From NCBI GenBank assembly GCA_014729675.1, contig WJJM01000044.1:1-53428 (forward strand): 53,428 bases of DNA, read 5' to 3'. Below, in pieces: positions 1 through 53,428 of the stretch. The translations under genes were made by a program, and so were the position numbers. The notes beneath the pieces are model-generated. The model had not been told where the DNA came from. It saw only the letters and a program-made list of their open reading frames with translations, and made no database searches. This DNA comes from Candidatus Woesearchaeota archaeon (lineage in GTDB: Archaea; Nanobdellota; Nanobdellia; Woesearchaeales; WJKL01). How positions within the stretch are numbered: position 1 is the stretch's first letter; the number at the start of each line of letters is the position of its first letter.

Positions 1-1724
1 ACAATTATTCTGATCTTGCAGCAGGAGACTATGCATGGAGATCCTATGCAAATGACACCTCTGGAAATGCAAATACTTCTTCACAATGGACATACACTAT
101 AGGCAAAGCTTCAACAACAGTAAACTTGTCTTTGGATGGAAATTATTCAAACATAACTATAGAAGCAGGAAACAATGCCTCATATAATATTACATTAACT
201 CCGATAAACAGGACTGTCCGGCTTTATGAAAATTCCACCCTTCTGAAGAGCAGCACTGCAAATTTCACATACAGCAGGCAGTATAATTCAACAGGCGATT
301 ACCTGATAAAAGCAAACTATTCAGGAAGCCAGAACTATACATCCTCGACAATAGAGTATATCCTGACTGTCACAGATACAATAGCGCCTTTATGGACAGC
401 AATTCCTGCAAATTCAACAATAGAATATGGAACAGACAGCCTGGATGCAGATTTCAATGCAACAGACGTGCTTCTTGATAATTATTTCATAAATGATACA
501 GCAAACTTCACTATAGATCCTGCAACAGGCCTTTTAGAGAACAGCACAAAACTGCCTGAAGGCACATATTATATAAATGTCAGCGTAAATGACACTTCAA
601 ACAATATAAATTCAACCAGCTATAAGGTTGTAGTAAATGATACTATAACCCCTCTATGGAGCCAGATACCTTCAAACCAGACAATAGAAGCAGGAGACGC
701 ATTTAGTTATGATGTAAATGCAACAGATCTGCAGACAGTATCATACTCTGTCAATGATACTGCAAATTTTTCAGTAAATGCTTCAGGAATGATAACAAAT
801 GCAACTATCCTTATAATCGGAAATTACAGCCTGCAGATAAATGCAACAGATGCAGGAAACAATGTGAATTCCACTGTTATCATCATAGAAGTGGTGTCTG
901 ATATTCCTCCTGCAGCAGCCCCTAACATCCCTGTTAATGGAACTTCAACAACATCTTCCTCAGTTACGTTCAACTGCAGCGCTTCAGATACAAAGGGACT
1001 TATGAACATAACTCTTTATATATGGAATTCAGCCAATGCAACATTCTATAATAGTTCAAAAAATCTCACAGGAACATCAAACTCAACAACATGGGGTGTT
1101 CCTGGCTTTTCTGTCGGAACATATACATGGAACTGTCTTGCCTATGACAACGGCAGCAATTCAGATTGGGGAGACAATAATATGACATTAACAATAAATT
1201 CTGCTGCATCTCCTGATATAACTGAAGAAGTATCTCGTGGGGGTGGAGGTGGAATGTACTGCGGAGACGGGTACTGCCAATCTTTTGAAGACTGCAGCTC
1301 CTGCCCTTCGGACTGCGGGGCATGCCCTATAGACGAAGATGAAGAAGACAAAAGTGGAGAAGAGGAGTCTTCTGAACCTGCAATGCCAAATGAGACAATT
1401 TCCCAGCAGTCTCAAAAAGATCAGGCATCGCAGCAGCCTGGATCAGATTCACAAAAGCCTCAGCAGGAAACTGCATCATTTGCATCAGCAGTGCCCCTTG
1501 AATTTGGGATAATGATGATCATAGTCATAGGGATTATAGCTCTTGCACTATCTTTAATATTAAAAAAACAGTCTGCGCTGAAAACAAAAAGTCAGAAAAC
1601 AAAAAGTCAAAAAAGAGCAGGCAGCAGCCTGAAAAAGAAGGCAAAGAAAATATCCAGAAGCAAGAGCAAAAAGACAAGAAAAAAGGAGATGGTTGAAAAG
1701 CTTAAGAGATATTTCAGTAAATGA
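1..1724 (+). CDS. Cell-surface glycoprotein-like protein, C-terminal part (5' end lies upstream of the window)
   Basis: Frame is open from nt 3 with no stop, so the listed TTG at 126 is not the real start. Very dense N-x-S/T sequons. Two ~85-aa tandem modules (T[IA]PLW..IP[AS]N.TIE.G). Cys-rich CGDGYCQSFEDCSSCPSDCGACP. One TM helix (FGIMMIIVIGIIALALSLIL) followed by a Lys-rich tail. Confidence 0.8.
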   Translation, partial: NYSDLAAGDYAWRSYANDTSGNANTSSQWTYTIGKASTTVNLSLDGNYSNITIEAGNNASYNITLTPINRTVRLYENSTLLKSSTANFTYSRQYNSTGDYLIKANYSGSQNYTSSTIEYILTVTDTIAPLWTAIPANSTIEYGTDSLDADFNATDVLLDNYFINDTANFTIDPATGLLENSTKLPEGTYYINVSVNDTSNNINSTSYKVVVNDTITPLWSQIPSNQTIEAGDAFSYDVNATDLQTVSYSVNDTANFSVNASGMITNATILIIGNYSLQINATDAGNNVNSTVIIIEVVSDIPPAAAPNIPVNGTSTTSSSVTFNCSASDTKGLMNITLYIWNSANATFYNSSKNLTGTSNSTTWGVPGFSVGTYTWNCLAYDNGSNSDWGDNNMTLTINSAASPDITEEVSRGGGGGMYCGDGYCQSFEDCSSCPSDCGACPIDEDEEDKSGEEESSEPAMPNETISQQSQKDQASQQPGSDSQKPQQETASFASAVPLEFGIMMIIVIGIIALALSLILKKQSALKTKSQKTKSQKRAGSSLKKKAKKISRSKSKKTRKKEMVEKLKRYFSK

Positions 1725-1742
1725 GATAACTTTTTCATAAAA

Positions 1743-1901
1743 ATGTTTGCGAAATCCATTGTTTTTGTCTTTATGCTGTTGATTTTTACAGTTTTGGCAG
1801 TTTCTATTATCAACCTAAGCTGGGGATTAGGCATAATAACATTGATCGTAATGCTTGCAGCTTCCATAGGCATCATATTCTATGTAAAAAACAGGAGTTG
1901 A
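1743..1901 (+). CDS. Possible 52-aa two-helix membrane micro-protein
   Basis: ATG-to-TGA ORF below the track cutoff: MFAKSIVFVFMLLIFTVLAVSIINLSWGLGIITLIVMLAASIGIIFYVKNRS. Two hydrophobic helices. Sits between two surface-protein genes. No homology evidence. Confidence 0.3.
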   Translation: MFAKSIVFVFMLLIFTVLAVSIINLSWGLGIITLIVMLAASIGIIFYVKNRS

Positions 1902-1983
1902 TATTCTCCATAAGAAGATAAAATCTTTTTCTTTTTTTTAAGCATAAAAAAATAATATATCCATGACATGATGTCTTATATTT

Positions 1984-2847
1984 ATGAGATATTTTATCAT
2001 ATTTTGCATAACAGCAGTATTGTTGTCAGCAGCAGTATCTGCAATCTCTATAGAGCCTTCTGAACTTATTTTCGAAGACGTACTCCAAGATGGCTATGCA
2101 GAAAAGATACTGACTGTAAGTACAGACAGCTATAAGCCGGTCCAGCTCACATTATCTGCAACAGAGCCAATCAAAGAATGGATATCTTTTGATCCGTCTT
2201 CAGATTCAGTATCTGCAGGTTCTCCGATAGATATAAAGGTGATGCTGAACATGACAGATTCTCAGCTTAAAAAGTATAAAGGCTATGTGATAGTCAATTC
2301 ATACTCTTCTAACAATGAGGTGACGACTGCAATGTCCCAGGTATTTGAGATAAGGACTTCTATAGATGTTTCAAAGAACCTTATAGAACAGGCAAATGTA
2401 GCTAATGTGGTGCTTGATGATACAGAGCAAGGCATGCCTTTGACTGCTTCAGTAACTGTTGAAAACCAGGGCAACAGCATGATAGAGCCATTTTTCAGCA
2501 TATCTGTTCTTGATTCAGGGAAAAAAGAAGTATTTTCTGCAGGATCTAAGAAAAAAAGCCTGCTTCCTTATTCTAAAGGCATGATAAACATCTCTCTTCC
2601 TTCTGGTCTTGCTTTTGGAGAATATAACGCAGATATAGAAGTTCATGCCGGAGACATGCTGCTGAGCAGGCAGACACGTGTATTTAATATAGTTGAAAAA
2701 GGCTCAGTTCCAAAACAAGAAGAGAAGATTTCTGATGATCAGATGATCCCTCTATCAACAAACTGGATCATCCTAGCGGTGTGGGGCATCATCTTTGTTT
2801 TTATAGTGTCAAGAATCACAAAGAGCAAACTGAAAAAGAAGCGATAA
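1984..2847 (+). CDS. Secreted, membrane-anchored surface protein (CARDB/Ig-like beta-sandwich suspected)
   Basis: N-terminal signal-like helix (FIIFCITAVLLSAAVSA). C-terminal TM (WIILAVWGIIFVFIVS) plus basic tail KSKLKKKR. Middle segment LTASVTVENQGNS...EYNADIEVH resembles CARDB-type domains. Confidence 0.6.
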   Translation: MRYFIIFCITAVLLSAAVSAISIEPSELIFEDVLQDGYAEKILTVSTDSYKPVQLTLSATEPIKEWISFDPSSDSVSAGSPIDIKVMLNMTDSQLKKYKGYVIVNSYSSNNEVTTAMSQVFEIRTSIDVSKNLIEQANVANVVLDDTEQGMPLTASVTVENQGNSMIEPFFSISVLDSGKKEVFSAGSKKKSLLPYSKGMINISLPSGLAFGEYNADIEVHAGDMLLSRQTRVFNIVEKGSVPKQEEKISDDQMIPLSTNWIILAVWGIIFVFIVSRITKSKLKKKR

Positions 2848-2928
2848 TCAATAAAAAACATAAAATACCACTTTATTTCTTGGCCAAATCCATCAGTTTT
2901 ATAAATAGTCTGTATAAATTTCCAAGAT

Positions 2929-3144
2929 ATGGGCTTAAAAGAAAAAAATAGTTATGAATATATCCAGGCAAAGCAGTTCTTCAGCAAGCTTGACGATGAT
3001 ATCTCAGAGCTGTTTGAAGAGGATTATAAGAGCAAGGTCGCTGTCAATACCTTGATATCTTTATTGATAGAAAAAGGAATATTCACAGAAAAAGAATTTA
3101 AAGAAAGCATGAATAAGATAAGAAAGAGGGTAAGAGAGGAATAG
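2929..3144 (+). CDS. Hypothetical small protein (71 aa)
   Basis: Clean ORF in an otherwise intergenic slot. No recognisable motif. Confidence 0.4.
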   Translation: MGLKEKNSYEYIQAKQFFSKLDDDISELFEEDYKSKVAVNTLISLLIEKGIFTEKEFKESMNKIRKRVREE

Positions 3145-3200
3145 TTCCACTGTTCAAGTACCCTAAAAAAATATATAAATAAGATAATATTTCTTTATTC

Positions 3201-3887
3201 ATGGAGCACAATAGCCTTAAGATAAAAGATTTCCCATTGGAGGAAAGGCCGAGGGAAAGGCTTCTTGGATCTGGTCCCAGCTCCCTAAGCACCTCAGAAT
3301 TGCTTGCAGTTATACTGAGGACAGGAAACAGGAAAGAAAATGTTCTTGAGCTTTCAAAAAAGCTGCTTAAGAGTCACGACTTAAGATCATTATCCAGGCT
3401 TAGAGCTTCTGGCCTTAAGAAGAAGTGTGGTATAGGAGAGGCAAAGGCATGCCAGATCATAGCCTGTTTTGAGCTTGGAAGAAGAGCAGCAGGATTAAAA
3501 AGCAGTAAAAACAAAACAATTAATTCTGCAAAAGATATCGCCAAAAGTCTGATTCCTGAACTTTCTGGACTTAAAAAAGAGCATCTGATCGGAATATTTC
3601 TTAATTCAAGAAAAAAGATCATCAAAAAAGAGACAATCTTCATAGGTAGCCTAGATTCATCTATCATCCACCCAAGAGAACTTTTTAAGGCTGCTCTTGC
3701 AGAATCAGCAGCAGCGCTGATACTTGTGCATAATCACCCTTCAGGAGACCCCATCCCAAGCCAGGATGACATCAGCATAACTGAACAGATAATAAAAGCA
3801 GGAGAGATCTTAGGTATATCTGTTCTTGATCACGTCATAACCGGAGAAAATAAATATTTCAGCATGAAAGAAGAAAGTATTATTTAG
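3201..3887 (+). CDS. radC: RadC-like JAB/MPN-domain protein
   Basis: N-terminal helix-hairpin-helix-like PRERLL..G..SLS..ELLAVILRTG. C-terminal JAMM motif ALILVHNHPSGDPIPSQDD. Confidence 0.85.
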   Translation: MEHNSLKIKDFPLEERPRERLLGSGPSSLSTSELLAVILRTGNRKENVLELSKKLLKSHDLRSLSRLRASGLKKKCGIGEAKACQIIACFELGRRAAGLKSSKNKTINSAKDIAKSLIPELSGLKKEHLIGIFLNSRKKIIKKETIFIGSLDSSIIHPRELFKAALAESAAALILVHNHPSGDPIPSQDDISITEQIIKAGEILGISVLDHVITGENKYFSMKEESII

Positions 3888-4186
3888 GATCTCTTCTTTT
3901 CTTCTTTTAATTTATCCCTTATCACTTTTGCCTTTGGCTTTAATTCATATAATCTGCCGGTCTTTTGCTTTGGATTAAGGCATTTGGCAATCCCTTTTTT
4001 TCTGAACTCTCCCAGGATCCTGCTTGTGTGGTTCAGGGAATATCCGCTTTTCTTGGAAATTTCCGTAGGTGTTTCAGGCCCATCTATGTACATAAGAATA
4101 TCTTTTCTTTGCTTTCCCCGTTTTATCCAGCTTAAAAGTTCAATGTCAGTTTCAGATTTTTTTGCCATATTATTTTTGAATAACAT
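3884..4186 (-). CDS. Winged-helix transcription regulator (ArsR/MarR-like)
   Basis: RKDILMYIDGPETPTEISKKSGYSLNHTSRILGEFRKKGIAKCLNP..GRLYELK reads as an HTH plus wing. The true start may be the ATG at 4168 (MAKKSE). Overlaps the radC stop by 4 nt, convergent. Confidence 0.55.
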   Translation of the reverse strand: MLFKNNMAKKSETDIELLSWIKRGKQRKDILMYIDGPETPTEISKKSGYSLNHTSRILGEFRKKGIAKCLNPKQKTGRLYELKPKAKVIRDKLKEEKKRS

Positions 4187-4298
4187 ATAAATAATAGCTT
4201 TACTTTAAATCTAATTCAAATCTATAACAAAAGATTTATATAGTACTAGCACCACTTAAGTACATGATTAATAAAATCCATTTGCCACAACATCCCTG

Positions 4299-4490
4299 AT
4301 GGACAAAGACAGTATAATGACTATTAGGGAGAAAAAGCTTATTAGGTGGGGCAATGGTTATGCAGTTTATATAACATCTGAAGCAAAAAAATTGGGCTGG
4401 AATGACAAAAGCAGAGTCAAGGTATTTGCTGTCGAAGACGCAGATGGAAAATCAATAATAATCAAAAAGCTAAAAGAAAATGAAACTTGA
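4299..4490 (+). CDS. AbrB/MazE/SpoVT-type (swapped-hairpin) DNA-binding protein
   Basis: KLIRWGNGYAVYITSEAKKLGWNDKSRVKV is typical of MazE/AbrB-family antitoxin-like proteins. Confidence 0.6.
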   Translation: MDKDSIMTIREKKLIRWGNGYAVYITSEAKKLGWNDKSRVKVFAVEDADGKSIIIKKLKENET

Positions 4491-4632
4491 ACTGAATGCT
4501 TTCCAAAATATGGAAAAATGCAGGGAATTTGTAAATAAGTTCATAAAAGACAAAGATGTTGTAAATGCAGAAGTTACACCTCTCAAGGGAGAATCAGGCA
4601 TAACTTTTTTTGCCTGCATCCTCTATAAGTAG
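4480..4632 (+). CDS. Possible 50-aa ORF overlapping the 3' end of the AbrB-like gene
   Basis: ATG at 4480 lies inside the last codons of the upstream gene in another frame: MKLELNAFQNMEKCREFVNKFIKDKDVVNAEVTPLKGESGITFFACILYK. Below the track cutoff. No motif. Confidence 0.2.
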   Translation: MKLELNAFQNMEKCREFVNKFIKDKDVVNAEVTPLKGESGITFFACILYK

Positions 4633-4937
4633 GGCTCCCTGTCACTTTTACTTACCGTGTAGATAAAGATCACCTTATCATCAAGATCAATCGTATTATA
4701 AGAGACGCTTCTAGGCTTTTTCTTTGCTTTTGTTCTGTGGCATATCGGTATTGAAAAATATTTGGTTACACCTTTATTGCCTCTTTCTATTATTCTTGAT
4801 TCTGTTTTGCACATATCAAGAGAGAAAAGATAAGCATTATTTATTCCCCCTTTTAAATTATGTGCTTCTTTTTCACTTAACTTTATTTTTAAAAGAACTT
4901 TATCCCCCATTATCTTGGAGCTTATAATTTTTCCCAT
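4623..4937 (-). CDS. Small protein of unknown function, paralog of 5044-5346
   Basis: MGKIISSK...LKG..NNAYLFS....RGNKGVTKYFSIP.. aligns with the divergently transcribed neighbour MGTILSSK...LKGRVKNVHVFS...GRGKNEATKYFLIP. Confidence 0.6.
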   Translation of the reverse strand: MGKIISSKIMGDKVLLKIKLSEKEAHNLKGGINNAYLFSLDMCKTESRIIERGNKGVTKYFSIPICHRTKAKKKPRSVSYNTIDLDDKVIFIYTVSKSDREPYL

Positions 4938-5043
4938 AATACCACCTCTTTTTATTATTGGGATAATAATCTATATAAATTTATCCCATCAATTTCATAA
5001 AGTTTATAAATCAAAAGACCATTATCTTCTAAAGGGTAAAAAA

Positions 5044-5346
5044 ATGGGGACAATACTCAGTTCTAAGACAACAAAAGAAGGAGATATAGTCTATGAAATT
5101 CTTGTGGATTATGAAGAATCCCTGCAGCTGAAAGGCCGTGTCAAGAACGTGCATGTATTTTCAGAAGACGTTGCAGACATAAAGACAAATCTCTCGGGCA
5201 GGGGAAAAAATGAAGCCACAAAATACTTCCTTATCCCTACGAGCTTAAGAAAAAATATAAAACTTACAGATAAGGTAAAATGCCAGAAACTGGAGACTGA
5301 GTCCAAAAATATCTTTGTATATGTGGTGGATAAGCTAAGGTTTTAA
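5044..5346 (+). CDS. Small protein of unknown function, paralog of 4623-4937
   Basis: The track ORF starts at 4915. The hydrophobic 43-aa extension has no counterpart in the paralog, so the ATG at 5044 (MGTILSSK) is the likely start. Confidence 0.6.
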   Translation: MGTILSSKTTKEGDIVYEILVDYEESLQLKGRVKNVHVFSEDVADIKTNLSGRGKNEATKYFLIPTSLRKNIKLTDKVKCQKLETESKNIFVYVVDKLRF

Positions 5347-5347
5347 G

Positions 5348-6037
5348 ATGGAAAGAGAAAAGACAGGCATAAAAAAAGCGGATTCTATGATGCAGGGTGG
5401 CCTCCCAAAAGGAAGCATAATAAGCCTTACAGGCCCTCCTGGCGTAGGAAAGTCTATTTTTGTTCTTCATTTTCTTCTTGAAGGCGCAAGAAAAGGCCAG
5501 AAGTGTGTCTATATAAATCTTGAAGAGCCAAGAAGAAATATAGACAACATGATCAGCCAGTTTAATTTTTCCCGGGAGTTTTTAAGGTTTGTTGAAGAGG
5601 GAAAAATAGTGATAAAATGCTATACCTATCCAGAATATGAAAAACTATATTCTGAGCTGTTCCAGAAGATAAAAGAAGATGACAATATCCAGAGGCTTGT
5701 CATCGACAGCTTTAACTGCTTTTTCAGCTCAATGACCAACCAGGAATCATTAAACCTTCCTGTAGAGATAAGCAGCAGAAGGATGATCAACTATGCTTTT
5801 TCAATGCTCCGAAAGAAAGAACTGACCACAATAGCGATACTTGAGATGCATGACAGCAAGCACAGGTTTTATTATAATATCCCTTATCTTGTTGACGGCA
5901 TAATCAAGCTTGATTTTCTTGAACTAGGAACAATAGAAAGAAGAATATTTATCCCAAAGATGCGCTGGACTGACCAGTACAGGGAAAGCAGACCCTACGA
6001 GATCAGCAAAAAGGGAATAATTATTAAAGAAGAATAA
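5348..6037 (+). CDS. KaiC/RecA-superfamily ATPase with intact P-loop
   Basis: GIKKADSMMQGGLPKGSIISLTGPPGVGKSIFVLHFL (Walker A) and RLVIDSFN (Walker B). Single-domain archaeal KaiC-like architecture. Confidence 0.75.
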   Translation: MEREKTGIKKADSMMQGGLPKGSIISLTGPPGVGKSIFVLHFLLEGARKGQKCVYINLEEPRRNIDNMISQFNFSREFLRFVEEGKIVIKCYTYPEYEKLYSELFQKIKEDDNIQRLVIDSFNCFFSSMTNQESLNLPVEISSRRMINYAFSMLRKKELTTIAILEMHDSKHRFYYNIPYLVDGIIKLDFLELGTIERRIFIPKMRWTDQYRESRPYEISKKGIIIKEE

Positions 6038-6051
6038 TCTTTATAGTAGCT

Positions 6052-7152
6052 ATGGGCATAGAAAACAGGATCATAAACTACACCCTAAGCAAGCTGTTTT
6101 TTCCTAAAGTTGTAGTTATAGATAAACCTGGGGTAATTTATACAAAACAAGACAGATTATTTGGAAATCCTATAACCAGGAGGAGGATAGTTTATTATTT
6201 TGAAGATATCCTTGTCGAGCTTCATAAAGAGACTGTCAAACAGATAGGACCAAAAAAAACAGCAGAATTATGGTATAAGATAGGAAAAGACGTTGGAACA
6301 AGATTCTTATTATTATCCAAAGTTAGAAAACCGAATCATCTATTGATCCAGCCCATACTAGATCACATCTTTGCAGGACTGAGAAGCGGAGGGCAGTCTT
6401 TTGCAAAAAAAGTAAAATTTAATCCAAGAAAGAAGACCCTTGTACTTGAAGGAGATAATAATGTATTTTGCAGAAAGACAGGAGATGGAAGCTTCTTCGC
6501 AGGTCTTATAAGCGGCATTATGAGTTTTTTGGTTGGAGAAAATATTGAAACTGAAACTAGATGCAATTGTCCCGCTAATTGCAGGATAATTGCTGATCCT
6601 AAATTTAAGAAAAAATATATTCCTGATTTCAGTGAACTAGCCATAGATAAAAAATACTTTAAGATGAATTTCCCAGTTCCTATAAGTATCCCGGGAAATT
6701 CTCCATCATTTAGCGACATGATCCGATTTAAGAAAATAAGATTCAATAAAAGGGGCAAACCCACATATAGTAACAAGGCAATAATCCCTGGTGAACCAGG
6801 AATGGTAGGTATTACATATCTTAGAATGAGCAAATCCATCAAGAATATTGATAAAATTCTAACAAAAAGTTCAGAAAAACTGGCCAACGACATATTTAAA
6901 AACAAATTCTCAACTCCAAAAAAGATTAAAGAAACATTGAATTTACTATGTGTTCTAGGCTATGGTATTCCATCTTACCGGAACTTAAAAGAAGAATTAG
7001 AGATTTCTTTTAAGTTCCCACCTTATAGCAAGTACAATTATGATTTCCAAGCAAGAATTCTGAATGGTTTTTTAAATGCAGTATACAATAGGAGACTTAG
7101 ACTAATAAAATATGAGAAAACTACGAATAAAATTATATTCCTCTATTCATAA
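6052..7152 (+). CDS. Uncharacterised protein, probably with V4R-like (4-vinyl-reductase-type) ligand-binding domain(s)
   Basis: ELWYKIGKDVGTRF...VLEGDNNVFCRKTGDGSFFAGLISGIMSFLVGENIETETRCNCPANCRIIADP matches the V4R pattern (C..G...F.AG.ISG..S.L.G...E..C....C). The C-terminal half may be a second degenerate copy. Confidence 0.45.
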   Translation: MGIENRIINYTLSKLFFPKVVVIDKPGVIYTKQDRLFGNPITRRRIVYYFEDILVELHKETVKQIGPKKTAELWYKIGKDVGTRFLLLSKVRKPNHLLIQPILDHIFAGLRSGGQSFAKKVKFNPRKKTLVLEGDNNVFCRKTGDGSFFAGLISGIMSFLVGENIETETRCNCPANCRIIADPKFKKKYIPDFSELAIDKKYFKMNFPVPISIPGNSPSFSDMIRFKKIRFNKRGKPTYSNKAIIPGEPGMVGITYLRMSKSIKNIDKILTKSSEKLANDIFKNKFSTPKKIKETLNLLCVLGYGIPSYRNLKEELEISFKFPPYSKYNYDFQARILNGFLNAVYNRRLRLIKYEKTTNKIIFLYS

Positions 7153-7173
7153 AAGTACCTTCATTCTGGTTCG

Positions 7174-8316
7174 TCAATTCCTGTTTAATCTATAATCTAA
7201 TTTTATCAATGCCCAATTAATTGCCAAAAATAGTTTTTGATGAAATGGAAATTTTTGTTTTATCTCTTCTGGCATTTCGAAATAATCTTCGTTATCGAAA
7301 ATACTCAGAAAAGATTCTGGATATTTACTCATGATCCTTATTACATCAGTAACCTTGGGATAATTTTTTATTGCTTTTATTAATTTGTTATTGTGATACC
7401 TATCCATTCTGGATGCAAGAAATTTATTGTAATTATTCAAGAACCTTGCTTCCCACTTTTTTTGAAATAATCCTAAATCATTTTCTTCAATAGCCTTGGT
7501 TAAAAGTGCTGAACTTTCTATTATTGGCTTAATCCCACATGCAGATGACGTATATGCATTGCCAAAACTATCTCCCAAACAGACAATATTTTTTGTTATT
7601 AAGGGAGGAATATGAGCGCAGGGAATAGCCACATTAAATGTTTTTTCTATTTTAGGATTTTTTATAAGATTTCTACACAATGTTTTTTTTGGGACTATGA
7701 TAGAATTAAAATCTAACCTTTTAGAATATTGCCAATCTCCCTGGAGTATTTTACCATCTAAAGGGTATAAATCTTCCAGATATTCTCCATCAGAAAATTG
7801 ATGATGATAGTAATTCTTTAATTTTATTTTACTCTTAATTATCCTGGTTTTTCCTATCCAATATCTGTAAGGTAATTTTTTATTTAACTTTTTTCTGCTA
7901 AATAAAGAATGTCCAGATGCATCGACTAGATAATCAAATGAATATTTTTTTTTAGAAGTTATTAATATTTTTGCAGTTATATTCAATGCTGTTTCTCTAT
8001 TTAAATGAGCTTTAGACTTATTTATAAAATTTTTACATGTTTTCTTATAATCCATAAAATAAAATTTTCTTTTTATTGTGATGTATGTTTTATCATAAGT
8101 TCCAACCTTTATGCCATCAAATACGTGGGAATATTTCAAACCATATTTCCTTACAGTGTCTTTATCTGTATTCCTATACCCATAAGCAGCATTAGCTCCC
8201 ACTCCTTCCTTATCGATTACCAACACACTTTTATCAGGGCATTCCTGGCTTAAGTTGTATGCAAGTCCTGTCCCTGCGATACCTGCTCCGATTATTATGA
8301 TATCATAATGTTCCAT
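7174..8316 (-). CDS. FAD-dependent oxidoreductase (geranylgeranyl-reductase / flavin-monooxygenase-like)
   Basis: YDIIIIGAGIAGTGLAY dinucleotide-binding motif and CLGDSFGNAYTSSACGIKP (GD..G..P..G.GI-like). The start is taken at MEHYD (8316), because the track start at 8394 would overlap the upstream gene by 77 nt. Confidence 0.65.
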   Translation of the reverse strand: MEHYDIIIIGAGIAGTGLAYNLSQECPDKSVLVIDKEGVGANAAYGYRNTDKDTVRKYGLKYSHVFDGIKVGTYDKTYITIKRKFYFMDYKKTCKNFINKSKAHLNRETALNITAKILITSKKKYSFDYLVDASGHSLFSRKKLNKKLPYRYWIGKTRIIKSKIKLKNYYHHQFSDGEYLEDLYPLDGKILQGDWQYSKRLDFNSIIVPKKTLCRNLIKNPKIEKTFNVAIPCAHIPPLITKNIVCLGDSFGNAYTSSACGIKPIIESSALLTKAIEENDLGLFQKKWEARFLNNYNKFLASRMDRYHNNKLIKAIKNYPKVTDVIRIMSKYPESFLSIFDNEDYFEMPEEIKQKFPFHQKLFLAINWALIKLDYRLNRN

Positions 8317-8317
8317 C

Positions 8318-9043
8318 TTATTTTTTGCAAATATATATCCCATATCCAATATAATCACCATAAGACTCAAAATGGCGCTTAACTTTGGATACACTCTCCT
8401 TTATATCTGGATTAGTTGTCCCTCCATAAACTATCTTAAAAAAATCTATACCTTGGCTGAACAATTTTTTTAGTATATATTTGTTGCCCATACCATACTG
8501 GAACACTTCTGATTTTAAGTTGGAAAAATAAAGAGAATACAGGCTTTCCCACTCATTTTTCTTGAGAATCTTCACAGGAAGATCCAAGACTATTTTTGTT
8601 TTTTCTTGGATGACCTCATTTGATTCCTTCAACCAGGTCCATTCAATACTTCCAAAAAATCCTTTATTCTTGAGAACTCTTCTGAATTCTTTCAATGCCT
8701 TATTTTTGTTTATGTAAGCTAATACAGATTCGCAGAGGATAATATCAAATTTTTTGTCCTCAAAATCAAGATTTGTAGCATCTCCTATCAAAAACTTTAC
8801 TTTGTCATTCTCATTTTTTCTTGCTTTCTTAATCATATCTTTAGATATATCAATTCCAATTACATTGCAACCAAATTTTTTATTAAGATAATGTGCTGTT
8901 GCTCCTGTCCCGCAGCCTACATCCAAAACGTGATGCGAATTTTTTATATGCATATTCTTTAGCAGTTTTTTTGTTGAGATTAGTCCGCCCTGATGCAAGT
9001 ATGAAACCCCAAGTTTGGCCATCATATCGATGTAAGAGCTCAC
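8318..9043 (-). CDS. Class I SAM-dependent methyltransferase
   Basis: Motif I VLDVGCGTGATAHYL, then GIDIS and FDIILCESVLAY. Confidence 0.75.
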   Translation of the reverse strand: MSSYIDMMAKLGVSYLHQGGLISTKKLLKNMHIKNSHHVLDVGCGTGATAHYLNKKFGCNVIGIDISKDMIKKARKNENDKVKFLIGDATNLDFEDKKFDIILCESVLAYINKNKALKEFRRVLKNKGFFGSIEWTWLKESNEVIQEKTKIVLDLPVKILKKNEWESLYSLYFSNLKSEVFQYGMGNKYILKKLFSQGIDFFKIVYGGTTNPDIKESVSKVKRHFESYGDYIGYGIYICKK

Positions 9044-9918
9044 ATTTCCACCCTTTGATTTTTTAGAACTGTAAAATTATTTGCAAATAAAATTCCCTGA
9101 TAAATAAGATATAATATTGCAAGAACAATAGGCACAAATACTATCTCCTCCCTTGTTCTGCTGGCTATAATTCCAAACAAAAATATCAGGGTAGCTATCT
9201 TATTCAGCCTGTATCCATGTGCAAACTTTTTTTCCCTCAGAAGTCGGAATACAAATATTCTCAGGATAAAAAGGAACATAAGTACAGCCAAAAACACATC
9301 TCCAAGATCGAACAAAAAATAAGCAAAAAACATCGAGATAAAATAAGATTCAAGCAGCATCTCTGTTATGCTCCTTCCATTCTTCTTCATAGTCATCAGA
9401 GTATGATATCCAAGCATCTCATCCTTCTTAAAATTGTTAAGGTTTTTCAACGGAATGGCAAGCCACATATTAACAAACAGGAATCCTGCAAGCTTTAACG
9501 AAAGCCAGATATCCAGACCAAGCAAAAAGGAAGAGCTAAGGACAGGCAATGCGCCATGCGTGACAGCAAGCACTGTATTGTCTCCAAATAAGACAAACCT
9601 TGAATATTTATTGTACACAAGTCCAAGAGCGAACCACATAAAAAAAGTAAAGAATAGCACAATATCTTTTAAGGATATTACCAGCCCAGTGATAAAAAGA
9701 AATGCCATTATCTGGTTTGCATGTTTAACATCATAATCATTGTCAACCTTTGCATTGTAAAGACCGCCTATAGTATAAGCTATCACGCAAAGCAGAACAA
9801 GGAGATAAACAGAAGCATTGATCTTGCCTGTAAATGCTGCAGGGATAAATATCATCAGAACTGCAAAAAAGGACCTTTCTATCCTCATAGCTTTTATCGT
9901 CTGGACCATGCTGTTCAT
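9040..9918 (-). CDS. UbiA-family aromatic/isoprenoid prenyltransferase (polytopic membrane protein)
   Basis: About 8 hydrophobic helices. Asp-rich loop YNAKVDNDYD. 4-nt ATGA overlap with the downstream methyltransferase. Confidence 0.65.
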   Translation of the reverse strand: MNSMVQTIKAMRIERSFFAVLMIFIPAAFTGKINASVYLLVLLCVIAYTIGGLYNAKVDNDYDVKHANQIMAFLFITGLVISLKDIVLFFTFFMWFALGLVYNKYSRFVLFGDNTVLAVTHGALPVLSSSFLLGLDIWLSLKLAGFLFVNMWLAIPLKNLNNFKKDEMLGYHTLMTMKKNGRSITEMLLESYFISMFFAYFLFDLGDVFLAVLMFLFILRIFVFRLLREKKFAHGYRLNKIATLIFLFGIIASRTREEIVFVPIVLAILYLIYQGILFANNFTVLKNQRVEM

Positions 9919-10055
9919 AATAATATATTCTTTCAGGGATTATTAGAAATTTATCCTGAAATCTTATCCATCATCTTTTTCTGTTATCCTGTATCACAGA
10001 ATCATATCCAGTTTTTTGAATTAATCTTAAATGAACAAAGCCATCTTAAAAAGAT

Positions 10056-10517
10056 ATGAACAATTATCTAAATACAATAATCCTGGAAACAGATAAGCAT
10101 ACAAGATTTTATGACATTACTGATAATGTGACAGATGCGGTTAGGGATTCAGGCATCAAAGAGGGGCATATAGTTATCCAGCCAGCTCACACTACAACTG
10201 GGGTATTTGTAAACGAAAACGAGGAGTATCTTCTAGATGACCTTATGCTGCATCTTGACAAAAAAGCTCCTCAGCGAAAAGGAGGATATCTTCATGATAA
10301 TATTGCAGAAAGAGACTGCCCTGATGATGAGCCTGAAAACGCCCACAGCCACATCAAGGCTGCATTATATTCAAACTCCTCCCTGTCATTGATATTAAGC
10401 GGCAGCCGATTGCAGCTTGGAAAATATCAAAGGGTGTTTTTTGCAGAATTTGACGGCCCCTGCCCTAGAAAGCACAAGAACAAAAGAAGATGCCTTGTAA
10501 GCATATTGGGGGAATGA
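10056..10517 (+). CDS. YjbQ/UPF0047 family protein (secondary thiamine-phosphate synthase-like)
   Basis: IVIQPAHTTTGVFVNENEE...D and HSHIKAAL are family hallmarks. Confidence 0.7.
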   Translation: MNNYLNTIILETDKHTRFYDITDNVTDAVRDSGIKEGHIVIQPAHTTTGVFVNENEEYLLDDLMLHLDKKAPQRKGGYLHDNIAERDCPDDEPENAHSHIKAALYSNSSLSLILSGSRLQLGKYQRVFFAEFDGPCPRKHKNKRRCLVSILGE

Positions 10518-10518
10518 G

Positions 10519-11619
10519 ATGAATCATATCAAGATATGTGACACTACATTAAGGGATGGAGAACAGATGCCTGGCGTTGCATTCAGCAAAAGGCAAAAGA
10601 TAGATCTTGCAGGAGATATTGCAAGGTTTGGCATAGACATGATAGAGCTTATGCCTGCTGTGTCTGAAACAGAGAAAGAGACAGCAGAATATCTTGTTAA
10701 TCATGGTTTTAAAAGCAGGATAACTGCATCGACTATGTCCAAAAAAGAGCACATAGACCTTGCCGAAGACATCGGCATCAGGAACATAACATTATTTACA
10801 TCAATGTCAGACATACACCTGCAAAAAAAACTTGGTACAACAAGAGAAAAAAACCTTGAAAAGAGTATAAGATTTATAGAGTATGCAAGGGAGCTCGGAT
10901 TGAATGTGAGCTTTGCAGGGGAAGATTCTACAAGGGCAAACACAAGTTATCTGATTAATTTTATAAAAAGCTTGGAAGGAAAGATAGATTATTTCCTGCC
11001 ATGCGATACATTAGGTATCTTCACGCCAAATCAGACTTATGAGATGATAAAAAAGATAAAATCAGAGACAAGCTGCAGCATAGGTCTGCATATCCATAAC
11101 GATCTTGGCCAGGCAGCAGCAAATACATTAGCAGGGATTGCAGCAGGAGCAGACATGTTCTCAGGAACATTCAACGGCATAGGAGAAAGAGCAGGCAATG
11201 CGCCTATAGAAGAAGTTATAACAGCATTAAAATACCAATACAATAATTCCCTTCCTGTTAAATATGAGTTCATAGCAGAGATATGCAGCAAAGTAGAAAG
11301 ATATTCTGGGATTTTCCTTCAAAAGCACAAGCCTATAAGCGGCAAAAACGCATTCTCACACGAATCAGGAGTTCATATAGACGGAATCCTAAAATGCCCT
11401 GAAAATTATGAACATTTCAGCCCTTCATCGATAGGAAGAAAGAGAAGGTTTTTATTTGGAAAACATTCAGGAATGAAGAGCCTGAAATACGCGCTGGACA
11501 ACGGCTATACTGATAAAGAATACAGGACTATGCTGGCTGAGATAAAATCAACATCTGAACTTGAAAAAAGATCGTTTTCAGAACAAGAAATAAGAAGGAG
11601 GTACTGCCAAGATGTTTAA
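10519..11619 (+). CDS. DRE-TIM metallolyase of the homocitrate / citramalate / isopropylmalate synthase type (no regulatory domain)
   Basis: ICDTTLRDGEQ and GLHIHNDLGQAAANTLAG motifs. At 366 aa it has the catalytic barrel and subdomain only. Confidence 0.75.
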   Translation: MNHIKICDTTLRDGEQMPGVAFSKRQKIDLAGDIARFGIDMIELMPAVSETEKETAEYLVNHGFKSRITASTMSKKEHIDLAEDIGIRNITLFTSMSDIHLQKKLGTTREKNLEKSIRFIEYARELGLNVSFAGEDSTRANTSYLINFIKSLEGKIDYFLPCDTLGIFTPNQTYEMIKKIKSETSCSIGLHIHNDLGQAAANTLAGIAAGADMFSGTFNGIGERAGNAPIEEVITALKYQYNNSLPVKYEFIAEICSKVERYSGIFLQKHKPISGKNAFSHESGVHIDGILKCPENYEHFSPSSIGRKRRFLFGKHSGMKSLKYALDNGYTDKEYRTMLAEIKSTSELEKRSFSEQEIRRRYCQDV

Positions 11620-12640
11620 AGATTATCTTGAATCAAGAAAAGGATACATCAACAGGAAGATAGACTCGTTTCTGCCTGAGAAGATATCTTTGGAGTGGCT
11701 TAATGAGAATATAGGCGGAAATGATTATGATGAAGAGTCAATATCAAGCATGCTGCTGCCGGCAAAAGAGCTTATTAAAAGAGGAGGAAAAAGGTGGAGG
11801 CCTGCCCTCATGCTCCTCTGCTGCAAGGCAGTCAACGGAGGCTCAAAGATACAGGACCTTGTCCCCCTTGTAGAAATAATACACAACGGTACACTTATGA
11901 TAGACGACGTAGAGGACAATTCTGATAAGAGAAGAGGCAAAGAGAGCATACATAGGATTTTCGGGACAGATACAGCGATAAACACAGGAAATCTTATGTA
12001 CTATCTCCCTTACATCATTCTTAAGAAGATAGACGTCGACAAGAAACTGAAACTGGAGATGCACGAGATTATAGCAGAAGAGATGCTGAAGCTTCATCTC
12101 GGTCAGGGTATGGACATCTTCTGGCACAACAATAGCAGGATTCCAGATGAACAGGCCTATCTGCAGATGTGTGCTTTCAAGACAGGCACGCTTGCAAGGA
12201 TGTCAGCAAAATTAGGGGCATCGTTCGGGGATGCAGGCAAGAAACAAAAAGATGCTCTTGGGAACTTTGCTGAATCCATAGGCATAGCGTTCCAGATACA
12301 AGATGATATACTCAATATTTCCGGCAGGCTTGGTAAGGAATACGGGGATGACATAAGCGAAGGAAAAAAGACGCTCATGGTCATAAAGGCTGCAGAAAAA
12401 GCAACTCCTGAAGACATGAAAAGACTTCTTGATATCCTGAGCATGAAGACAAAAGATCCTGGATTGATACAGGAAGCAGTGGACATATTAAACAAGTACC
12501 ATACTGTGCAGTACGCAAGATCCCGTGCAAAAGAAATAGTCCGGGATGCATGGAGATCTTTAAGCCCCTTGATAAAAGAATCAGATTCCAAGAAAAAGCT
12601 GAAGATGTTTGCAGATTTTCTTGTTGAGAGGGAAATATGA
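11612..12640 (+). CDS. idsA: Polyprenyl (geranylgeranyl) diphosphate synthase
   Basis: First Asp-rich motif LMIDDVEDNSDKRRG and second Asp-rich motif FQIQDDILN. 8-nt overlap with the upstream gene. Confidence 0.8.
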   Translation: MFKDYLESRKGYINRKIDSFLPEKISLEWLNENIGGNDYDEESISSMLLPAKELIKRGGKRWRPALMLLCCKAVNGGSKIQDLVPLVEIIHNGTLMIDDVEDNSDKRRGKESIHRIFGTDTAINTGNLMYYLPYIILKKIDVDKKLKLEMHEIIAEEMLKLHLGQGMDIFWHNNSRIPDEQAYLQMCAFKTGTLARMSAKLGASFGDAGKKQKDALGNFAESIGIAFQIQDDILNISGRLGKEYGDDISEGKKTLMVIKAAEKATPEDMKRLLDILSMKTKDPGLIQEAVDILNKYHTVQYARSRAKEIVRDAWRSLSPLIKESDSKKKLKMFADFLVEREI

Positions 12641-13002
12641 TTCTTGAAGACATATTAGGCAATAAAGAAGATAAAAAAACTCTTAAAGAGGTTATGCATA
12701 TCTGCAGAACAGATTCTATCTGGGACATTATTGATGTTTACTGCTGCGTGATGCTTAATGAACAGGCGATCAAAGAAAGAAGGTCAGACAATTGTCCAGG
12801 CAAAAAAGGAGACAAGATCATATTGTTCCCAAAGCTTAGGAAGATCAGGGCATTGTATGAAATTTCAGATAAGCCCTCACATTTTTTTGAAAACCCATAT
12901 GCTGCAAAACATGGACTGACACAAGAAGGATTTAAGAATTTCCTAAGGCAATTTAAATATGATTATGAATCATATAATAAAAAAGACAGACTTCTAGACT
13001 AA
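12637..13002 (+). CDS. Hypothetical protein (121 aa), last gene of the YjbQ-synthase-GGPPS operon
   Basis: ATGA overlap with the GGPPS stop. No recognisable motif. Confidence 0.5.
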   Translation: MILEDILGNKEDKKTLKEVMHICRTDSIWDIIDVYCCVMLNEQAIKERRSDNCPGKKGDKIILFPKLRKIRALYEISDKPSHFFENPYAAKHGLTQEGFKNFLRQFKYDYESYNKKDRLLD

Positions 13003-13214
13003 CCAGGATAAAAAAACCTATCTATTTATCCATTTTTTATCAATGTTATCTATCTTTTAGAGTAAGGTTTATAAATATATTTACCCTATATCACATTAGA
13101 GAATTATCTCCTAAAAGTGGAATAATAAAATTACCCTTGGGTGAAACACCAAAAAAAGATATATGATTCACTCAATTTCCCAAAGAACAATATTATTTTT
13201 TGGGGGCGATAGAT

Positions 13215-14003
13215 ATGTTATCAACTAAGAAAATGATAACTCCTTTACTGGAGTTAGGGCTGAACAAATACGAGGCAAAAGTATACCTCACTTTAATAGG
13301 AGAAGGCATCTCCACAGCAAAAAATATCTCAGACATAACAGGAATACCTTATGGAAAGGTATATGAGATAATAAACAGCTTGGCAGGAAAAGGATTCTGC
13401 AAGATCCTTCCTTCAAAACCTATGAAATGCCAGGCCATCTCTCCAAAACAAGCCATAGATAAGGCCAAAGAGAGCATGGAACAAAAATATAAGTCTCTCG
13501 AAAAGCATGTCCTTGAAGAGCTTGAGCCGATGTTTACAGAATCCAAGAAATTCATAGAGCCAAAAGGCGTTTTCTGGATAATCAACGGCCGAGCAAATGT
13601 TGTTAAGAAAATAGACGAGCTTATACAAAAAGCAGAGAAGAACATAAATATACACTGTTCGCCTAACAGCCTCTCAAGGCTTATCCTCCACAAGGACCTG
13701 CTGAAAGAGGCAAAAGCAAGAGGAGTAGAGATATCGATTGCAGGAGTGATAGATAAAAAAGAGCTTCAGGAAGAGATAAAGAAACTGGATTTTTGCGACA
13801 TAAGAAAAGCAAAGACTGCAGAAAACAATCTTATATCCATAGACAACAAAGAAAGCCTTGTAGTAGAGCCCATCCCTGACGATGACAATATAATGTATGG
13901 GCGAGATCTTGGTATGCTGGTGTCTTCCTCTTCATTCACAAGATTTATAGACGAGTTCTTCACTCTGAATTTCAAGAAGGCAAGAAAACTATCGATGGAT
14001 TGA
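13215..14003 (+). CDS. TrmB-family transcription regulator (copy 1)
   Basis: LGLNKYEAKVYLTLIGEGISTAKNISDITGIPYGKVYEIINSLAGKGF winged HTH plus a TrmB-type C-terminal domain. ATG at 13215 is preferred over TTG at 13200. Confidence 0.8.
   Translation: MLSTKKMITPLLELGLNKYEAKVYLTLIGEGISTAKNISDITGIPYGKVYEIINSLAGKGFCKILPSKPMKCQAISPKQAIDKAKESMEQKYKSLEKHVLEELEPMFTESKKFIEPKGVFWIINGRANVVKKIDELIQKAEKNINIHCSPNSLSRLILHKDLLKEAKARGVEISIAGVIDKKELQEEIKKLDFCDIRKAKTAENNLISIDNKESLVVEPIPDDDNIMYGRDLGMLVSSSSFTRFIDEFFTLNFKKARKLSMD
13302..13377 (+). repeat. 76-nt tract 75/76 identical to 14178-14253 (inside the two TrmB genes)
   Basis: gaaggcatctccacagcaaaaaatatctcagacataacaggaataccttatggaaaggt[a/c]tatgagataataaaca. 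Flanking codons are diverged at the nucleotide level. Confidence 0.9.
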
Positions 14004-14093
14004 TTTTTTCTTTTCCTCTTTTAAGAGGTAATATGCTGTTCTTATTTTATCATATAAAAAAATGATATATATCCTGCTTAGTACAGCATTGGC

Positions 14094-14876
14094 ATGGATA
14101 CTTCAAGCACACTAAAGCCCCTTGAAGAAATGGGATTAAGCAAATACGAATCAAAGATATATCTTACTTTGATCAGCGAAGGCATCTCCACAGCAAAAAA
14201 TATCTCAGACATAACAGGAATACCTTATGGAAAGGTCTATGAGATAATAAACACGCTTTCTCAAAAGGGATTTGCCATGGTCCTGCCTTCTAAGCCAATG
14301 AAGTACAGCGCCGTATCCCCTCAGCAGTCCATAGCCAATGCAAGAAAAGAAGCTAGGAAGAGATTTGAGAAGATAGAATCCAGCCTGTTAAGGCAGCTTG
14401 AGCCGATATTTGCCAAAAACAAGAACTTTGCAGGCTCAAAAAGCAGTTTTCTGGTGATCAACGGAAGGTCAAACATTGTCAGAAGGACAGAAGAGATGAT
14501 AAAAAAGGCAAAGAAAAACATAAATATACAGTGCAGCGCAAATTCCCTGTCAAGGCTGATAATCCATAAAGAGGCATTAAAAGAAGCTGCAGATAATGGC
14601 GTGGAAATCTCGATAGCAGGGATAACAGGCAGTGAAAATGCAGAAGAGGTATCATCTCTGGGCTTTTGCAGGTTGAAACACATCGAGTCAGCCAAAAGCA
14701 ACCTGATATCTATAGATGGAAAAGAAAGCCTTATAACCAGCCCTTCTCCTGATGATGACAACATACTTTACGGAAGAGACTTAGGAATATCAGCTGCAAG
14801 CAGCTCTTTCACAAGATTCATAGATAATTTCTTTGAGATAAATTTTAAAAAAGCAAAGGAGATAAGATATAAATGA
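14094..14876 (+). CDS. TrmB-family transcription regulator (copy 2, tandem paralog)
   Basis: MGLSKYESKIYLTLISEGISTAKNISDITGIPYGKVYEIINTLSQKGF. Collinear with copy 1 over its whole length. Confidence 0.8.
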   Translation: MDTSSTLKPLEEMGLSKYESKIYLTLISEGISTAKNISDITGIPYGKVYEIINTLSQKGFAMVLPSKPMKYSAVSPQQSIANARKEARKRFEKIESSLLRQLEPIFAKNKNFAGSKSSFLVINGRSNIVRRTEEMIKKAKKNINIQCSANSLSRLIIHKEALKEAADNGVEISIAGITGSENAEEVSSLGFCRLKHIESAKSNLISIDGKESLITSPSPDDDNILYGRDLGISAASSSFTRFIDNFFEINFKKAKEIRYK

Positions 14877-15247
14877 AATACAGGAAAACTGCCCTTAAAA
14901 AAGATAAAAATCTCTGGGAAAGAGCCAAAAAGAAAACAGGCTGCGGCCAGGGAAAAAGACATTCTGCAAGAGCCTGCCAATTGGCTGTGAGGCTTTACAA
15001 GAAACTTGGAGGGAAATACAAGGGAAAGAAGACCAAGACAAGCCTTTCAAAATGGACAGACGAGAGGTGGGATTATACTGGCAAGCCGAAAAAATCAAGA
15101 TATCTTCCTGAAAAGGCCAGGAAAAAACTCACTAAAGAAGAAAAAGCCGCAACAAACAGGGTTAAAAACAAGGGCACTAAAAAAGGGAAGAAGTATGTCC
15201 CTTATTCTGAAAAGATAAAAAAGATAGTTAGAAAGGCTACAAGATGA
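14873..15247 (+). CDS. Highly basic small protein (124 aa)
   Basis: ATGA overlap with the TrmB-2 stop. HSARACQLAVRLYKKLGGKYKGKK....LSKWTDERW resembles, from memory, a small conserved domain seen in viral and bacterial hypothetical proteins. Unverified. Confidence 0.5.
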   Translation: MKYRKTALKKDKNLWERAKKKTGCGQGKRHSARACQLAVRLYKKLGGKYKGKKTKTSLSKWTDERWDYTGKPKKSRYLPEKARKKLTKEEKAATNRVKNKGTKKGKKYVPYSEKIKKIVRKATR

Positions 15248-15612
15248 GATACAGCCATATAAACTTCAGACCCCCTGCAGGAGCAAGAAAAGCTGCAAAA
15301 AGAGGACTTGAACTTAGAAAAAAATTCCACAGGGGCGGATTAAGTTCTAAAAAAGCAGGAAAATTGGGAATAGGCTCTGGCATAGTTCGGGCTGTAAATA
15401 TTTCTAAAGGCTCCAAGATATCCCCTGATACAGTAAGGCGCATGAAAAACTATTTTACAAGACACCAAAAAGATAAAAGGCCTGGCTGGGGCAATCCAGG
15501 GAATCCTACAAACGGATATATAGCCTGGATGTTGTGGGGAGGGGACCCAGGATTTGCATGGGCCAAAAAGATAGTCAAACAGATGGAAAATGAGGATAAA
15601 AGGTCCAGATAG
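15244..15612 (+). CDS. Basic small protein (122 aa)
   Basis: ATGA overlap with the previous gene. PPAGARKAAKRGLELRKKF.RGG...G..RA..ISKG..ISPDTVRRMKNYFTRH...GYIAWMLWGGDPGFAWAKK resembles a domain I recall from phage and prophage proteins. Unverified. Confidence 0.5.
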   Translation: MRYSHINFRPPAGARKAAKRGLELRKKFHRGGLSSKKAGKLGIGSGIVRAVNISKGSKISPDTVRRMKNYFTRHQKDKRPGWGNPGNPTNGYIAWMLWGGDPGFAWAKKIVKQMENEDKRSR

Positions 15613-15731
15613 CCCATTAATCCCTCTATAACCCTGATGCAGATCTGATTGTTATCCGAAAAGGGATAATAATATTCTTTCAGCCTGCAAAATAAAAAAA
15701 TAATATAACAGACCCCTCGTTGATATATTGC

Positions 15732-16949
15732 ATGTATCTGAAGACAGGAATCCCAAAACTAGATGAACTATTAGATGGAGGCATTGCAAGGAACAAGAGC
15801 ATATTATTCTATTCTTCTCCCGGAGTCGAGAATCTTCCCTTTGCATATCAGCTTCTGCTCAACAGGCTTGAGCAGGGAGATCACGTGATATACATGGTCA
15901 ACAATAAAAAGCCTGAATCAGTAAGATATATGATAAAGAACATAGGATGGGACGTTTCTGAATTTGAGAAAAAGGACAAATTCGCTTTCTTGGATGTATA
16001 CTCAGGATTGTTGGGTGAAAAGAGCAAGGAGAAATTTTCAGTTAGCGACACAGCAAATATTGATAAGATTCAGGAAGAGCTTATAAATGCATTGAGACAG
16101 TATAAAAACAAAAATACGATTGTTATATTTGACTCCTTGTCCAATCTGCTTGATATATGCGGCACTCCTGAAGACATAATAGCCTGCCTGCATGAATGCA
16201 TGCCCGACATAAAAAGATTTAATGCAACTCCTATCTTTCTTTTTACAGCATGGGCATATGATAAGAAAACTCTTGATAAGATAAGAACATCATTCGACTG
16301 CATTATCGACTTAAAAGCTATAGAAAGAAAAATCATATTAAGAAACTATTTTAATGTCTCTAAAGCAAGCTGGCTCAGAAAACTCAGGAGAAAGGATATC
16401 CCTTTTAAGATATCAAGACCAGGAGGAGTCAGGGTATATATCCCAAAAATTCTCGTAACAGGCCCATTTAATGCAGGTAAGACAAGCTTTATCCATTCAG
16501 CATCTACATCAGCTGTCTCCGTGGACAGGCTCGGGACCACAGTCGCATTAGACCACGGGCATGTGGATTTTAAAGGCTTCTCTGTAGACCTGTGGGGGAC
16601 TCCCGGCCAGAAAAGGTTTGATCCTATACTTGAGCAGCTTGGAAGCGAATCTTTGGGAGTCATAGTCTTAGTTGACAGCACTTCTCCTGAGGGGTTCGAA
16701 AGGGCAAGGGCCATGTTTGAGCTGACAAAAACCCAGGGGCTGCCGTCCATCGTAGCTGCGAACAAATCCAGCCTTAAGGGGGCAATGAAGCCTGTTGAAA
16801 TAAGGAAAATCATGAAACTGCCAAAAGATATCCCAATAATCCCTGTTTCAGCTGAAAATCCAAAGAAAGCAATGAAAAATCACCCTTGCAAACTTAAACA
16901 AAAAGACGTGGAAAATATTTTGTCAGGGTTATTCGAGATGGTAATATAA
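15732..16949 (+). CDS. Fusion protein: degenerate KaiC/RecA-like domain + small Ras-like/MglA-type (COG2229-like) GTPase domain
   Basis: N-terminal half: GIPKLDELLDGGIARNKSILFYSSPGVENLPFAYQ (GK[ST] of Walker A lost), IVIFDSLSNL. C-terminal half: G1 VTGPFNAGKTS, G2 LGTTVA, G3 DLWGTPGQ, G4-like AANKSS, G5-like VSAE. ATG at 15732 is preferred over TTG at 15720. Confidence 0.7.
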   Translation: MYLKTGIPKLDELLDGGIARNKSILFYSSPGVENLPFAYQLLLNRLEQGDHVIYMVNNKKPESVRYMIKNIGWDVSEFEKKDKFAFLDVYSGLLGEKSKEKFSVSDTANIDKIQEELINALRQYKNKNTIVIFDSLSNLLDICGTPEDIIACLHECMPDIKRFNATPIFLFTAWAYDKKTLDKIRTSFDCIIDLKAIERKIILRNYFNVSKASWLRKLRRKDIPFKISRPGGVRVYIPKILVTGPFNAGKTSFIHSASTSAVSVDRLGTTVALDHGHVDFKGFSVDLWGTPGQKRFDPILEQLGSESLGVIVLVDSTSPEGFERARAMFELTKTQGLPSIVAANKSSLKGAMKPVEIRKIMKLPKDIPIIPVSAENPKKAMKNHPCKLKQKDVENILSGLFEMVI

Positions 16950-16977
16950 TTTCAGAATAAATGAGGAGGTAAAATAA

Positions 16978-17313
16978 ATGGCGTACAAAAATATCAATAC
17001 TGTATTAATATCATTAAGTATGGTATTTATGGCAGTCTCAGCATATTATTCCATAAAAGTAAGCAGGATATTTTCCTATAAAAACAGCTGGTTTTCCTTT
17101 GGAGGAAGACTAAAGACACTATGGAAAACCCTGCCGGCATTCATAATCTTTTTCCTTTTAGGATATATAGCGTATATGGTCGCATACCTAACTGGATCTA
17201 TTGTCAACTACATGCTGCTGACATCCCTGATATTCTTCTCAGGGGCATTATTCGTATTTGCGATAGTATATATAAATTTCAGGACGTTCAGGACAATCAA
17301 CAGGGAAAAATAA
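16978..17313 (+). CDS. Small integral membrane protein (3 predicted helices)
   Basis: Shine-Dalgarno-like GAGGAGG lies 9 nt upstream. Three hydrophobic segments. Stop is 1 nt before the next start. Confidence 0.6.
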   Translation: MAYKNINTVLISLSMVFMAVSAYYSIKVSRIFSYKNSWFSFGGRLKTLWKTLPAFIIFFLLGYIAYMVAYLTGSIVNYMLLTSLIFFSGALFVFAIVYINFRTFRTINREK

Positions 17314-17314
17314 T

Positions 17315-17686
17315 ATGGCTGAAACAAAAAAAAAGAAACTTAGCACAGTACTGCAGAAATTAACTTCAACAGGAGACATAGATGGAGCTGTTGTAATCAC
17401 AAGAGATGGCCTGCTTGTCGCTTCTGAACTTACTGAAAGCATCGATTCAGACACATTAGCAGCTATGGCAGCCACAATGACAGGGGCTGCAGAGACAGCG
17501 ATACAGGAGCTTAAGAAATCATCCCCTGACAGGGTAATTGTCGAATCAAAAAACACAAAGATGATAACTGTCGGCGCAGGAGACGATGCAATCCTAGTGT
17601 GCATCATGAAACCTTCTGCAAAACTTGGAATAATCCTGCTTGAGATGAAGAAAGCTGCTGAAAAAATTGAAAAAGAGGTAAAATAG
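17315..17686 (+). CDS. Roadblock/LC7 (MglB-like) domain protein, copy 1
   Basis: LQKLTSTGDIDGAVVITRDGLLVASEL....DSDTLAAMAATMTGAAETA.......VIVESKNTKMITVGAGDDAILVCI is canonical Roadblock/LC7. Confidence 0.8.
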   Translation: MAETKKKKLSTVLQKLTSTGDIDGAVVITRDGLLVASELTESIDSDTLAAMAATMTGAAETAIQELKKSSPDRVIVESKNTKMITVGAGDDAILVCIMKPSAKLGIILLEMKKAAEKIEKEVK

Positions 17687-18946
17687 ATGAAAATAAGGTC
17701 AAAATTCATGATAGCATTCATATTGATCTTCTTATTATTTACATGCATATGCGGAACACTTTTTTACCGTTTCTCTGAGGCATATATTAAAAAAGAGATA
17801 TATTCGCATCTTCAGACCACAGCACAGTCAAGAGCAGAACACATAATATATTTTCTTGAAGAGCAGGAAAACAAGCTTGATCTTATCGCTACAGAACCCA
17901 CTCTCTTAAATTTCATAAAAACAGACAAAGATGATCCCGATTATGAATCATTAAGGAAAAATGCAAACAAAAGAATAAAAGAGATAGGCAAAGGAGTAGG
18001 CATATTTGATACAGAAGGGATAGTGCTTGCAGCAGAAAATAATCCTCCCGGAACAGACTATTCTGATACTGTTTTCTTCCAGAAAGACACCAACAAGACA
18101 GAGTATCTTATGTATTATGATATAGCCAGGGAAAATTACAACATAGGCGTTATCAAATGGATAAAAGACCAGGCTAATAGGCGGATTGGAGTGGTCGGTT
18201 TTGATATCCACGCTGAAGGATTATTTGAAATAACCACCGATACTACGGGACTAGGAGATACAGGAGAAGCATATCTTATCAACAAGGACATGATGATGAT
18301 AAGCCCATCAAGGTTCGAAGAAGACACAATATTCAGCCGGGAAGTGTTGACAGAAAAAGCGATCCACTGTTATGACACTAATAAACCTGCAAAAGAATAT
18401 GAAAGCAAGTCAGCACTGAATACATATAGGGATTATAGGGGTGAAGAAGTGATCGGAACTTATTATTATATACCTCAAACACGATGGTGCCTTATTGTAG
18501 AGATCGATGCGTCAGAAGCGCTGGTGCTGCTTGATACAATCAGGAATGTAATAATCATAGTATCTATTTTAGTATTTGTATTAGGTGCAGGAATGTTTTT
18601 CTTTGCTGCAGAAACAATAACTAAACCGATAAATAATCTAAAATGCTGCGCAGACAGGATAAAAAAAGGCAATCTCAAACAGAGATGCATAGTGAAGACA
18701 AGAGACGAATTGGAAAATCTTGCTCAGTCTTTTGATGATATGCGTCTGGCCATCAAAGACAGGAATGATCTTCTGGATTCCTTTTTAAATTCATTTAAAG
18801 GAAAATTTGGGAATATAGCCACAATACTTGCAAGAAAAGAGATAGAAAAACTTATCAAGAAAAACCCAAGAATAGAGGGGATACTCCCCGCATCTCTTAA
18901 GGAATCTGTAAAAAAAAGCAAAAAATTCAGAAATAAAAAAGATTAA
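17687..18946 (+). CDS. Membrane sensor: TM - Cache-like extracytoplasmic domain - TM - HAMP, with no recognisable output domain
   Basis: TM1 FMIAFILIFLLFTCICGTLFY. About 270-aa extracytoplasmic region (GIFDTEGIVLAAEN.., GEAYLINKDMMMISPSRF). TM2 IIIVSILVFVLGAGMFFFAAE. HAMP TKPINNLKCCADRIKKGNLKQRCIVKTRDELENLAQSFDDM. No H-box or ATPase motifs in the ~75-aa tail. Confidence 0.7.
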   Translation: MKIRSKFMIAFILIFLLFTCICGTLFYRFSEAYIKKEIYSHLQTTAQSRAEHIIYFLEEQENKLDLIATEPTLLNFIKTDKDDPDYESLRKNANKRIKEIGKGVGIFDTEGIVLAAENNPPGTDYSDTVFFQKDTNKTEYLMYYDIARENYNIGVIKWIKDQANRRIGVVGFDIHAEGLFEITTDTTGLGDTGEAYLINKDMMMISPSRFEEDTIFSREVLTEKAIHCYDTNKPAKEYESKSALNTYRDYRGEEVIGTYYYIPQTRWCLIVEIDASEALVLLDTIRNVIIIVSILVFVLGAGMFFFAAETITKPINNLKCCADRIKKGNLKQRCIVKTRDELENLAQSFDDMRLAIKDRNDLLDSFLNSFKGKFGNIATILARKEIEKLIKKNPRIEGILPASLKESVKKSKKFRNKKD

Positions 18947-18948
18947 AG

Positions 18949-19326
18949 ATGACTAAAGGCACAAAACAATCAAAACTGAAGAATATCCTTGAAGATCTGG
19001 ACAATATAGGTGATATAAAAGGCAGTATTGTAATCTCTGTAGACGGCCTTGTGATATCTTCCAACATTAAAGAAGGGATCGATACAGATACATTAGCAGC
19101 AATGTCTGCCGCGATGCAGGGAGCAGCAGAAACAGCTGTCTCAGAACTGAAGCAGGGCGGCCTTAAGCAGGTAGTGATAGAATCAGAAAAAGGGAAGATG
19201 GTATCCATATCTGCAGGAGAAGATGCGATCCTGATAATCCTGGCTAACAAAACAATCAATCTTGGGCTTGCTCTGCTGGAGTTAAGCAAAGCAGCAGGAT
19301 CAATATCCAAGATAATAGGTGAATAG
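18949..19326 (+). CDS. Roadblock/LC7 (MglB-like) domain protein, copy 2
   Basis: LEDLDNIGDIKGSIVISVDGLVISS.....DTDTLAAMSAAMQGAAETA....LKQVVIESEKGKMVSISAGEDAILIIL. Confidence 0.8.
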   Translation: MTKGTKQSKLKNILEDLDNIGDIKGSIVISVDGLVISSNIKEGIDTDTLAAMSAAMQGAAETAVSELKQGGLKQVVIESEKGKMVSISAGEDAILIILANKTINLGLALLELSKAAGSISKIIGE

Positions 19327-20139
19327 ATGGCAAAAAAAAACTACAACAAGCTTAATACCACACTGGTGCAAAATCTAAAGAAGAAGATAAAAGAGCTAAG
19401 AATATCTGAAGAAAAGTACAGGAAAGTGATAAACAACCTATCAGATATCATCTTTTCCTATGATCCCTATACCCTAAAGATAAATTTCATCACGCCCAAT
19501 GTGCATTCTTTTTTAGGATACAAGCCAGAAGAAGTTTTAGGACATAAGATAGACGAATTTATACACCCTGATGACAGGGAAAAAGTACTCAGTGAGCTAA
19601 AAGATTCATTGAAGACAAGAGAAGAAACCCCGACTGAGATCCGCTTATTAAAAAAAGACAACACACATATGTGGATAGAAGAAAGAGGAAAGATAGCAAA
19701 AAAAGAAGGAAAGATAGAAGGCATGTCCGGTGTAATAAGGAACATAACAGAAAAGAAAAAATCAGAGAAAAAACTTAGGGAAAGCGAACAGAAGTACAGG
19801 GCATTGTTCGATAAAGCAAATGATGCGATCTTCATAGCAGACCCATCCACTGGAAAGATAATCGACGCAAACGAACAGGCAGCAAAACTCCTGGGATTGC
19901 CGCTGAAAAAGATAATTGGCATGCACCAGACCAGACTGCATCCGCCTGATAAGGCAAATCTATATGCAAAGAAATTCAGGGATCATATCCAAAAAGGCCA
20001 TGCTGCTGATTTTGAAGCAGAGGTCATCACAAAAAACAAAAAAAGAATTCCTGTATATATCAGCGCAAGCGTTATAAAGATAGGCGGCAGGGATATCATA
20101 CAGGGAATCTTTAGAGACATATCAGACCTGAAAAAATGA
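19327..20139 (+). CDS. Tandem PAS-domain protein without output domain
   Basis: Two PAS-like units: EEKYRKVINNLSDIIFSYD...FLGYKPEEVLG and SEQKYRALFDKANDAIFIADPSTGKIIDANEQAAKLLG. TAG-ATG juxtaposition with the upstream gene. Confidence 0.7.
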   Translation: MAKKNYNKLNTTLVQNLKKKIKELRISEEKYRKVINNLSDIIFSYDPYTLKINFITPNVHSFLGYKPEEVLGHKIDEFIHPDDREKVLSELKDSLKTREETPTEIRLLKKDNTHMWIEERGKIAKKEGKIEGMSGVIRNITEKKKSEKKLRESEQKYRALFDKANDAIFIADPSTGKIIDANEQAAKLLGLPLKKIIGMHQTRLHPPDKANLYAKKFRDHIQKGHAADFEAEVITKNKKRIPVYISASVIKIGGRDIIQGIFRDISDLKK

Positions 20140-20768
20140 TAAACATTCCCAAAAATTCAGCTTCGATCATAGTAAGCCCCCCTCTGGAGGGGAAAAAGGA
20201 GTTAATGTTCCAGCTGATAAGGCGCGCGCTTCAGGATAAGGAGCCAGTCATATTTCTTTTGACAGATACATCCCCTGAAGAGATAAAAAAAGAGCTTCTT
20301 AAGAGCAAGATATATTATGGAGCAAAAAAAGGCCTGTTGAATTTTATTGACTGCTATTCCCAGCAGGCTGGAAATGATGTTTCAGATACTAAAGATACAA
20401 GAAGGATTTCAGGTCCCCTTGCATTCAACGAGATAAGCATAGCCCTTGCTCAGCTGGAGAAAGACCTGTTCAATACAAGCAAGAGCCACACTATAATATT
20501 TGATTCCCTGTCAACCATACTTATGTATTCTAATCCTCAGATGGCAGGCAGATTTCTCCAGATATTGATAGCAAAGATAAAGAATGCTGGCGGCTCTGTC
20601 TTATTTACACTTGAAGAAGGAATGCATAACAAGAAAGACATGATTACAATAGAGCATCTCATGCAGGCTATAATCCATCTGAAGCAGAAAAATAATAAGA
20701 TCATGATAAAAGCAGAAGGCATCAAGGACATGGAGGGGTGGAAAGAATTTAAAAACCAAAAACCTTAA
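20136..20768 (+). CDS. KaiC/RecA-like protein with degenerate Walker A
   Basis: ASIIVSPPLEGKKELMFQLIRRAL (P-loop-like, but GKK in place of GK[ST]), IIFDSLSTIL Walker-B-like. ATGA overlap with the PAS gene. Confidence 0.6.
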   Translation: MINIPKNSASIIVSPPLEGKKELMFQLIRRALQDKEPVIFLLTDTSPEEIKKELLKSKIYYGAKKGLLNFIDCYSQQAGNDVSDTKDTRRISGPLAFNEISIALAQLEKDLFNTSKSHTIIFDSLSTILMYSNPQMAGRFLQILIAKIKNAGGSVLFTLEEGMHNKKDMITIEHLMQAIIHLKQKNNKIMIKAEGIKDMEGWKEFKNQKP

Positions 20769-20854
20769 TAAACATTGTGATGCATTACCAATAACTTTTA
20801 AAAACATATTTTTTCATATCAGTATAATTACATTTAAAAAACAACCAAGACAAG

Positions 20855-21247
20855 ATGGAAAGCAGGCAAAAAGTGATCATCGCAGATGATGAAAGAGCAG
20901 TACGGGATCTGCTGGAGACCATATTCAGCGAAAGCTATGATGTTAATACAGCATCTGATGGAAAACAGGCTCTCGATACATACCTTACTTCAGGGGATAA
21001 TTGTTCTCCTGCAAGAGCAGTCATAACAGACAGGCAGATGCCTGGGAAAGACGGCTTTTATCTTGCATCTGAGATAAGAAAATATGATCCAGATATCCCC
21101 ATTGTCATGCTTAGCGGAGGGCTTTCACAGCAGGACATTGAAAGGGCATACAGTTCTGGAATAACACATATAGAACAAAAACCCATAAAAGATTTTATAG
21201 AGTTCAAATCAAATATAGACAAACTTGTATTGGATTATCTTCGATAA
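20855..21247 (+). CDS. Stand-alone response-regulator receiver (CheY-like) domain protein
   Basis: VIIADDE, phospho-acceptor context VITDRQMPGKDG, VMLSG, EQKP. Confidence 0.8.
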   Translation: MESRQKVIIADDERAVRDLLETIFSESYDVNTASDGKQALDTYLTSGDNCSPARAVITDRQMPGKDGFYLASEIRKYDPDIPIVMLSGGLSQQDIERAYSSGITHIEQKPIKDFIEFKSNIDKLVLDYLR

Positions 21248-21321
21248 TATTTCTTTTAACCTGTAAAAATCTAATAAAGAATTTAGTCTTGTTTCTAAAT
21301 AAGCCTGAACAATCAAAATTT

Positions 21322-22548
21322 CTAAGATCTGATTATGCCATACCCGATCAATCTAAATCTTGTTCCGATCCTTCTTGAGATAGTCACTTTGCTGCCTTCT
21401 TTTGCACAGACAGGCCTTTTTAGCATACATTTAACTTTACCTTTTTTTGAGCCTGAAACTATACCTACTGTTGCAGAGGCATTTACATTAAGCATAAGGG
21501 GTTCATTTATAACTATGGGCTTTACTTCAACATCTCCTTCAACTCCTACAACCCTTTCAAGAAGGTGAATTTCAAGCTTAAGCTCGTCCCTTACAGGAGG
21601 CATCTTGCCTTCCAGTCCTATGACATTACCTGCCAGGCTGTCAGCTTTTACCACAGCTGGATCCAGTGAAGTCATTACCCCTACTGTACCTCCGGGAGAC
21701 GCTTCCTTGACTTCAGTTCCTCCTGCTTTCAGTCCTGTGATTGCAGTTTTTATAGGCTTGTAAACTTTTTGATTTCTTTCTTCTACTCCTAATCCTGGTT
21801 TTATCTCTATATCCTGCTTTACCTTAAAAACTCCCTGTTTTATAGCACCTCCTAAAACTCCACCTTTCAGGTCATCTGCATTCAATCCAGGCTTGTTTAT
21901 ATCAAAGCTTCTTGCGATAAAAAGCAAAGGTGCCGCTTCCGGGTCCCTCTTAGGGGTAGGAATAATCTTTTCAAGAGTTTCTATAAGTACATCAAGATTT
22001 ACGTTCTGCTGAGCAGAGATAGGTATTATAGGTGCATCTTCATAATCAGTGCCTTTTACAAACTCTTTTATCTGCTTGTAGTTTTCCATAGCCTCTTTTT
22101 CACTTATTGTGTCTATCTTGTTCTGGACGATAACAACATTCTTCACACCTGATATCTGCAGAGCCATAAGATGCTCTTTAGTCTGAGGCTGAGGGCATTT
22201 TTCATTTGCTGCAACAAGCAGTATAGCTCCATCCATTATAGCTGAACCTGAAAGCATAGTAGCCATAAGACTCTCATGGCCGGGAGCATCAACAAAACTC
22301 ACTCTTCTAAGCAGTTTTGCTTTTCCTCCGCATTCGCATTTTTCTTTAAGTCCAAATTTCTTGCATTTTTCGCATTTGTAGAAAGATGTATCTGCATAAC
22401 CCAATTTGATAGTTATGCCCCTTTTCATCTCTTCAGAATGAGTGTCAGTCCAAACTCCGCTTAATGCCCTGACTAATGTAGTCTTTCCATGGTCTACATG
22501 CCCTACCAATCCTATGCTTACTTCTGGTTGTATCTGTTTTTTTACCAT
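21322..22548 (-). CDS. eif2g: Translation initiation factor aIF2 gamma subunit
   Basis: GLVGHVDHGKTTL, DAPGHE, NKID, zinc-knuckle CEKCKK....CECGG. Typical length of 408 aa. Confidence 0.95.
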   Translation of the reverse strand: MVKKQIQPEVSIGLVGHVDHGKTTLVRALSGVWTDTHSEEMKRGITIKLGYADTSFYKCEKCKKFGLKEKCECGGKAKLLRRVSFVDAPGHESLMATMLSGSAIMDGAILLVAANEKCPQPQTKEHLMALQISGVKNVVIVQNKIDTISEKEAMENYKQIKEFVKGTDYEDAPIIPISAQQNVNLDVLIETLEKIIPTPKRDPEAAPLLFIARSFDINKPGLNADDLKGGVLGGAIKQGVFKVKQDIEIKPGLGVEERNQKVYKPIKTAITGLKAGGTEVKEASPGGTVGVMTSLDPAVVKADSLAGNVIGLEGKMPPVRDELKLEIHLLERVVGVEGDVEVKPIVINEPLMLNVNASATVGIVSGSKKGKVKCMLKRPVCAKEGSKVTISRRIGTRFRLIGYGIIRS

Positions 22549-22670
22549 AAGAGTATTCCAATGATCACGAATATAAGCCCAAGCAGTATTATCCCTGCTC
22601 CGATAAGCCTATATTGCGGCTGGGCTTTTATCTGATCTATGATATCATCTAGCTGTTGCTTTATATCCAT
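22542..22670 (-). CDS. Possible 42-aa single-TM micro-protein between rps6e and eif2g
   Basis: MDIKQQLDDIIDQIKAQPQYRLIGAGIILLGLIFVIIGILLW. The ATG at 22670 lies 1 nt after the S6e stop, and its stop overlaps the aIF2-gamma start. The longer track ORF (to 22757) would overlap the S6e tail. Confidence 0.4.
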   Translation of the reverse strand: MDIKQQLDDIIDQIKAQPQYRLIGAGIILLGLIFVIIGILLW

Positions 22671-22671
22671 C

Positions 22672-23211
22672 TTATTCTTTCTTTTCAGAAGATTCCTCTT
22701 CTTTTTTTGCTTCTTTAGGCTTTGTTTCTTGCTTTGGTGTTTCTTCCTTCTTTTCATGTGCTTCTTTTTTCTCTTCAGCAGGAGATTCTCCCTCTTTCTT
22801 AGCTTCTTCAGGATTTGCCTCTTCTTTGCCTTCAGCTTCTCCTTCTTTCTCTGTTTCCAGCTTCTTGGCTCCTTGTTTTGTTATCTTAAGGTTAATCTGT
22901 ACTATGCTGCTGTTTATTGTTTCTCCGCAGACAGTTTTCCTTCTTTTCATTCCTTTTCTGCCTCCTCTGAAACCTACGCCCTTTCCAGTCAGTATCCTTT
23001 TTCTTGCACCTGAGATACCTTTCCTCATAGGGAATCCGCAGTTGTCGCTTCCTCCTGAAATCTCAAATTCGTATCCTGTCAGGTCAAAAGCTTCTCCTTT
23101 GACTTTTTCTCCTATCTTCTTTCCGATAAGGCCTTTTGCTCCTTCATCTGCTATAGCTTTCTGTATGCATTTGCCTGTTTTTGGATCAGCAATAACAAGT
23201 TTAAATTCCAT
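22672..23211 (-). CDS. rps6e: Ribosomal protein S6e with ~55-aa Glu/Lys-rich C-terminal extension
   Basis: MEFKLVIADPKTGK....GYEFEISGGSDNCGFPMRKGI.G..RKRIL is canonical S6e. The tail is ETEKEGEAEGKEEANPEEAKKEGESPAEEKKEAHEKKEETPKQETKPKEAKKEEESSEKKE. Confidence 0.9.
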   Translation of the reverse strand: MEFKLVIADPKTGKCIQKAIADEGAKGLIGKKIGEKVKGEAFDLTGYEFEISGGSDNCGFPMRKGISGARKRILTGKGVGFRGGRKGMKRRKTVCGETINSSIVQINLKITKQGAKKLETEKEGEAEGKEEANPEEAKKEGESPAEEKKEAHEKKEETPKQETKPKEAKKEEESSEKKE

Positions 23212-23364
23212 CTTATATACCTCCCGAGCTTTTCTTAGTGTAAAGCTCAGCTGAGAATAATCATTAAATAACCCTGCTTATTTATAAACCTTTGGTAAAT
23301 TTTATATAAAACGAAATATATTTAAAGAATATTCAGTATTATAATATAAAAAAGGTGTTTTAGG

Positions 23365-24804
23365 TTGTCTGCTTCAGATATATTAAAAGAAAACGATTTT
23401 AAAGAAGAGGTCTGGGAAGAGAAAAAAGATCAGTTTCTCCCTACTGGCTATCCTGCTCCGCTTAAAAGATATAAGGTTGTCTGGGAAGCATTTAATATGA
23501 ACATGGAGGAGGCATATTTCTGGACACTCAACCATACTCAGGACTTGGGTTATCATAAGATAGACAAGACAGAGGATATTTTTTCTGCTTCTGAGAATTC
23601 TGCTTTCTTCGGCGTTTCCCAGCAGAGGATAGGCCTTCAGCAGGACAAGGTCAGCCAGTATCTTGCTACCATAGGAAAGATGACAAAAGAGCTTTTCCAG
23701 CTGGTAAGAGAATTAAGGATAATAGATGAGAGGATGCAGTACTACAGAGAAAGCATGGGCTATGACAAAGACGGTAACTATACAGGAGAATTCAAGGAAA
23801 GTTCTGAGATAACACTGAAAGGCATATATATAGACATGGTGCAGGGAGGCTCTAAAAATCCTGCATCTATCTATGGTATGGCAAGAGAGGTCGGTTTTAC
23901 ATCTTTGCCTGACTTGTTTTTTTCGACACATCCAAAAGACTCAGGCGAAGTTGAAAAGGTTGTAGAGTCTCAAAGAGGCGGCTTTAACAAGAAAGTAAGA
24001 GTTGTATTGATAAGACATCTTAAATCATATCTTGTCTGGAAAGAAAACACATTCAAAGAGCTTAAGACAAGAAGAACATTCACATTAAGATATCTAAGAC
24101 AGCATTTTGATATAATAAAGATGTATATGCAGTGGGTAAGGCCGTATCTAAAACATATTAAAAGGCTCACTATGGATGAAGATAAGATGCTTGAGCCTCA
24201 ACTCATATCAGCCTTTGAAGGAAGTATGCTTGAGGTTGAATTTCTTGCATATAAGTTTCCTGTAGATCAAAAGACCACAAAAACAAACAAGAAGGTCTAT
24301 GCATGCATACTTGCAAATTTTCTTTACACGACAAGGCCTTCAATGTCTTTTCAGCAGGAAGGTTATCAAAGAGGCCCTATCCATGTAGGAAAAGTCGAAG
24401 CTACTTTCAGGGCATATGCCTGGGACGATGATACTATCAAACGATACAAGAAGATGAAAGAGCAGCAGGATCTAGAGATGATGAAATCTATATCAGACTC
24501 TGTAAAGGCTGCAATGGATGCTCTTGGAGATGAGTTTGAGAGCTATCTTGAAGAGGCTGGAGAAGTTATAGAAAAAGAAGAAGAGGCAAAAAAAGAAGAG
24601 AAGAAAGAACCCGGCTTCATGGAACGACTGAGAGCCGAATTTATAGGCCCTAAAAAAGAAAAAAAACCAAAGGAAAAAAAGCCTTCCAAGGCAGACGAAG
24701 CAAAGAAAAAATCAGAACAAGGCAAGGCATCCAAAGCTGCAAAGATGGACTTGTTTTTAACTTTCAAGAATTTCAAGAAAGCTCATGGCATGGTCATGTG
24801 GTAA
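23365..24804 (+). CDS. Large protein of unknown function (479 aa): globular body, K/E-rich linker, short hydrophobic C-terminal tail
   Basis: TTG start in the track. No motif recognised. The C-terminus reads ...EEEAKKEEKKEPGF..KKEKKPKEKKPSKADEAKKKSEQGKASKAAKMDLFLTFKNFKKAHGMVMW. Confidence 0.65.
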   Translation: MSASDILKENDFKEEVWEEKKDQFLPTGYPAPLKRYKVVWEAFNMNMEEAYFWTLNHTQDLGYHKIDKTEDIFSASENSAFFGVSQQRIGLQQDKVSQYLATIGKMTKELFQLVRELRIIDERMQYYRESMGYDKDGNYTGEFKESSEITLKGIYIDMVQGGSKNPASIYGMAREVGFTSLPDLFFSTHPKDSGEVEKVVESQRGGFNKKVRVVLIRHLKSYLVWKENTFKELKTRRTFTLRYLRQHFDIIKMYMQWVRPYLKHIKRLTMDEDKMLEPQLISAFEGSMLEVEFLAYKFPVDQKTTKTNKKVYACILANFLYTTRPSMSFQQEGYQRGPIHVGKVEATFRAYAWDDDTIKRYKKMKEQQDLEMMKSISDSVKAAMDALGDEFESYLEEAGEVIEKEEEAKKEEKKEPGFMERLRAEFIGPKKEKKPKEKKPSKADEAKKKSEQGKASKAAKMDLFLTFKNFKKAHGMVMW

Positions 24805-25024
24805 GAATATATCTGCCCAGAGATTGTTTAGGTTTGCCAAAATCACTTATGGAGCATGTAATGGTAAACCTATATTAACTATAAATTAAGATTTTAAAAA
24901 ATAAAAAACATTTCAAAAATAAATCATGATTAAATTTTTCAAATCAAAACAAAAAACATTGGATAAGAACAAAACAAAAATCCAAAACCATCACTTTAAT
25001 AAACTTAAAACATATCCATAACTT

Positions 25025-25669
25025 ATGGCAAAAGACGAGCTTGAAGAGTTGAAAAAACTGTCTCCAAAAGAGAGGATAGCCAAGCTAAAAGAGATACAGG
25101 AAAAGGACAAGAAGGAGATAGAGCAGGCTCAGGAGCTGATAAAGGAATCAGAAGAGCAGGCAGAGAAAGAGGACGAAAAGGAAAAAATTCCCATTCCACA
25201 GGTAAAGTCAGCAGATATCGATTCATTGTTCAGCGCTGAAGAGAAGCAGCTTTTCATGGAAGTCAGGCTTGAACAGAAAAAGCAAAAAACAGAAGAAACT
25301 CCTGAGGAAAAGAAGGAGAAGAAAGAAAGTCTTGAAGAGGTGGCTGCTGAAGCCCCAAAACTTCCTGAAGAGCAGCAGGAAAAAGCCCATATCCAGTATC
25401 TTGAGCAGCAGAGCCAGAAGCCTGCAGATATGCTTTACAACAGGACCAAGGAGATATACAGCGAAGCTAAGGATAAAGGATATGTTTCCCCTAAGCATAT
25501 GAACGAGCTGCGGGACATTGAGTATGCAACAAGAAAAAAGATGGAAGATATCGAGCAGGGAAAATACACAGACGCAACAAAAGAAGCTGCAAGAGACATG
25601 GTCATGACAGAACGAATCAAGAACTGGCTGGAAGATAAATACGAGTCAGGAACACTATACAGAAAATAA
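25025..25669 (+). CDS. Acidic coiled-coil protein of unknown function (214 aa)
   Basis: Heptad-like, E/K-rich sequence over most of its length. Same strand as both flanking large genes. Confidence 0.6.
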   Translation: MAKDELEELKKLSPKERIAKLKEIQEKDKKEIEQAQELIKESEEQAEKEDEKEKIPIPQVKSADIDSLFSAEEKQLFMEVRLEQKKQKTEETPEEKKEKKESLEEVAAEAPKLPEEQQEKAHIQYLEQQSQKPADMLYNRTKEIYSEAKDKGYVSPKHMNELRDIEYATRKKMEDIEQGKYTDATKEAARDMVMTERIKNWLEDKYESGTLYRK

Positions 25670-25849
25670 TACTGCAGGAAAAGTTTCCAATACAACAAAA
25701 TTTCAATCAAATCTATGGCAAAAAGTGACAAAGTCAATTTTCGTAATGATAGAACCCATTGGGCTGAAAAATAATCTTCAGCAAAGCTGCCATGGACGCA
25801 TAGGTAGGATATTTAAGGACTAAGAACAAAAATAAAAAACATATCAAAA

Positions 25850-27898
25850 ATGGTACAGTTCAGCAATTATATGACCCCTATGGACAGGGATTACGGCAGA
25901 CCTACGGCTGAAGAGCCGAGTACAAACGATGCAGGTATCGGAGTAGGGGATATAGGTATGTCTGTCCCTATGGGCATTGCAGCTCAAAATGTACAAGGAG
26001 TAGATGCAAAGATGAGGGCAGGAGCAAATGCTCTTGAGATACAGTTTCCAGGAGCTCAAAGAGGCCAAAGAAATGCCCAGACTCCCGGCTTGTTCGGAAA
26101 GGATCAAAGACAGGCTATGAAAGAGCTTGCAGATATCAATGAGGTCAATCTTACAACCCATTCATCTTTTGGAGTGATGGGCCTGGCTGGGATGGACCAG
26201 CAGGGAAATTTTTCAGCAGACAACAGGAAGATGGCCATAGATGAGATAAAGAGGGCTGTTGAGTTTGCTGCAGATACAGCTCAGGGAGGATCTGTTGTCG
26301 TCCATACAGGAGAGTTCCAAAGGCCTGTTTCAGAGCAGCCGTGGGCAAAGAATCCTGACGGATCATATAAATTTAAAGCCCATGAAGAAGAAGATAAAGA
26401 TGCAGTTATCAGAGTCGTGGATGACAGGACAGGACAAATTGTCCAACAGGTAAGAAAAGGCCAGACTGTCGCAAGGCCTGTATGGCTAAGAGCCAATAAC
26501 GATTATGAATGGACAGATACAAAGACAGGAAAGAGATATCATGTCAACCAGGGAGAGTATATAGATTATGAAGGCAATAAGGTTTCCAGAAAAAACAGGG
26601 TTCCTGAGTATGACTCTGATTCAGGAAGGTTCAGGGTGGAGGTTCAGGATTGGACCTCTTTTGAGAAAGAAGCAAACGAGATCAACAAAGAGGAAGCCCG
26701 GGAAAAAGGACTCTCAATACAGGAATTCAAGGTCAAATATCCCGACAAGTACATCCATCCTGAAGAAGCATTTCTTAAGGCCACTCTTGAGACAAACATG
26801 GCCAACAGCAAGGGATGGGCATTGTATTACGGGGAGCAGTATGAGCGAGCTGTAGATACATTGAAAAAACTAAGAAAAGCAAAAAAATTCTATGAAGATC
26901 TTGAAAAGAACACTCCTAAAAGCGAGAGATGGAAACTCACAAGAGAATACAAAAAAGACCTTGAAAGATACGGGCTGATTCCCAGAGGATACGAGCTTCC
27001 CACTAAGATTATCGATGACCAGATAAAAGATATGGAAAGGACAATAGAACAGTCAAGAGAAGCCTCATCATCCCAGCAGGCTCAGGCAAGAGATGCAGAA
27101 GAGACTATGAGCCACATCCAGTCAGCTGAAAAATACGCTTTAAAGCAGTCATTCAGGTCATATGCAGAAGCAGGGATATATGCTTACGATCAGACAAGGG
27201 GAAAGCACCTCAAGAATCCCCTGGCTGTTACCATGGAAAACATCTTTCCGGAATCATATGGAAGCCATCCTGACGAGCTTAAAGAGCTTGTCATCAACAG
27301 CAGAAAAGAGATGACAAGGCTTCTTCATGATGAAAGAGGGGTTCCTATGGATGAGGCTAAGAAATATGCAAAAGAGCACCTTAAAGCCACATTAGATACA
27401 GGCCATATAAACACCTGGAGAAAATACTGGCAGAATGACCCTAAAAAAAGCATGAAACAGAATGATACTGATTTCAAGAAATGGATACTAGAGAAAACAG
27501 AAGAGCTTGCAAAGACAGACATTATAGGCAATGTCCATCTTGCTGACAATTTCGGCTATCAGGATGATCATCTTGCTCCAGGCCAGGGCTCAACTCCTGT
27601 AAAAGAGATGGTAGAGATACTGAAAAAGCACGGCTATAAAGGAGCATTGACAGTAGAACCGGGCGCAGATGCCTCTACTGATATGTCTGACTTCCACGGA
27701 CTTATGAAGACATGGCAGTTGTTTGGCTCTCCTGTCTATGGAGCCCATGGCCCTGTAGGAAGGACAGATGTCCCAAAAGCAAGCTGGGGAGACATACAAT
27801 ATTCTTATTTTGGCCAGAACAAGCCGCCTTATTTCGTGTTTGGCTCATATTCCCCATCACAGGACTGGAGCTTATGGACTCAGACGCCGATGGAGTAG
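25850..27898 (+). CDS. Xylose-isomerase-like TIM-barrel (AP endonuclease family 2 / endonuclease IV-like) protein interrupted by a large insertion
   Basis: Ordered motifs parallel E. coli Nfo: LTTHSS, VVVHTGE, TMENIF, TLDTGHIN (D..H), NVHLADN, DDHLAPGQG (D.H..G.G), LTVEPG. About 310 aa separate VHTGE (aa ~152) from MEN (aa ~463), against ~36 aa in Nfo. Confidence 0.6.
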   Translation: MVQFSNYMTPMDRDYGRPTAEEPSTNDAGIGVGDIGMSVPMGIAAQNVQGVDAKMRAGANALEIQFPGAQRGQRNAQTPGLFGKDQRQAMKELADINEVNLTTHSSFGVMGLAGMDQQGNFSADNRKMAIDEIKRAVEFAADTAQGGSVVVHTGEFQRPVSEQPWAKNPDGSYKFKAHEEEDKDAVIRVVDDRTGQIVQQVRKGQTVARPVWLRANNDYEWTDTKTGKRYHVNQGEYIDYEGNKVSRKNRVPEYDSDSGRFRVEVQDWTSFEKEANEINKEEAREKGLSIQEFKVKYPDKYIHPEEAFLKATLETNMANSKGWALYYGEQYERAVDTLKKLRKAKKFYEDLEKNTPKSERWKLTREYKKDLERYGLIPRGYELPTKIIDDQIKDMERTIEQSREASSSQQAQARDAEETMSHIQSAEKYALKQSFRSYAEAGIYAYDQTRGKHLKNPLAVTMENIFPESYGSHPDELKELVINSRKEMTRLLHDERGVPMDEAKKYAKEHLKATLDTGHINTWRKYWQNDPKKSMKQNDTDFKKWILEKTEELAKTDIIGNVHLADNFGYQDDHLAPGQGSTPVKEMVEILKKHGYKGALTVEPGADASTDMSDFHGLMKTWQLFGSPVYGAHGPVGRTDVPKASWGDIQYSYFGQNKPPYFVFGSYSPSQDWSLWTQTPME

Positions 27899-27958
27899 AA
27901 AGATAGGCTTTTCTAATATAGAAAGATATTTAAAATATACTTTTTAATTAATAATAAA

Positions 27959-28909
27959 ATGTTTGAATTTTTCTTCGGAAATCCAAAAAGAAAAGCCTTT
28001 AAAGATTATAAATGGCTACAAGACCAATTAGCCAAAGAACCATATAGTCAAAAAGAACTGAACAATATCTTTGATGATATTAAAAAAAGGATAAAAGATC
28101 TTAACAAACAATCATTAAGATTATATCTGAAAGATGAAAACATAATCAAGAAATGTAAAAACTTAAGTCCAGATATACTGAACAAAAGAAACCTCAAGAC
28201 AATAGAAGCGAGATTAAAAGGTTATGAATCAAAGTATATAAGAGTAATCTTAGATGATATAATAGAAGCAATAGATACAGCCAGGGAAATAGGAGGAAGC
28301 CCTTCTGAAATTTTTAAGAATTTTAAGCAGCTTGTAGACGAAGATATAACAACAAAACTTCCATCAATTATGAACAAGATGATTGAAGTAGATAATTTCT
28401 TAGAACACATCCATCTATCTCATGAAGAAATTGAATTTTATACTATGAAGAAAAGAGGTAAAACCCAAATCTTTCCAAATGTTGAGGTATACCTAGATTC
28501 AAATATTAATTACATATTAATTAAAATAAATAATGAAGTTGAGAAGCATATTATAACTGGAAGTGAAACTGCTCCAAATAATTGGTATAAACATATTAAA
28601 TTATTGTTGGGTTTGAGATACAAGAATGGAGAAGCCCAATTTTCAGAATCTGTTTTTAATTGGAAAGAAGTTCTAGCTCTTGAAGAAAAAGCCCTTGAAA
28701 AATTTAAAGGGTATTTTAATCAGAGGAATAAAGAGTTTAGATTATTTTTCAAATTTGATAAAGACATTGGCATAACTGATATCAGACGTACAGGAGATTG
28801 GAAGAAAACCAAAATTATAGCAGTATGGTTCAAACCATCTGGTAGAAATTATGCTTATCATGGCTATCCAGCAGATTCCACAGAAGTAAGGATAGAAAAC
28901 CAAAATTAA
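27959..28909 (+). CDS. Hypothetical protein (316 aa)
   Basis: Long clean ORF, Lys-rich and helical at the N-terminus. No motif recognised. Confidence 0.55.
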   Translation: MFEFFFGNPKRKAFKDYKWLQDQLAKEPYSQKELNNIFDDIKKRIKDLNKQSLRLYLKDENIIKKCKNLSPDILNKRNLKTIEARLKGYESKYIRVILDDIIEAIDTAREIGGSPSEIFKNFKQLVDEDITTKLPSIMNKMIEVDNFLEHIHLSHEEIEFYTMKKRGKTQIFPNVEVYLDSNINYILIKINNEVEKHIITGSETAPNNWYKHIKLLLGLRYKNGEAQFSESVFNWKEVLALEEKALEKFKGYFNQRNKEFRLFFKFDKDIGITDIRRTGDWKKTKIIAVWFKPSGRNYAYHGYPADSTEVRIENQN

Positions 28910-29529
28910 TTTTGTTTAGATAGATAAACTAATCTTTGGTATGTTCCTAATTTATCAACATTTAATTTCTTGAAATAAGAATCAATCTTTTTTGTTAAAT
29001 CAACAATCTTCTTTTTGAATACATCTTTAGAAACTTCATCATGGCAAATATCATTTATTTTAGAATCATACCAAATTAAAGAAATATCTTCTTCATCAGG
29101 ACTTATTATAGCCAAATTTAATCCCACACCAGTATCTCTGCCTATTTGATAGCAATCATAAAATCTATATTTTTTCTCGTCGTCTTTTGGAAAATCAAAA
29201 AAGAGACTTTTAGCATTTTCTAAGAAATAATCATAATCTGGTTCTGGTGTCAATTTATCTTCTAATGTCGTAATAAGTGAATCAAAATGAACCAAAGGAT
29301 GTGAATCAATAGCATATCTTTCTTTTCCTTCTTTACTATTACCTAAAGGGTATTGCCCGTTAATCCCTATTAAGGTATATCCGAAGAAAATAGCATTTAA
29401 TGGGGATACTGGATTTTCTGAATCTTCAATCTCTTCTTTAATCTCCTCATCAGTTCTTTCAAACTCTAATCCAATCTTAAATCTAGAATCATCTTTCAGA
29501 TAATTATCTAATGTAAATGTTTTAGTCAT
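28906..29529 (-). CDS. Hypothetical protein (207 aa)
   Basis: Clean ORF. Convergent with 27959-28909 (stops overlap) and divergent from rtcB. No motif recognised. Confidence 0.55.
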   Translation of the reverse strand: MTKTFTLDNYLKDDSRFKIGLEFERTDEEIKEEIEDSENPVSPLNAIFFGYTLIGINGQYPLGNSKEGKERYAIDSHPLVHFDSLITTLEDKLTPEPDYDYFLENAKSLFFDFPKDDEKKYRFYDCYQIGRDTGVGLNLAIISPDEEDISLIWYDSKINDICHDEVSKDVFKKKIVDLTKKIDSYFKKLNVDKLGTYQRLVYLSKQN

Positions 29530-29632
29530 ATCTTCAGTTAAGACTTCTGGATTTATAAAGCTTATGTTTTGTTACTATAAATAAGTAATAAAAATAACAA
29601 AGTTTTATAAATGGATTTTTCTTAACTGCATT

Positions 29633-30940
29633 ATGAAATCCCCAGTTTACTTTGATTACCAAGAAAATCCTAAAATTAGAGTATATATGAATGAAAAATT
29701 AAAATCTCATAAAACATATACTAAAGGATTATATCAATTAGCTTATGCTGCTACTTTGGATAATATTATAGAGCCAATCGTAGGTTTGCCAGATCTGACA
29801 GGGGCTTATGGTTTGCCTGTTGGAGGAGTATTAGCTACTGATGCTGAAAAGGGACCAATCTCTCTCAATGCTATTGGGGGAGATATAGGTTGCGGAATTT
29901 CACTATCTCAAACAAGTATTCCAAAACAAGGTTTCTTTGATTCTAAACTCAATATCAATAAATGTCAAAAGGTTACCTCTTCAATTAAAAAGCAATTATT
30001 TTCCGACAAAGAGAGCAATCCTGAAAAACTTCTACTTAAAGGTGCAGAAGGCATATCTGATACAAAGGAAATGTTCAAAATAGAAAATTATGGTTCTTTA
30101 AAAATTAATAATTCAGATACAATTGATAAAAAATTGATAAAAAAAGCAGAAGATCAGATTGGAACCTTAGGAGGAGGAAATCATTTTATTGATTTCTTAT
30201 ACTGTACCGAAATTGAAGATAAAGACCTGGCAAAAAGATGGAATATAAATCCAGATAACATTCAATTTATGATTCATACAGGGAGCAGAGGCGTTGGAAG
30301 CTATATAAAAAATAAATATTCTGATCCGGATAAATATCATGATAAAATTAGCAGAATATTCCAGCCGAAAAAATTTAATTCTGAAAAAGGTCAGGAAATT
30401 TTTTATGCTACCAAGATTGCTTCTAACTTTGCATATGCTAACAGAGCAAAGGTAAGAGAAATAGTAGAAGAAGCCGTAGACTCAAAATCAGAACTTTTAT
30501 ATGATTTTATTCATAATAACATCACATTAGAAGATGATATGCTCGTTCATAGAAAAGGAGCGTCAAGTGCTTTTCCTAAAAGCCATAAAGGTAATGTAGA
30601 AACATATTTAGAAACAGGACATCCCATTATAATTCCTGGAACATTAGGTACTTCAACTTATATTTTAAGCGGAACAGATAAACTAAAAAATACTTTTTAT
30701 TCAGTAAACCATGGAGCTGGAAGAAAATGGCCAAGGGGTTATGTAAGAAAAAAACAAAATCAAAAAAGATTTAAACAGAAACCTGAGAATGTATTTATAA
30801 ATCTAAGCCTTAAAAATTATGTTGAAGAACTTCCAATCGTTTACAAAGATATTGATGAAACTATTAATACATTGGAAGAAAATGGCCTTATTAAAAAAGT
30901 TGCAAAACTTAAGCCTTTTTTTGTTTATTTAGAACAATAA
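29633..30940 (+). CDS. rtcB: RtcB-family RNA 3'-phosphate ligase (divergent paralog)
   Basis: GGDIGCGISL (Asp/Cys metal ligands), GTLGGGNHFIDF, MIHTGSRGVG, HNNIT, VHRKGAS, PGTLGTSTYIL, VNHGAGR (nucleophilic His). The first motif reads PDLTGAYGLPVGGV rather than PD.H.GYG. Confidence 0.8.
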   Translation: MKSPVYFDYQENPKIRVYMNEKLKSHKTYTKGLYQLAYAATLDNIIEPIVGLPDLTGAYGLPVGGVLATDAEKGPISLNAIGGDIGCGISLSQTSIPKQGFFDSKLNINKCQKVTSSIKKQLFSDKESNPEKLLLKGAEGISDTKEMFKIENYGSLKINNSDTIDKKLIKKAEDQIGTLGGGNHFIDFLYCTEIEDKDLAKRWNINPDNIQFMIHTGSRGVGSYIKNKYSDPDKYHDKISRIFQPKKFNSEKGQEIFYATKIASNFAYANRAKVREIVEEAVDSKSELLYDFIHNNITLEDDMLVHRKGASSAFPKSHKGNVETYLETGHPIIIPGTLGTSTYILSGTDKLKNTFYSVNHGAGRKWPRGYVRKKQNQKRFKQKPENVFINLSLKNYVEELPIVYKDIDETINTLEENGLIKKVAKLKPFFVYLEQ

Positions 30941-30947
30941 TTAAATT

Positions 30948-31730
30948 TTACTCCCTAACAACAATCAGATTCCCGCTTTCATATCTTTTAAGGCCTATCC
31001 TGAATATAAGATATGCTAGGAGAGCTATAAGAACAGTGAATCCAAGAAGTATCAAAAACCATTGCCAGTTGAAGCTTTTCAGTATACCTACTGGAATGCC
31101 TCCTACAAATCCTGCAGGGATTATTGTCAATAGAAGGAATCTGCTTAACCCTCCGAACAATGAAAAAGGATAGGTTGAAAATACGATTATACCAAGTTCT
31201 AATGAATTCGAAAGCGATTCTCCTTTGCCTATAAAAAATGACGATGAATTTATTATCAGTATGAAACTAGTATATATTATACTGCTTAATATTACAAGCA
31301 CGATAAACAAAGGATAGTTTATAGGATCTATGGCTAACACCCCTATCAATATCCCAAATACAAGATCTCCTATCCCTGCATAATCAATCTTGACTATAGA
31401 ATTCAACAGGATGCTTTTCGGCAGCACAATATAATAATCAAGTCCTCCTTCTGATATATTCTTGTGCAATTTTCTTGCATTATAGAACAAGGTTCTGCTA
31501 AGACCTATTGCAACTGAAACTACAGCCATAAGCATCATAAAATCCTGAAACATCCACCCGTTCATCTCTTTGAACTTGTCAAATAATATCCACCAGAATA
31601 AAAGGAGAAACACATTATTCAGGATCATAGATGTTGTCATGAATAAAAAATTAAACTTGTATTCCATAGCTGAAGCTAGATTAAACTTTATATTTTCTAT
31701 AAGATAAGATATCTCCTGCTTAACCCCCAT
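30948..31730 (-). CDS. ABC-2-type transporter permease subunit
   Basis: Six hydrophobic helices. Overlaps the upstream permease gene. Same operon as the ATPase at 32508. Confidence 0.65.
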   Translation of the reverse strand: MGVKQEISYLIENIKFNLASAMEYKFNFLFMTTSMILNNVFLLLFWWILFDKFKEMNGWMFQDFMMLMAVVSVAIGLSRTLFYNARKLHKNISEGGLDYYIVLPKSILLNSIVKIDYAGIGDLVFGILIGVLAIDPINYPLFIVLVILSSIIYTSFILIINSSSFFIGKGESLSNSLELGIIVFSTYPFSLFGGLSRFLLLTIIPAGFVGGIPVGILKSFNWQWFLILLGFTVLIALLAYLIFRIGLKRYESGNLIVVRE

Positions 31731-32511
31731 TGATGCTCACCTTCTTTATTCCTATTCTATATAATATTGAAACTAAGATTATCAGGACAAGTATCCAGGA
31801 AAGCTGGAAGAAAAATGTCTTTGCCATAAATTCTGGAGAGAAATCTACAAAGAGCTTTGCAGGATAGTATAATATCGCTGAAAAAGGAAGATATCTTGCA
31901 GGGATCTGAAGCCATAAAGGAAGGATATCAAGAGGAAAAAGAAAACCTCCTAGTATGAATCTCATCTTGTCATACATAAAATAAAGTCCAAAGACCTCTT
32001 CAAGCCAGAAAGCCATTATCGCTATACAGCAGGCTATGAGAAAACTTAATACAAATGAAAGAAATATAGAGATTATCCCGAAGAATACCCCATATATGTT
32101 TAGCTGGATAGGCCCGACAAATATCCAAGCTATAAAAACAGCTGCAGTAAAGATAATTGCCCATCTTAACAGAGCAAAACCTATTTTTGAGAAGAATTTT
32201 GCTGCAATATAATTATAGGGCTTGTTAAGTTGATACGCTATCTTCCCTGACTTTATCTCTCCTTCTATCTCTCTTATTATACCTCTTAAGGGCATAAACA
32301 CAATGGACTCAGTTATGACTAGATACCATATCATCTGGGCAAGGGTAAATCCTGCTATGATATTCCTGTCCTGATACAAAACTCTCCATAATGCTATCAG
32401 GATCAACATTATCATGATTACAAGTCCTGAGCTGATAAAGAAGTCAATAATATATGCAAGAGAATTCTGCAGGTTTATCTTTCCGATATGATAATACTTG
32501 CCAAGAGTCAT
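31720..32511 (-). CDS. ABC-2-type transporter permease subunit
   Basis: Polytopic membrane protein. 4-nt overlap with the ATPase gene. Confidence 0.65.
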   Translation of the reverse strand: MTLGKYYHIGKINLQNSLAYIIDFFISSGLVIMIMLILIALWRVLYQDRNIIAGFTLAQMIWYLVITESIVFMPLRGIIREIEGEIKSGKIAYQLNKPYNYIAAKFFSKIGFALLRWAIIFTAAVFIAWIFVGPIQLNIYGVFFGIISIFLSFVLSFLIACCIAIMAFWLEEVFGLYFMYDKMRFILGGFLFPLDILPLWLQIPARYLPFSAILYYPAKLFVDFSPEFMAKTFFFQLSWILVLIILVSILYRIGIKKVSINGG

Positions 32512-33497
32512 TTTTTATATATCATTTCGATTATCTCTTCTACAGGTGGATCTGAGATGACCATATCTGCTATATTGTATCTTCTTGTTATATGCTCAAG
32601 AAGCTTTTTTATAGAAATCTTATCAGTGTCTATCTCAAGTTTTGCTTTGTATTTCTTTTTAGAAATGATATTTACATCTTTTAATTTCAGCTCTTTTATG
32701 GGATCTTCAAAAAGAATATCTACAACCTTATACTTAAGATAGTTCTTTATCTTTCTTATGGTGTCGTCATAAACTATATTTCCTTTGTTTATTATGACAA
32801 GCCTTTTGCATATCTTCTCTACATCTTCCATATCATGAGATGTAAGGATTATAGTAAGTTTTTCCTTTTTGTTGAGATCTTTTATGAGTTTCCTTATCCT
32901 TTTTTTCGCTATAAGATCAAGGCCTATAGTAGGCTCATCAAGGAATAATATTTCAGGCTTGTGCAGCAATGAAGCTACTATCTCACACCTCATTCTCTGG
33001 CCAAGGCTCAGTTTTCTTACAGGCTGCTTTATGAAATCTTTTATCTCAAATATCTCTCCAAGATGATCCAGCCTTTTTCTGAACTCTTCTTCAGGGACCT
33101 CGTATATCTTTGAGAAAAGATAGAAGGTATCTATAGCAGGCAGATGATACATCAGCTGAGGCTTTTGGCCAAAAACAGTACCGATCTTATATGCTAGTTT
33201 TTTCCTTTCTTTCTGAGGATTAAGGCCCAAAACTTTTACTTTGCCTTTTGTAGGGTACATGATCCCTGTCATGATCTTTATCGCCGTAGATTTTCCAGCT
33301 CCATTGGGTCCGATAAATCCAACTAATTCTCCTTTCTTTACATCAAACGATATATTTTTTACAGCCCTTATCTCTTTATAGTTTGGCCTGAACATTGCTT
33401 TTAAGCTTCCTTTAAGACCTTTATCTTTCTGCTTTGCCTTAAAGTCTTTCACAAGCCCTTTTAACTCTATAGCGTTTTTCATATATTCTTTATGCAT
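32508..33497 (-). CDS. ABC transporter ATP-binding protein
   Basis: Walker A GPNGAGKST, signature LSLGQRMR, Walker B ILFLDEPTIGLD, H-loop TSHDM. The start is taken at MHKEYMKNAIELK, because the 35 aa upstream in the track ORF cover a TATA-like AT-rich stretch. Confidence 0.85.
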   Translation of the reverse strand: MHKEYMKNAIELKGLVKDFKAKQKDKGLKGSLKAMFRPNYKEIRAVKNISFDVKKGELVGFIGPNGAGKSTAIKIMTGIMYPTKGKVKVLGLNPQKERKKLAYKIGTVFGQKPQLMYHLPAIDTFYLFSKIYEVPEEEFRKRLDHLGEIFEIKDFIKQPVRKLSLGQRMRCEIVASLLHKPEILFLDEPTIGLDLIAKKRIRKLIKDLNKKEKLTIILTSHDMEDVEKICKRLVIINKGNIVYDDTIRKIKNYLKYKVVDILFEDPIKELKLKDVNIISKKKYKAKLEIDTDKISIKKLLEHITRRYNIADMVISDPPVEEIIEMIYKK

Positions 33498-33773
33498 AAG
33501 CTTTATATATTTAAATATATTTATTATATTTAGATGCCATTTGACCCGATAAGCTCCTTTTTGACAAAAGCAAAGTGTCCCAACTGCAGTACTGAGATAC
33601 ATTGGGGCATAACCACCAGATACGACTCCAAACAGGACGCAGAAATCTGCAATGTCTGCAAGACAGTTTTGGGAAAAGAATAATAAAGAAAAAGATTATT
33701 CCAAGGTTTGTTTTAATTCATAGATATTTTTTTCTGATTCATATTCAAGCGCACAGATATATTTTTTAAGATT

Positions 33774-34229
33774 TCATATCTTTCTTTCCATAAGTATATA
33801 ATGAAATGGATGGCCTTCAGTCTTTGCATTCACTTTCCTTATTTTCTTAAAGCCCATATTCTTATAAAAGTCCATTGCAACAGGCGAACTATGCACAATT
33901 ACTTTCTTTATCTTTCTTTTCTTAGCAAGATCTATCATCTTTCTCATCAACTTTCTGCCGATACCTTTTCTATGATATCTTGCATTGACAAAAAGATTCT
34001 TGATTTCATTTCCTTTTAGCCCTACAATCCCTATGATGCATTCCTCTTCTTGCATAACATAAAGGTCTCTTACTTTTGTCAGTTCCAATATTTTCTTAGG
34101 AGACCTTTGACTGGCCATGAATTCAACTGTCTTCTTAGGATAACACTCTTTGAAAGTCTTTTTCATGGTGCTTTGGATTAAGTAACTGGCTTTCCTTGCA
34201 TCCTTAGGTTTAAATTTCCTTATCTTCAT
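33774..34229 (-). CDS. GNAT-family N-acetyltransferase
   Basis: Acetyl-CoA motif A: NLFVNARYHRKGIGRKLM. Confidence 0.8.
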   Translation of the reverse strand: MKIRKFKPKDARKASYLIQSTMKKTFKECYPKKTVEFMASQRSPKKILELTKVRDLYVMQEEECIIGIVGLKGNEIKNLFVNARYHRKGIGRKLMRKMIDLAKKRKIKKVIVHSSPVAMDFYKNMGFKKIRKVNAKTEGHPFHYILMERKI

Positions 34230-35424
34230 CTTTCCTCATCCTTCTCCACCCTATGACATATATCAAAGATAGTATAAATATGTCCAATATCAATATAGCT
34301 GAAGCCAGCATAAATGCCATACTTAGGCTATAGATATCTACGACCCAGCCGAAGAAAGGAGCAGAAGCTACTATAGCTCCTTTTGTTGTAAGGTTGCTTA
34401 TAGAGCCAACTGTTCCTCTGTTATGACTTTTAACATGTTTGTGGATATAGTCTGCAATGACAGGCTCAAACAATCCTCCTATAAACCCTATGATTACAGG
34501 AAATATCAAACCTATGGTCCAGCTAACTTTTGCCATGCCTATGAAGCTGAGTATCATGACAAGCAAAAGTATGACTAATATCTTCTTCTCTCCTAATGTC
34601 CTTTCTATGTTATCTGCATATCTTCCTCCGATAGCTGCGGCTCCGCCCATTGCAGCATATATCAGTCCAAAATAGACTATAGGTATGCCTATCGATTTAA
34701 GGTAAGGCTGGTAAAACAGGAATCCAGCAGTCATGACTGCAAAGATTATCGCAGAATAGGCTATAAAGAACCTTATCTTCTTATGTTTTGCAGTGAAGCT
34801 TGCAGCTTTCTTCAGATGATTCAGATAATTCTTTTCTCCATGCTTGTATCTTTTTGTATCAGTAAAGCTAAAAGACACCAAAAGTCCGAAAAAAGCAGGC
34901 ACTGCTGTAAGTAGGATAGGAAGTCTTAAGCTATAGCTTGCCATAAATCCCCCTGCTAATGAGGCTACAGCAAACCCTATGCTGTTTATCCCTACAACTC
35001 TTCCGAACAATCTTTTAAACTTGCTTTCCTGGCCTAATTCTTTCAGGTTATCATAAAAGAAAGGCTCTCTTGCGGATTCCCATGCTGCAGAAGACAATGC
35101 AAGTATCATTTCAGCCAGCAAAAACTGCCAAAAACTATACCCTGTAGCATATATTATAAATCCAGCTACAAAAAATATGGTATTTCCTACAAGCATCTTC
35201 TTCCTTCCTATATAATCTCCAGCTATCCCAAACGGAACTATGGTAATCATCACTGTAACTGTATATGCAGATTCAAGAAATGCTATCTGCGTCATACTTA
35301 ATCCATTGTCCTGCAGGAAAAGAATAAAGATAGGCACAGCAAAGAACATACTGCAGAATACCCTATACAGATAGAACTTCCAAATGTTCTTTTCAAGTTT
35401 TTCCTTTCTTTTCTTGGATATCAT
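34210..35424 (-). CDS. MFS-type transporter
   Basis: About 12 hydrophobic helices. GDYIGRKK loop motif between TM2 and TM3. Confidence 0.75.
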   Translation of the reverse strand: MISKKRKEKLEKNIWKFYLYRVFCSMFFAVPIFILFLQDNGLSMTQIAFLESAYTVTVMITIVPFGIAGDYIGRKKMLVGNTIFFVAGFIIYATGYSFWQFLLAEMILALSSAAWESAREPFFYDNLKELGQESKFKRLFGRVVGINSIGFAVASLAGGFMASYSLRLPILLTAVPAFFGLLVSFSFTDTKRYKHGEKNYLNHLKKAASFTAKHKKIRFFIAYSAIIFAVMTAGFLFYQPYLKSIGIPIVYFGLIYAAMGGAAAIGGRYADNIERTLGEKKILVILLLVMILSFIGMAKVSWTIGLIFPVIIGFIGGLFEPVIADYIHKHVKSHNRGTVGSISNLTTKGAIVASAPFFGWVVDIYSLSMAFMLASAILILDIFILSLIYVIGWRRMRKDEDKEI

Positions 35425-35935
35425 GGTATCAGTCCTGTTAAATAAGTATATAAGTTTGAGTCTAAATTATAAAATAATAACAAAAAAACATCAAGATGGG
35501 GCCTTGACTAGCAAACTCTGCTTGTCATCGGTAGAATTTTATTTTCCATCTTAAATCACAGATATGGATTTCTGTGAAACTATATAAAGCTTGTGAAAAT
35601 GACATCCTCTGTGGGCTAAAGTCCACAGTATCCTGAGCATGTACATTTGATGGTCACATTGCCGAAAGGCATGCTTGATGAAAAGGCTTTTCAGCTTCTC
35701 AAAGGCGCTTCATCTTACTACTTTTTCAAAAAGCACCCCAAAGCTCGCTTAAGGTATCCAAGGCATAACATTTATAATATGTATTTCAATACCATGTTTA
35801 TATGCAGTTTTTTCTTTATTTTTTAAATTTAAATGTAACGCCTGTTATCTTATTTATAAAGGTTTCGATTTTGTTATAACTATTAAGTAGTTAAAAAGGA
35901 AAGATTTATATAGTCTTATTTTTTATAGGATATAT

Positions 35936-36373
35936 ATGGAAAAAACAAATACATCCTTGGAATTTACAGAAATTGAAGGTATAATCACTTATGAATATGG
36001 CATTTCTTTAGAGAGATTAGGAAAAACTTTTTTTAAAGAGCCCATACTAATAACTGCTTTTGATGGTAATGGAGATGAAGACAAAATGTTTGAGGGACTA
36101 TGCTCATTTTATTTTCCTCTCAACATAGGGCAAGGTGAAAAATTTGAAGGATCATTTGGAGATAGGATTATTGCTCTTGCGACAGGAAACCATGGGATAT
36201 TAGAAAATTATATCCAAGATACTTTTGTAACTTTGCAAGATAAAAAAAACCTGAACAGCATACTAAGACAAGGAGAAAACACCCAAAAAACAAGCCTTTT
36301 TGATAATTATATCAAGAAATATAATAAAGATTATCCTATTGTAATGATCGGAGATTTGATATCCAACCAATAA
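35936..36373 (+). CDS. Hypothetical protein (145 aa)
   Basis: Clean ORF after a 0.5-kb non-coding stretch. No motif recognised. Confidence 0.45.
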   Translation: MEKTNTSLEFTEIEGIITYEYGISLERLGKTFFKEPILITAFDGNGDEDKMFEGLCSFYFPLNIGQGEKFEGSFGDRIIALATGNHGILENYIQDTFVTLQDKKNLNSILRQGENTQKTSLFDNYIKKYNKDYPIVMIGDLISNQ

Positions 36374-36419
36374 CTAGTTTTTTGATCAATGGTTAAAGAT
36401 ATTAAATTTTGGTGCAATC

Positions 36420-37256
36420 CTAATAACTAATTTCATCTTTCAGAAAAAGCTTAAGAAGGTCTCTTGTAGTGACGATTCCTATAGGCTTGTCATCCTCAAC
36501 AAGAACAACGCTTGAGATGTCATATTTGTCCATCTTGTCTATTATCGTGTCAACAACATCCAGCTTTGAAGCAGTCACGATGACCTGGCTTTCAAAAGCC
36601 TTCACAGGCATCCCTATCATATCTGTCTTCTGACCGTCAAAAGCCTTTGAGCTGTTTCCTGACTTTCCAGAAACACCTTCCCTTTCTCCGGAATCAGAAT
36701 TTCCATGCTTTAGTATATATTTTTCTACAAGATCTGTAAAAGTAATGATACTCATAAGCTTCCCATTGTCATCAACTATAGGCAGCCTGTCAACACCATT
36801 TTCCCTCATGACCTGCACTGCCTTGCCGAGCCTGTCATCTTCATAAAGGACTATAGGTTCAGGCGTCATTATGTCTGTAACGTGCTTGTTCCCGTCTTCA
36901 GTATTTTTTAGCTGCCTGATGACATCCCCCATATCCACTACTCCGACAACTTTCTCATCTTTGATCAAAGGAAGTATGTGAACATCAGCAGCAAACATAA
37001 GCCTTGCAACTTCTTTGATATCTTCATCTCCTTTAAGTACTGGTACATGCTTGACAACCTTATAGACTTTTGATTCAGAGGGATCTAATTTGCTCTTTAG
37101 AAGGAACCTTCTTGATGTAACTCCGATATATTTTCCAGAATCGAAGACAACAGCATTCTTGTCATGCATGGCCTTTAATCCTCCTATAAGTTCGGATATG
37201 CTGGCGCTCCTGTCTAAGCCTACAAACACCTCTTTTTTCAGTTCATCTGCTTTCAT
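36420..37256 (-). CDS. CBS-domain protein (two CBS pairs)
   Basis: Repeated CBS signatures: HILPLIKDEKVVGVVDMGDV, DRLPIVDDNGKLMSIITFTDL, SSVVLVEDDKPIGIVTTRDLL. Confidence 0.8.
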   Translation of the reverse strand: MKADELKKEVFVGLDRSASISELIGGLKAMHDKNAVVFDSGKYIGVTSRRFLLKSKLDPSESKVYKVVKHVPVLKGDEDIKEVARLMFAADVHILPLIKDEKVVGVVDMGDVIRQLKNTEDGNKHVTDIMTPEPIVLYEDDRLGKAVQVMRENGVDRLPIVDDNGKLMSIITFTDLVEKYILKHGNSDSGEREGVSGKSGNSSKAFDGQKTDMIGMPVKAFESQVIVTASKLDVVDTIIDKMDKYDISSVVLVEDDKPIGIVTTRDLLKLFLKDEISY

Positions 37257-37342
37257 ATTAATAGATTTTTATTAATAGCTTATATATAAACCTTTTTATT
37301 ACAAATTTGTAGAATAGAGGTGAATAAACTTAGAGATCTATT

Positions 37343-37636
37343 TTATGGGTCTGGCTTATATCTGTGAGAATCATTGCTGGGTGTTTCGCATTTTATACCA
37401 TCTCTAAGAAAACTCTCAAACTGTCCTGTTTCATATTCATCTCCTTTCTGTTCTCTTTGCTTTTTGCATCTCCTCTTGTATAGCTTTATGCCTGCATACA
37501 ATAGAGCAACTGTCAATGCGGTGGAACCGGTTATCTCTACAGCGTTATCCTTGCAGAAATTTCCTATATGATCTACCAAGGTATTGCTTTCTCTCTGGCC
37601 TTCAAGTTTATATGATATTCCTGTAGGATCGTACAT
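37343..37636 (-). CDS. Small membrane-anchored protein (97 aa)
   Basis: One hydrophobic helix (ITGSTALTVALLYAGIKLY) followed by a basic stretch. No homology evidence. Confidence 0.4.
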   Translation of the reverse strand: MYDPTGISYKLEGQRESNTLVDHIGNFCKDNAVEITGSTALTVALLYAGIKLYKRRCKKQREQKGDEYETGQFESFLRDGIKCETPSNDSHRYKPDP

Positions 37637-37853
37637 ATTATAGTATAAGTAGGATTAGCTTATAAAACTTGGTTTATTATTTGCCTTTTGATAGAAGTTT
37701 CAAATCTAACATTTCTTTAATCTAAATATTCTAAAACAGACCTCTAAGTCACTTTTAGCCTATAAGATTGAAAGTTTCAATACTATGTTAAAGTCAGACT
37801 TTGATGCATTATTATTGAATGTCTGCCTATTGTAAATTATATGTCATTCTTAA

Positions 37854-37922
37854 AATTAAAATTTTCAATCCCATTTGTGTATCTTTTTGATAAAAAGCTG
37901 AATTAAAACTTTCAATCCCATT
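37854..37922 (+). repeat. Two 22-nt direct repeats (21/22 identical) separated by a 25-nt spacer
   Basis: aattaaaattttcaatcccatt (37854-37875) and aattaaaactttcaatcccatt (37901-37922). An inverted 15/17 copy (attaaaaaattcaatcc on the minus strand) lies at 38264-38280. Confidence 0.7.
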
Positions 37923-38118
37923 GATGGCACTCACAGCTTCGCTGTTCGTGCACAGTCTCAGTGCGATTTAATCTAAGTTCTGGCTTCGGGCTAATTAATT
38001 ACTTTTTCAGCTAAGCTAACTTAGAACTCAATGAATTTACACTAAATCCAATCTTAGTGAAGCACAGAGCACTGAAACCTGGGTGGGAAAAAGAAAGATA
38101 GTTCTGCACCAAAAGGGG

Positions 38119-38147
38119 AGAAGATAACTGCCGATAGGCAATCTTCT
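38119..38147. other. Stable stem-loop in a non-coding region
   Basis: agaagat-aac-tgcc-gata-ggca-atcttct: 7 + 4 bp stem with a 3-nt bulge and GATA loop. Confidence 0.6.
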
Positions 38148-38179
38148 TTGGGTATAGTAGCGAGCAAAGCGAGCGTTAT

Positions 38180-38202
38180 CGATTATTATTAAATAATAAT
38201 CG
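38180..38202. repeat. Perfect 23-nt palindrome (11-bp arms)
   Basis: cgattattatt-a-aataataatcg. The motif atcgcag[ga]gca is found twice downstream of it (38198-38208 and 38233-38243). Confidence 0.7.
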
Positions 38203-38313
38203 CAGGGCAGCTCTGTTAACCTAAAGATAATTATCGCAGAGCAACTTATTGATCTAGAGATAAGGATTGAATTTTTTAATGGACCCGAGCATAAAAAACA
38301 AACCTCAAAACCT

Positions 38314-39069
38314 TTAAACTATATACTTTTCCTTAAATTTCTTCTCCATCATCTTAAAACATTTATCAGCGATGGCCTTTAGGTTGATAACATCTTCTTC
38401 ATTATATTCAACAAGAAGATCCAGATAATCCTTGTCTCCAGAGCCTCTGAACATCCTGTAAAGAAGATAAGGGTCTCCTGAATATATCTCTTCAACTATC
38501 TTGTTCCTTTTGATCCCAAATTCTTTCTCTATCTGTTTCAGCCCGCCTTTATAGCCCAACCTTGAACACAAAACTCTCAGGTCAAAAACAGGAACATCAG
38601 GAAGCAATCGCGGATATCTCTTCTTAAGAAAAGGAACATCAAACACAGCTCCGTTGAAAGTCACTATCAGCTTATATTTTCTTAACTCTTCTTCCAGAAT
38701 ATTAAAATCAAGATTTATTCCCTTTATCATTGTCTTTGTATCTATCCCATCAAACAATCCTACAACGATAACATCCCCCCTAACATTATCTACTTCTATA
38801 TCAAGAAATACAGATTCATCTTTAAAAAAGTCATAAAGCCTCCACATCTCAGGTTGAGGTAATTTTCCGATAAAATAAGATGAATCAAGATCATAAAGAG
38901 ATTTCCTTGCCTCTAAGATCCTCCTGTTATAGTTCTTTTTTCTGGAATTCTCTATCCCTTTTATTTCTGAAGTTTTCAGAAAATCATCCCACGAACCTGC
39001 CTGCTTCCAGATGTTCTCTTCTTTCTTCTTTCCGATCCGCTCTAAAAAGATAAAGCTTTTTCTTATCAT
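38314..39069 (-). CDS. RNase H-fold 3'-5' exonuclease-like protein (YprB / PolB-exonuclease-like)
   Basis: FLDIEVD (ExoI-like D.E), LIVTFNGAVFDVPFL (ExoII-like N..FD), YNEEDVINL (ExoIII-like). Size and order fit stand-alone RNase-H-like exonucleases. Confidence 0.55.
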   Translation of the reverse strand: MIRKSFIFLERIGKKKEENIWKQAGSWDDFLKTSEIKGIENSRKKNYNRRILEARKSLYDLDSSYFIGKLPQPEMWRLYDFFKDESVFLDIEVDNVRGDVIVVGLFDGIDTKTMIKGINLDFNILEEELRKYKLIVTFNGAVFDVPFLKKRYPRLLPDVPVFDLRVLCSRLGYKGGLKQIEKEFGIKRNKIVEEIYSGDPYLLYRMFRGSGDKDYLDLLVEYNEEDVINLKAIADKCFKMMEKKFKEKYIV

Positions 39070-39119
39070 AAAAAAAAGAAAATGATGTATTTTAAATATC
39101 TTTTCAGGGTGTTTGAACA

Positions 39120-40064
39120 GTGCAAATAAAAAGATTTATAAACAAAAAATACAAGCTTCATGATATGCTCCAGAATTATATCCCAGTATTGCTGAACAAC
39201 CCTTATTCGAATTTTATAATCAGGACAATAATCGTGATAGTTGTTTTCTTTTTGCTGAAGATATTATTCAGCTTTTATATGTCAAGGCTGTCAAATAACC
39301 TTCTGAAAGAAAAAAAGGAGTCAGAAGAATCCATAAGAGCAAAAAAGACCAGAATATCATTTCTTAACAAGTTTATTTCAACAGTGCTTTTCTTGCTTGC
39401 AGTGTTGTTCATACTTTCAGGTATCCCTCAGTTCAAGACATTCTCCTATTCTTTGCTTGCAAGCGCAGGTATAGTTGCAGTTGTGATCGGTTTTGCAACC
39501 CAGAAGACCCTGTCAAATGTTATCTCAGGAATATTTCTGGCATTGTATGAGCCCTTCAGGGTAGGAGATAAGATAAAGATATTTGAAGAGTATGGGGAAG
39601 TCGAAGACCTTAGCTTAAGGCATACTGTAATAAGAACATGGGACAACAAGAGGCTTGTGATCCCTAATTCAAAGATAGATGAAAGAGAGATAGTGAATTT
39701 CAGCCTAAAGGAAGAAAAAGTACTTTGGACCACCAATATAGGCATAAGCTATGATTCTGGGATAGATAAGGCAAAAAAGATAATGGTGGACCTAGCAAAA
39801 AAGCATCCAGATAATCTTGCATTGTCTGCCCCTAAAAAGGAAAAAGAAAGATATATGCCTTTTGTACGTGTTACAGAGTGTGCTGACTTCTCAGTAAACC
39901 TTAGACTTTACTTCTGGTGTGAAGATGCATGGACAGCATGGAAGATGGGTTTTGACCTTACAGAATCTATAAAGAAAGAATTTGACAGGAAAGGCATCGA
40001 GATACCATTCCCTTACCGTACTATAGTATACAAAAAAGACCTTGAAAAAAAGAAAAAAAGATAG
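39120..40064 (+). CDS. MscS-family small-conductance mechanosensitive channel
   Basis: Three N-terminal TM helices, then VISGIFLALYEPFRVGDKIKI...GEVEDLSLRHTVIRTWDNKRLVIPNS. The start is uncertain (GTG at 39120 or ATG at 39165). Confidence 0.85.
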   Translation: MQIKRFINKKYKLHDMLQNYIPVLLNNPYSNFIIRTIIVIVVFFLLKILFSFYMSRLSNNLLKEKKESEESIRAKKTRISFLNKFISTVLFLLAVLFILSGIPQFKTFSYSLLASAGIVAVVIGFATQKTLSNVISGIFLALYEPFRVGDKIKIFEEYGEVEDLSLRHTVIRTWDNKRLVIPNSKIDEREIVNFSLKEEKVLWTTNIGISYDSGIDKAKKIMVDLAKKHPDNLALSAPKKEKERYMPFVRVTECADFSVNLRLYFWCEDAWTAWKMGFDLTESIKKEFDRKGIEIPFPYRTIVYKKDLEKKKKR

Positions 40065-40065
40065 A

Positions 40066-41076
40066 TTATTTCTCTTCATGAACTATCTTAAGAACAGTCA
40101 TGAACAAAGCTATTATCAATGGCCCTATGATGACACCTATAGCTCCAAAAAAAGGGAGCCCTATCAGCAGTCCAAACAAGGTAACAAGGGGATGTATTTT
40201 TCCCAATGAGTTGAATATCTTCATTCTTGCTATGTTGTCTATATAGCTCACAACTATGGCTCCATATAAGAACAGCCCAATCCCACCATATGTATCGCCT
40301 GAAGCAAAAAGATATATGCTCACAGGAAGCCACACTAAAAATGCTCCGAGAACAGGGATTATCGCAGCAAAAGCCATTATCAGACCCCATAATGCTGCTC
40401 CCTTTACTCCGAATATAAAAAATCCTATGCCTCCTGCAGCTCCCTGTATCAATGCAACAAGAAACATGCCATACACAACAGTTTTTATCACTGTTTCTCC
40501 TTCATCCTGTATCCTCTTTTTTGCTTTTTCAGAGACAGGTATAAATGATTCTACAAACTTCAGGAAGTTTCCCCTGTCTATCAATGCAAAGAACAGAACC
40601 ACAAAGCTGATAAATACACCAAGTACGAAGTTAGAAAGAAAATTTATAAAAGAGGGTATATATCCTGTAACCAGGGATACAGCTTTTTCTGCAATGCCTT
40701 TCAAAGAGTTTTGAAGGTCTTCCCCGCCAAGATACGGCTGAAAATTTTCAGGAGCGCTTATAAATTCAGTTATCTTTGGGATTATCTTTGTGTTCTCTAT
40801 ATAATTCACAGCCTCTCCTGACTGCACGACAAGTATAGAAGAGATTATCATAATTGGAACGACGACAATTAAAAGAGAGACAGCAACCGTAATGCCTGCA
40901 GAGACAAGATCATTTTTTATCTTTCTGCTTGTCCAGTTGAACAAGGGGAAGAATACATATGCAAGGATAAGTCCTGTCAGAATAAAAGGGATAAAATCCC
41001 ATAATCCTATGATAAGAAGCAAGGATATAAACAATATAAACCATACAAAAAAATTTCTTTTTTCACTAAGCTTCAT
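40066..41076 (-). CDS. AI-2E / PerM (UPF0118) family transporter
   Basis: About 8 TM helices with the family-typical C-terminal half (...VALIQGAAGGIGFFIFGV..A..WG...A.AAIIPVLGA..VW.P...). Confidence 0.75.
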   Translation of the reverse strand: MKLSEKRNFFVWFILFISLLLIIGLWDFIPFILTGLILAYVFFPLFNWTSRKIKNDLVSAGITVAVSLLIVVVPIMIISSILVVQSGEAVNYIENTKIIPKITEFISAPENFQPYLGGEDLQNSLKGIAEKAVSLVTGYIPSFINFLSNFVLGVFISFVVLFFALIDRGNFLKFVESFIPVSEKAKKRIQDEGETVIKTVVYGMFLVALIQGAAGGIGFFIFGVKGAALWGLIMAFAAIIPVLGAFLVWLPVSIYLFASGDTYGGIGLFLYGAIVVSYIDNIARMKIFNSLGKIHPLVTLFGLLIGLPFFGAIGVIIGPLIIALFMTVLKIVHEEK

Positions 41077-41148
41077 ATTACCCCTCTTTTTTTGTATACA
41101 AAGATTTAAATACTATATAAATATTTGCATATGTATATAATAATCACT

Positions 41149-41712
41149 ATGTCGCTTGAAAAATACAAAAAAAAGAGGGAATTTTCTAAGACACCAGAGC
41201 CTGAAGCAAAAAAGAAAAAGCACAAGAATCCTATGTTTGTCATCCAGAAACATGATGCAACCAACCTTCATTATGACTTCAGGCTTGAGATTGAAGGAGT
41301 TCTTAAATCATGGGCCGTCCCCAAGGGCCCTTCTCTGGATCCAAAAGAGAAAAGGCTTGCCATAGAAACAGAGGATCACCCTATTGATTATGCGAATTTT
41401 GAAGGAACAATACCAGAAGGAAACTATGGAGCAGGCACAGTCATGTTATGGGACAAAGGCACATATGAGAACATAAAAAAAGAGGACAACAAAGAAGTGC
41501 CTATGAAAAAAGCATACTCCAAGGGCCACCTTGTATTTGAGCTTAAGGGAAAGAAGCTGAAAGGAGGGTTTGCACTTACAAGGTTCAGGGAAGATAAATG
41601 GCTTCTTGTAAAAAAAGATGATGATAAGGCAGATGCAAGGGTCAATATACTGAAGAAAAACAAGTCTACTAAGTCAGGGAAAACACTTAAACAGATAGAG
41701 AAGGCTGGATAA
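41149..41712 (+). CDS. Stand-alone DNA ligase D 3'-phosphoesterase (PE) domain protein
   Basis: FVIQKHDATNLHYDFRLEIEGVLKSWAVPKGPSLDPKEKRLAIETEDHPIDYANFEGTIPEGNYGAGTVMLWDKGTYE is near-canonical for LigD-PE. ATG at 41149 is preferred over the track start at 41125. Confidence 0.85.
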   Translation: MSLEKYKKKREFSKTPEPEAKKKKHKNPMFVIQKHDATNLHYDFRLEIEGVLKSWAVPKGPSLDPKEKRLAIETEDHPIDYANFEGTIPEGNYGAGTVMLWDKGTYENIKKEDNKEVPMKKAYSKGHLVFELKGKKLKGGFALTRFREDKWLLVKKDDDKADARVNILKKNKSTKSGKTLKQIEKAG

Positions 41713-41713
41713 G

Positions 41714-42388
41714 ATGATTGAAAATATAATAAATATCCTGTTACTTGCAAAAGACATATTGATAGGGCCGTTTATAGATTCCAGCATATTGTGGATAGTT
41801 CTCCCATTGATACTTATCCTCATCCTTATCGACCTTTATTTTGGAAGACACCGCTCAGAAGAGCTTGGATGGAATTCTGCATTCAGCAACTCAATCTCTA
41901 TGTTATGGATATGCATCATAATCTTCAGGTTTCTTTTTCAGGAATATGGATTTGAGATAACTCTCAGCCCGATTGCAGTAAAGGAATTTGCAATAGCAGG
42001 AATCCTTGCACTTTGGGTAATAGTGATACTGACTTTAAACTTTTTCCATATAGTTCCAAAGAAGTTTGCATTTATCATATCCTCTTCAAAATCAGTATAT
42101 ATAACTGCTTTCATAATCATATCTGTCATATTCGGAGATTTTGCTTTAGATTCCATTACATTGATAGCTTCGGTAATACTGTTGCTTATACTGCTTGTAT
42201 TTCTCAACGCAGTGAAATGCCTCATTCCTATGACAAACGGGGCAAAACAAGCAGTAAAAAGAAAAGAGAATAAAAAGAAAAAATCCAAAGCAGGAAAAAA
42301 AGCAGCACAGACAAAAAAGGCTAAAAAGGCAAAAAAACGAATCAAAAAAACTTTAAGAAATGCCAGAAAAAAACTGGAGGAAAAATAA
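41714..42388 (+). CDS. Polytopic membrane protein with long Lys-rich tail
   Basis: Five hydrophobic helices, then KRKENKKKKSKAGKKAAQTKKAKKAKKRIKKTLRNARKKLEEK. Confidence 0.6.
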   Translation: MIENIINILLLAKDILIGPFIDSSILWIVLPLILILILIDLYFGRHRSEELGWNSAFSNSISMLWICIIIFRFLFQEYGFEITLSPIAVKEFAIAGILALWVIVILTLNFFHIVPKKFAFIISSSKSVYITAFIIISVIFGDFALDSITLIASVILLLILLVFLNAVKCLIPMTNGAKQAVKRKENKKKKSKAGKKAAQTKKAKKAKKRIKKTLRNARKKLEEK

Positions 42389-42404
42389 AACAAGATGTGA
42401 TAAT

Positions 42405-43571
42405 ATGCCTGAACTTACAACATTCTTCATAATACTCCTCATAGGCCTTATCTTCTCAGATATATTCAAGAGGCTGCATCTTCCTTATGTAACTGCATTG
42501 ATAATTGCAGGCATAGCGATAGGTCCCCATGGTTTCAATGTTGTAAAGATAAATCAGGTGACAGAATTTCTCGGATCTATAGGGGTCATATTCCTCATGT
42601 TCATAGCAGGCAGTGAGATAAAGTCAAGCGTCTTCAAAGATATAAAAGAAAAAGCATTTGTTCAGTCATTATTCAATGGATTTATACCATTTATAGCAGG
42701 AGCAGCTATAGGGTATTATTTTACCCATGATATCCTGGCAACCCTGATACTTGCAACAATCTTTGTATCCTCTTCAGTTGGAGTCATAATTCCCTCTCTA
42801 GAGTCTTTTGATCTTGTAAAGACAAGACTTGGGGAGACCCTGATGGCATCTACAGTCATACAGGACATAACAAGCCTTCTTCTTCTTGCATTGATATTAC
42901 AGAGCACGAATCCTATAACATTCATTCCTCTTTATCTATATATCCCTCTTTTGCTGGGCATAGTCTGGCTTCTTAAAACGATTGTTCCCAAGCTTTACAG
43001 GCTCTATCACAAGGGACGGACAAGAAAGGACCTTTTTGAAAGTGAATTAAGGTTTGTATTTGTAAACCTTATAGCTATTGTTGTATTGTTTGAGATACTT
43101 GGATTGCATTCAATTGTTGCAGGATTTATAACCGGGATGATATTGACTGATTCGATAAAGGGAAAGCTCAAGCAGAAGATACATACCTTAAGTTATGGCC
43201 TTTTCATCCCTGTATTCTTCTTGGTGATAGGGCTGCAGATGGACTTGTCTGTGTTCTATGAAAGATCCTCTTTTCTTTTGATATCTTCAATAGTCATCGG
43301 ACTTCTTTTTTCAAAGATAGTCAGCGGCTGGCTTGGTGGAAAAGCGAATAAGTACTCAAACAGAGGAAGCCTGCTTATGGGTTTTGCATCAATCCCTCAG
43401 CTTTCAACATCATTGGCAGCAGCATTTGCAGCTCATGAGTTCGGCCTGCTTTCAAGCGATATTATCTCAGGCCTGATAATCCTTTCGATCATAACAACAC
43501 TGCTTGCACCTCTGCTTGTAAGACTGGGCCATTATATAAGCACACCAAAAGATTTTGAAGGTGAAAGATGA
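42405..43571 (+). CDS. Cation:proton antiporter (CPA2/Kef-like)
   Basis: About 11-12 TM helices. LPYVTALIIAGIAIGPHGF and IFLMFIAGSEI are typical of the family. ATG at 42405 (MPELTT) is preferred over 42360. Confidence 0.75.
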   Translation: MPELTTFFIILLIGLIFSDIFKRLHLPYVTALIIAGIAIGPHGFNVVKINQVTEFLGSIGVIFLMFIAGSEIKSSVFKDIKEKAFVQSLFNGFIPFIAGAAIGYYFTHDILATLILATIFVSSSVGVIIPSLESFDLVKTRLGETLMASTVIQDITSLLLLALILQSTNPITFIPLYLYIPLLLGIVWLLKTIVPKLYRLYHKGRTRKDLFESELRFVFVNLIAIVVLFEILGLHSIVAGFITGMILTDSIKGKLKQKIHTLSYGLFIPVFFLVIGLQMDLSVFYERSSFLLISSIVIGLLFSKIVSGWLGGKANKYSNRGSLLMGFASIPQLSTSLAAAFAAHEFGLLSSDIISGLIILSIITTLLAPLLVRLGHYISTPKDFEGER

Positions 43572-44548
43572 CAGTCTGGTTCCATGATCTTAGCTTATTG
43601 ATGCTTGGATTGATAGGTCTTGTTATAGGTACACATCTTGTGGTCAGGGGAGCGTTGGATCTTGCAGAACACTACAAGCTTTCAAATGTTTTTATTGGCC
43701 TTACTATTCTTGCTATAGGCACAGATCTTCCAGAGCTTATAATAGCCATCGTAGGCTCTATAAACAGGCTTGGAGGAACAGAGTCTTCAGGCCTTATTCT
43801 TGGAGATGCTATAGGAAGCAGCATAGTGCAAATAAGCATTGTCCTGGGGATTGCAGGTCTTTTCGGTTTCTTTACCCTGACAAAGAAACAGATAAAGATA
43901 GACGGTTCTGTCATGATAGGCTCTATAATCCTTTTGTTCCTTGTAGGCTATGATGGAAACATAACCCGGACAGAAGGAATATTTCTTATCATAGTATACC
44001 TCATCTATTATCTCTCATTATACAGGGAAGAAAAAGTAAATGAAAAGATAAAAAGGGCGCCAACAGTTCACCTATTCTGGGACATTGCATCTGTTATAGG
44101 AGGGATGGTTGTTGTGTTATATACTTCAAATATAGTTGTTGAAAACTCTGCAAGCCTTGCTATAAGCCTTGGCATCAGCCAGGCTCTTATAGGTGTTCTT
44201 ATAGCAAGCTTAGGAACATCCCTGCCCGAGCTTTCCGTGGCTATAGGTGCAGCTTTCAAGGAAGCTCCTGGCCTTTCGATTGGCAATCTTATAGGGAGCA
44301 ATATCTTTGACCTGTTGATCCCCATAGGTACAGGTGCAGCTATTTCAGGACTAGTCATGGAAAAAAGCTTATTGTTTTTTGACATTCCTGCACTGCTTAT
44401 AATCTCTCTGGCTGTACTGCTTTTCTTTATAAGGAAAAAAGGACTTCAGAAAAAAGAAGCAGCAATACTTATAGGCCTGTATGTATTTTATGCTATAATC
44501 AGGCTTGCAGGATTTATGAATATCACCGGCAACCTGACAAATGTATGA
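43568..44548 (+). CDS. Ca2+/cation antiporter (CaCA, YrbG-like)
   Basis: Two alpha-repeats: GTDLPELIIAIVGS and GTSLPELSVAIGAA. ATGA overlap with the upstream antiporter gene. Confidence 0.85.
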   Translation: MTVWFHDLSLLMLGLIGLVIGTHLVVRGALDLAEHYKLSNVFIGLTILAIGTDLPELIIAIVGSINRLGGTESSGLILGDAIGSSIVQISIVLGIAGLFGFFTLTKKQIKIDGSVMIGSIILLFLVGYDGNITRTEGIFLIIVYLIYYLSLYREEKVNEKIKRAPTVHLFWDIASVIGGMVVVLYTSNIVVENSASLAISLGISQALIGVLIASLGTSLPELSVAIGAAFKEAPGLSIGNLIGSNIFDLLIPIGTGAAISGLVMEKSLLFFDIPALLIISLAVLLFFIRKKGLQKKEAAILIGLYVFYAIIRLAGFMNITGNLTNV

Positions 44549-44560
44549 AAAAGAATAATC

Positions 44561-45250
44561 CTATCTTTTTAGCTTATCCATCTGTTTCTCTGTTTCCTTA
44601 ACAACTTTATCCATAGTCTTTACAGCCAAGGCAGGATATTTTCCTATCGCAGTCTCTTCTGAAAGCATGACTGCGTCAGAGCCGTCAAGAACAGCATTGG
44701 CAATGTCACTAACTTCAGATCTTTCCGGCATCTTAGAATGCATCAAAGAAAGGAGCATCTCAGTTGCAGTTACAACCATCTTTTTATTTTCATTGCATCT
44801 TTTTATTATCAGCTTCTGAGCCAGAGGCACTTTCTCAAAAGAGATGTTCTTTCCAAGATCTCCTCTTGCAACCATTATCCCGTCGCTTTCCTTGATAAGA
44901 GAATCAATATTGTTTATGCCTTTCTGTGTCTCTATCTTTGAGATTATCTTTATATCCCTTGGAGCAAACATCTTTCTTATCTTCTTTATCTGGCTGGATG
45001 TCTCTGCAAACGAGACAGCAAGATAGTCAAATTTCTTATCTTTAAGCCAGTCTACCATCTTCAATGCCTTTATGTCAAAAAGTATTCTGCATCTTATCTT
45101 CTTCAGTTTTTCAGAAACCTTCAGATGCTCATCGACAGTCCCGTATTTTGTATTTATCCTGCCTATGTCCATCCCGGTTTTTTTCATCCTTCTTAGTACA
45201 GGAAGGCTGCTGCTAGAAGGCCCTATTGTAGCTATTATATCTGTTTTCAT
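44561..45250 (-). CDS. Pyruvate-kinase-like protein consisting of the A (barrel) domain only
   Basis: IIATIGPSS, GRINTKYG (vs NFSHG), ILFDIKA (vs LLDTKGPEIR), ISKIET, IMVARGDLG, TATEML, PERSEVSDIANAVLDGSDAVMLSEETAIGKYP. At 229 aa it has no B (lid) or C domain. Confidence 0.75.
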   Translation of the reverse strand: MKTDIIATIGPSSSSLPVLRRMKKTGMDIGRINTKYGTVDEHLKVSEKLKKIRCRILFDIKALKMVDWLKDKKFDYLAVSFAETSSQIKKIRKMFAPRDIKIISKIETQKGINNIDSLIKESDGIMVARGDLGKNISFEKVPLAQKLIIKRCNENKKMVVTATEMLLSLMHSKMPERSEVSDIANAVLDGSDAVMLSEETAIGKYPALAVKTMDKVVKETEKQMDKLKR

Positions 45251-45351
45251 CAAAACACCCCCGATGTTCCAAATCCCATGCCTGCAGAATAGTCAAAGAA
45301 CTCTAATAAAAATGCAGCGATCGCAACAGTCATTATTATCTCGGGAATCAT
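45250..45351 (-). CDS. Possible 33-aa hydrophobic leader ORF coupled to the PK-like gene
   Basis: MIPEIIMTVAIAAFLLEFFDYSAGMGFGTSGVF. Its TGA overlaps the PK-like ATG (TGATG). It resembles the first helix of TauE/SafE-type permeases, so it may be a gene remnant. Confidence 0.25.
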   Translation of the reverse strand: MIPEIIMTVAIAAFLLEFFDYSAGMGFGTSGVF

Positions 45352-45511
45352 CTTACCTCTTTTTATTGGATTTAAGCTTTTATGTTTATATATATTGCGG
45401 TTTGATATTTTTAAAGCAGATTAAGTTATGGAATAAACAGCTTGTGTTCAATAAATAGCTACCATCCGGTAAACCATAAAATACATATAATTGTTTTGAT
45501 ACACAGGATAT

Positions 45512-45778
45512 ATGCTAGATAAATATGTACTAATCTATTATAATGAACATGGAGATAAAGAAGTTGTCGGCGGAATGAATATCAATACACGAAAAGACGA
45601 AGCCCATCCTTTCTCTTTGGAAAAAGCAATTGAACACTTATTTATTCCTATGAATATTAAATATGCTATGCAAAATAAATTTATGGGGGCCTGCATACGA
45701 CCAATAATAGATAAAGAAAAAGAAGAATATGGAAGCCCTGTTAAAGTGTATAGACTTACATGGAAAGAAATAGTCTAA
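45512..45778 (+). CDS. Hypothetical protein (88 aa)
   Basis: Clean ORF at the left edge of the accessory island. No motif. Confidence 0.4.
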   Translation: MLDKYVLIYYNEHGDKEVVGGMNINTRKDEAHPFSLEKAIEHLFIPMNIKYAMQNKFMGACIRPIIDKEKEEYGSPVKVYRLTWKEIV

Positions 45779-46041
45779 TTCTATCGTTAGTATTGGCGAA
45801 CTATTGTACTACATTTATAAAAAAACTATCAAAAAGATAAATGAGAATTGAGCAGATTGCGAACATTTAAAATAATACAATTAAACAAAATAAAGACCAT
45901 TGAATATTTCATCTATAAGCCCATGTTCAAATATAATATCTTGGTAAAGATTGCAGAGAATAAAGTCAGATACCTTATTGCAATATGGCACTGGCCTGTC
46001 GCAGAAGAGTTGTAGAATTGTCTTATTGTGATTGAATAAAA

Positions 46042-46269
46042 TTATGAGTATAGTTTCTCAATAAAAGCATCAATATCATATGGATTACTTTTCTCTTTTA
46101 TTTCGGTTATGGATGATTCTCTGATCCTAAGACTCACTTGATTTAAGATAGAGAGAGTTCTCTCTTCTAAAGGTTTATCTGTCAAGATATATTTATGAAT
46201 ATCCTTCAACGTATCATATGAATAGTATTCTATGAGAGTTCTATTTGATTTCCCCTTTTTATCCTCCAT
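46042..46269 (-). CDS. Hypothetical protein (75 aa)
   Basis: Clean ORF. No motif. Confidence 0.4.
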   Translation of the reverse strand: MEDKKGKSNRTLIEYYSYDTLKDIHKYILTDKPLEERTLSILNQVSLRIRESSITEIKEKSNPYDIDAFIEKLYS

Positions 46270-46341
46270 ACGTCCTATAAATTTAAACAGCGTAGCAGTA
46301 CGGCTTAACCCGCCCTTAAACTCTAAAGCACGGAAGGCTAA

Positions 46342-46479
46342 TTATAGATCTGTTAATTTTTCATTGCTTTCTTCAAAATAAAGAAGAGGCGTATCCCAGA
46401 TGTAATCATACTTATACACATAGATATCTTTGTTTTCATTCATTTTGAAATTATGTTTATCTGATTTATCAGAAGCCAT
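46342..46479 (-). CDS. Possible 45-aa ORF upstream of 46042-46269
   Basis: MASDKSDKHNFKMNENKDIYVYKYDYIWDTPLLYFEESNEKLTDL. Below the track cutoff. Divergent from 46643. Confidence 0.25.
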   Translation of the reverse strand: MASDKSDKHNFKMNENKDIYVYKYDYIWDTPLLYFEESNEKLTDL

Positions 46480-46555
46480 TATAATTCAATATAATAATTA
46501 ATTATATAAAGATTTCTATGTCAAAATAGGTATACCAAAGAATACATATATCCAG

Positions 46556-46657
46556 GTATATCCACGACACAAGAAATTATCGATATATTTATATAATGTG
46601 GACTCTTATTAAAAACAAATCCTTGCGAGGAGGAATGTTATAATGTCACAAAAAGAG
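46556..46657 (+). repeat. 102-bp promoter / leader / first-7-codon cassette, copy A (100/102 identical to 51841-51942)
   Basis: Contains the palindrome tatcgata, the TATA-like tatttatata, the SD-like gaggagg and ATG TCA CAA AAA GAG. The sequence downstream of the cassette is strongly diverged between copies. Confidence 0.9.
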
Positions 46658-47626
46658 TTATTGGAATTATTTAAGGAAGAAGATAAGAAATATAAACATC
46701 ATCAAAAGCAAGAAGTCAAGAAGGTAGACAATCTTTATTCTGATTTTTGTGAAAAAGTCTTTGATACGCATAACGTAGAGGACGAAACAGAGAAGAAAAT
46801 CGGTCCTTTTACTGTGAAATATAAAAAAACAACTGCTGAAATTGCCAGAGACTACAGCTTAAAGAATATTGTAGAATGGAATAACAAACTTGACAAAGGA
46901 TGGAAGCTAACTCAGATTGCTGGAGAGGCTTCAAATCTTGATTGCAAAGTGCGAGGGAGTTTTCCTGAAAAATTCGAAATGTTATTTGGAGAATGTACTC
47001 ATAATGATGAGGAGATCATTCATGAGCCTAATAAAGATGTTCTCAAAGTTGTACGATCATATTTAAATGCTTTAGACAGAGGTGCAGATGTTTATATCTC
47101 TATGGGGCCTTTTGTATGCCTTTATCCAAAAGAATGTCAAGAAACAAATGACTCATTTGAAGTACATTCATTATTGATAGCTGATATGATAAATGCTCAA
47201 AAGAAGCGAGGCTTAAAAGGTGTTATAGATAATTTTGAGAACGATGACATCCATTCATTTAATTTTCATGTATCTCGGTTCAATATACCTGGGCATATGA
47301 GACTGATAGAGTCGCCTTTTAATGATTATTTTGCGCTCCATTATGAAAAACCGCATTCATTCAAAGAAGCTATTAGAACAGACTCTTCACGAGAATGGAT
47401 AGAAATTACATCCAAAGAAAATGTTTCTGTAAATGATATTAAAAGAATAAAACAGGATTTTGGGTTAGTTAAGCATGCATGTAGTCGTTTCTCAGACTAC
47501 CTTAGCAATGAAAAGCAATGGATCCATAAGGGGATACAATATATAGGCAAAACTCCTCAACAGATACAAGAGATGAATGAATTGGAAAATTACTTCTCCT
47601 ATCGCCTTAAACGGTTTAGCAGTTAA
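46643..47626 (+). CDS. Protein of unknown function, island family A, intact copy (327 aa)
   Basis: Paralog of 51928-52947. Shared blocks: GWKLTQIAGEASNLD, RGAD..I.MGPFVCL, NFH.S.F.IPG.MRLI.SP, HYEKPH.F, REWIEIT, LENY. Confidence 0.75.
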   Translation: MSQKELLELFKEEDKKYKHHQKQEVKKVDNLYSDFCEKVFDTHNVEDETEKKIGPFTVKYKKTTAEIARDYSLKNIVEWNNKLDKGWKLTQIAGEASNLDCKVRGSFPEKFEMLFGECTHNDEEIIHEPNKDVLKVVRSYLNALDRGADVYISMGPFVCLYPKECQETNDSFEVHSLLIADMINAQKKRGLKGVIDNFENDDIHSFNFHVSRFNIPGHMRLIESPFNDYFALHYEKPHSFKEAIRTDSSREWIEITSKENVSVNDIKRIKQDFGLVKHACSRFSDYLSNEKQWIHKGIQYIGKTPQQIQEMNELENYFSYRLKRFSS

Positions 47627-48000
47627 TTTCTGAAAGTTATCCATGACAATATTCATTATATACAAACAATTATTTAAAAAAATCTTTTGCAGTTGAAAAG
47701 GTTATAAACATATATTAAATTTACTGTTAAGGTTCAAGGCTAATAGGACAAAATATAAAAATCTTACACTGAAAATTCAAAGATTTTGGGACCACGACTT
47801 TCTGATGAAACTTTTTGTGAGGATCTATTTCAAAGAACAACATGCTCAGTATGCAGCATCATAAAGATTCACTATTTATTGCTGCCCGTAGTACCCCCAA
47901 TTCAATGGAAAATATTTCAGATTTTCTTAAGTGGCTTTCAGAATTCGGAATGGAATAAACTAAACAAGATTAAGAAACATTTATTAAGTAAAATCATAAA

Positions 48001-49263
48001 ATGGCACATTGTGACTTAAAAATACTAAGACTTAAAAAAATAATGGAATATTATGAGAAAGAGTCTATTTCGGAAGTTCTATATGAGGTGTGTCAACGCA
48101 TAAATGAGATTAGTAAATCAACGGAAAACCAAGTTGAGACTATTGCAAAAGTCTGCCATGCTTTCGGGATAAAATACCTTAAACTTAGAAAAGGATTTCC
48201 ATTTGCAGGATTATTAGTTGAGAGAAAAGGGCTAATTACTCTTTCTCCAAGCAGGCCTACATTGTTAGGGGGCTATGATGCTTTATTGAGAGATAAACTA
48301 CTTAAACAAAAGCAGGAAATATCCCCAGAGACCATTTCGGTTTTAAGCCTTAAAGAGCGTTATGTCATGTCACACGAAGTTGGACATCTTTTTTTTCAAG
48401 AGGCAGCTCCTGAAACCGATGTCAGAGAACCCTACAAGGTAAGAACTCAATTAGGTGAAAATATAAAAAGCAGGTCACAATATGGCAGAGAAGAATTATT
48501 GTGCACGTACATTGCTGATTATCTTTCCGGACCAGTTAATGAAGATGTTGATAATTTTGTGAAGCCGAAGAGAGAGACTATAGACAGCGAAACCATATTT
48601 GGAACTGAAGATCTTGAAAAAATCATAAATTCGATGAATAAAAATCAATGGCTATATTATTCAGTCTTTAATAATATCTGTGATAAATTAAGAAGAATCG
48701 ATAAAGATGAACATATCCTGGCTCTCGCCGGCAGATATACAAAATATACATTTCCGAAAGGACAAGATCATAACAGATTAGATAAATATGTTGTTGATGA
48801 ATCAGAGCTGGATAAGAAAGGATGGTATTGGAGATTTATGCCCATATTCGGTGCAAGTTTCTGGGCAAGATGGTTTGGTTGTTTCGTACCAAAAACAAAA
48901 AGATTGATCACTTGTAATCACGAGAAAAACTTTGAATCAATGTATCCAATGGTTCAACCAGTATCCATCATTAAGGAGCTACTTGAAAATAAAAATACAG
49001 ATGATCATCTATTTGGGCACTTCCCGGAAATTATGGGATATGCATTTAATAAATATCCTCTTCTTTTAGTAAATGAGGAAAGCATTGGAGAGATAGATAC
49101 CATAGATAAGATTGTTCATGTCTCCAAGCGATTAGAAAAAGGCAATATGAAACAGGTGAATTATTCAAAAGGCATACACCTGCTGCATTTTACATTAAAC
49201 AAAGAATTTATCTCGAAAAATATCGAGAAAGCAAATGATAATATTTTGTCTGCGTGGTATTAG
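48001..49263 (+). CDS. Putative Zn-metallopeptidase (ImmA/IrrE, COG2856-like N-terminal region) with a large uncharacterised C-terminal region
   Basis: VMSHEVGHLFF (HExxH), followed ~40 aa later by REELLCTYIADYLSGP (E..N/T..A..L.P-like third-ligand block). The upstream ..AFGIKYLKL...FAGLL......ITLSP pattern is typical of ImmA. Confidence 0.5.
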   Translation: MAHCDLKILRLKKIMEYYEKESISEVLYEVCQRINEISKSTENQVETIAKVCHAFGIKYLKLRKGFPFAGLLVERKGLITLSPSRPTLLGGYDALLRDKLLKQKQEISPETISVLSLKERYVMSHEVGHLFFQEAAPETDVREPYKVRTQLGENIKSRSQYGREELLCTYIADYLSGPVNEDVDNFVKPKRETIDSETIFGTEDLEKIINSMNKNQWLYYSVFNNICDKLRRIDKDEHILALAGRYTKYTFPKGQDHNRLDKYVVDESELDKKGWYWRFMPIFGASFWARWFGCFVPKTKRLITCNHEKNFESMYPMVQPVSIIKELLENKNTDDHLFGHFPEIMGYAFNKYPLLLVNEESIGEIDTIDKIVHVSKRLEKGNMKQVNYSKGIHLLHFTLNKEFISKNIEKANDNILSAWY

Positions 49264-49533
49264 ATCATGAGTAGATAAGAAAGAAGATTGAAGAATTGGA
49301 AACTGGTTTGAGGATATAAATCTTATTGTGACACAAAGTTCCGAATCAAAGGGCTTTCAAGTGGAAGGTATCAGAAATTTGTTTTGTCATGGTGGATGGA
49401 AAATATTGCATGAACATATTGAGGAAGTTTGGAATTCAGTCTTGCATGTTGAGCCTGTTTATGTAAGATTATGTGACTATTATGATGTAAAATAGTAAAC
49501 TATTTAAATATACTTATTCTTAAGACTTTAGAA

Positions 49534-49710
49534 ATGAAAAGAGATAATTACATAAGAATTGTAGAACCAGAATTGCCAAAAAACAAAGATAACCAAGAAA
49601 GAAGAGCAGCCTTGGAACAATATATTTTTGATATTGACAAGAAAAATTATGTTAGAAATGGTTATCGTTTATTTGAATCTGGTTTTCAACATTGCAAAAA
49701 GACAATATAG
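49534..49710 (+). CDS. Possible 58-aa ORF
   Basis: MKRDNYIRIVEPELPKNKDNQERRAALEQYIFDIDKKNYVRNGYRLFESGFQHCKKTI. Below the track cutoff. No motif. Confidence 0.25.
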   Translation: MKRDNYIRIVEPELPKNKDNQERRAALEQYIFDIDKKNYVRNGYRLFESGFQHCKKTI

Positions 49711-49992
49711 CCCTAAAAGTGCATGTAAAAGATAAGAAAAGGCAGCCACCCTTCGATGATTGCCTTCTCTCTTGATGTTAATTCAAGTTATCTTACTTCT
49801 TGCCTGACAGCTTCTTTTCTTTCTTTGCCTTTGTTATGGCTGTCATAGGCTTTCTGAATGCAAGCTTGAGCCTGTACAGGGCCCTTACATGCTTTTCGCA
49901 TATCTGAGGGGAAAATACATAAATTCTCCTTTGTTAACTCTGTTAATCTCTCAATTAAACGTTTAGAAACGAAGCTTTGAATTGGATTGATA

Positions 49993-50175
49993 TTAGATTC
50001 GATTGTTGTTTATATTATGTTCAAGACTGTCCTTGCTTTGTTTGTGATCAGAATGATTAGCGGGTATATTATTTGAATAATCAGGCTTTATGCTCCTGTA
50101 AATTAATTTGGACATCAGTGGAACTAATTCAATATTATATTTGACAAGTTCTCTTGCTGTTTTGTATAATGTCAT
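49993..50175 (-). CDS. Hypothetical small protein (60 aa)
   Basis: ORF only. Confidence 0.3.
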   Translation of the reverse strand: MTLYKTARELVKYNIELVPLMSKLIYRSIKPDYSNNIPANHSDHKQSKDSLEHNINNNRI

Positions 50176-50215
50176 ATGGATATAAATAAATTTTACTGCT
50201 TATAAAGCTTTCCAT

Positions 50216-50284
50216 GCAATTAACAAACAAATCCCAGAAGTTAGTTCTGGGCTTTCAAATTAAGAAACTTCTATTAAGATATGA
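50216..50284 (+). repeat. 69-bp direct repeat with terminator-like hairpin, copy 1 (copy 2 at 51634-51702)
   Basis: gcaattaacaaa[c/a]aaa[t/g]cccagaagttagttctgggctttcaaattaagaaacttctattaagatatga. Stem cccagaa / ttctggg with a 5-nt loop. Confidence 0.9.
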
Positions 50285-50355
50285 AAACATGATGTGATAA
50301 CTTAGGTTATCATTAAGGCAAGAAAAAATACTTGTCAAGGGAAAGATATATAAAC

Positions 50356-50721
50356 ATGAATGCCTTACTTTCTGTAATGTCAATCGATAATATTGGAAAA
50401 GCTTTGAGGCTTGATGATGTTGTTGGAAGAGCCCTTGCTGAATTCGGCTATACTGTCACTGACATTAGAAGGCATTGGGAAGATGAAAAAGGGAAGATCG
50501 TAATAAGGTACTATGACAGATGCGAGCCTACATGGAATTATACGCATCATTCGTTTGAGATGCCTTTGACAGGGGAAGAATATGAGAATTATGCAAACGC
50601 AGCCCTGGATAAAATTGTTCCAAAACTAAAGAAGCATGCGCGCAACACTCGTAAAGAACTCTATCTGAAAGCTTATCCTGAATATAAGGAACCGTGTTAT
50701 GCAGAGAAGATGTCTGGATGA
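50356..50721 (+). CDS. Hypothetical protein (~121 aa from ATG 50356; track start TTG 50332)
   Basis: Clean ORF inside the repeat-bracketed segment. No motif. Confidence 0.5.
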   Translation: MNALLSVMSIDNIGKALRLDDVVGRALAEFGYTVTDIRRHWEDEKGKIVIRYYDRCEPTWNYTHHSFEMPLTGEEYENYANAALDKIVPKLKKHARNTRKELYLKAYPEYKEPCYAEKMSG

Positions 50722-50956
50722 ATTTTATAACGGGCTTCTGGATGTAGCAGAACAGTATATTGAAAAAGTTGCCCATACTCACTGCCTGACAGATTTGTAT
50801 ACAATAAAGCTTCTTCAGAGAGATTTTGATGAGATCGTAAAGGTTTCTTCTCGAAAGATAATGCTCTTAAATTCATCTCAGATATCACATGTTCTATCAA
50901 TGGCTGCTCCAACAGCTCCAAAAAATAATGAAAAAGGGATAGCCATATATGCATAA
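50699..50956 (+). CDS. Hypothetical protein (85 aa)
   Basis: Overlaps the previous ORF by 23 nt on the same strand. An opposite-strand ORF of equal length exists, so the strand choice is tentative. Confidence 0.35.
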   Translation: MQRRCLDEFYNGLLDVAEQYIEKVAHTHCLTDLYTIKLLQRDFDEIVKVSSRKIMLLNSSQISHVLSMAAPTAPKNNEKGIAIYA

Positions 50957-51014
50957 TCTAATGCATCTGATGCTGGACAATCAATTTTATAAATGACAAG
51001 GAAATTATTGTATT

Positions 51015-51641
51015 ATGAAAACTTACAACCTATATAACATGATCTCCCGCTTTTACGACAAAGCTGTTTCATCTCCCTTTTTGAGACGAGTCAGGTCTCA
51101 AGAAAAAGATACTTTATCACAGATACTAAAAGAACACATTCTTCCCTCAGATATAGTACTTGAAATTGGTGCTGGTACTGGTGATTATACAATATTATTG
51201 GTAGAAATATCAAGAAAAATAACTGCTGTAGAGTTTTCATCTGGAATGATGAAACAGCTCAGAAATAAGATATCCAGAACAGATAGGATTTGCTTTGAAA
51301 AAAAAGATGCAAGGAAGATCAAGTCTTTTGATGGTTTTGATATAATTGTAGGGATTGGTATAGCTGAACATATCAATTTATTTAAGGTCCTTTCTGTATT
51401 TCAAGGTTCTAATGCAAGATTGGCTGTATTTACAATCCCAACAAAAACCTATAGCGGACGTTGTATGAGATTATTTTATAATTTATTTGGGGTGCCTTGC
51501 AGATTATATGAGAAAAAAGAAATATACAGTAAGCTTTCGATTTATAAGGAACTTGACGTGAGGATATATGATATTAACGATAGAAAATATTGTAAGCCTC
51601 ATACAAAAGTAGTAGTTATCAAAAGACAGCCTGGCAATTAA
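51015..51641 (+). CDS. Class I SAM-dependent methyltransferase
   Basis: Motif I VLEIGAGTGDYT, then AVEFS and FDIIVGIGIAEH. Confidence 0.7.
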   Translation: MKTYNLYNMISRFYDKAVSSPFLRRVRSQEKDTLSQILKEHILPSDIVLEIGAGTGDYTILLVEISRKITAVEFSSGMMKQLRNKISRTDRICFEKKDARKIKSFDGFDIIVGIGIAEHINLFKVLSVFQGSNARLAVFTIPTKTYSGRCMRLFYNLFGVPCRLYEKKEIYSKLSIYKELDVRIYDINDRKYCKPHTKVVVIKRQPGN

Positions 51642-51702
51642 CAAAAAAAGCCCAGAAGTTAGTTCTGGGCTTTCAAATTAAGAAACTTCTATTAAGATAT
51701 GA
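51634..51702 (+). repeat. 69-bp direct repeat with terminator-like hairpin, copy 2
   Basis: Two mismatches to 50216-50284. Starts within the last codons of the methyltransferase gene. Stem agcccagaa / ttctgggct. Confidence 0.9.
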
Positions 51703-51840
51703 TGCATTTATGTCGATCTTTAAAAATAGAAGTTTCTTTGTTCATAGGGATTTATATTTGTTTATAAAAAGTTGTTGATAGTGTCTATTTTTTATTTATA
51801 ATAATGAACTTTAAATTCATGTAGGGAAAAAGACAAAGAT

Positions 51841-51942
51841 GTATATCCATGACGCAAGAAATTATCGATATATTTATATAATGTGGACTCTTATTAAAAA
51901 CAAATCCTTGCGAGGAGGAATGTTATAATGTCACAAAAAGAG
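51841..51942 (+). repeat. 102-bp promoter / leader / first-7-codon cassette, copy B
   Basis: See copy A. The two mismatches are c/t and a/g near the 5' end. Confidence 0.9.
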
Positions 51943-52947
51943 CTTGCTAAAAGATTGGAAAACCTATCTACGCAATATTCAGAAGTACAAAAAGAAGAAG
52001 AAAAGAATGTTAATGGATTGTTCTCTGATCTTAGTGAAAAGATAAAAGAACAAAGCGAGAATGCTCTTTAATATGGTCCTTTCTTAATAAAATATCACAA
52101 AGATTCTGCCAAGAATGCAAAAAAACATTGTGTAGATAGTATCGTAAAATGGAACGATAAACTTCAAAATGGCTGGAAATTAACGCAGATTGCAGGTGAA
52201 GCTTCAAATTTAGATGGTAAGCTTGAAGGCCCTTGTCAGCAAATATTTGAAGCCTTAGTTTCTCCCAAGGATGAAGCGTATCATTCTGATATGCCTGAGA
52301 GCATAAAAAATGGTGCAGATGAAGATGTAAGGAACATCATACATTCATACATGAGAGCCCTCCATAGAGGCGCTGATATTTCAATAGCAATGGGGCCGTT
52401 TGTATGTCTTTTTGCAAAATACAGCACCCCTTTCATTCCGGACACTAATGATATAATAGAACAGCACCCTTTACTAATGGCTGATTTGATATTAACAGAA
52501 AATAAGTTTGGTTTTGAGCATATGATCAATAATATCAATAATGATAAATTTAGTACAATAAATTTTCATTACTCTCTTTTTCACATCCCTGGAGATATGA
52601 GACTCATACAGTCGCCAGATAATGATTCTTTCTTGCTTCACTATGAGAAACCCCATACATTTCACCAAGCTATTGATGATGATTCTACAAGAGAATGGAT
52701 TGAAATTACACACAGGGGTAAAATATCAGTGGATGATATAAAAAAGATTAGAAAGGAATATGCTCTTATAGAACATGCTTTTACTCGTTTTGACGACTAC
52801 AAGAATAAAAAGCAGCCCAGATATATTAAAGAAGGAGACGATTATATAGGTATGAGTCCAGATCAAATAAGGAAAATGGACAATCTTGAGAATTATTATT
52901 CATTGCAACTAAAATGGCTTAAAGAGTCTCAGGAGAAAGCAAGCTGA
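51928..52947 (+). pseudogene. Island family A, second copy, interrupted by one in-frame TAA (52069-52071)
   Basis: ATG 51928 and the track ORF at 52291 are in the same frame (363 nt apart). Translation across the stop (..SENAL*YGPFLIKYHK..GWKLTQIAGEASNLD..) stays collinear with copy A (..EKKIGPFTVKYKK..GWKLTQIAGEASNLD..). Confidence 0.7.
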
Positions 52948-52974
52948 CTATTAAATGTTTTTTCTGATAACAAT

Positions 52975-53428
52975 TCACTTCTTCTGATGCTTATCGCAAT
53001 AATATGTTGATCTTCCTCCTACAGTCATGTTCTTTATCTTTCCGCTGCATCTGGGACATTTGGCTGCTTTTTCATCATCACGAGAGACAGCTCTTCTCCT
53101 CCCTATAAGGTATCCTGAGGGAAACCTTTCCCCTTGTTTCTTTATCCCCATCTTCAGCACTCTCTTCATAGTAGAATACATTTTCCTGAGCTGTTTCTCA
53201 TCAATGTTCTCTATCTTTTTCTTTGGATGTATGCCTTCCTGGAAAAGTATCTCATCTGCATAGATGTTTCCGATGCCTGCTATCTTAGACTGATCCATAA
53301 GAAAATTCTTCACAGCTCCTCTGCTGTCTTCTGCAAGTTCAACAAGCTCTTTCTTGTTTATAGAAAGCGCGTCAGCGCCAAGTTCTTTCTCTTCAATAAA
53401 CTTATCAATGCTTTTTGCTATATCTATC
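52975..53428 (-). CDS. Fpg/Nei-family DNA glycosylase, C-terminal part (N-terminus beyond the window end)
   Basis: H2TH motif LMDQSKIAGIGNIYADEILFQEGIHP and zinc finger CPRCSGKIKNMTVGGRSTYYCDKHQ. The frame stays open upstream of the listed Met to nt 53428. Confidence 0.85.
   Translation of the reverse strand, partial: IDIAKSIDKFIEEKELGADALSINKKELVELAEDSRGAVKNFLMDQSKIAGIGNIYADEILFQEGIHPKKKIENIDEKQLRKMYSTMKRVLKMGIKKQGERFPSGYLIGRRRAVSRDDEKAAKCPRCSGKIKNMTVGGRSTYYCDKHQKK

Follow-up and report, generated by a model that had tools for sequence, protein, structure and literature searches.

A sensor-rich DPANN operon around a pan-archaeal KaiC::GTPase fusion and Roadblock core: a candidate kinase-free G-protein signaling device

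An operon in a DPANN archaeon places membrane and cytoplasmic sensors beside Roadblock/LC7 proteins and a KaiC::GTPase fusion, which raises the question of how such sensors could signal without a kinase. We annotated domains in all eight proteins by Pfam and NCBIfam profile searches. None of the eight matched HisKA, HATPase_c, MCPsignal or DUF742 (Pfam, E ≤ 0.1), and a profile built from the archaeal kinases of related loci detected no histidine kinase across the 53-kb window (the whole stretch of DNA analyzed, 53,428 nucleotides). The domain assignments of an earlier, sequence-only reading, including the missing kinase and DUF742, were all upheld by these searches, which it had itself proposed. 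The eight genes, G1 to G8, and two associated genes upstream are as follows.

13200..14003, + strand: TrmB paralogue 1, TrmB-family transcription regulator; associated, candidate regulator or output
14094..14876, + strand: TrmB paralogue 2, TrmB-family transcription regulator
15732..16949, + strand: G1, P-loop-dead KaiC/RecA-fold domain (about 15732-16442) fused to a small MglA/CvnD-type G domain (about 16443-16949)
16978..17313, + strand: G2, accessory membrane protein, small, with three TM segments; may serve as a membrane anchor
17315..17686, + strand: G3, Roadblock-1, orthologue of the core MglB-type Roadblock
17687..18946, + strand: G4, TM-dCache_1-TM-HAMP membrane sensor with a C-terminal module (about 18743-18946)
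18949..19326, + strand: G5, Roadblock-2, DPANN-specific paralogue
19327..20139, + strand: G6, cytoplasmic PAS-PAS sensor without enzymatic output
20136..20768, + strand: G7, stand-alone KaiC-like pseudo-ATPase of DUF7504 type, orthologue of the core partner KaiC
20855..21247, + strand: G8, single-domain response-regulator receiver with intact phospho-acceptor residues

The ORF positions of G1-G8 (15732-21247) agree with those given before, all on the + strand. The junctions measure, in order, 28, 1, 0, 2, 0, -4 and 86 nt, the -4 nt junction (G6/G7) being an ATGA overlap. The 86 nt that had been noted ahead of the receiver gene is accurate; the gaps of 0-2 nt or overlaps ascribed to the whole of G1-G7 hold for the five junctions from G2 onward, and not for G1 and G2, which lie 28 nt apart. 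Spacing of ≤2 nt is frequent here (12 of 30 other same-strand junctions in the genome), so that five consecutive tight junctions would arise by chance at a rate of ∼1% (0.4^5), and the spacing is ordinary operon evidence, unexceptional in itself. The two TrmB-family regulator genes upstream (13200-14876) probably belong to the same unit; their products match TrmB at 4.7e-19 and 5.6e-21 and Regulator_TrmB at 4.8e-9 and 9.6e-9 for paralogues 1 and 2, respectively (Pfam). Among related loci (L numbers), a TrmB gene lies 5' of the fusion in the DPANN loci L002/3, L007, L008, L009, L089, L090, L093 and L103, as a pair also in L089 and L093, and in L002 the TrmB stop codon and the fusion's start codon overlap. 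Housekeeping genes flank the module, namely those for aIF2-gamma and S6e in the window and for S19e in Methanosarcinales. Pilin-like genes adjoin the module in some methanogens and Nanoarchaeia.

The fusion protein G1 begins at an ATG whose Met is also used by its homologues. Residues 3-237 match KaiC (PF06745, 1.3e-27; Pfam) and residues 237-378 match Arf/Ras/MMR_HSR1 and the small_GTP model TIGR00231 (1.5e-15; Pfam/NCBIfam). An AF2 model of the full-length protein was confident as a single body (pLDDT 91, pTM 0.85), and its KaiC domain resembles the hexameric PH0284 (2dr3) with a TM score of 0.88 (Foldseek). The junction between the two domains, PFK..PGGV.VYIPKILVTGP, ranks among the most conserved stretches of the fusions. 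The Walker A lysine is missing in 87/87 fusions, which bears out the degenerate KaiC domain recognized earlier. In the G domain the G1, G2 (TT) and G3 (GTPGQ) motifs, with Q293 and R266, are invariant among fusions, and all 87 are of the GTPGQ/Thr-Thr type, a combination that is the signature of MglA groups 2-5, including CvnD/MfpB (Wuichet & Sogaard-Andersen 2014, PMC4316618). On these motifs and on its Roadblock partner, the G domain of the window is by analogy of the MglA/COG2229 type, as had been called; in sequence and fold it is nearest to Arf/Arl, nearer than to solved MglA structures. Its G4 motif is NKSS instead of NKxD. Among the 90 closest homologues this position reads NKxN in 56, NKxD in 33 and NKxS in 1, so that the Asp of guanine specificity is gone in 57/90, compared with the presence of NKxD in 78 of 87 fusions across archaea. 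Because of the NKSS motif and the loss of Asp in these homologues, nucleotide specificity, and even switching, may differ in the window's clade.

The second KaiC-like protein, G7, matches DUF7504 (7.8e-12) and KaiC (6e-10; Pfam) and has the signature DSLSTILMYSNPQ in common with the Methanoperedens partner NSLSTILMYSNIQ. Its P-loop had been described as degenerate, which holds only in part; the catalytic glutamates are missing and the Gly-Lys is retained (SPPLEGKK), a combination with which G7 can probably bind but not hydrolyze nucleotide. Of 79 core KaiC-like partners, 66 have the P-loop GK, 16 have GK[ST] and only 2 have the catalytic Glu pair, and together with the universal absence of the lysine from the fusions these counts agree with the proposal that both KaiC modules are pseudo-ATPases. 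The two Roadblock calls were likewise correct, G3 and G5 matching Robl_LC7 at 7e-18 and 6e-19 (Pfam). Searched against the PDB, G3 finds the Roadblock 9jue (1e-16), CvnB5 (3leq, 1e-6) and MglB (3e-5), and it is 56-58% identical to core Roadblocks of Altiarchaeota and Methanosarcinales. Both proteins carry the Asp-Gly pair (RDGL in G3, VDGL in G5) that has been reported for the MglB partners of GTPGQ GTPases (Wuichet 2014, PMC4316618).

Relatives of the fusion are encoded in at least 580 species genomes, and in 71 cases the flanks were adequate for analysis. A Roadblock gene lies on the same strand within 5 kb of 69 of these fusions, a KaiC-like gene near 64 and both near 62, with both directly adjoining the fusion in 51/71. 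This core ranges from Methanosarcinales to Thermoproteota and DPANN, and in most lineages it is found without any sensor. Far from being a one-off, the operon is a sensor-rich DPANN version of a core that is shared across archaea and consists of three genes, for the KaiC::GTPase fusion, a Roadblock and a KaiC-like protein. The earlier suggestion that the KaiC modules take the place of a kinase and DUF742 does not fit these data, since they belong to the ancestral, sensor-free core. Gene order is conserved across related loci: the interleaved order of Roadblock, HAMP-tail sensor, Roadblock, PAS and KaiC-like genes recurs where G1 is only 50-77% identical. In close relatives this order is kept, but FIST plus TM-HAMP can stand where the window has dCache, and GAF-PAS or a triple PAS where it has PAS-PAS; V4R appears in further lineages (11/71 loci).

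The membrane sensor G4 matches dCache_1 (7e-21) and HAMP (1.4e-6; Pfam) and has two hydrophobic segments. Its tail is kept in L007, L008, L089 and L090 and belongs to a family of 46 representative clusters among 1.84 billion proteins, in which it is always C-terminal. HAMP precedes it in 30 of 32 members, which carry seven different N-terminal sensor domains, and a Roadblock gene lies within about 2.5 kb, mostly abutting, in 17 of 19 informative contigs; stand-alone tail proteins of 90-96 aa also adjoin Roadblock genes. As judged from these alignments and neighborhoods, G4 ends in a conserved, new predicted output module of ∼55 aa that is nearly restricted to Roadblock surroundings, and the description of a Cache-HAMP sensor lacking any output no longer holds. 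G6 did prove to be a PAS-PAS protein without output, with only two PAS domains matched (TIGR00229, 1.2e-40; NCBIfam) and no TM segment. A PAS or GAF-PAS protein stands between Roadblock-2 and the KaiC-like gene, whose start it overlaps, in L002, L009, L089, L090, L093 and L099, and orthologues of G5 with 54-60% identity occur in L008, L002/3, L010 and L009, usually immediately 5' of the PAS gene. G2 has three hydrophobic segments and no Pfam family match; 3-TM proteins of about 105-111 aa hold its position in L006, L007 and L008, L002 has a 107-aa protein there, comparable in size and position, L071 has two G2-like genes ahead of the Roadblock, and in L090 the counterpart is missing. The receiver G8 matches Response_reg (4.5e-18; Pfam) and contains DD (residues 11-12), D59 in ITDRQMPGKDG, S in VMLSGG and K in EQKP. 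It had been labeled an orphan, but L089, L099 and L103 each have a receiver directly 3' of their KaiC-like gene.

We consider it reasonably probable that the locus encodes a kinase-free G-protein signaling device, in which a Roadblock-regulated switch is combined with a KaiC-like scaffold and exchangeable sensors. This reading starts from the observed domain content, motif state, synteny, sensor swapping and association of the tail with Roadblock genes, and from these we infer all protein-protein interactions, the GAP/GEF roles, the oligomeric state and the output. At the core, G1 carries its MglA/CvnD-type GTPase in covalent, presumably rigid linkage to a KaiC fold without catalytic capacity, and the KaiC-like G7 and the MglB-type Roadblock G3 would be its partners. 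By analogy with MglB on MglA and MfpD/CvnB on MfpB/CvnD, Roadblock dimers would dock on the G domain and control whether it holds GTP or GDP; no GEF equivalent (DUF742, RomRX) is recognizable in the operon. The KaiC-fold domains may oligomerize as homo-rings, or as hetero-rings with G7, and such a ring would gather several G domains and might couple nucleotide state to ring conformation. In DPANN, a membrane input branch would comprise the 3-TM G2, Roadblock-1 and the dCache-HAMP sensor G4, whose helix-loop-helix-like C-terminal module is proposed as the transmitter that recruits or releases Roadblock, and a cytoplasmic branch would comprise Roadblock-2, the PAS-PAS G6 and the KaiC-like G7. 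The effector would lie outside the core, the likeliest DPANN readouts being the upstream TrmB-family regulators and/or the downstream single-domain receiver. No effector is common to all lineages of the surveyed loci, TrmB being found only in DPANN and the receiver in few loci.

A different division of labor would make the KaiC-like oligomer the functional center, as is the case for ArlH/FlaH on the archaellum motor ATPase or for GvpD; it would act on an ATPase machine, of the type IV pilus kind or another, with the G domain and Roadblock merely gating the scaffold and with pili or adhesion, not transcription, under control. Several neighborhoods point this way: class-III-signal-peptide (pilin-like) genes lie 5' of or beside the module in Methanobacteriaceae/Methanomicrobiales (L069, L071, L072, L078, L083) and in DPANN (L086), the fusion of Nanoarchaeia (L001/L006) comes after a T2SSE/T2SSF/KaiC/pilin cluster, and Roadblock (arCOG02603) and KaiC-like genes occur in archaeal T4P loci (Makarova et al. 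2016, PMC4858521). G1 and G7 also show weak ArlH/FlaH matches (NCBIfam), and in Myxococcus T4P are under MglA/SofG control (PMC4316618). We nevertheless regard this arrangement as unlikely, given that pilin-like neighbors occur at only about 7 of roughly 75 non-redundant loci, that a search of the window found no T4P ATPase, platform or pilin genes, that housekeeping genes surround most Methanosarcinales cores, and that both KaiC modules lack catalytic residues.

It is decidedly less probable that the G domain of the DPANN clade has ceased to cycle GTP and has become a platform for interactions, static or binding ATP/XTP, within a scaffolded sensor complex. The NKSS of the window and the reduced share of NKxD in its closest homologues would suit such a platform, and an Asp-to-Asn change at the NKxD position gives Ras and EF-Tu a preference for XTP over GTP. 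However, the P-loop, Thr-Thr, GTPGQ Gln and R266 are kept in 90/90 of these homologues, which argues for retained phosphate chemistry, and the Roadblock partners are kept and even duplicated. If only the fusion, Roadblock and KaiC-like proteins cooperated, the Cache-HAMP, PAS-PAS, TM and receiver genes would be independent and simply co-packed, as the frequency of tight packing in this genome, the sensor-free core of most lineages and the sensors' want of known output domains would permit. We hold this to be very improbable in view of the recurrence of the interleaved order in divergent relatives, the near-confinement of the tail to such loci and the exchange of input domains while tail and neighbors persist. 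Least credible, to the point of being almost negligible, is anti-phage defense or mobile-element cargo made of NTPase and sensor modules; KaiC-like and GTPase modules are known from some defense systems, and G7 has a weak match to mad8 (E 0.0014; PADLOC), but PADLOC matches none of the other nine proteins, the distribution is pan-archaeal and vertical-looking with synteny to housekeeping genes, and the locus has no integrase, nuclease or other effector gene and no compositional anomaly.

How does a kinase-free G-protein device of this kind compare with known systems? Makarova, Galperin and Koonin in 2017 reportedly described archaeal KaiC-like "signal transduction hubs," including inactivated KaiC (iKaiC), ArlH/FlaH and GvpD. 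The present module shares with such hubs a single-domain, often inactivated KaiC/RecA fold beside PAS, REC, HTH and other signaling domains, but is defined by its partnership with Roadblock and with a small GTPase, present as a fusion. The KaiC::GTPase-Roadblock neighborhood goes unmentioned in the examined papers that cite that 2017 work; the 2017 work may itself describe the core. In eukaryotes, Roadblock/longin and Bet3/V4R folds act on small GTPases in the Ragulator-Rag and TRAPP-Rab regulators; here too Roadblock-fold proteins, and at several archaeal loci V4R (Bet3-like), are encoded with an Arf-like G domain, and duplicated Roadblocks would allow heterodimers. The archaeal GTPase differs in having no Rag-type C-terminal Roadblock domain, longin and DENN are absent, and the scaffold is a KaiC fold; any functional homology is presumptive.

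The MglA/MglB polarity switch of Myxococcus xanthus and Thermus thermophilus resembles the module in its small Ras-superfamily G domain without the G3 aspartate, in the adjacency of the GTPase gene to that of a (here presumptively) regulating Roadblock/LC7 protein, and in links to receiver domains (RomR) and, at some loci, type IV pilus genes. In contrast to the TVPGQ/Arg-Thr of group 1 MglA, the archaeal G domain is GTPGQ/Thr-Thr and is fused to a dead KaiC fold with a second KaiC-like protein alongside, and the window operon has a pair of Roadblock paralogues as well as sensor proteins of its own, with no RomR/RomX. The actinobacterial conservon (CvnA-D / MfpB-E) likewise follows a kinase-independent logic: one operon encodes a sensor in the membrane, a GTPase of GTPGQ type (CvnD/MfpB), which is the proposed output, and a Roadblock (MfpD/CvnB), and MfpD acts as GAP on MfpB (PMC11343762). 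Unlike the conservon, the archaeal operon has no DUF742 (the GEF CvnC/MfpC) and its sensor has no HATPase_c, ending instead in the new ∼55-aa module; the host is archaeal, the GTPase is fused to KaiC, a KaiC-like partner is added, and the sensor types are exchangeable (dCache, FIST, MASE3, 4HB, PAS, GAF, V4R).

ORF calling across 15732–21247 recovered the same eight genes that the sequence-only reading had listed, all on the plus strand, and Pfam and NCBIfam confirmed every domain assignment made there. The genes, designated G1 to G8 in order, and the features around them are as follows.

Operon and surrounding features
5348–6037: canonical KaiC (PF06745, 5e-38), ~10 kb upstream of the operon
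13200–14003: TrmB-family regulator 1, upstream of the operon
14094–14876: TrmB-family regulator 2 (TrmB2), upstream of the operon
14873–15247 and 15244–15612: two small, very basic, mutually overlapping ORFs (124 and 122 aa), between TrmB2 and G1
15732–21247, plus strand: the operon, G1 to G8
G1: fusion of a KaiC domain (residues 3–237; PF06745, 1.3e-27) to a small G domain (residues 237–378; Arf, 2.6e-10; TIGR00231, 1.5e-15)
G2: 3-TM protein, 111 aa, three hydrophobic segments, no family match
G3: Roadblock-1, Roadblock/LC7 (PF03259, 7e-18)
G4: sensor, dCache_1 plus HAMP, two hydrophobic segments
G5: Roadblock-2, Roadblock/LC7 (PF03259, 6e-19)
G6: protein with two PAS domains
G7: stand-alone KaiC-like partner, DUF7504/KaiC (PF06745, 6e-10)
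G8: receiver (PF00072, 4.5e-18)
Downstream, minus strand: aIF2-gamma and ribosomal protein S6e

The junctions between successive operon genes measure 28, 1, 0, 2, 0, −4, and 86 nt. Because same-strand junctions of ≤2 nt are also frequent elsewhere in the window (12 of 30), this packing is ordinary operon evidence for a compact genome and not an anomaly. The receiver has its full set of phosphorylation residues as read from the sequence, namely DD11-12 (the acidic pocket), D59, the serine of LSGG, and the lysine of QKP, and in this respect matches the receiver of a two-component system; the cognate HisKA plus HATPase_c kinase is absent from both operon and window. Pfam detected no HisKA, HATPase_c, MCPsignal, GGDEF, or DUF742 domain in the eight operon proteins, the upstream genes, and the accessory small proteins; the same set gave no match to DUF742 (PF05331; CvnC/MfpC, a GEF) at E ≤ 0.1, and a histidine kinase profile made from the archaeal kinases of related loci had no match in the whole window. 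The original observation that the operon has neither a kinase catalytic domain nor DUF742 thus stands, and a hidden kinase was rejected on the profile search of the window together with the Pfam result. Nor does G4 qualify as a methyl-accepting chemotaxis protein, as it contains no MCPsignal domain and ends 62 residues after HAMP. Its description as a Cache-HAMP sensor without output is right with regard to kinase and MCPsignal domains, but it overlooked a conserved C-terminal tail.

Homologues of the G1 fusion are widespread, with 1164 matches among the 8000 candidates scored, nearly all of ~400 aa, and relatives encoded in at least 580 GTDB species genomes; the closest belong to MAGs of Nanoarchaeia, Nanoarchaeota, Woesearchaeota, and Altiarchaeota. 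Synteny was assessed from six-frame ORFs in 79 fetched loci using profiles seeded from the window's proteins, which gave 71 fusions with enough flank. A Roadblock gene lies within 5 kb on the same strand in 69 of the 71 and is directly adjacent in 61, a stand-alone KaiC-like gene lies within 5 kb on the same strand in 64/71, and both are so placed in 62/71 (both directly adjacent in 51/71). The typical core reads KaiC-like (~235 aa), KaiC::GTPase (~390 aa), Roadblock (~122 aa), in which the stop codon of one gene often overlaps the start of the next, and is found in Methanosarcinales, Methanoperedens, ANME-2, Methanocellales, Archaeoglobaceae, Hydrothermarchaeales, Methanobacteriaceae, Methanomicrobiales, Thermoplasmata, Bathyarchaeota, Thermoproteota, Nitrososphaerota, Altiarchaeota, and DPANN. 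V4R accessory genes occur at 11 of the 71 loci (Archaeoglobi, Thermoplasmata, Halobacteriota, and some DPANN) and PAS, Cache-HAMP, and REC accessories at few; one locus (L058) combines the core with a complete PAS-HisKA-HATPase_c kinase and a REC gene. In Methanosarcinales (L020–L037 and others, e.g. L022 11532–12719) an 84-aa YhbY/CRM-like gene, S19e, and a PDCD5-like gene lie 3' of the Roadblock gene, conserved in 17–25 loci; this setting points to a stable chromosomal gene set and not mobile cargo. Translation-related genes surround the module in distant lineages, S19e in Methanosarcinales and aIF2-gamma plus S6e in the window. The latter two genes mark the host as an archaeon. A typical Methanosarcinales-type KaiC-like, fusion, Roadblock set was also seen on JAIWAT010000091.1 (L054), labelled Anaerolineales bacterium; this contig is probably archaeal and mis-binned, not a true case of the module in a bacterium.

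The Walker A motif in the KaiC domain of G1 reads PGVEN, and its lysine is absent in all 87 fusions examined. The G domain P-loop GPxxAGK[ST] and Gln-293 are invariant both across archaea (87/87) and among the closest homologues (90/90), as are the Thr-Thr of the G2 motif (T269-T270) and the GTPGQ of the G3 motif (G289–Q293; these are motif names, not genes). GTPGQ combined with a threonine replacing the arginine before the G2 threonine is the signature of MglA groups 2–5, which include CvnD/MfpB (PMC4316618; Wuichet & Søgaard-Andersen 2014). G1 shares with these groups a Ras-superfamily G domain, the P-loop, the catalytic glutamine, GTPGQ without the DxxG aspartate, and Thr-Thr. It differs from them in that its G domain is not a single-domain protein of 160–200 aa but the C-terminal 168 aa of a 405-aa protein, the fusion to a KaiC-fold domain being found in 87/87 homologues, and in that the G4 motif, [NT]KxD in MglA, is NKSS (residues 344–347, 16761–16772). 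A predicted model of full-length G1 (pLDDT 91, pTM 0.85) has an N-domain that matches PH0284 (2dr3) with a TM score of 0.88 and an rmsd of 2.2 Å. Modelled alone (pLDDT 88), the G domain is closest to Arf/Arl/Rab33 by both fold and sequence, with no MglA structure among the top structural matches listed for it, and none of the solved structures contains a KaiC::GTPase fusion. The inter-domain junction, PFK..PGGV.VYIPKILVTGP, is among the best-conserved stretches of the fusion, which suggests a fixed geometry between the KaiC and G domains.

G7 and the stand-alone KaiC-like gene found in other lineages are orthologues and have the signature [DN]SLSTILMYSN.Q in common. Within this partner family the P-loop Gly-Lys is present in 66 of 79 members, the full GK[ST] in 16, and the catalytic Glu pair in 2; G7 itself has the P-loop SPPLEGKK and a TD in place of the EE pair. 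Both G1 and G7 have the KaiC-type RecA fold, and both lack the Walker A/catalytic-Glu combination of an active ATPase or autokinase. With a fusion devoid of the Walker A lysine and a partner devoid of full catalytic motifs, the two KaiC modules are pseudo-ATPases, as had been proposed, with the qualification that the G7 P-loop keeps its GK; the partner may, judging by this motif, still bind nucleotide. Among the Roadblocks, Roadblock-1 shares 56–58% identity with the core Roadblocks from Altiarchaeota and Methanosarcinales, and Roadblock-2 is a DPANN-specific paralogue. Searched against the PDB, Roadblock-1 (17315–17686) matches the Roadblock structure 9jue (1e-16), CvnB5 (1e-6), and MglB (3e-5). 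Its closest solved structure is thus 9jue ("Roadblock/LC7 domain protein"), an entry for which our literature search found no paper. Both Roadblocks carry the Asp-Gly pair (RDGL in G3, VDGL in G5) reported in MglBs coupled to GTPGQ GTPases (PMC4316618).

Comparison with related loci separates the fixed from the exchangeable parts of the operon.

Gene layouts of related loci (percentages are G1 identity)
L089 (77%): TrmB, TrmB, fusion, two small ORFs, Roadblock, FIST, TM-HAMP, two TM ORFs, Roadblock, GAF-PAS, DUF7504-KaiC, small ORF, REC, aIF2-gamma
L090 (71%): TrmB, ..., fusion, Roadblock, FIST, TM-HAMP, Roadblock, PAS x3, DUF7504-KaiC, ..., aIF2-gamma, S6e
L002: TrmB, fusion, 107-aa protein, 95-aa protein, V4R, Roadblock, PAS-PAS, KaiC-like
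L008: TrmB, fusion, TM proteins, Roadblock, Cache-HAMP, Roadblock
L009: fusion, Roadblock, PAS-PAS, KaiC-like

The sequence-only reading had held that a lack of conserved gene order would count against it; the order is kept in the close relatives L089 and L090, and its logic in L002, L008, and L009, which are DPANN loci at greater distance. Partners that stay constant while input domains are exchanged are what one would expect of a signaling pathway. In the window and in L002, L009, L089, and L090, the PAS-type gene runs into the start of the KaiC-like gene, which suggests a cytoplasmic branch made up of Roadblock-2, PAS, and KaiC-like proteins. The window, L089, L099, and L103 each have a receiver 3' of the KaiC-like gene, and a TrmB gene stands 5' of the fusion in nearly all Woese/Nanoarchaeota-type loci, overlapping it in L002. 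In the window, L006, L007, and L008 the fusion gene is followed by one for the 3-TM protein (~105–111 aa); L002 has its 107-aa protein at that position, and L071 has two similar genes located before the Roadblock gene.

The membrane-anchored branch runs through G4. The 62 residues that follow its HAMP domain contain the motif DRNDLL..FL..FKGKFGNIA.ILARK.I..L..KNPRI..ILP, part of a ~55-aa module that has no Pfam model and is conserved in the sensors of L007, L008, L089, and L090. An exhaustive search of 1.84 billion representative proteins found this tail in only 46 clusters, always C-terminal, and HAMP immediately precedes it in 30 of the 32 members scanned. The N-terminal sensors of these proteins include dCache_1, Cache_3-Cache_2, dCache_2, sCache_2, 4HB_MCP, MASE3, and a kinase-type sensor domain; varied sensors joined through HAMP to a constant tail make up a transmitter-type architecture. 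A metagenome scan and look-ups together yielded 19 informative tail-bearing contigs. In 17 of them a same-strand Roadblock gene lies no more than ~2.5 kb away, in most cases directly against the sensor gene, and 12 also show the fusion. Stand-alone tail proteins of 90–96 aa adjoin Roadblock genes in L008, L091, L094, L096, and L098 (profile E ~1e-16). We infer that the tail links the sensor either with Roadblock or with the G1/G7 scaffold. In L007 an ABC_sub_bind lipoprotein gene (12239–13222; PF04392, 3.7e-41) overlaps the start of the HAMP-tail sensor gene, whose product has no Cache domain and a weak 4HB_MCP match; the lipoprotein may be a separate periplasmic ligand-binding partner of that sensor.

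By analogy, the device may work like MglA/MglB and the actinobacterial conservon (cvnA–D). G3 and G5 resemble MglB in fold, in adjacency to a GTPase gene, and in the Asp-Gly pair, and the operon shares with the conservon a Roadblock and a GTPGQ GTPase. In contrast to the conservon, however, G4 (dCache_1 plus HAMP) does not have the histidine-kinase-like ATPase domain of CvnA, and the DUF742 protein (CvnC/MfpC) is absent. Membership in either system thus fails, since the G protein is not single-domain and there is neither a kinase-like CvnA nor DUF742. The computation provides the parts list, the motif state, a linkage, tight and ancient, between G domain, Roadblock, and KaiC-like proteins, one membrane-anchored branch, the swapping of sensors, and the association of the tail with Roadblock, and the reading that we favor, and consider somewhat probable, is a Roadblock-regulated G-protein switch on a KaiC-like scaffold with exchangeable sensors. 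The KaiC-fold domains would oligomerize by analogy with PH0284 and KaiC, which are hexamers. Roadblock dimers would engage the G domain and govern its nucleotide state, in the way that MglB is the GAP of MglA. The same activity has been described for MfpD acting on the GTPGQ GTPase MfpB (PMC11343762). Sensors, again by analogy, would act by altering either the conformation of the scaffold or the availability of Roadblock; the second Roadblock, V4R, the KaiC-like partner, and the tail protein are each a candidate for the GEF. The best effector candidates in DPANN are TrmB and REC, with pilus machinery a candidate in some methanogens.

This last possibility leads to a rival reading, a KaiC hub acting on a pilus-type machine. 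Class III signal-peptide pilin-like genes lie beside the module in L069, L071, L072, L078, and L083 (Methanobacteriaceae/Methanomicrobiales), in L086, and in L001/L006, where a T2SSE/T2SSF/KaiC cluster is also adjacent, and these neighbors suggest that in some lineages the module may be connected with type IV pilus-like structures. However, annotation of ~40 further ORFs in the window turned up no type IV pilus machinery, and the pilus link is a minority association in other lineages; we regard this reading as doubtful. The G4 motif bears on another alternative, a pseudo-switch whose GTP specificity has been lost in this clade. The 90 closest homologues (DPANN/Altiarchaeota) have NKxN in 56 cases, NKxD in 33, and NKxS in the window alone, and across archaea NKxD is found in 78/87. 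Asp-to-Asn at this position makes Ras and EF-Tu XTP-specific, and nucleotide specificity may be altered in the window's DPANN/Altiarchaeota clade; an outright pseudo-switch seems improbable to us. A coincidental neighborhood is quite improbable. As for a defense system, a PADLOC search of ten proteins returned a single marginal match, of G7 to mad8 (E 0.0014), with no match for the other nine; it was rejected on this ground, and we hold it to be very improbable.

The favored G-protein switch belongs to a broader picture of archaeal KaiC-like signaling hubs, reportedly proposed by Makarova, Galperin, and Koonin in mBio in 2017. Archaea have few two-component systems, and to our knowledge their sensing of the surroundings is largely unknown. 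Wuichet 2014 treated only single-domain GTPases and gave no conserved neighbors for archaeal group 4 (PMC4316618). A full-text search of literature other than Makarova et al. 2017, covering papers that name KaiC alongside Roadblock or GTPases, found no description of the KaiC-GTPase-Roadblock module; the core may already have been noted computationally, and as far as can be told the novelty lies in the DPANN sensor layer, the HAMP-tail module, and the quantification of the core. Tentatively, we put forward as possible an archaeal G-protein pathway that is widespread, vertically inherited, and independent of two-component kinases, with an MglA/Arf-like GTPase held permanently on a KaiC-fold pseudo-ATPase ring, switched by Roadblock dimers, and addressed by interchangeable sensors via dedicated adaptors, among them the HAMP-tail, with V4R (Bet3-like) proteins also involved in some lineages. 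If so, the partnership of Roadblock, V4R, and small GTPase known from eukaryotic Ragulator and TRAPP would predate Asgard archaea. With at least 580 species-level genomes encoding it, across a range that takes in DPANN, methanogens, ANME, Archaeoglobi, Thermoplasmata, and TACK, the module is a candidate major archaeal signaling pathway. A G-protein switch mounted on a pseudo-ATPase scaffold would give the proposed KaiC hubs a definite mechanism, and bacterial MglA/MglB and the conservon would acquire an archaeal relative of different architecture. The DPANN version separates the exchangeable sensors from the fixed parts and reveals a new post-HAMP transmitter module, and because some of the lineages with the core also contain methanogens amenable to genetics, the hypothesis can be tested directly.

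The linkage of V4R, Roadblock, and small GTPase occurs in non-Asgard operons. V4R (Bet3/TRAPPC3-like) genes stand directly beside Roadblock and fusion in L038, L041, L048, L053, L061, L073, L074, L080, L081, and L088, from Archaeoglobi, Thermoplasmata, Halobacteriota, and one DPANN contig; L048 and L053 have two complete modules each, together with tandem runs of several V4R and Roadblock genes. In its treatment of V4R, Podar 2008 does not refer to a GTPase or Roadblock neighborhood. Such operons would bear on the origin of eukaryotic GTPase regulators.

Around the operon, the window's composition is unremarkable (G+C ~38%), a crude TATA-like scan for promoters was uninformative given the AT-rich DNA, and no tRNA genes or Rfam families were found in the window. 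The two small basic ORFs at 14873–15612 are linked to TrmB2 via ATGA overlaps and were excluded as members of the system because they have no Pfam or PADLOC match and no homologue among ~100 related loci. The pair may represent an insertion specific to the lineage; the second (15244–15612) is presumably similar to phage-associated proteins. The KaiC at 5348–6037 retains both the Walker A motif GPPGVGKS and the catalytic EE and is apparently catalytically active. It is syntenic in close relatives (L089 3–599, L090 350–1051), in which the next gene is V4R-like; in the window the following gene encodes a 366-aa protein (6052–7152) with no family match. Divergent from S6e, the window also encodes a 479-aa protein (23365–24804) with no Pfam match, and a similar unannotated gene occupies the same place in L090.

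Follow-up and report, generated by a model that had tools for sequence, protein, structure and literature searches.

The fusion gene and its operon

The window analysed here, a stretch of 53,428 nucleotides from Candidatus Woesearchaeota archaeon, carries on its forward strand an open reading frame at 15732..16949 (P0001, 405 aa) that encodes an iKaiC::GTPase fusion, in which an N-terminal inactivated KaiC/RecA-like domain (residues 1-235, 15732..16436) is joined to a C-terminal small GTPase domain (residues 236-405, 16437..16946), the latter being probably of the MglA group 2-5 type. A possible TTG start codon lies at 15720, upstream of the ATG, and the homologues begin at the ATG position when aligned. 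When each half was checked by profile in Pfam, residues 3-237 were assigned to KaiC (PF06745, E 1.3e-27, 97.1 bits versus a cut-off of 26.6) and residues 239-365 to the Arf, MMR_HSR1, and Ras models. The generic TIGR00231 was the sole NCBIfam assignment for the GTPase half, and the NCBIfam matches on the N-terminal half were to KaiC/ArlH, all of them sub-threshold. The preliminary description of a single polypeptide combining a KaiC-like domain with a small GTPase is borne out by the reading frame, by the profiles on both halves, and by the same architecture in the homologues.

A total of 118 full-length homologues of the fusion (49-77% identity) was collected, and 271 fusion loci were located in GTDB species-representative genomes, the carriers being Woesearchaeota-type DPANN archaea, Altiarchaeota, Methanoperedens, ANME-2, and Methanocellales. 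Two subfamilies were distinguished among 180 sequences, one of DPANN/Altiarchaeota (n=136) and one euryarchaeal (n=44). Members are listed in the databases under generic names, for instance “GTP-binding protein” and “ATPase domain-containing protein”. No described KaiC-GTPase fusion was known to the author of the preliminary description, and in the literature searched neither a description nor an experimental study of one was found, an earlier description being nonetheless possible; the fusion is not rare, and constitutes a large and widespread archaeal signalling family that is already in the public databases.

The surrounding genes all lie on the forward strand. Upstream of the fusion lie two tandem TrmB-family regulators identified by Pfam (13200-14003 and 14094-14876), which are possibly the output or the regulator of the operon; in many DPANN-type loci, too, the gene immediately preceding the fusion is a TrmB gene. 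The fusion is followed by a 111-aa predicted membrane protein with three hydrophobic segments and no Pfam family (16978..17313), homologues of which occupy this place in close relatives only (loci L048 = L034, L050, and L061). Next come a first Roadblock/LC7 (MglB-like) protein (17315..17686, PF03259, E 7e-18), a dCache_1-HAMP transmembrane sensor that lacks an output domain (17687..18946), a second Roadblock/LC7 protein (18949..19326, PF03259, E 6e-19), and a PAS-PAS cytoplasmic sensor protein (19327..20139). No HisKA/HATPase domain was detected in the dCache_1-HAMP sensor by Pfam or NCBIfam, and the sensor recurs in related DPANN loci. The series is completed by a second degenerate KaiC-like protein of 210 aa, designated iKaiC2 (20136..20768, DUF7504/KaiC by Pfam), which is the predicted partner of the fusion, and by a stand-alone receiver (REC) domain protein (20855..21247, PF00072, E 4.5e-18).

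The conservation of this neighbourhood was assessed in 12 same-phylum loci and in a set of 80 GTDB loci. A Roadblock gene was present near the fusion in all 12 of the former and in 72 of the latter, and in 54/80 GTDB loci it either began no more than 60 nt after the fusion or overlapped the fusion end. The eight GTDB loci in which no Roadblock was detected at E 1e-4 comprise five from Methanocellales/Methanosarcinales and three with a short contig or a contig ending just past the gene. The RDGL motif of the partner Roadblocks is kept in nearly every case (D31 in 86/87 and G32 in 87/87), such an Asp-Gly pair being the mark of the MglB/MfpD proteins coupled to MglA groups 2-5 (PMC4316618, PMC13015309). 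The gene for iKaiC2 is found in 10/12 same-phylum and 58/80 GTDB loci, where translational coupling with the fusion is common. Within the 1.44-Mb genome (91.7% complete), no MglA-type GTPase other than the fusion was found, and there are no Roadblock genes beyond the two described above. The fusion gene is thus better understood as one member of a conserved cassette, which also contains Roadblock and a second pseudo-KaiC, than in isolation.

The GTPase half and its G4 motif

The first three nucleotide-binding motifs of the C-terminal half, which had been reported as intact from the letters alone, are indeed so, and their key residues are invariant or nearly so in the 118 homologues. The G1/P-loop reads GPFNAGKTS (16461..16487), with G244, G249, K250, and S252 invariant; G2/switch I reads RLGTT (16527..16541), with R266, T269, and T270 invariant; and G3/switch II reads DLWGTPGQ (16587..16610), with D286, G289, P291, and G292 invariant, T290 in 116/118, and Q293 in 117/118. 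A G5-like SAE at 16848..16856 contains the invariant A374.

In the MglA family survey of Wuichet and Sogaard-Andersen (2014, PMC4316618), groups 2-5 were characterised by a G2 “TT” without the intrinsic Arg of group 1 and by a G3 of GTPGQ, and the G4 motif was given as [NT]KxD in groups 1, 4, and 5, with groups 2 and 3 deviant yet Asp-containing. The fusion shares with groups 2-5 the G1 P-loop, the G2 “TT”, the G3 GTPGQ, and the adjoining Roadblock gene(s) with the Asp-Gly pair, and 86 distant stand-alone relatives carry xTT / GTPGQ / NK[QT]D. The closest structural matches of the modelled domain included both Arf6 (Z 18.9) and MglA (Z 17.0), with no archaeal group-4 structure to compare, and when the GTPase-domain alignment was searched as a profile against the PDB, Arf, Sec4, and Rab/Rab8 came out on top, MglA being absent from the top 60. 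Because profiles and Z-scores do not separate MglA from Arf/Rab, the assignment to MglA groups 2-5 rests on the motif signatures and the Roadblock coupling, which together suggest that the C-terminal half is an MglA-family small GTPase. It nevertheless departs from the known members in several respects. MglA proteins of groups 2-5 are single-domain proteins of ~160-200 aa, whereas the fusion is 405 aa long with a 235-aa pseudo-KaiC domain attached, and it would have fallen beyond the above-mentioned survey because small single-domain GTPases were what that survey covered. A second pseudo-KaiC gene is its usual neighbour, in contrast to the MglA systems, and the [NT]KxD of groups 1, 4, and 5 is replaced by NKSS in the fusion and by NKx[N/D] in its subfamily.

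The NKSS sequence is encoded at 16761..16772 by the codons AAC AAA TCC AGC, in agreement with the absence of the Asp as first described. To the question of whether NKSS is clade-specific, the answer is that the Ser is a singleton (1/180); the clade-level feature is instead a toggling between Asp and Asn. Across the 180 fusions, the fourth G4 position is D in 93, N in 85, E in one, and S in one, and within the DPANN/Altiarchaeota subfamily (n=136) it is N in 85, D in 49, E in one, and S in one. Natural orthologues reading NKSD and NKSN occur, P0002 and P0003 being examples. All Asn at this position are confined to that subfamily, and Asp is found in 44/44 euryarchaeal-subfamily fusions and 86/86 distant stand-alone relatives. 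At least 24 changes at the Asp/Asn site were counted on the tree. No column co-varying significantly with the G4 Asp/Asn state was found by mutual information or in 15 supported independent pairs on the tree. N344, K345, and the Ala of G5 are invariant in the 118 homologues. These patterns indicate that, in the DPANN/Altiarchaeota subfamily, the constraint on the G4 Asp is gone.

The remainder of the domain appears, from its conservation, to be under purifying selection. The fusion retains 73-79% identity to its closest relatives in the GTPase half, the N-terminal half being no higher, and among the GTPase-half residues conserved at 90% or more, it shows a single deviation, E294K. A decaying GTPase half was considered and ruled out, the conservation being equal to that of the Asp-bearing relatives.

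The consequences of losing this residue have been studied in engineered proteins. Guanine is recognised chiefly through the G4 Asp (PMC4316618), and replacement of this residue by Asn in Ypt1-D124N diverted the specificity towards xanthine nucleotides and abolished GTP/GDP binding (PMC2120555), the same device having been used to build a Ran mutant (PMC2120845). The same NKxD position is Asn in 85/180 members of the present family and Ser in this fusion. The engineered mutants were laboratory-made and dominant-negative in vivo, whereas in the family the substitution has arisen naturally and repeatedly and is evidently tolerated in proteins under purifying selection. As the Asp-to-Asn exchange in Ypt1 abolishes GTP/GDP binding, that the Asn- and Ser-bearing members are still GTPases is an assumption.

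In view of the same precedents, it was considered that the physiological ligand of the DPANN/Altiarchaeota GTPase domain might not be GTP at all, and could be XTP/ITP-like or ATP, or that the domain might discriminate poorly. The prevalence of Asn in the subfamily (85/136) and the Ser of this fusion speak for such a change, as does the retention of Asp by the stand-alone relatives and the euryarchaeal fusions. It is nonetheless considered unlikely. Asp and Asn alternate among close relatives instead of fixing within clades, with no compensating column found, which renders a discrete ligand change less probable, and N344, K345, and the G5 Ala stay invariant throughout. Xanthine nucleotides are not known to be abundant cellular signals. 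Weak or relaxed guanine recognition, with fast, GEF-independent exchange, would seem to describe the DPANN/Altiarchaeota subfamily better than loss of function.

The more radical proposal, that the domain is a nucleotide-independent pseudo-GTPase and the whole fusion a passive scaffold, could likewise draw on the lost Asp of this fusion, and the decay of the N-terminal domain shows that the family tolerates the loss of a nucleotide site. This proposal is rendered quite improbable by the G1, G2, and G3 residues, all intact in this fusion, by a GTPase domain as conserved as in the Asp-bearing relatives, and by the retention of the Roadblock partners.

The degenerate KaiC-like domain and its predicted partner

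The fusion was modelled with AlphaFold2 (pLDDT 89.4, pTM 0.84), and the KaiC-like character of its N-terminal ~235 aa, which had been recognised by eye, was corroborated by both the PF06745 match and the predicted fold. The best solved relative is PH0284 (2dr3; TM 0.87-0.89 normalised to the target chain, rmsd 2.1, Z 29.3), followed by KaiC-CI (Z 25.8), FlaH (Z 22.7), Elp456 (4a8j_D, Z 20.1), and BCDX2 (Z 19.7). The Walker-A position reads YSSPGVENLPF (residues 27-37, 15810..15842), and as SSPGVENLPF aligns to GGPGTGKTIF of PH0284, the GK[ST] noted as missing is truly absent. None of the 118 homologues has GK[ST] at this position, where P30 (117/118), G31 (118/118), and F37 (118/118) are retained instead. 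The Walker-B-like strand IVIFDSLS (residues 130-137, 16119..16142) is present as described; its D134 is kept by every member of the DPANN/Altiarchaeota subfamily, and the euryarchaeal members carry G/E/S/C instead. Strand 2 ends in VNNK without a Glu, its NN (residues 57-58) occupying the position of the KaiC catalytic Glu pair, and the conserved Lys K59 is kept in the DPANN/Altiarchaeota subfamily. The N-terminal half is accordingly assigned, by fold and motif states, as a KaiC/RecA-fold pseudo-ATPase, with loss of the P-loop across the whole family.

A functional P-loop placed elsewhere in the N-terminal half by profile alignment, an eventuality raised at the outset, did not materialise, the profile and structure alignments both putting PGVEN in the place of the P-loop GKT. 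The domain could in principle still be an ATPase or kinase that holds ATP through a non-canonical loop, for its fold is fully KaiC-like and the Walker-B D134 and K59 persist in the DPANN/Altiarchaeota subfamily. That residual activity is regarded as very improbable, given that no family member has GK[ST] in this domain, that NN stands in place of the catalytic Glu pair, that the euryarchaeal subfamily has dispensed with the Walker-B Asp and kept the architecture nevertheless, and that, by prediction, iKaiC2 covers the PGVEN loop and buries it.

The latter prediction was obtained by modelling the fusion as a heterodimer with iKaiC2, which gave an ipSAE of 0.85 as compared with 0.36 for the best control. 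The runs had 97% or more of their contacts in common, and the partner pLDDT was 85 or higher. In calibration, the mark was reached by 58/80 solved complexes and by 2/110 mismatched pairs, counts that hold only roughly because author-made alignments were fed to the complex prediction. The predicted interface comprises residues 28, 30-34, 58-60, 137-142, and 172-176 of the fusion and residues 131-152 of iKaiC2, including R139 and F140. In the alignment of iKaiC2, the sequence GPPxxGK[EKD] is seen, in which GK is retained without the following Ser/Thr; the Walker-B Asp varies, R139 and F140 are invariant, and the protein also matched PF10483 (Elp5 family) weakly in Pfam. From the complex model, iKaiC2 is predicted to bind the fusion on its dead P-loop face. 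The score may also reflect the likeness of the pair to solved KaiC/RecA homo-oligomers, in which case it would attest to a plausible interface rather than to binding.

In the AlphaFold2 model, the domain boundary between the two halves of the fusion is crossed by one continuous β-strand (residues 232-243), and P224, P230, G231, G232, P238, and K239 at the junction are invariant in a 34-sequence alignment. The suspicion that a frameshift in sequencing or assembly had artificially joined two separate genes can be dismissed, as the uninterrupted architecture is shared by the 118 full-length proteins in the databases, which stem from independent assemblies, and by the 271 loci of species-representative genomes, hence by hundreds of genomes, one of them a 1.3-Mb single-contig genome, and both the invariant junction residues and the modelled continuous strand argue against an artificial join.

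A proposed G-protein switch on a pseudo-ATPase scaffold

The reading that accommodates these observations best, to which a probability of roughly 0.7 is assigned, is that the fusion acts as a G-protein switch carried by a pseudo-ATPase scaffold, with iKaiC2 on the dead ATP face, set by Roadblock proteins and wired to sensors. The fusion protein would form the core subunit of this G-protein-type signalling switch, and the on/off state of its GTPase half would be set by the adjoining Roadblock/MglB-like proteins, probably as a dimeric GAP or regulator comparable to those in MglA-MglB and MfpB-MfpD. The MfpD (Roadblock) dimer has been shown to bind one GTPase and to act as its GAP (PMC13015309). 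The N-terminal pseudo-ATPase would be incapable of canonical ATP binding, and its former nucleotide face, comprising the dead P-loop, the strand-2 tip, and the post-Walker-B regions, would have been turned into a protein-protein interface. There, iKaiC2 may bind head-to-tail to form a heterodimer or possibly an alternating ring, akin to the Elp456 or RAD51-paralogue complexes. As the two halves of the fusion share a β-strand, the junction between them is presumably rigid, and the scaffold would therefore hold the GTPase in a fixed geometry. The core trio would be wired to the Cache-HAMP membrane sensor, the PAS-PAS protein, the small membrane protein, and the receiver domain, with the TrmB regulators upstream, so that the operon may represent a kinase-less counterpart of the actinobacterial conservon, with signals putatively flowing from sensor to switch.

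The likeness to the conservons (CvnA-D of Streptomyces and MfpA-E of Mycobacterium; PMC13015309) lies in the shared HAMP membrane sensor, Roadblock(s), and MglA-type GTPase within one operon, and in the common logic of a membrane sensor acting on a G-protein. In place of the CvnA-type membrane histidine kinase, however, the archaeal sensor is Cache-HAMP only, with no kinase domain. For CvnC/MfpC (DUF742, PF05331), the best match in the 91.7% complete genome was on another contig and, at 20.8 bits, below the cut-off. The archaeal operon further differs in its two pseudo-KaiC modules and in its host, which is archaeal rather than actinobacterial.

As regards the scaffold, the N-terminal domain has the same single-domain KaiC/RecA fold as its solved relatives PH0284 (2dr3), SSO2452 (2w0m), and ArlH/FlaH (Z 22-29). 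Inactivated KaiC (iKaiC) domains fused to signalling domains are a recognised archaeal theme (PMC5847659), and archaeal KaiC-like proteins are cited there as proposed “signal transduction hubs” (Makarova, Galperin, and Koonin 2017). The partner in the present case is a small GTPase, a combination not found in the literature searched. With the Elp456 and RAD51-paralogue complexes, the fusion has in common the RecA/KaiC-like fold and, by prediction, heterologous packing via the former ATP face; orthology is not detectable, and no GTPase is attached in those systems.

A further-reaching proposal can be put forward only tentatively, and is itself held to be doubtful. The DPANN/Altiarchaeota branch may constitute a natural clade of Ras-like switches without strict guanine recognition, which would use a different or broader nucleotide pool or act as very low-affinity, GEF-free purine-nucleotide sensors, and which would be carried by a hetero-oligomeric ring built from two dead KaiC-type ATPases, with the former ATP sites serving as subunit interfaces. 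The natural Asp/Asn/Ser changes sit at the very residue that is classically exchanged to redirect GTPases towards XTP, and the family thereby allows a direct and cheap biochemical test of the importance of the NKxD Asp in its native context.

Signal transduction in archaea is poorly understood, and MglA/Roadblock pairs are seen as ancient relatives of the eukaryotic small-GTPase systems. The fusion family physically unites KaiC-like proteins with an MglA/Roadblock-type switch, and its conservation extends from DPANN to methanotrophic archaea. As a compact system, the family lends itself to asking how a pseudo-ATPase scaffold governs a G-protein, and is equally useful for the study of kinase-free signalling by membrane and PAS sensors.

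Architecture of the fusion and its inactivated KaiC fold

The fusion gene is an uninterrupted reading frame of 405 aa (15732..16949, + strand), in which Pfam recognises KaiC (PF06745) at residues 3-237 (E 1.3e-27) and the small-GTPase models Arf, MMR_HSR1, and Ras at residues 239-365. The preliminary description of a single polypeptide is borne out by this reading frame and by more than 100 full-length homologues of 400-426 aa (49-77% identity) with the same two-domain Pfam pattern, retrieved from 5.8 billion proteins searched; 271 fusion loci were further identified by scanning one genome per prokaryotic species. A frameshift artificially joining two genes, which had been named as an alternative, was refuted by the recurrence of the architecture in these homologues and loci, by the invariance of junction residues P224, P230, G231, G232, P238, and K239 in an alignment of 34 sequences, and by the AlphaFold2 model (pLDDT 89.4, pTM 0.84), where a single strand (residues 232-243) leads out of the final KaiC hairpin into strand 1 of the GTPase.

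The closest solved relative of the N-terminal half is the RecA-superfamily ATPase PH0284 (2dr3), whose Walker A motif GGPGTGKTIF aligns over SSPGVENLPF of the fusion. The GK[ST] noted as absent from this KaiC-like half is therefore truly missing rather than misaligned, and the proposal that alignment might place a functional P-loop here did not hold. Among 118 full-length homologues, the Walker A position follows the consensus xxPG[VI][ED][ND]xxF (P30 in 117/118, G31 and F37 in 118/118) and GK[ST] is found there in none. Strand 2 ends in Y-x-V-N-N-K, with K59 in 116/118 homologues and the two Asn residues at what we take to be the position of the catalytic Glu pair in KaiC. The Walker B Asp (D134) is retained among the 118 homologues; fusions of the euryarchaeal subfamily carry G, E, S, or C in its place (FGSLST). 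Structure comparison of the model returned PH0284 (Z 29.3, rmsd 2.0 over 226 residues), SSO2452 (27.4), KaiC-CI (25.8), FlaH (22.7), Elp456 (20.1), and RAD51 paralogues (~19.7). As modelled, the KaiC fold is intact though ATP-site motifs have decayed, and the motif alignments indicate a pseudo-ATPase throughout the family. This half matches the “iKaiC” (inactivated KaiC) proteins, a class that Galperin et al. 2018 (PMC5847659) credit to Makarova et al. 2017.

A stand-alone 232-aa protein that is a close relative of the N-terminal domain (phmmer E 8e-48; Pfam KaiC 6e-21) is encoded at the related locus L047:8211-8909 (G092:C1), with no GTPase or Roadblock gene nearby at that locus; a PAS histidine kinase and a 627-aa unknown protein lie on one side and an anaerobic ribonucleotide reductase (NrdD) on the other.

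The conserved cassette and the predicted partner

A Roadblock/LC7 (MglB-like) protein accompanies the fusion in 12/12 genomes of the same phylum, and in 10/12 it is joined by a second, short KaiC-like protein; across Archaea, 80 fusion loci contain a Roadblock gene in 72, the second KaiC-like gene in 58, and both in 53. In 54/80, the Roadblock gene overlaps the end of the fusion gene or begins no more than 60 nt beyond it. Euryarchaeal loci follow the order iKaiC2-fusion-Roadblock, the genes lying 1 nt apart or overlapping by 4 nt, iKaiC2 being the second degenerate KaiC-like protein; in DPANN loci, sensor genes interrupt the core set, and upstream of it a TrmB regulator is usually found. The MglB partners of MglA groups 2-5 have an Asp-Gly pair in common (PMC4316618); the fusion-adjacent Roadblock proteins (n=87) carry D31 in 86/87 and G32 in 87/87 (RDGL).

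In the window, the operon comprises the fusion, a 111-aa membrane protein, Roadblock 1 (17315-17686), a dCache-HAMP sensor that lacks any output domain, Roadblock 2 (18949-19326), a PAS-PAS protein, iKaiC2 (DUF7504/KaiC; 20136-20768), and, after an 86-nt gap, a receiver. The gap 3' of the fusion gene is 28 nt; from the membrane protein to iKaiC2, intergenic gaps are at most 2 nt or give way to 4-nt overlaps. Roadblock 1 and Roadblock 2 are the only Roadblock genes of the host genome, in which neither a second MglA-type GTPase nor a DUF742 (CvnC) match above the cut-off was found. Most family loci have a single Roadblock gene; the two diverged copies flanking the Cache-HAMP sensor here suggest that the Roadblocks pair as a heterodimer, or that one serves the sensor and the other the GTPase. 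At L046:4327-7008 (G317:C11), a cassette of iKaiC2, two Roadblocks, and fusion directly adjoins the gene for a protein of 893 aa, part of which resembles Roadblock (phmmer E 5e-22); here a large multidomain protein seems to have incorporated a Roadblock. In the window, the stretch that separates the second TrmB gene from the fusion gene (14873-15612) holds two overlapping genes (ATGA junctions) for very basic proteins of 124 and 122 aa, neither of which has a match in Pfam or NCBIfam.

In the iKaiC2 family alignment, Walker A reads GPPxxGK[E/K/D], the Lys being kept and the Mg-binding Ser/Thr always replaced; Altiarchaeota members lose the GK too. The Walker B Asp position is taken by D, N, E, Q, or H, and D72, S124, S126, R139, and F140 are invariant. 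Taken with the N-terminal domain of the fusion, iKaiC2 shows the P-loop decaying by degrees inside a single module.

Complex prediction for the fusion and iKaiC2 scored 0.85, versus 0.36 for the best of three controls; the mark used was reached by 58/80 solved complexes and 2/110 mismatched pairs, counts that are only approximate because family alignments made in this study served as input, and the pass may partly reflect likeness to solved KaiC/RecA homo-oligomers. Prediction runs share at least 97% of contacts, with a partner pLDDT of at least 85, and as a prediction the model supports binding of iKaiC2 to the fusion. The predicted interface is heterologous, taking in on the fusion side residues 28, 30-34 (the dead P-loop), 58-60, 62-67, 90-94, 137-142, 172-176, and 200-202, among them many family-conserved residues (P30, G31, K59, D141, W174, and Y176), and on the iKaiC2 side helices 92-112 and 131-152, including R139 and F140. 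Because the dead P-loop and conserved residues contact iKaiC2 in the model, the face with which the fusion's ancestral fold bound ATP appears to have turned into a subunit interface, as in RecA-fold hetero-oligomers such as Elp456.

Host genome and phyletic spread

The host genome (1.44 Mb, 72 contigs, 91.7% complete) has its nearest named relatives labelled Woesearchaeota or Nanoarchaeia. The full-length fusion is patchy in this phylum (~13/401 sampled high-quality genomes, a tally in which the unpublished genome G244 counts only among weak KaiC-like matches). The 271 loci include Woesearchaeota/Nanoarchaeia, Altiarchaeota, Methanoperedens (including a RefSeq ANME-2d genome), ANME-2, Methanocellales, Hydrothermarchaeales, and one Thermofilaceae MAG; the ESM Atlas holds additional clusters, with Thermoplasmatota most frequent among the few members of known phylum. 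Four contigs titled “uncultured Methanosarcinales archaeon” (L048, L050, L061, and L081) carry DPANN-type fusions with 47-75% identity to that of the window; match coordinates of L048 equal those of the locus in G321 (same family as the window's genome), likewise L061 those in G214 and L081 those in G364 (same order), and the NCBI organism labels on these TPA MAGs look unreliable. Two fusion copies with Roadblock genes in between occur at L111 (Hydrothermarchaeaceae MAG) and L120 (Halobacteriota MAG), where the module appears tandemly duplicated.

The GTPase half and its G4 motif

The C-terminal half carries the motifs first read from the sequence, namely G1 (GPFNAGKTS), G2 (TT, within RLGTT), G3 (WGTPGQ, within DLWGTPGQ), and the deviant G4 NKSS (codons AAC AAA TCC AGC, 16761-16772). 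In MglA groups 2-5, as defined by Wuichet and Sogaard-Andersen (PMC4316618), a G2 Thr replaces the intrinsic Arg of group 1 and G3 reads GTPGQ; across the 118 fusion homologues, T269 and T270 of G2 are invariant, as are G289, P291, and G292 of G3, with T290 in 116/118 and Q293 in 117/118. The nearest stand-alone relatives (~176 aa, “ATP/GTP-binding protein”) show xTT, GTPGQ, and NK[QT]D. Since, by profile and by structure, Arf and Rab lie at least as near to this half as bacterial MglA does, its family assignment, a putative MglA-type GTPase with the signatures of groups 2-5, is drawn from G2, G3, and the Roadblock coupling. The 405-aa fusion would fall outside that survey, which took small single-domain GTPases. 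Directly following the catalytic Gln of G3, residue 294 (window 16611-16613) is Lys, turning GQERF into GQKRF; Glu occupies this position in 111 of the 118 homologues and Lys in only five.

By analogy, the module would work like the MglA/MglB switch and the actinobacterial conservon, in which a membrane sensor, Roadblock, and GTPase act jointly, MfpD serving MfpB as a dimeric GAP (PMC13015309). Unlike both, it has a fused pseudo-KaiC domain, a second pseudo-KaiC partner (iKaiC2, termed obligate and found at 58/80 loci), and, in the DPANN/Altiarchaeota branch, an unconstrained G4 Asp; unlike the conservon, it lacks a kinase and DUF742. As the fusion lacks the defining catalytic features of KaiC and departs from MglA in its G4 and in having more than one domain, it is placed in neither family. 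The literature search, outside which Makarova et al. 2017 lay, found no publication on a KaiC-GTPase fusion family.

Among 180 non-identical fusions placed on a tree, 93 have D at the fourth position of G4, 85 have N, one has E, and one has S, a distribution that requires at least 24 changes. Whether NKSS is clade-specific had been asked: Ser belongs to the window protein alone, one transition from Asn (AAC to AGC), and it is the Asp/Asn variation that is clade-level, the DPANN/Altiarchaeota subfamily (N 85, D 49, S 1, E 1) holding every Asn. G4 is NKQD in 44/44 euryarchaeal-subfamily fusions and in 85/86 distant stand-alone relatives (NKTD in 1/86). Such natural toggling is unexpected, since the engineered Asp-to-Asn change in Ypt1 shifted binding from guanine to xanthine nucleotides and abolished GTP/GDP binding (PMC2120555). 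A true change of ligand at the GTPase site in this branch is considered improbable; no column compensating the Asp/Asn change was detected among 15 well-supported independent pairs. The GTPase half of the window fusion (73-79% identical to relatives) is as conserved as in Asp-bearing ones and departs from residues at least 90% conserved only by E294K, which argues for purifying selection. The favoured reading of the toggling is that guanine recognition has been relaxed in this clade, whereby a relaxed G4 would lower nucleotide affinity and speed exchange such that a GEF would not be needed.
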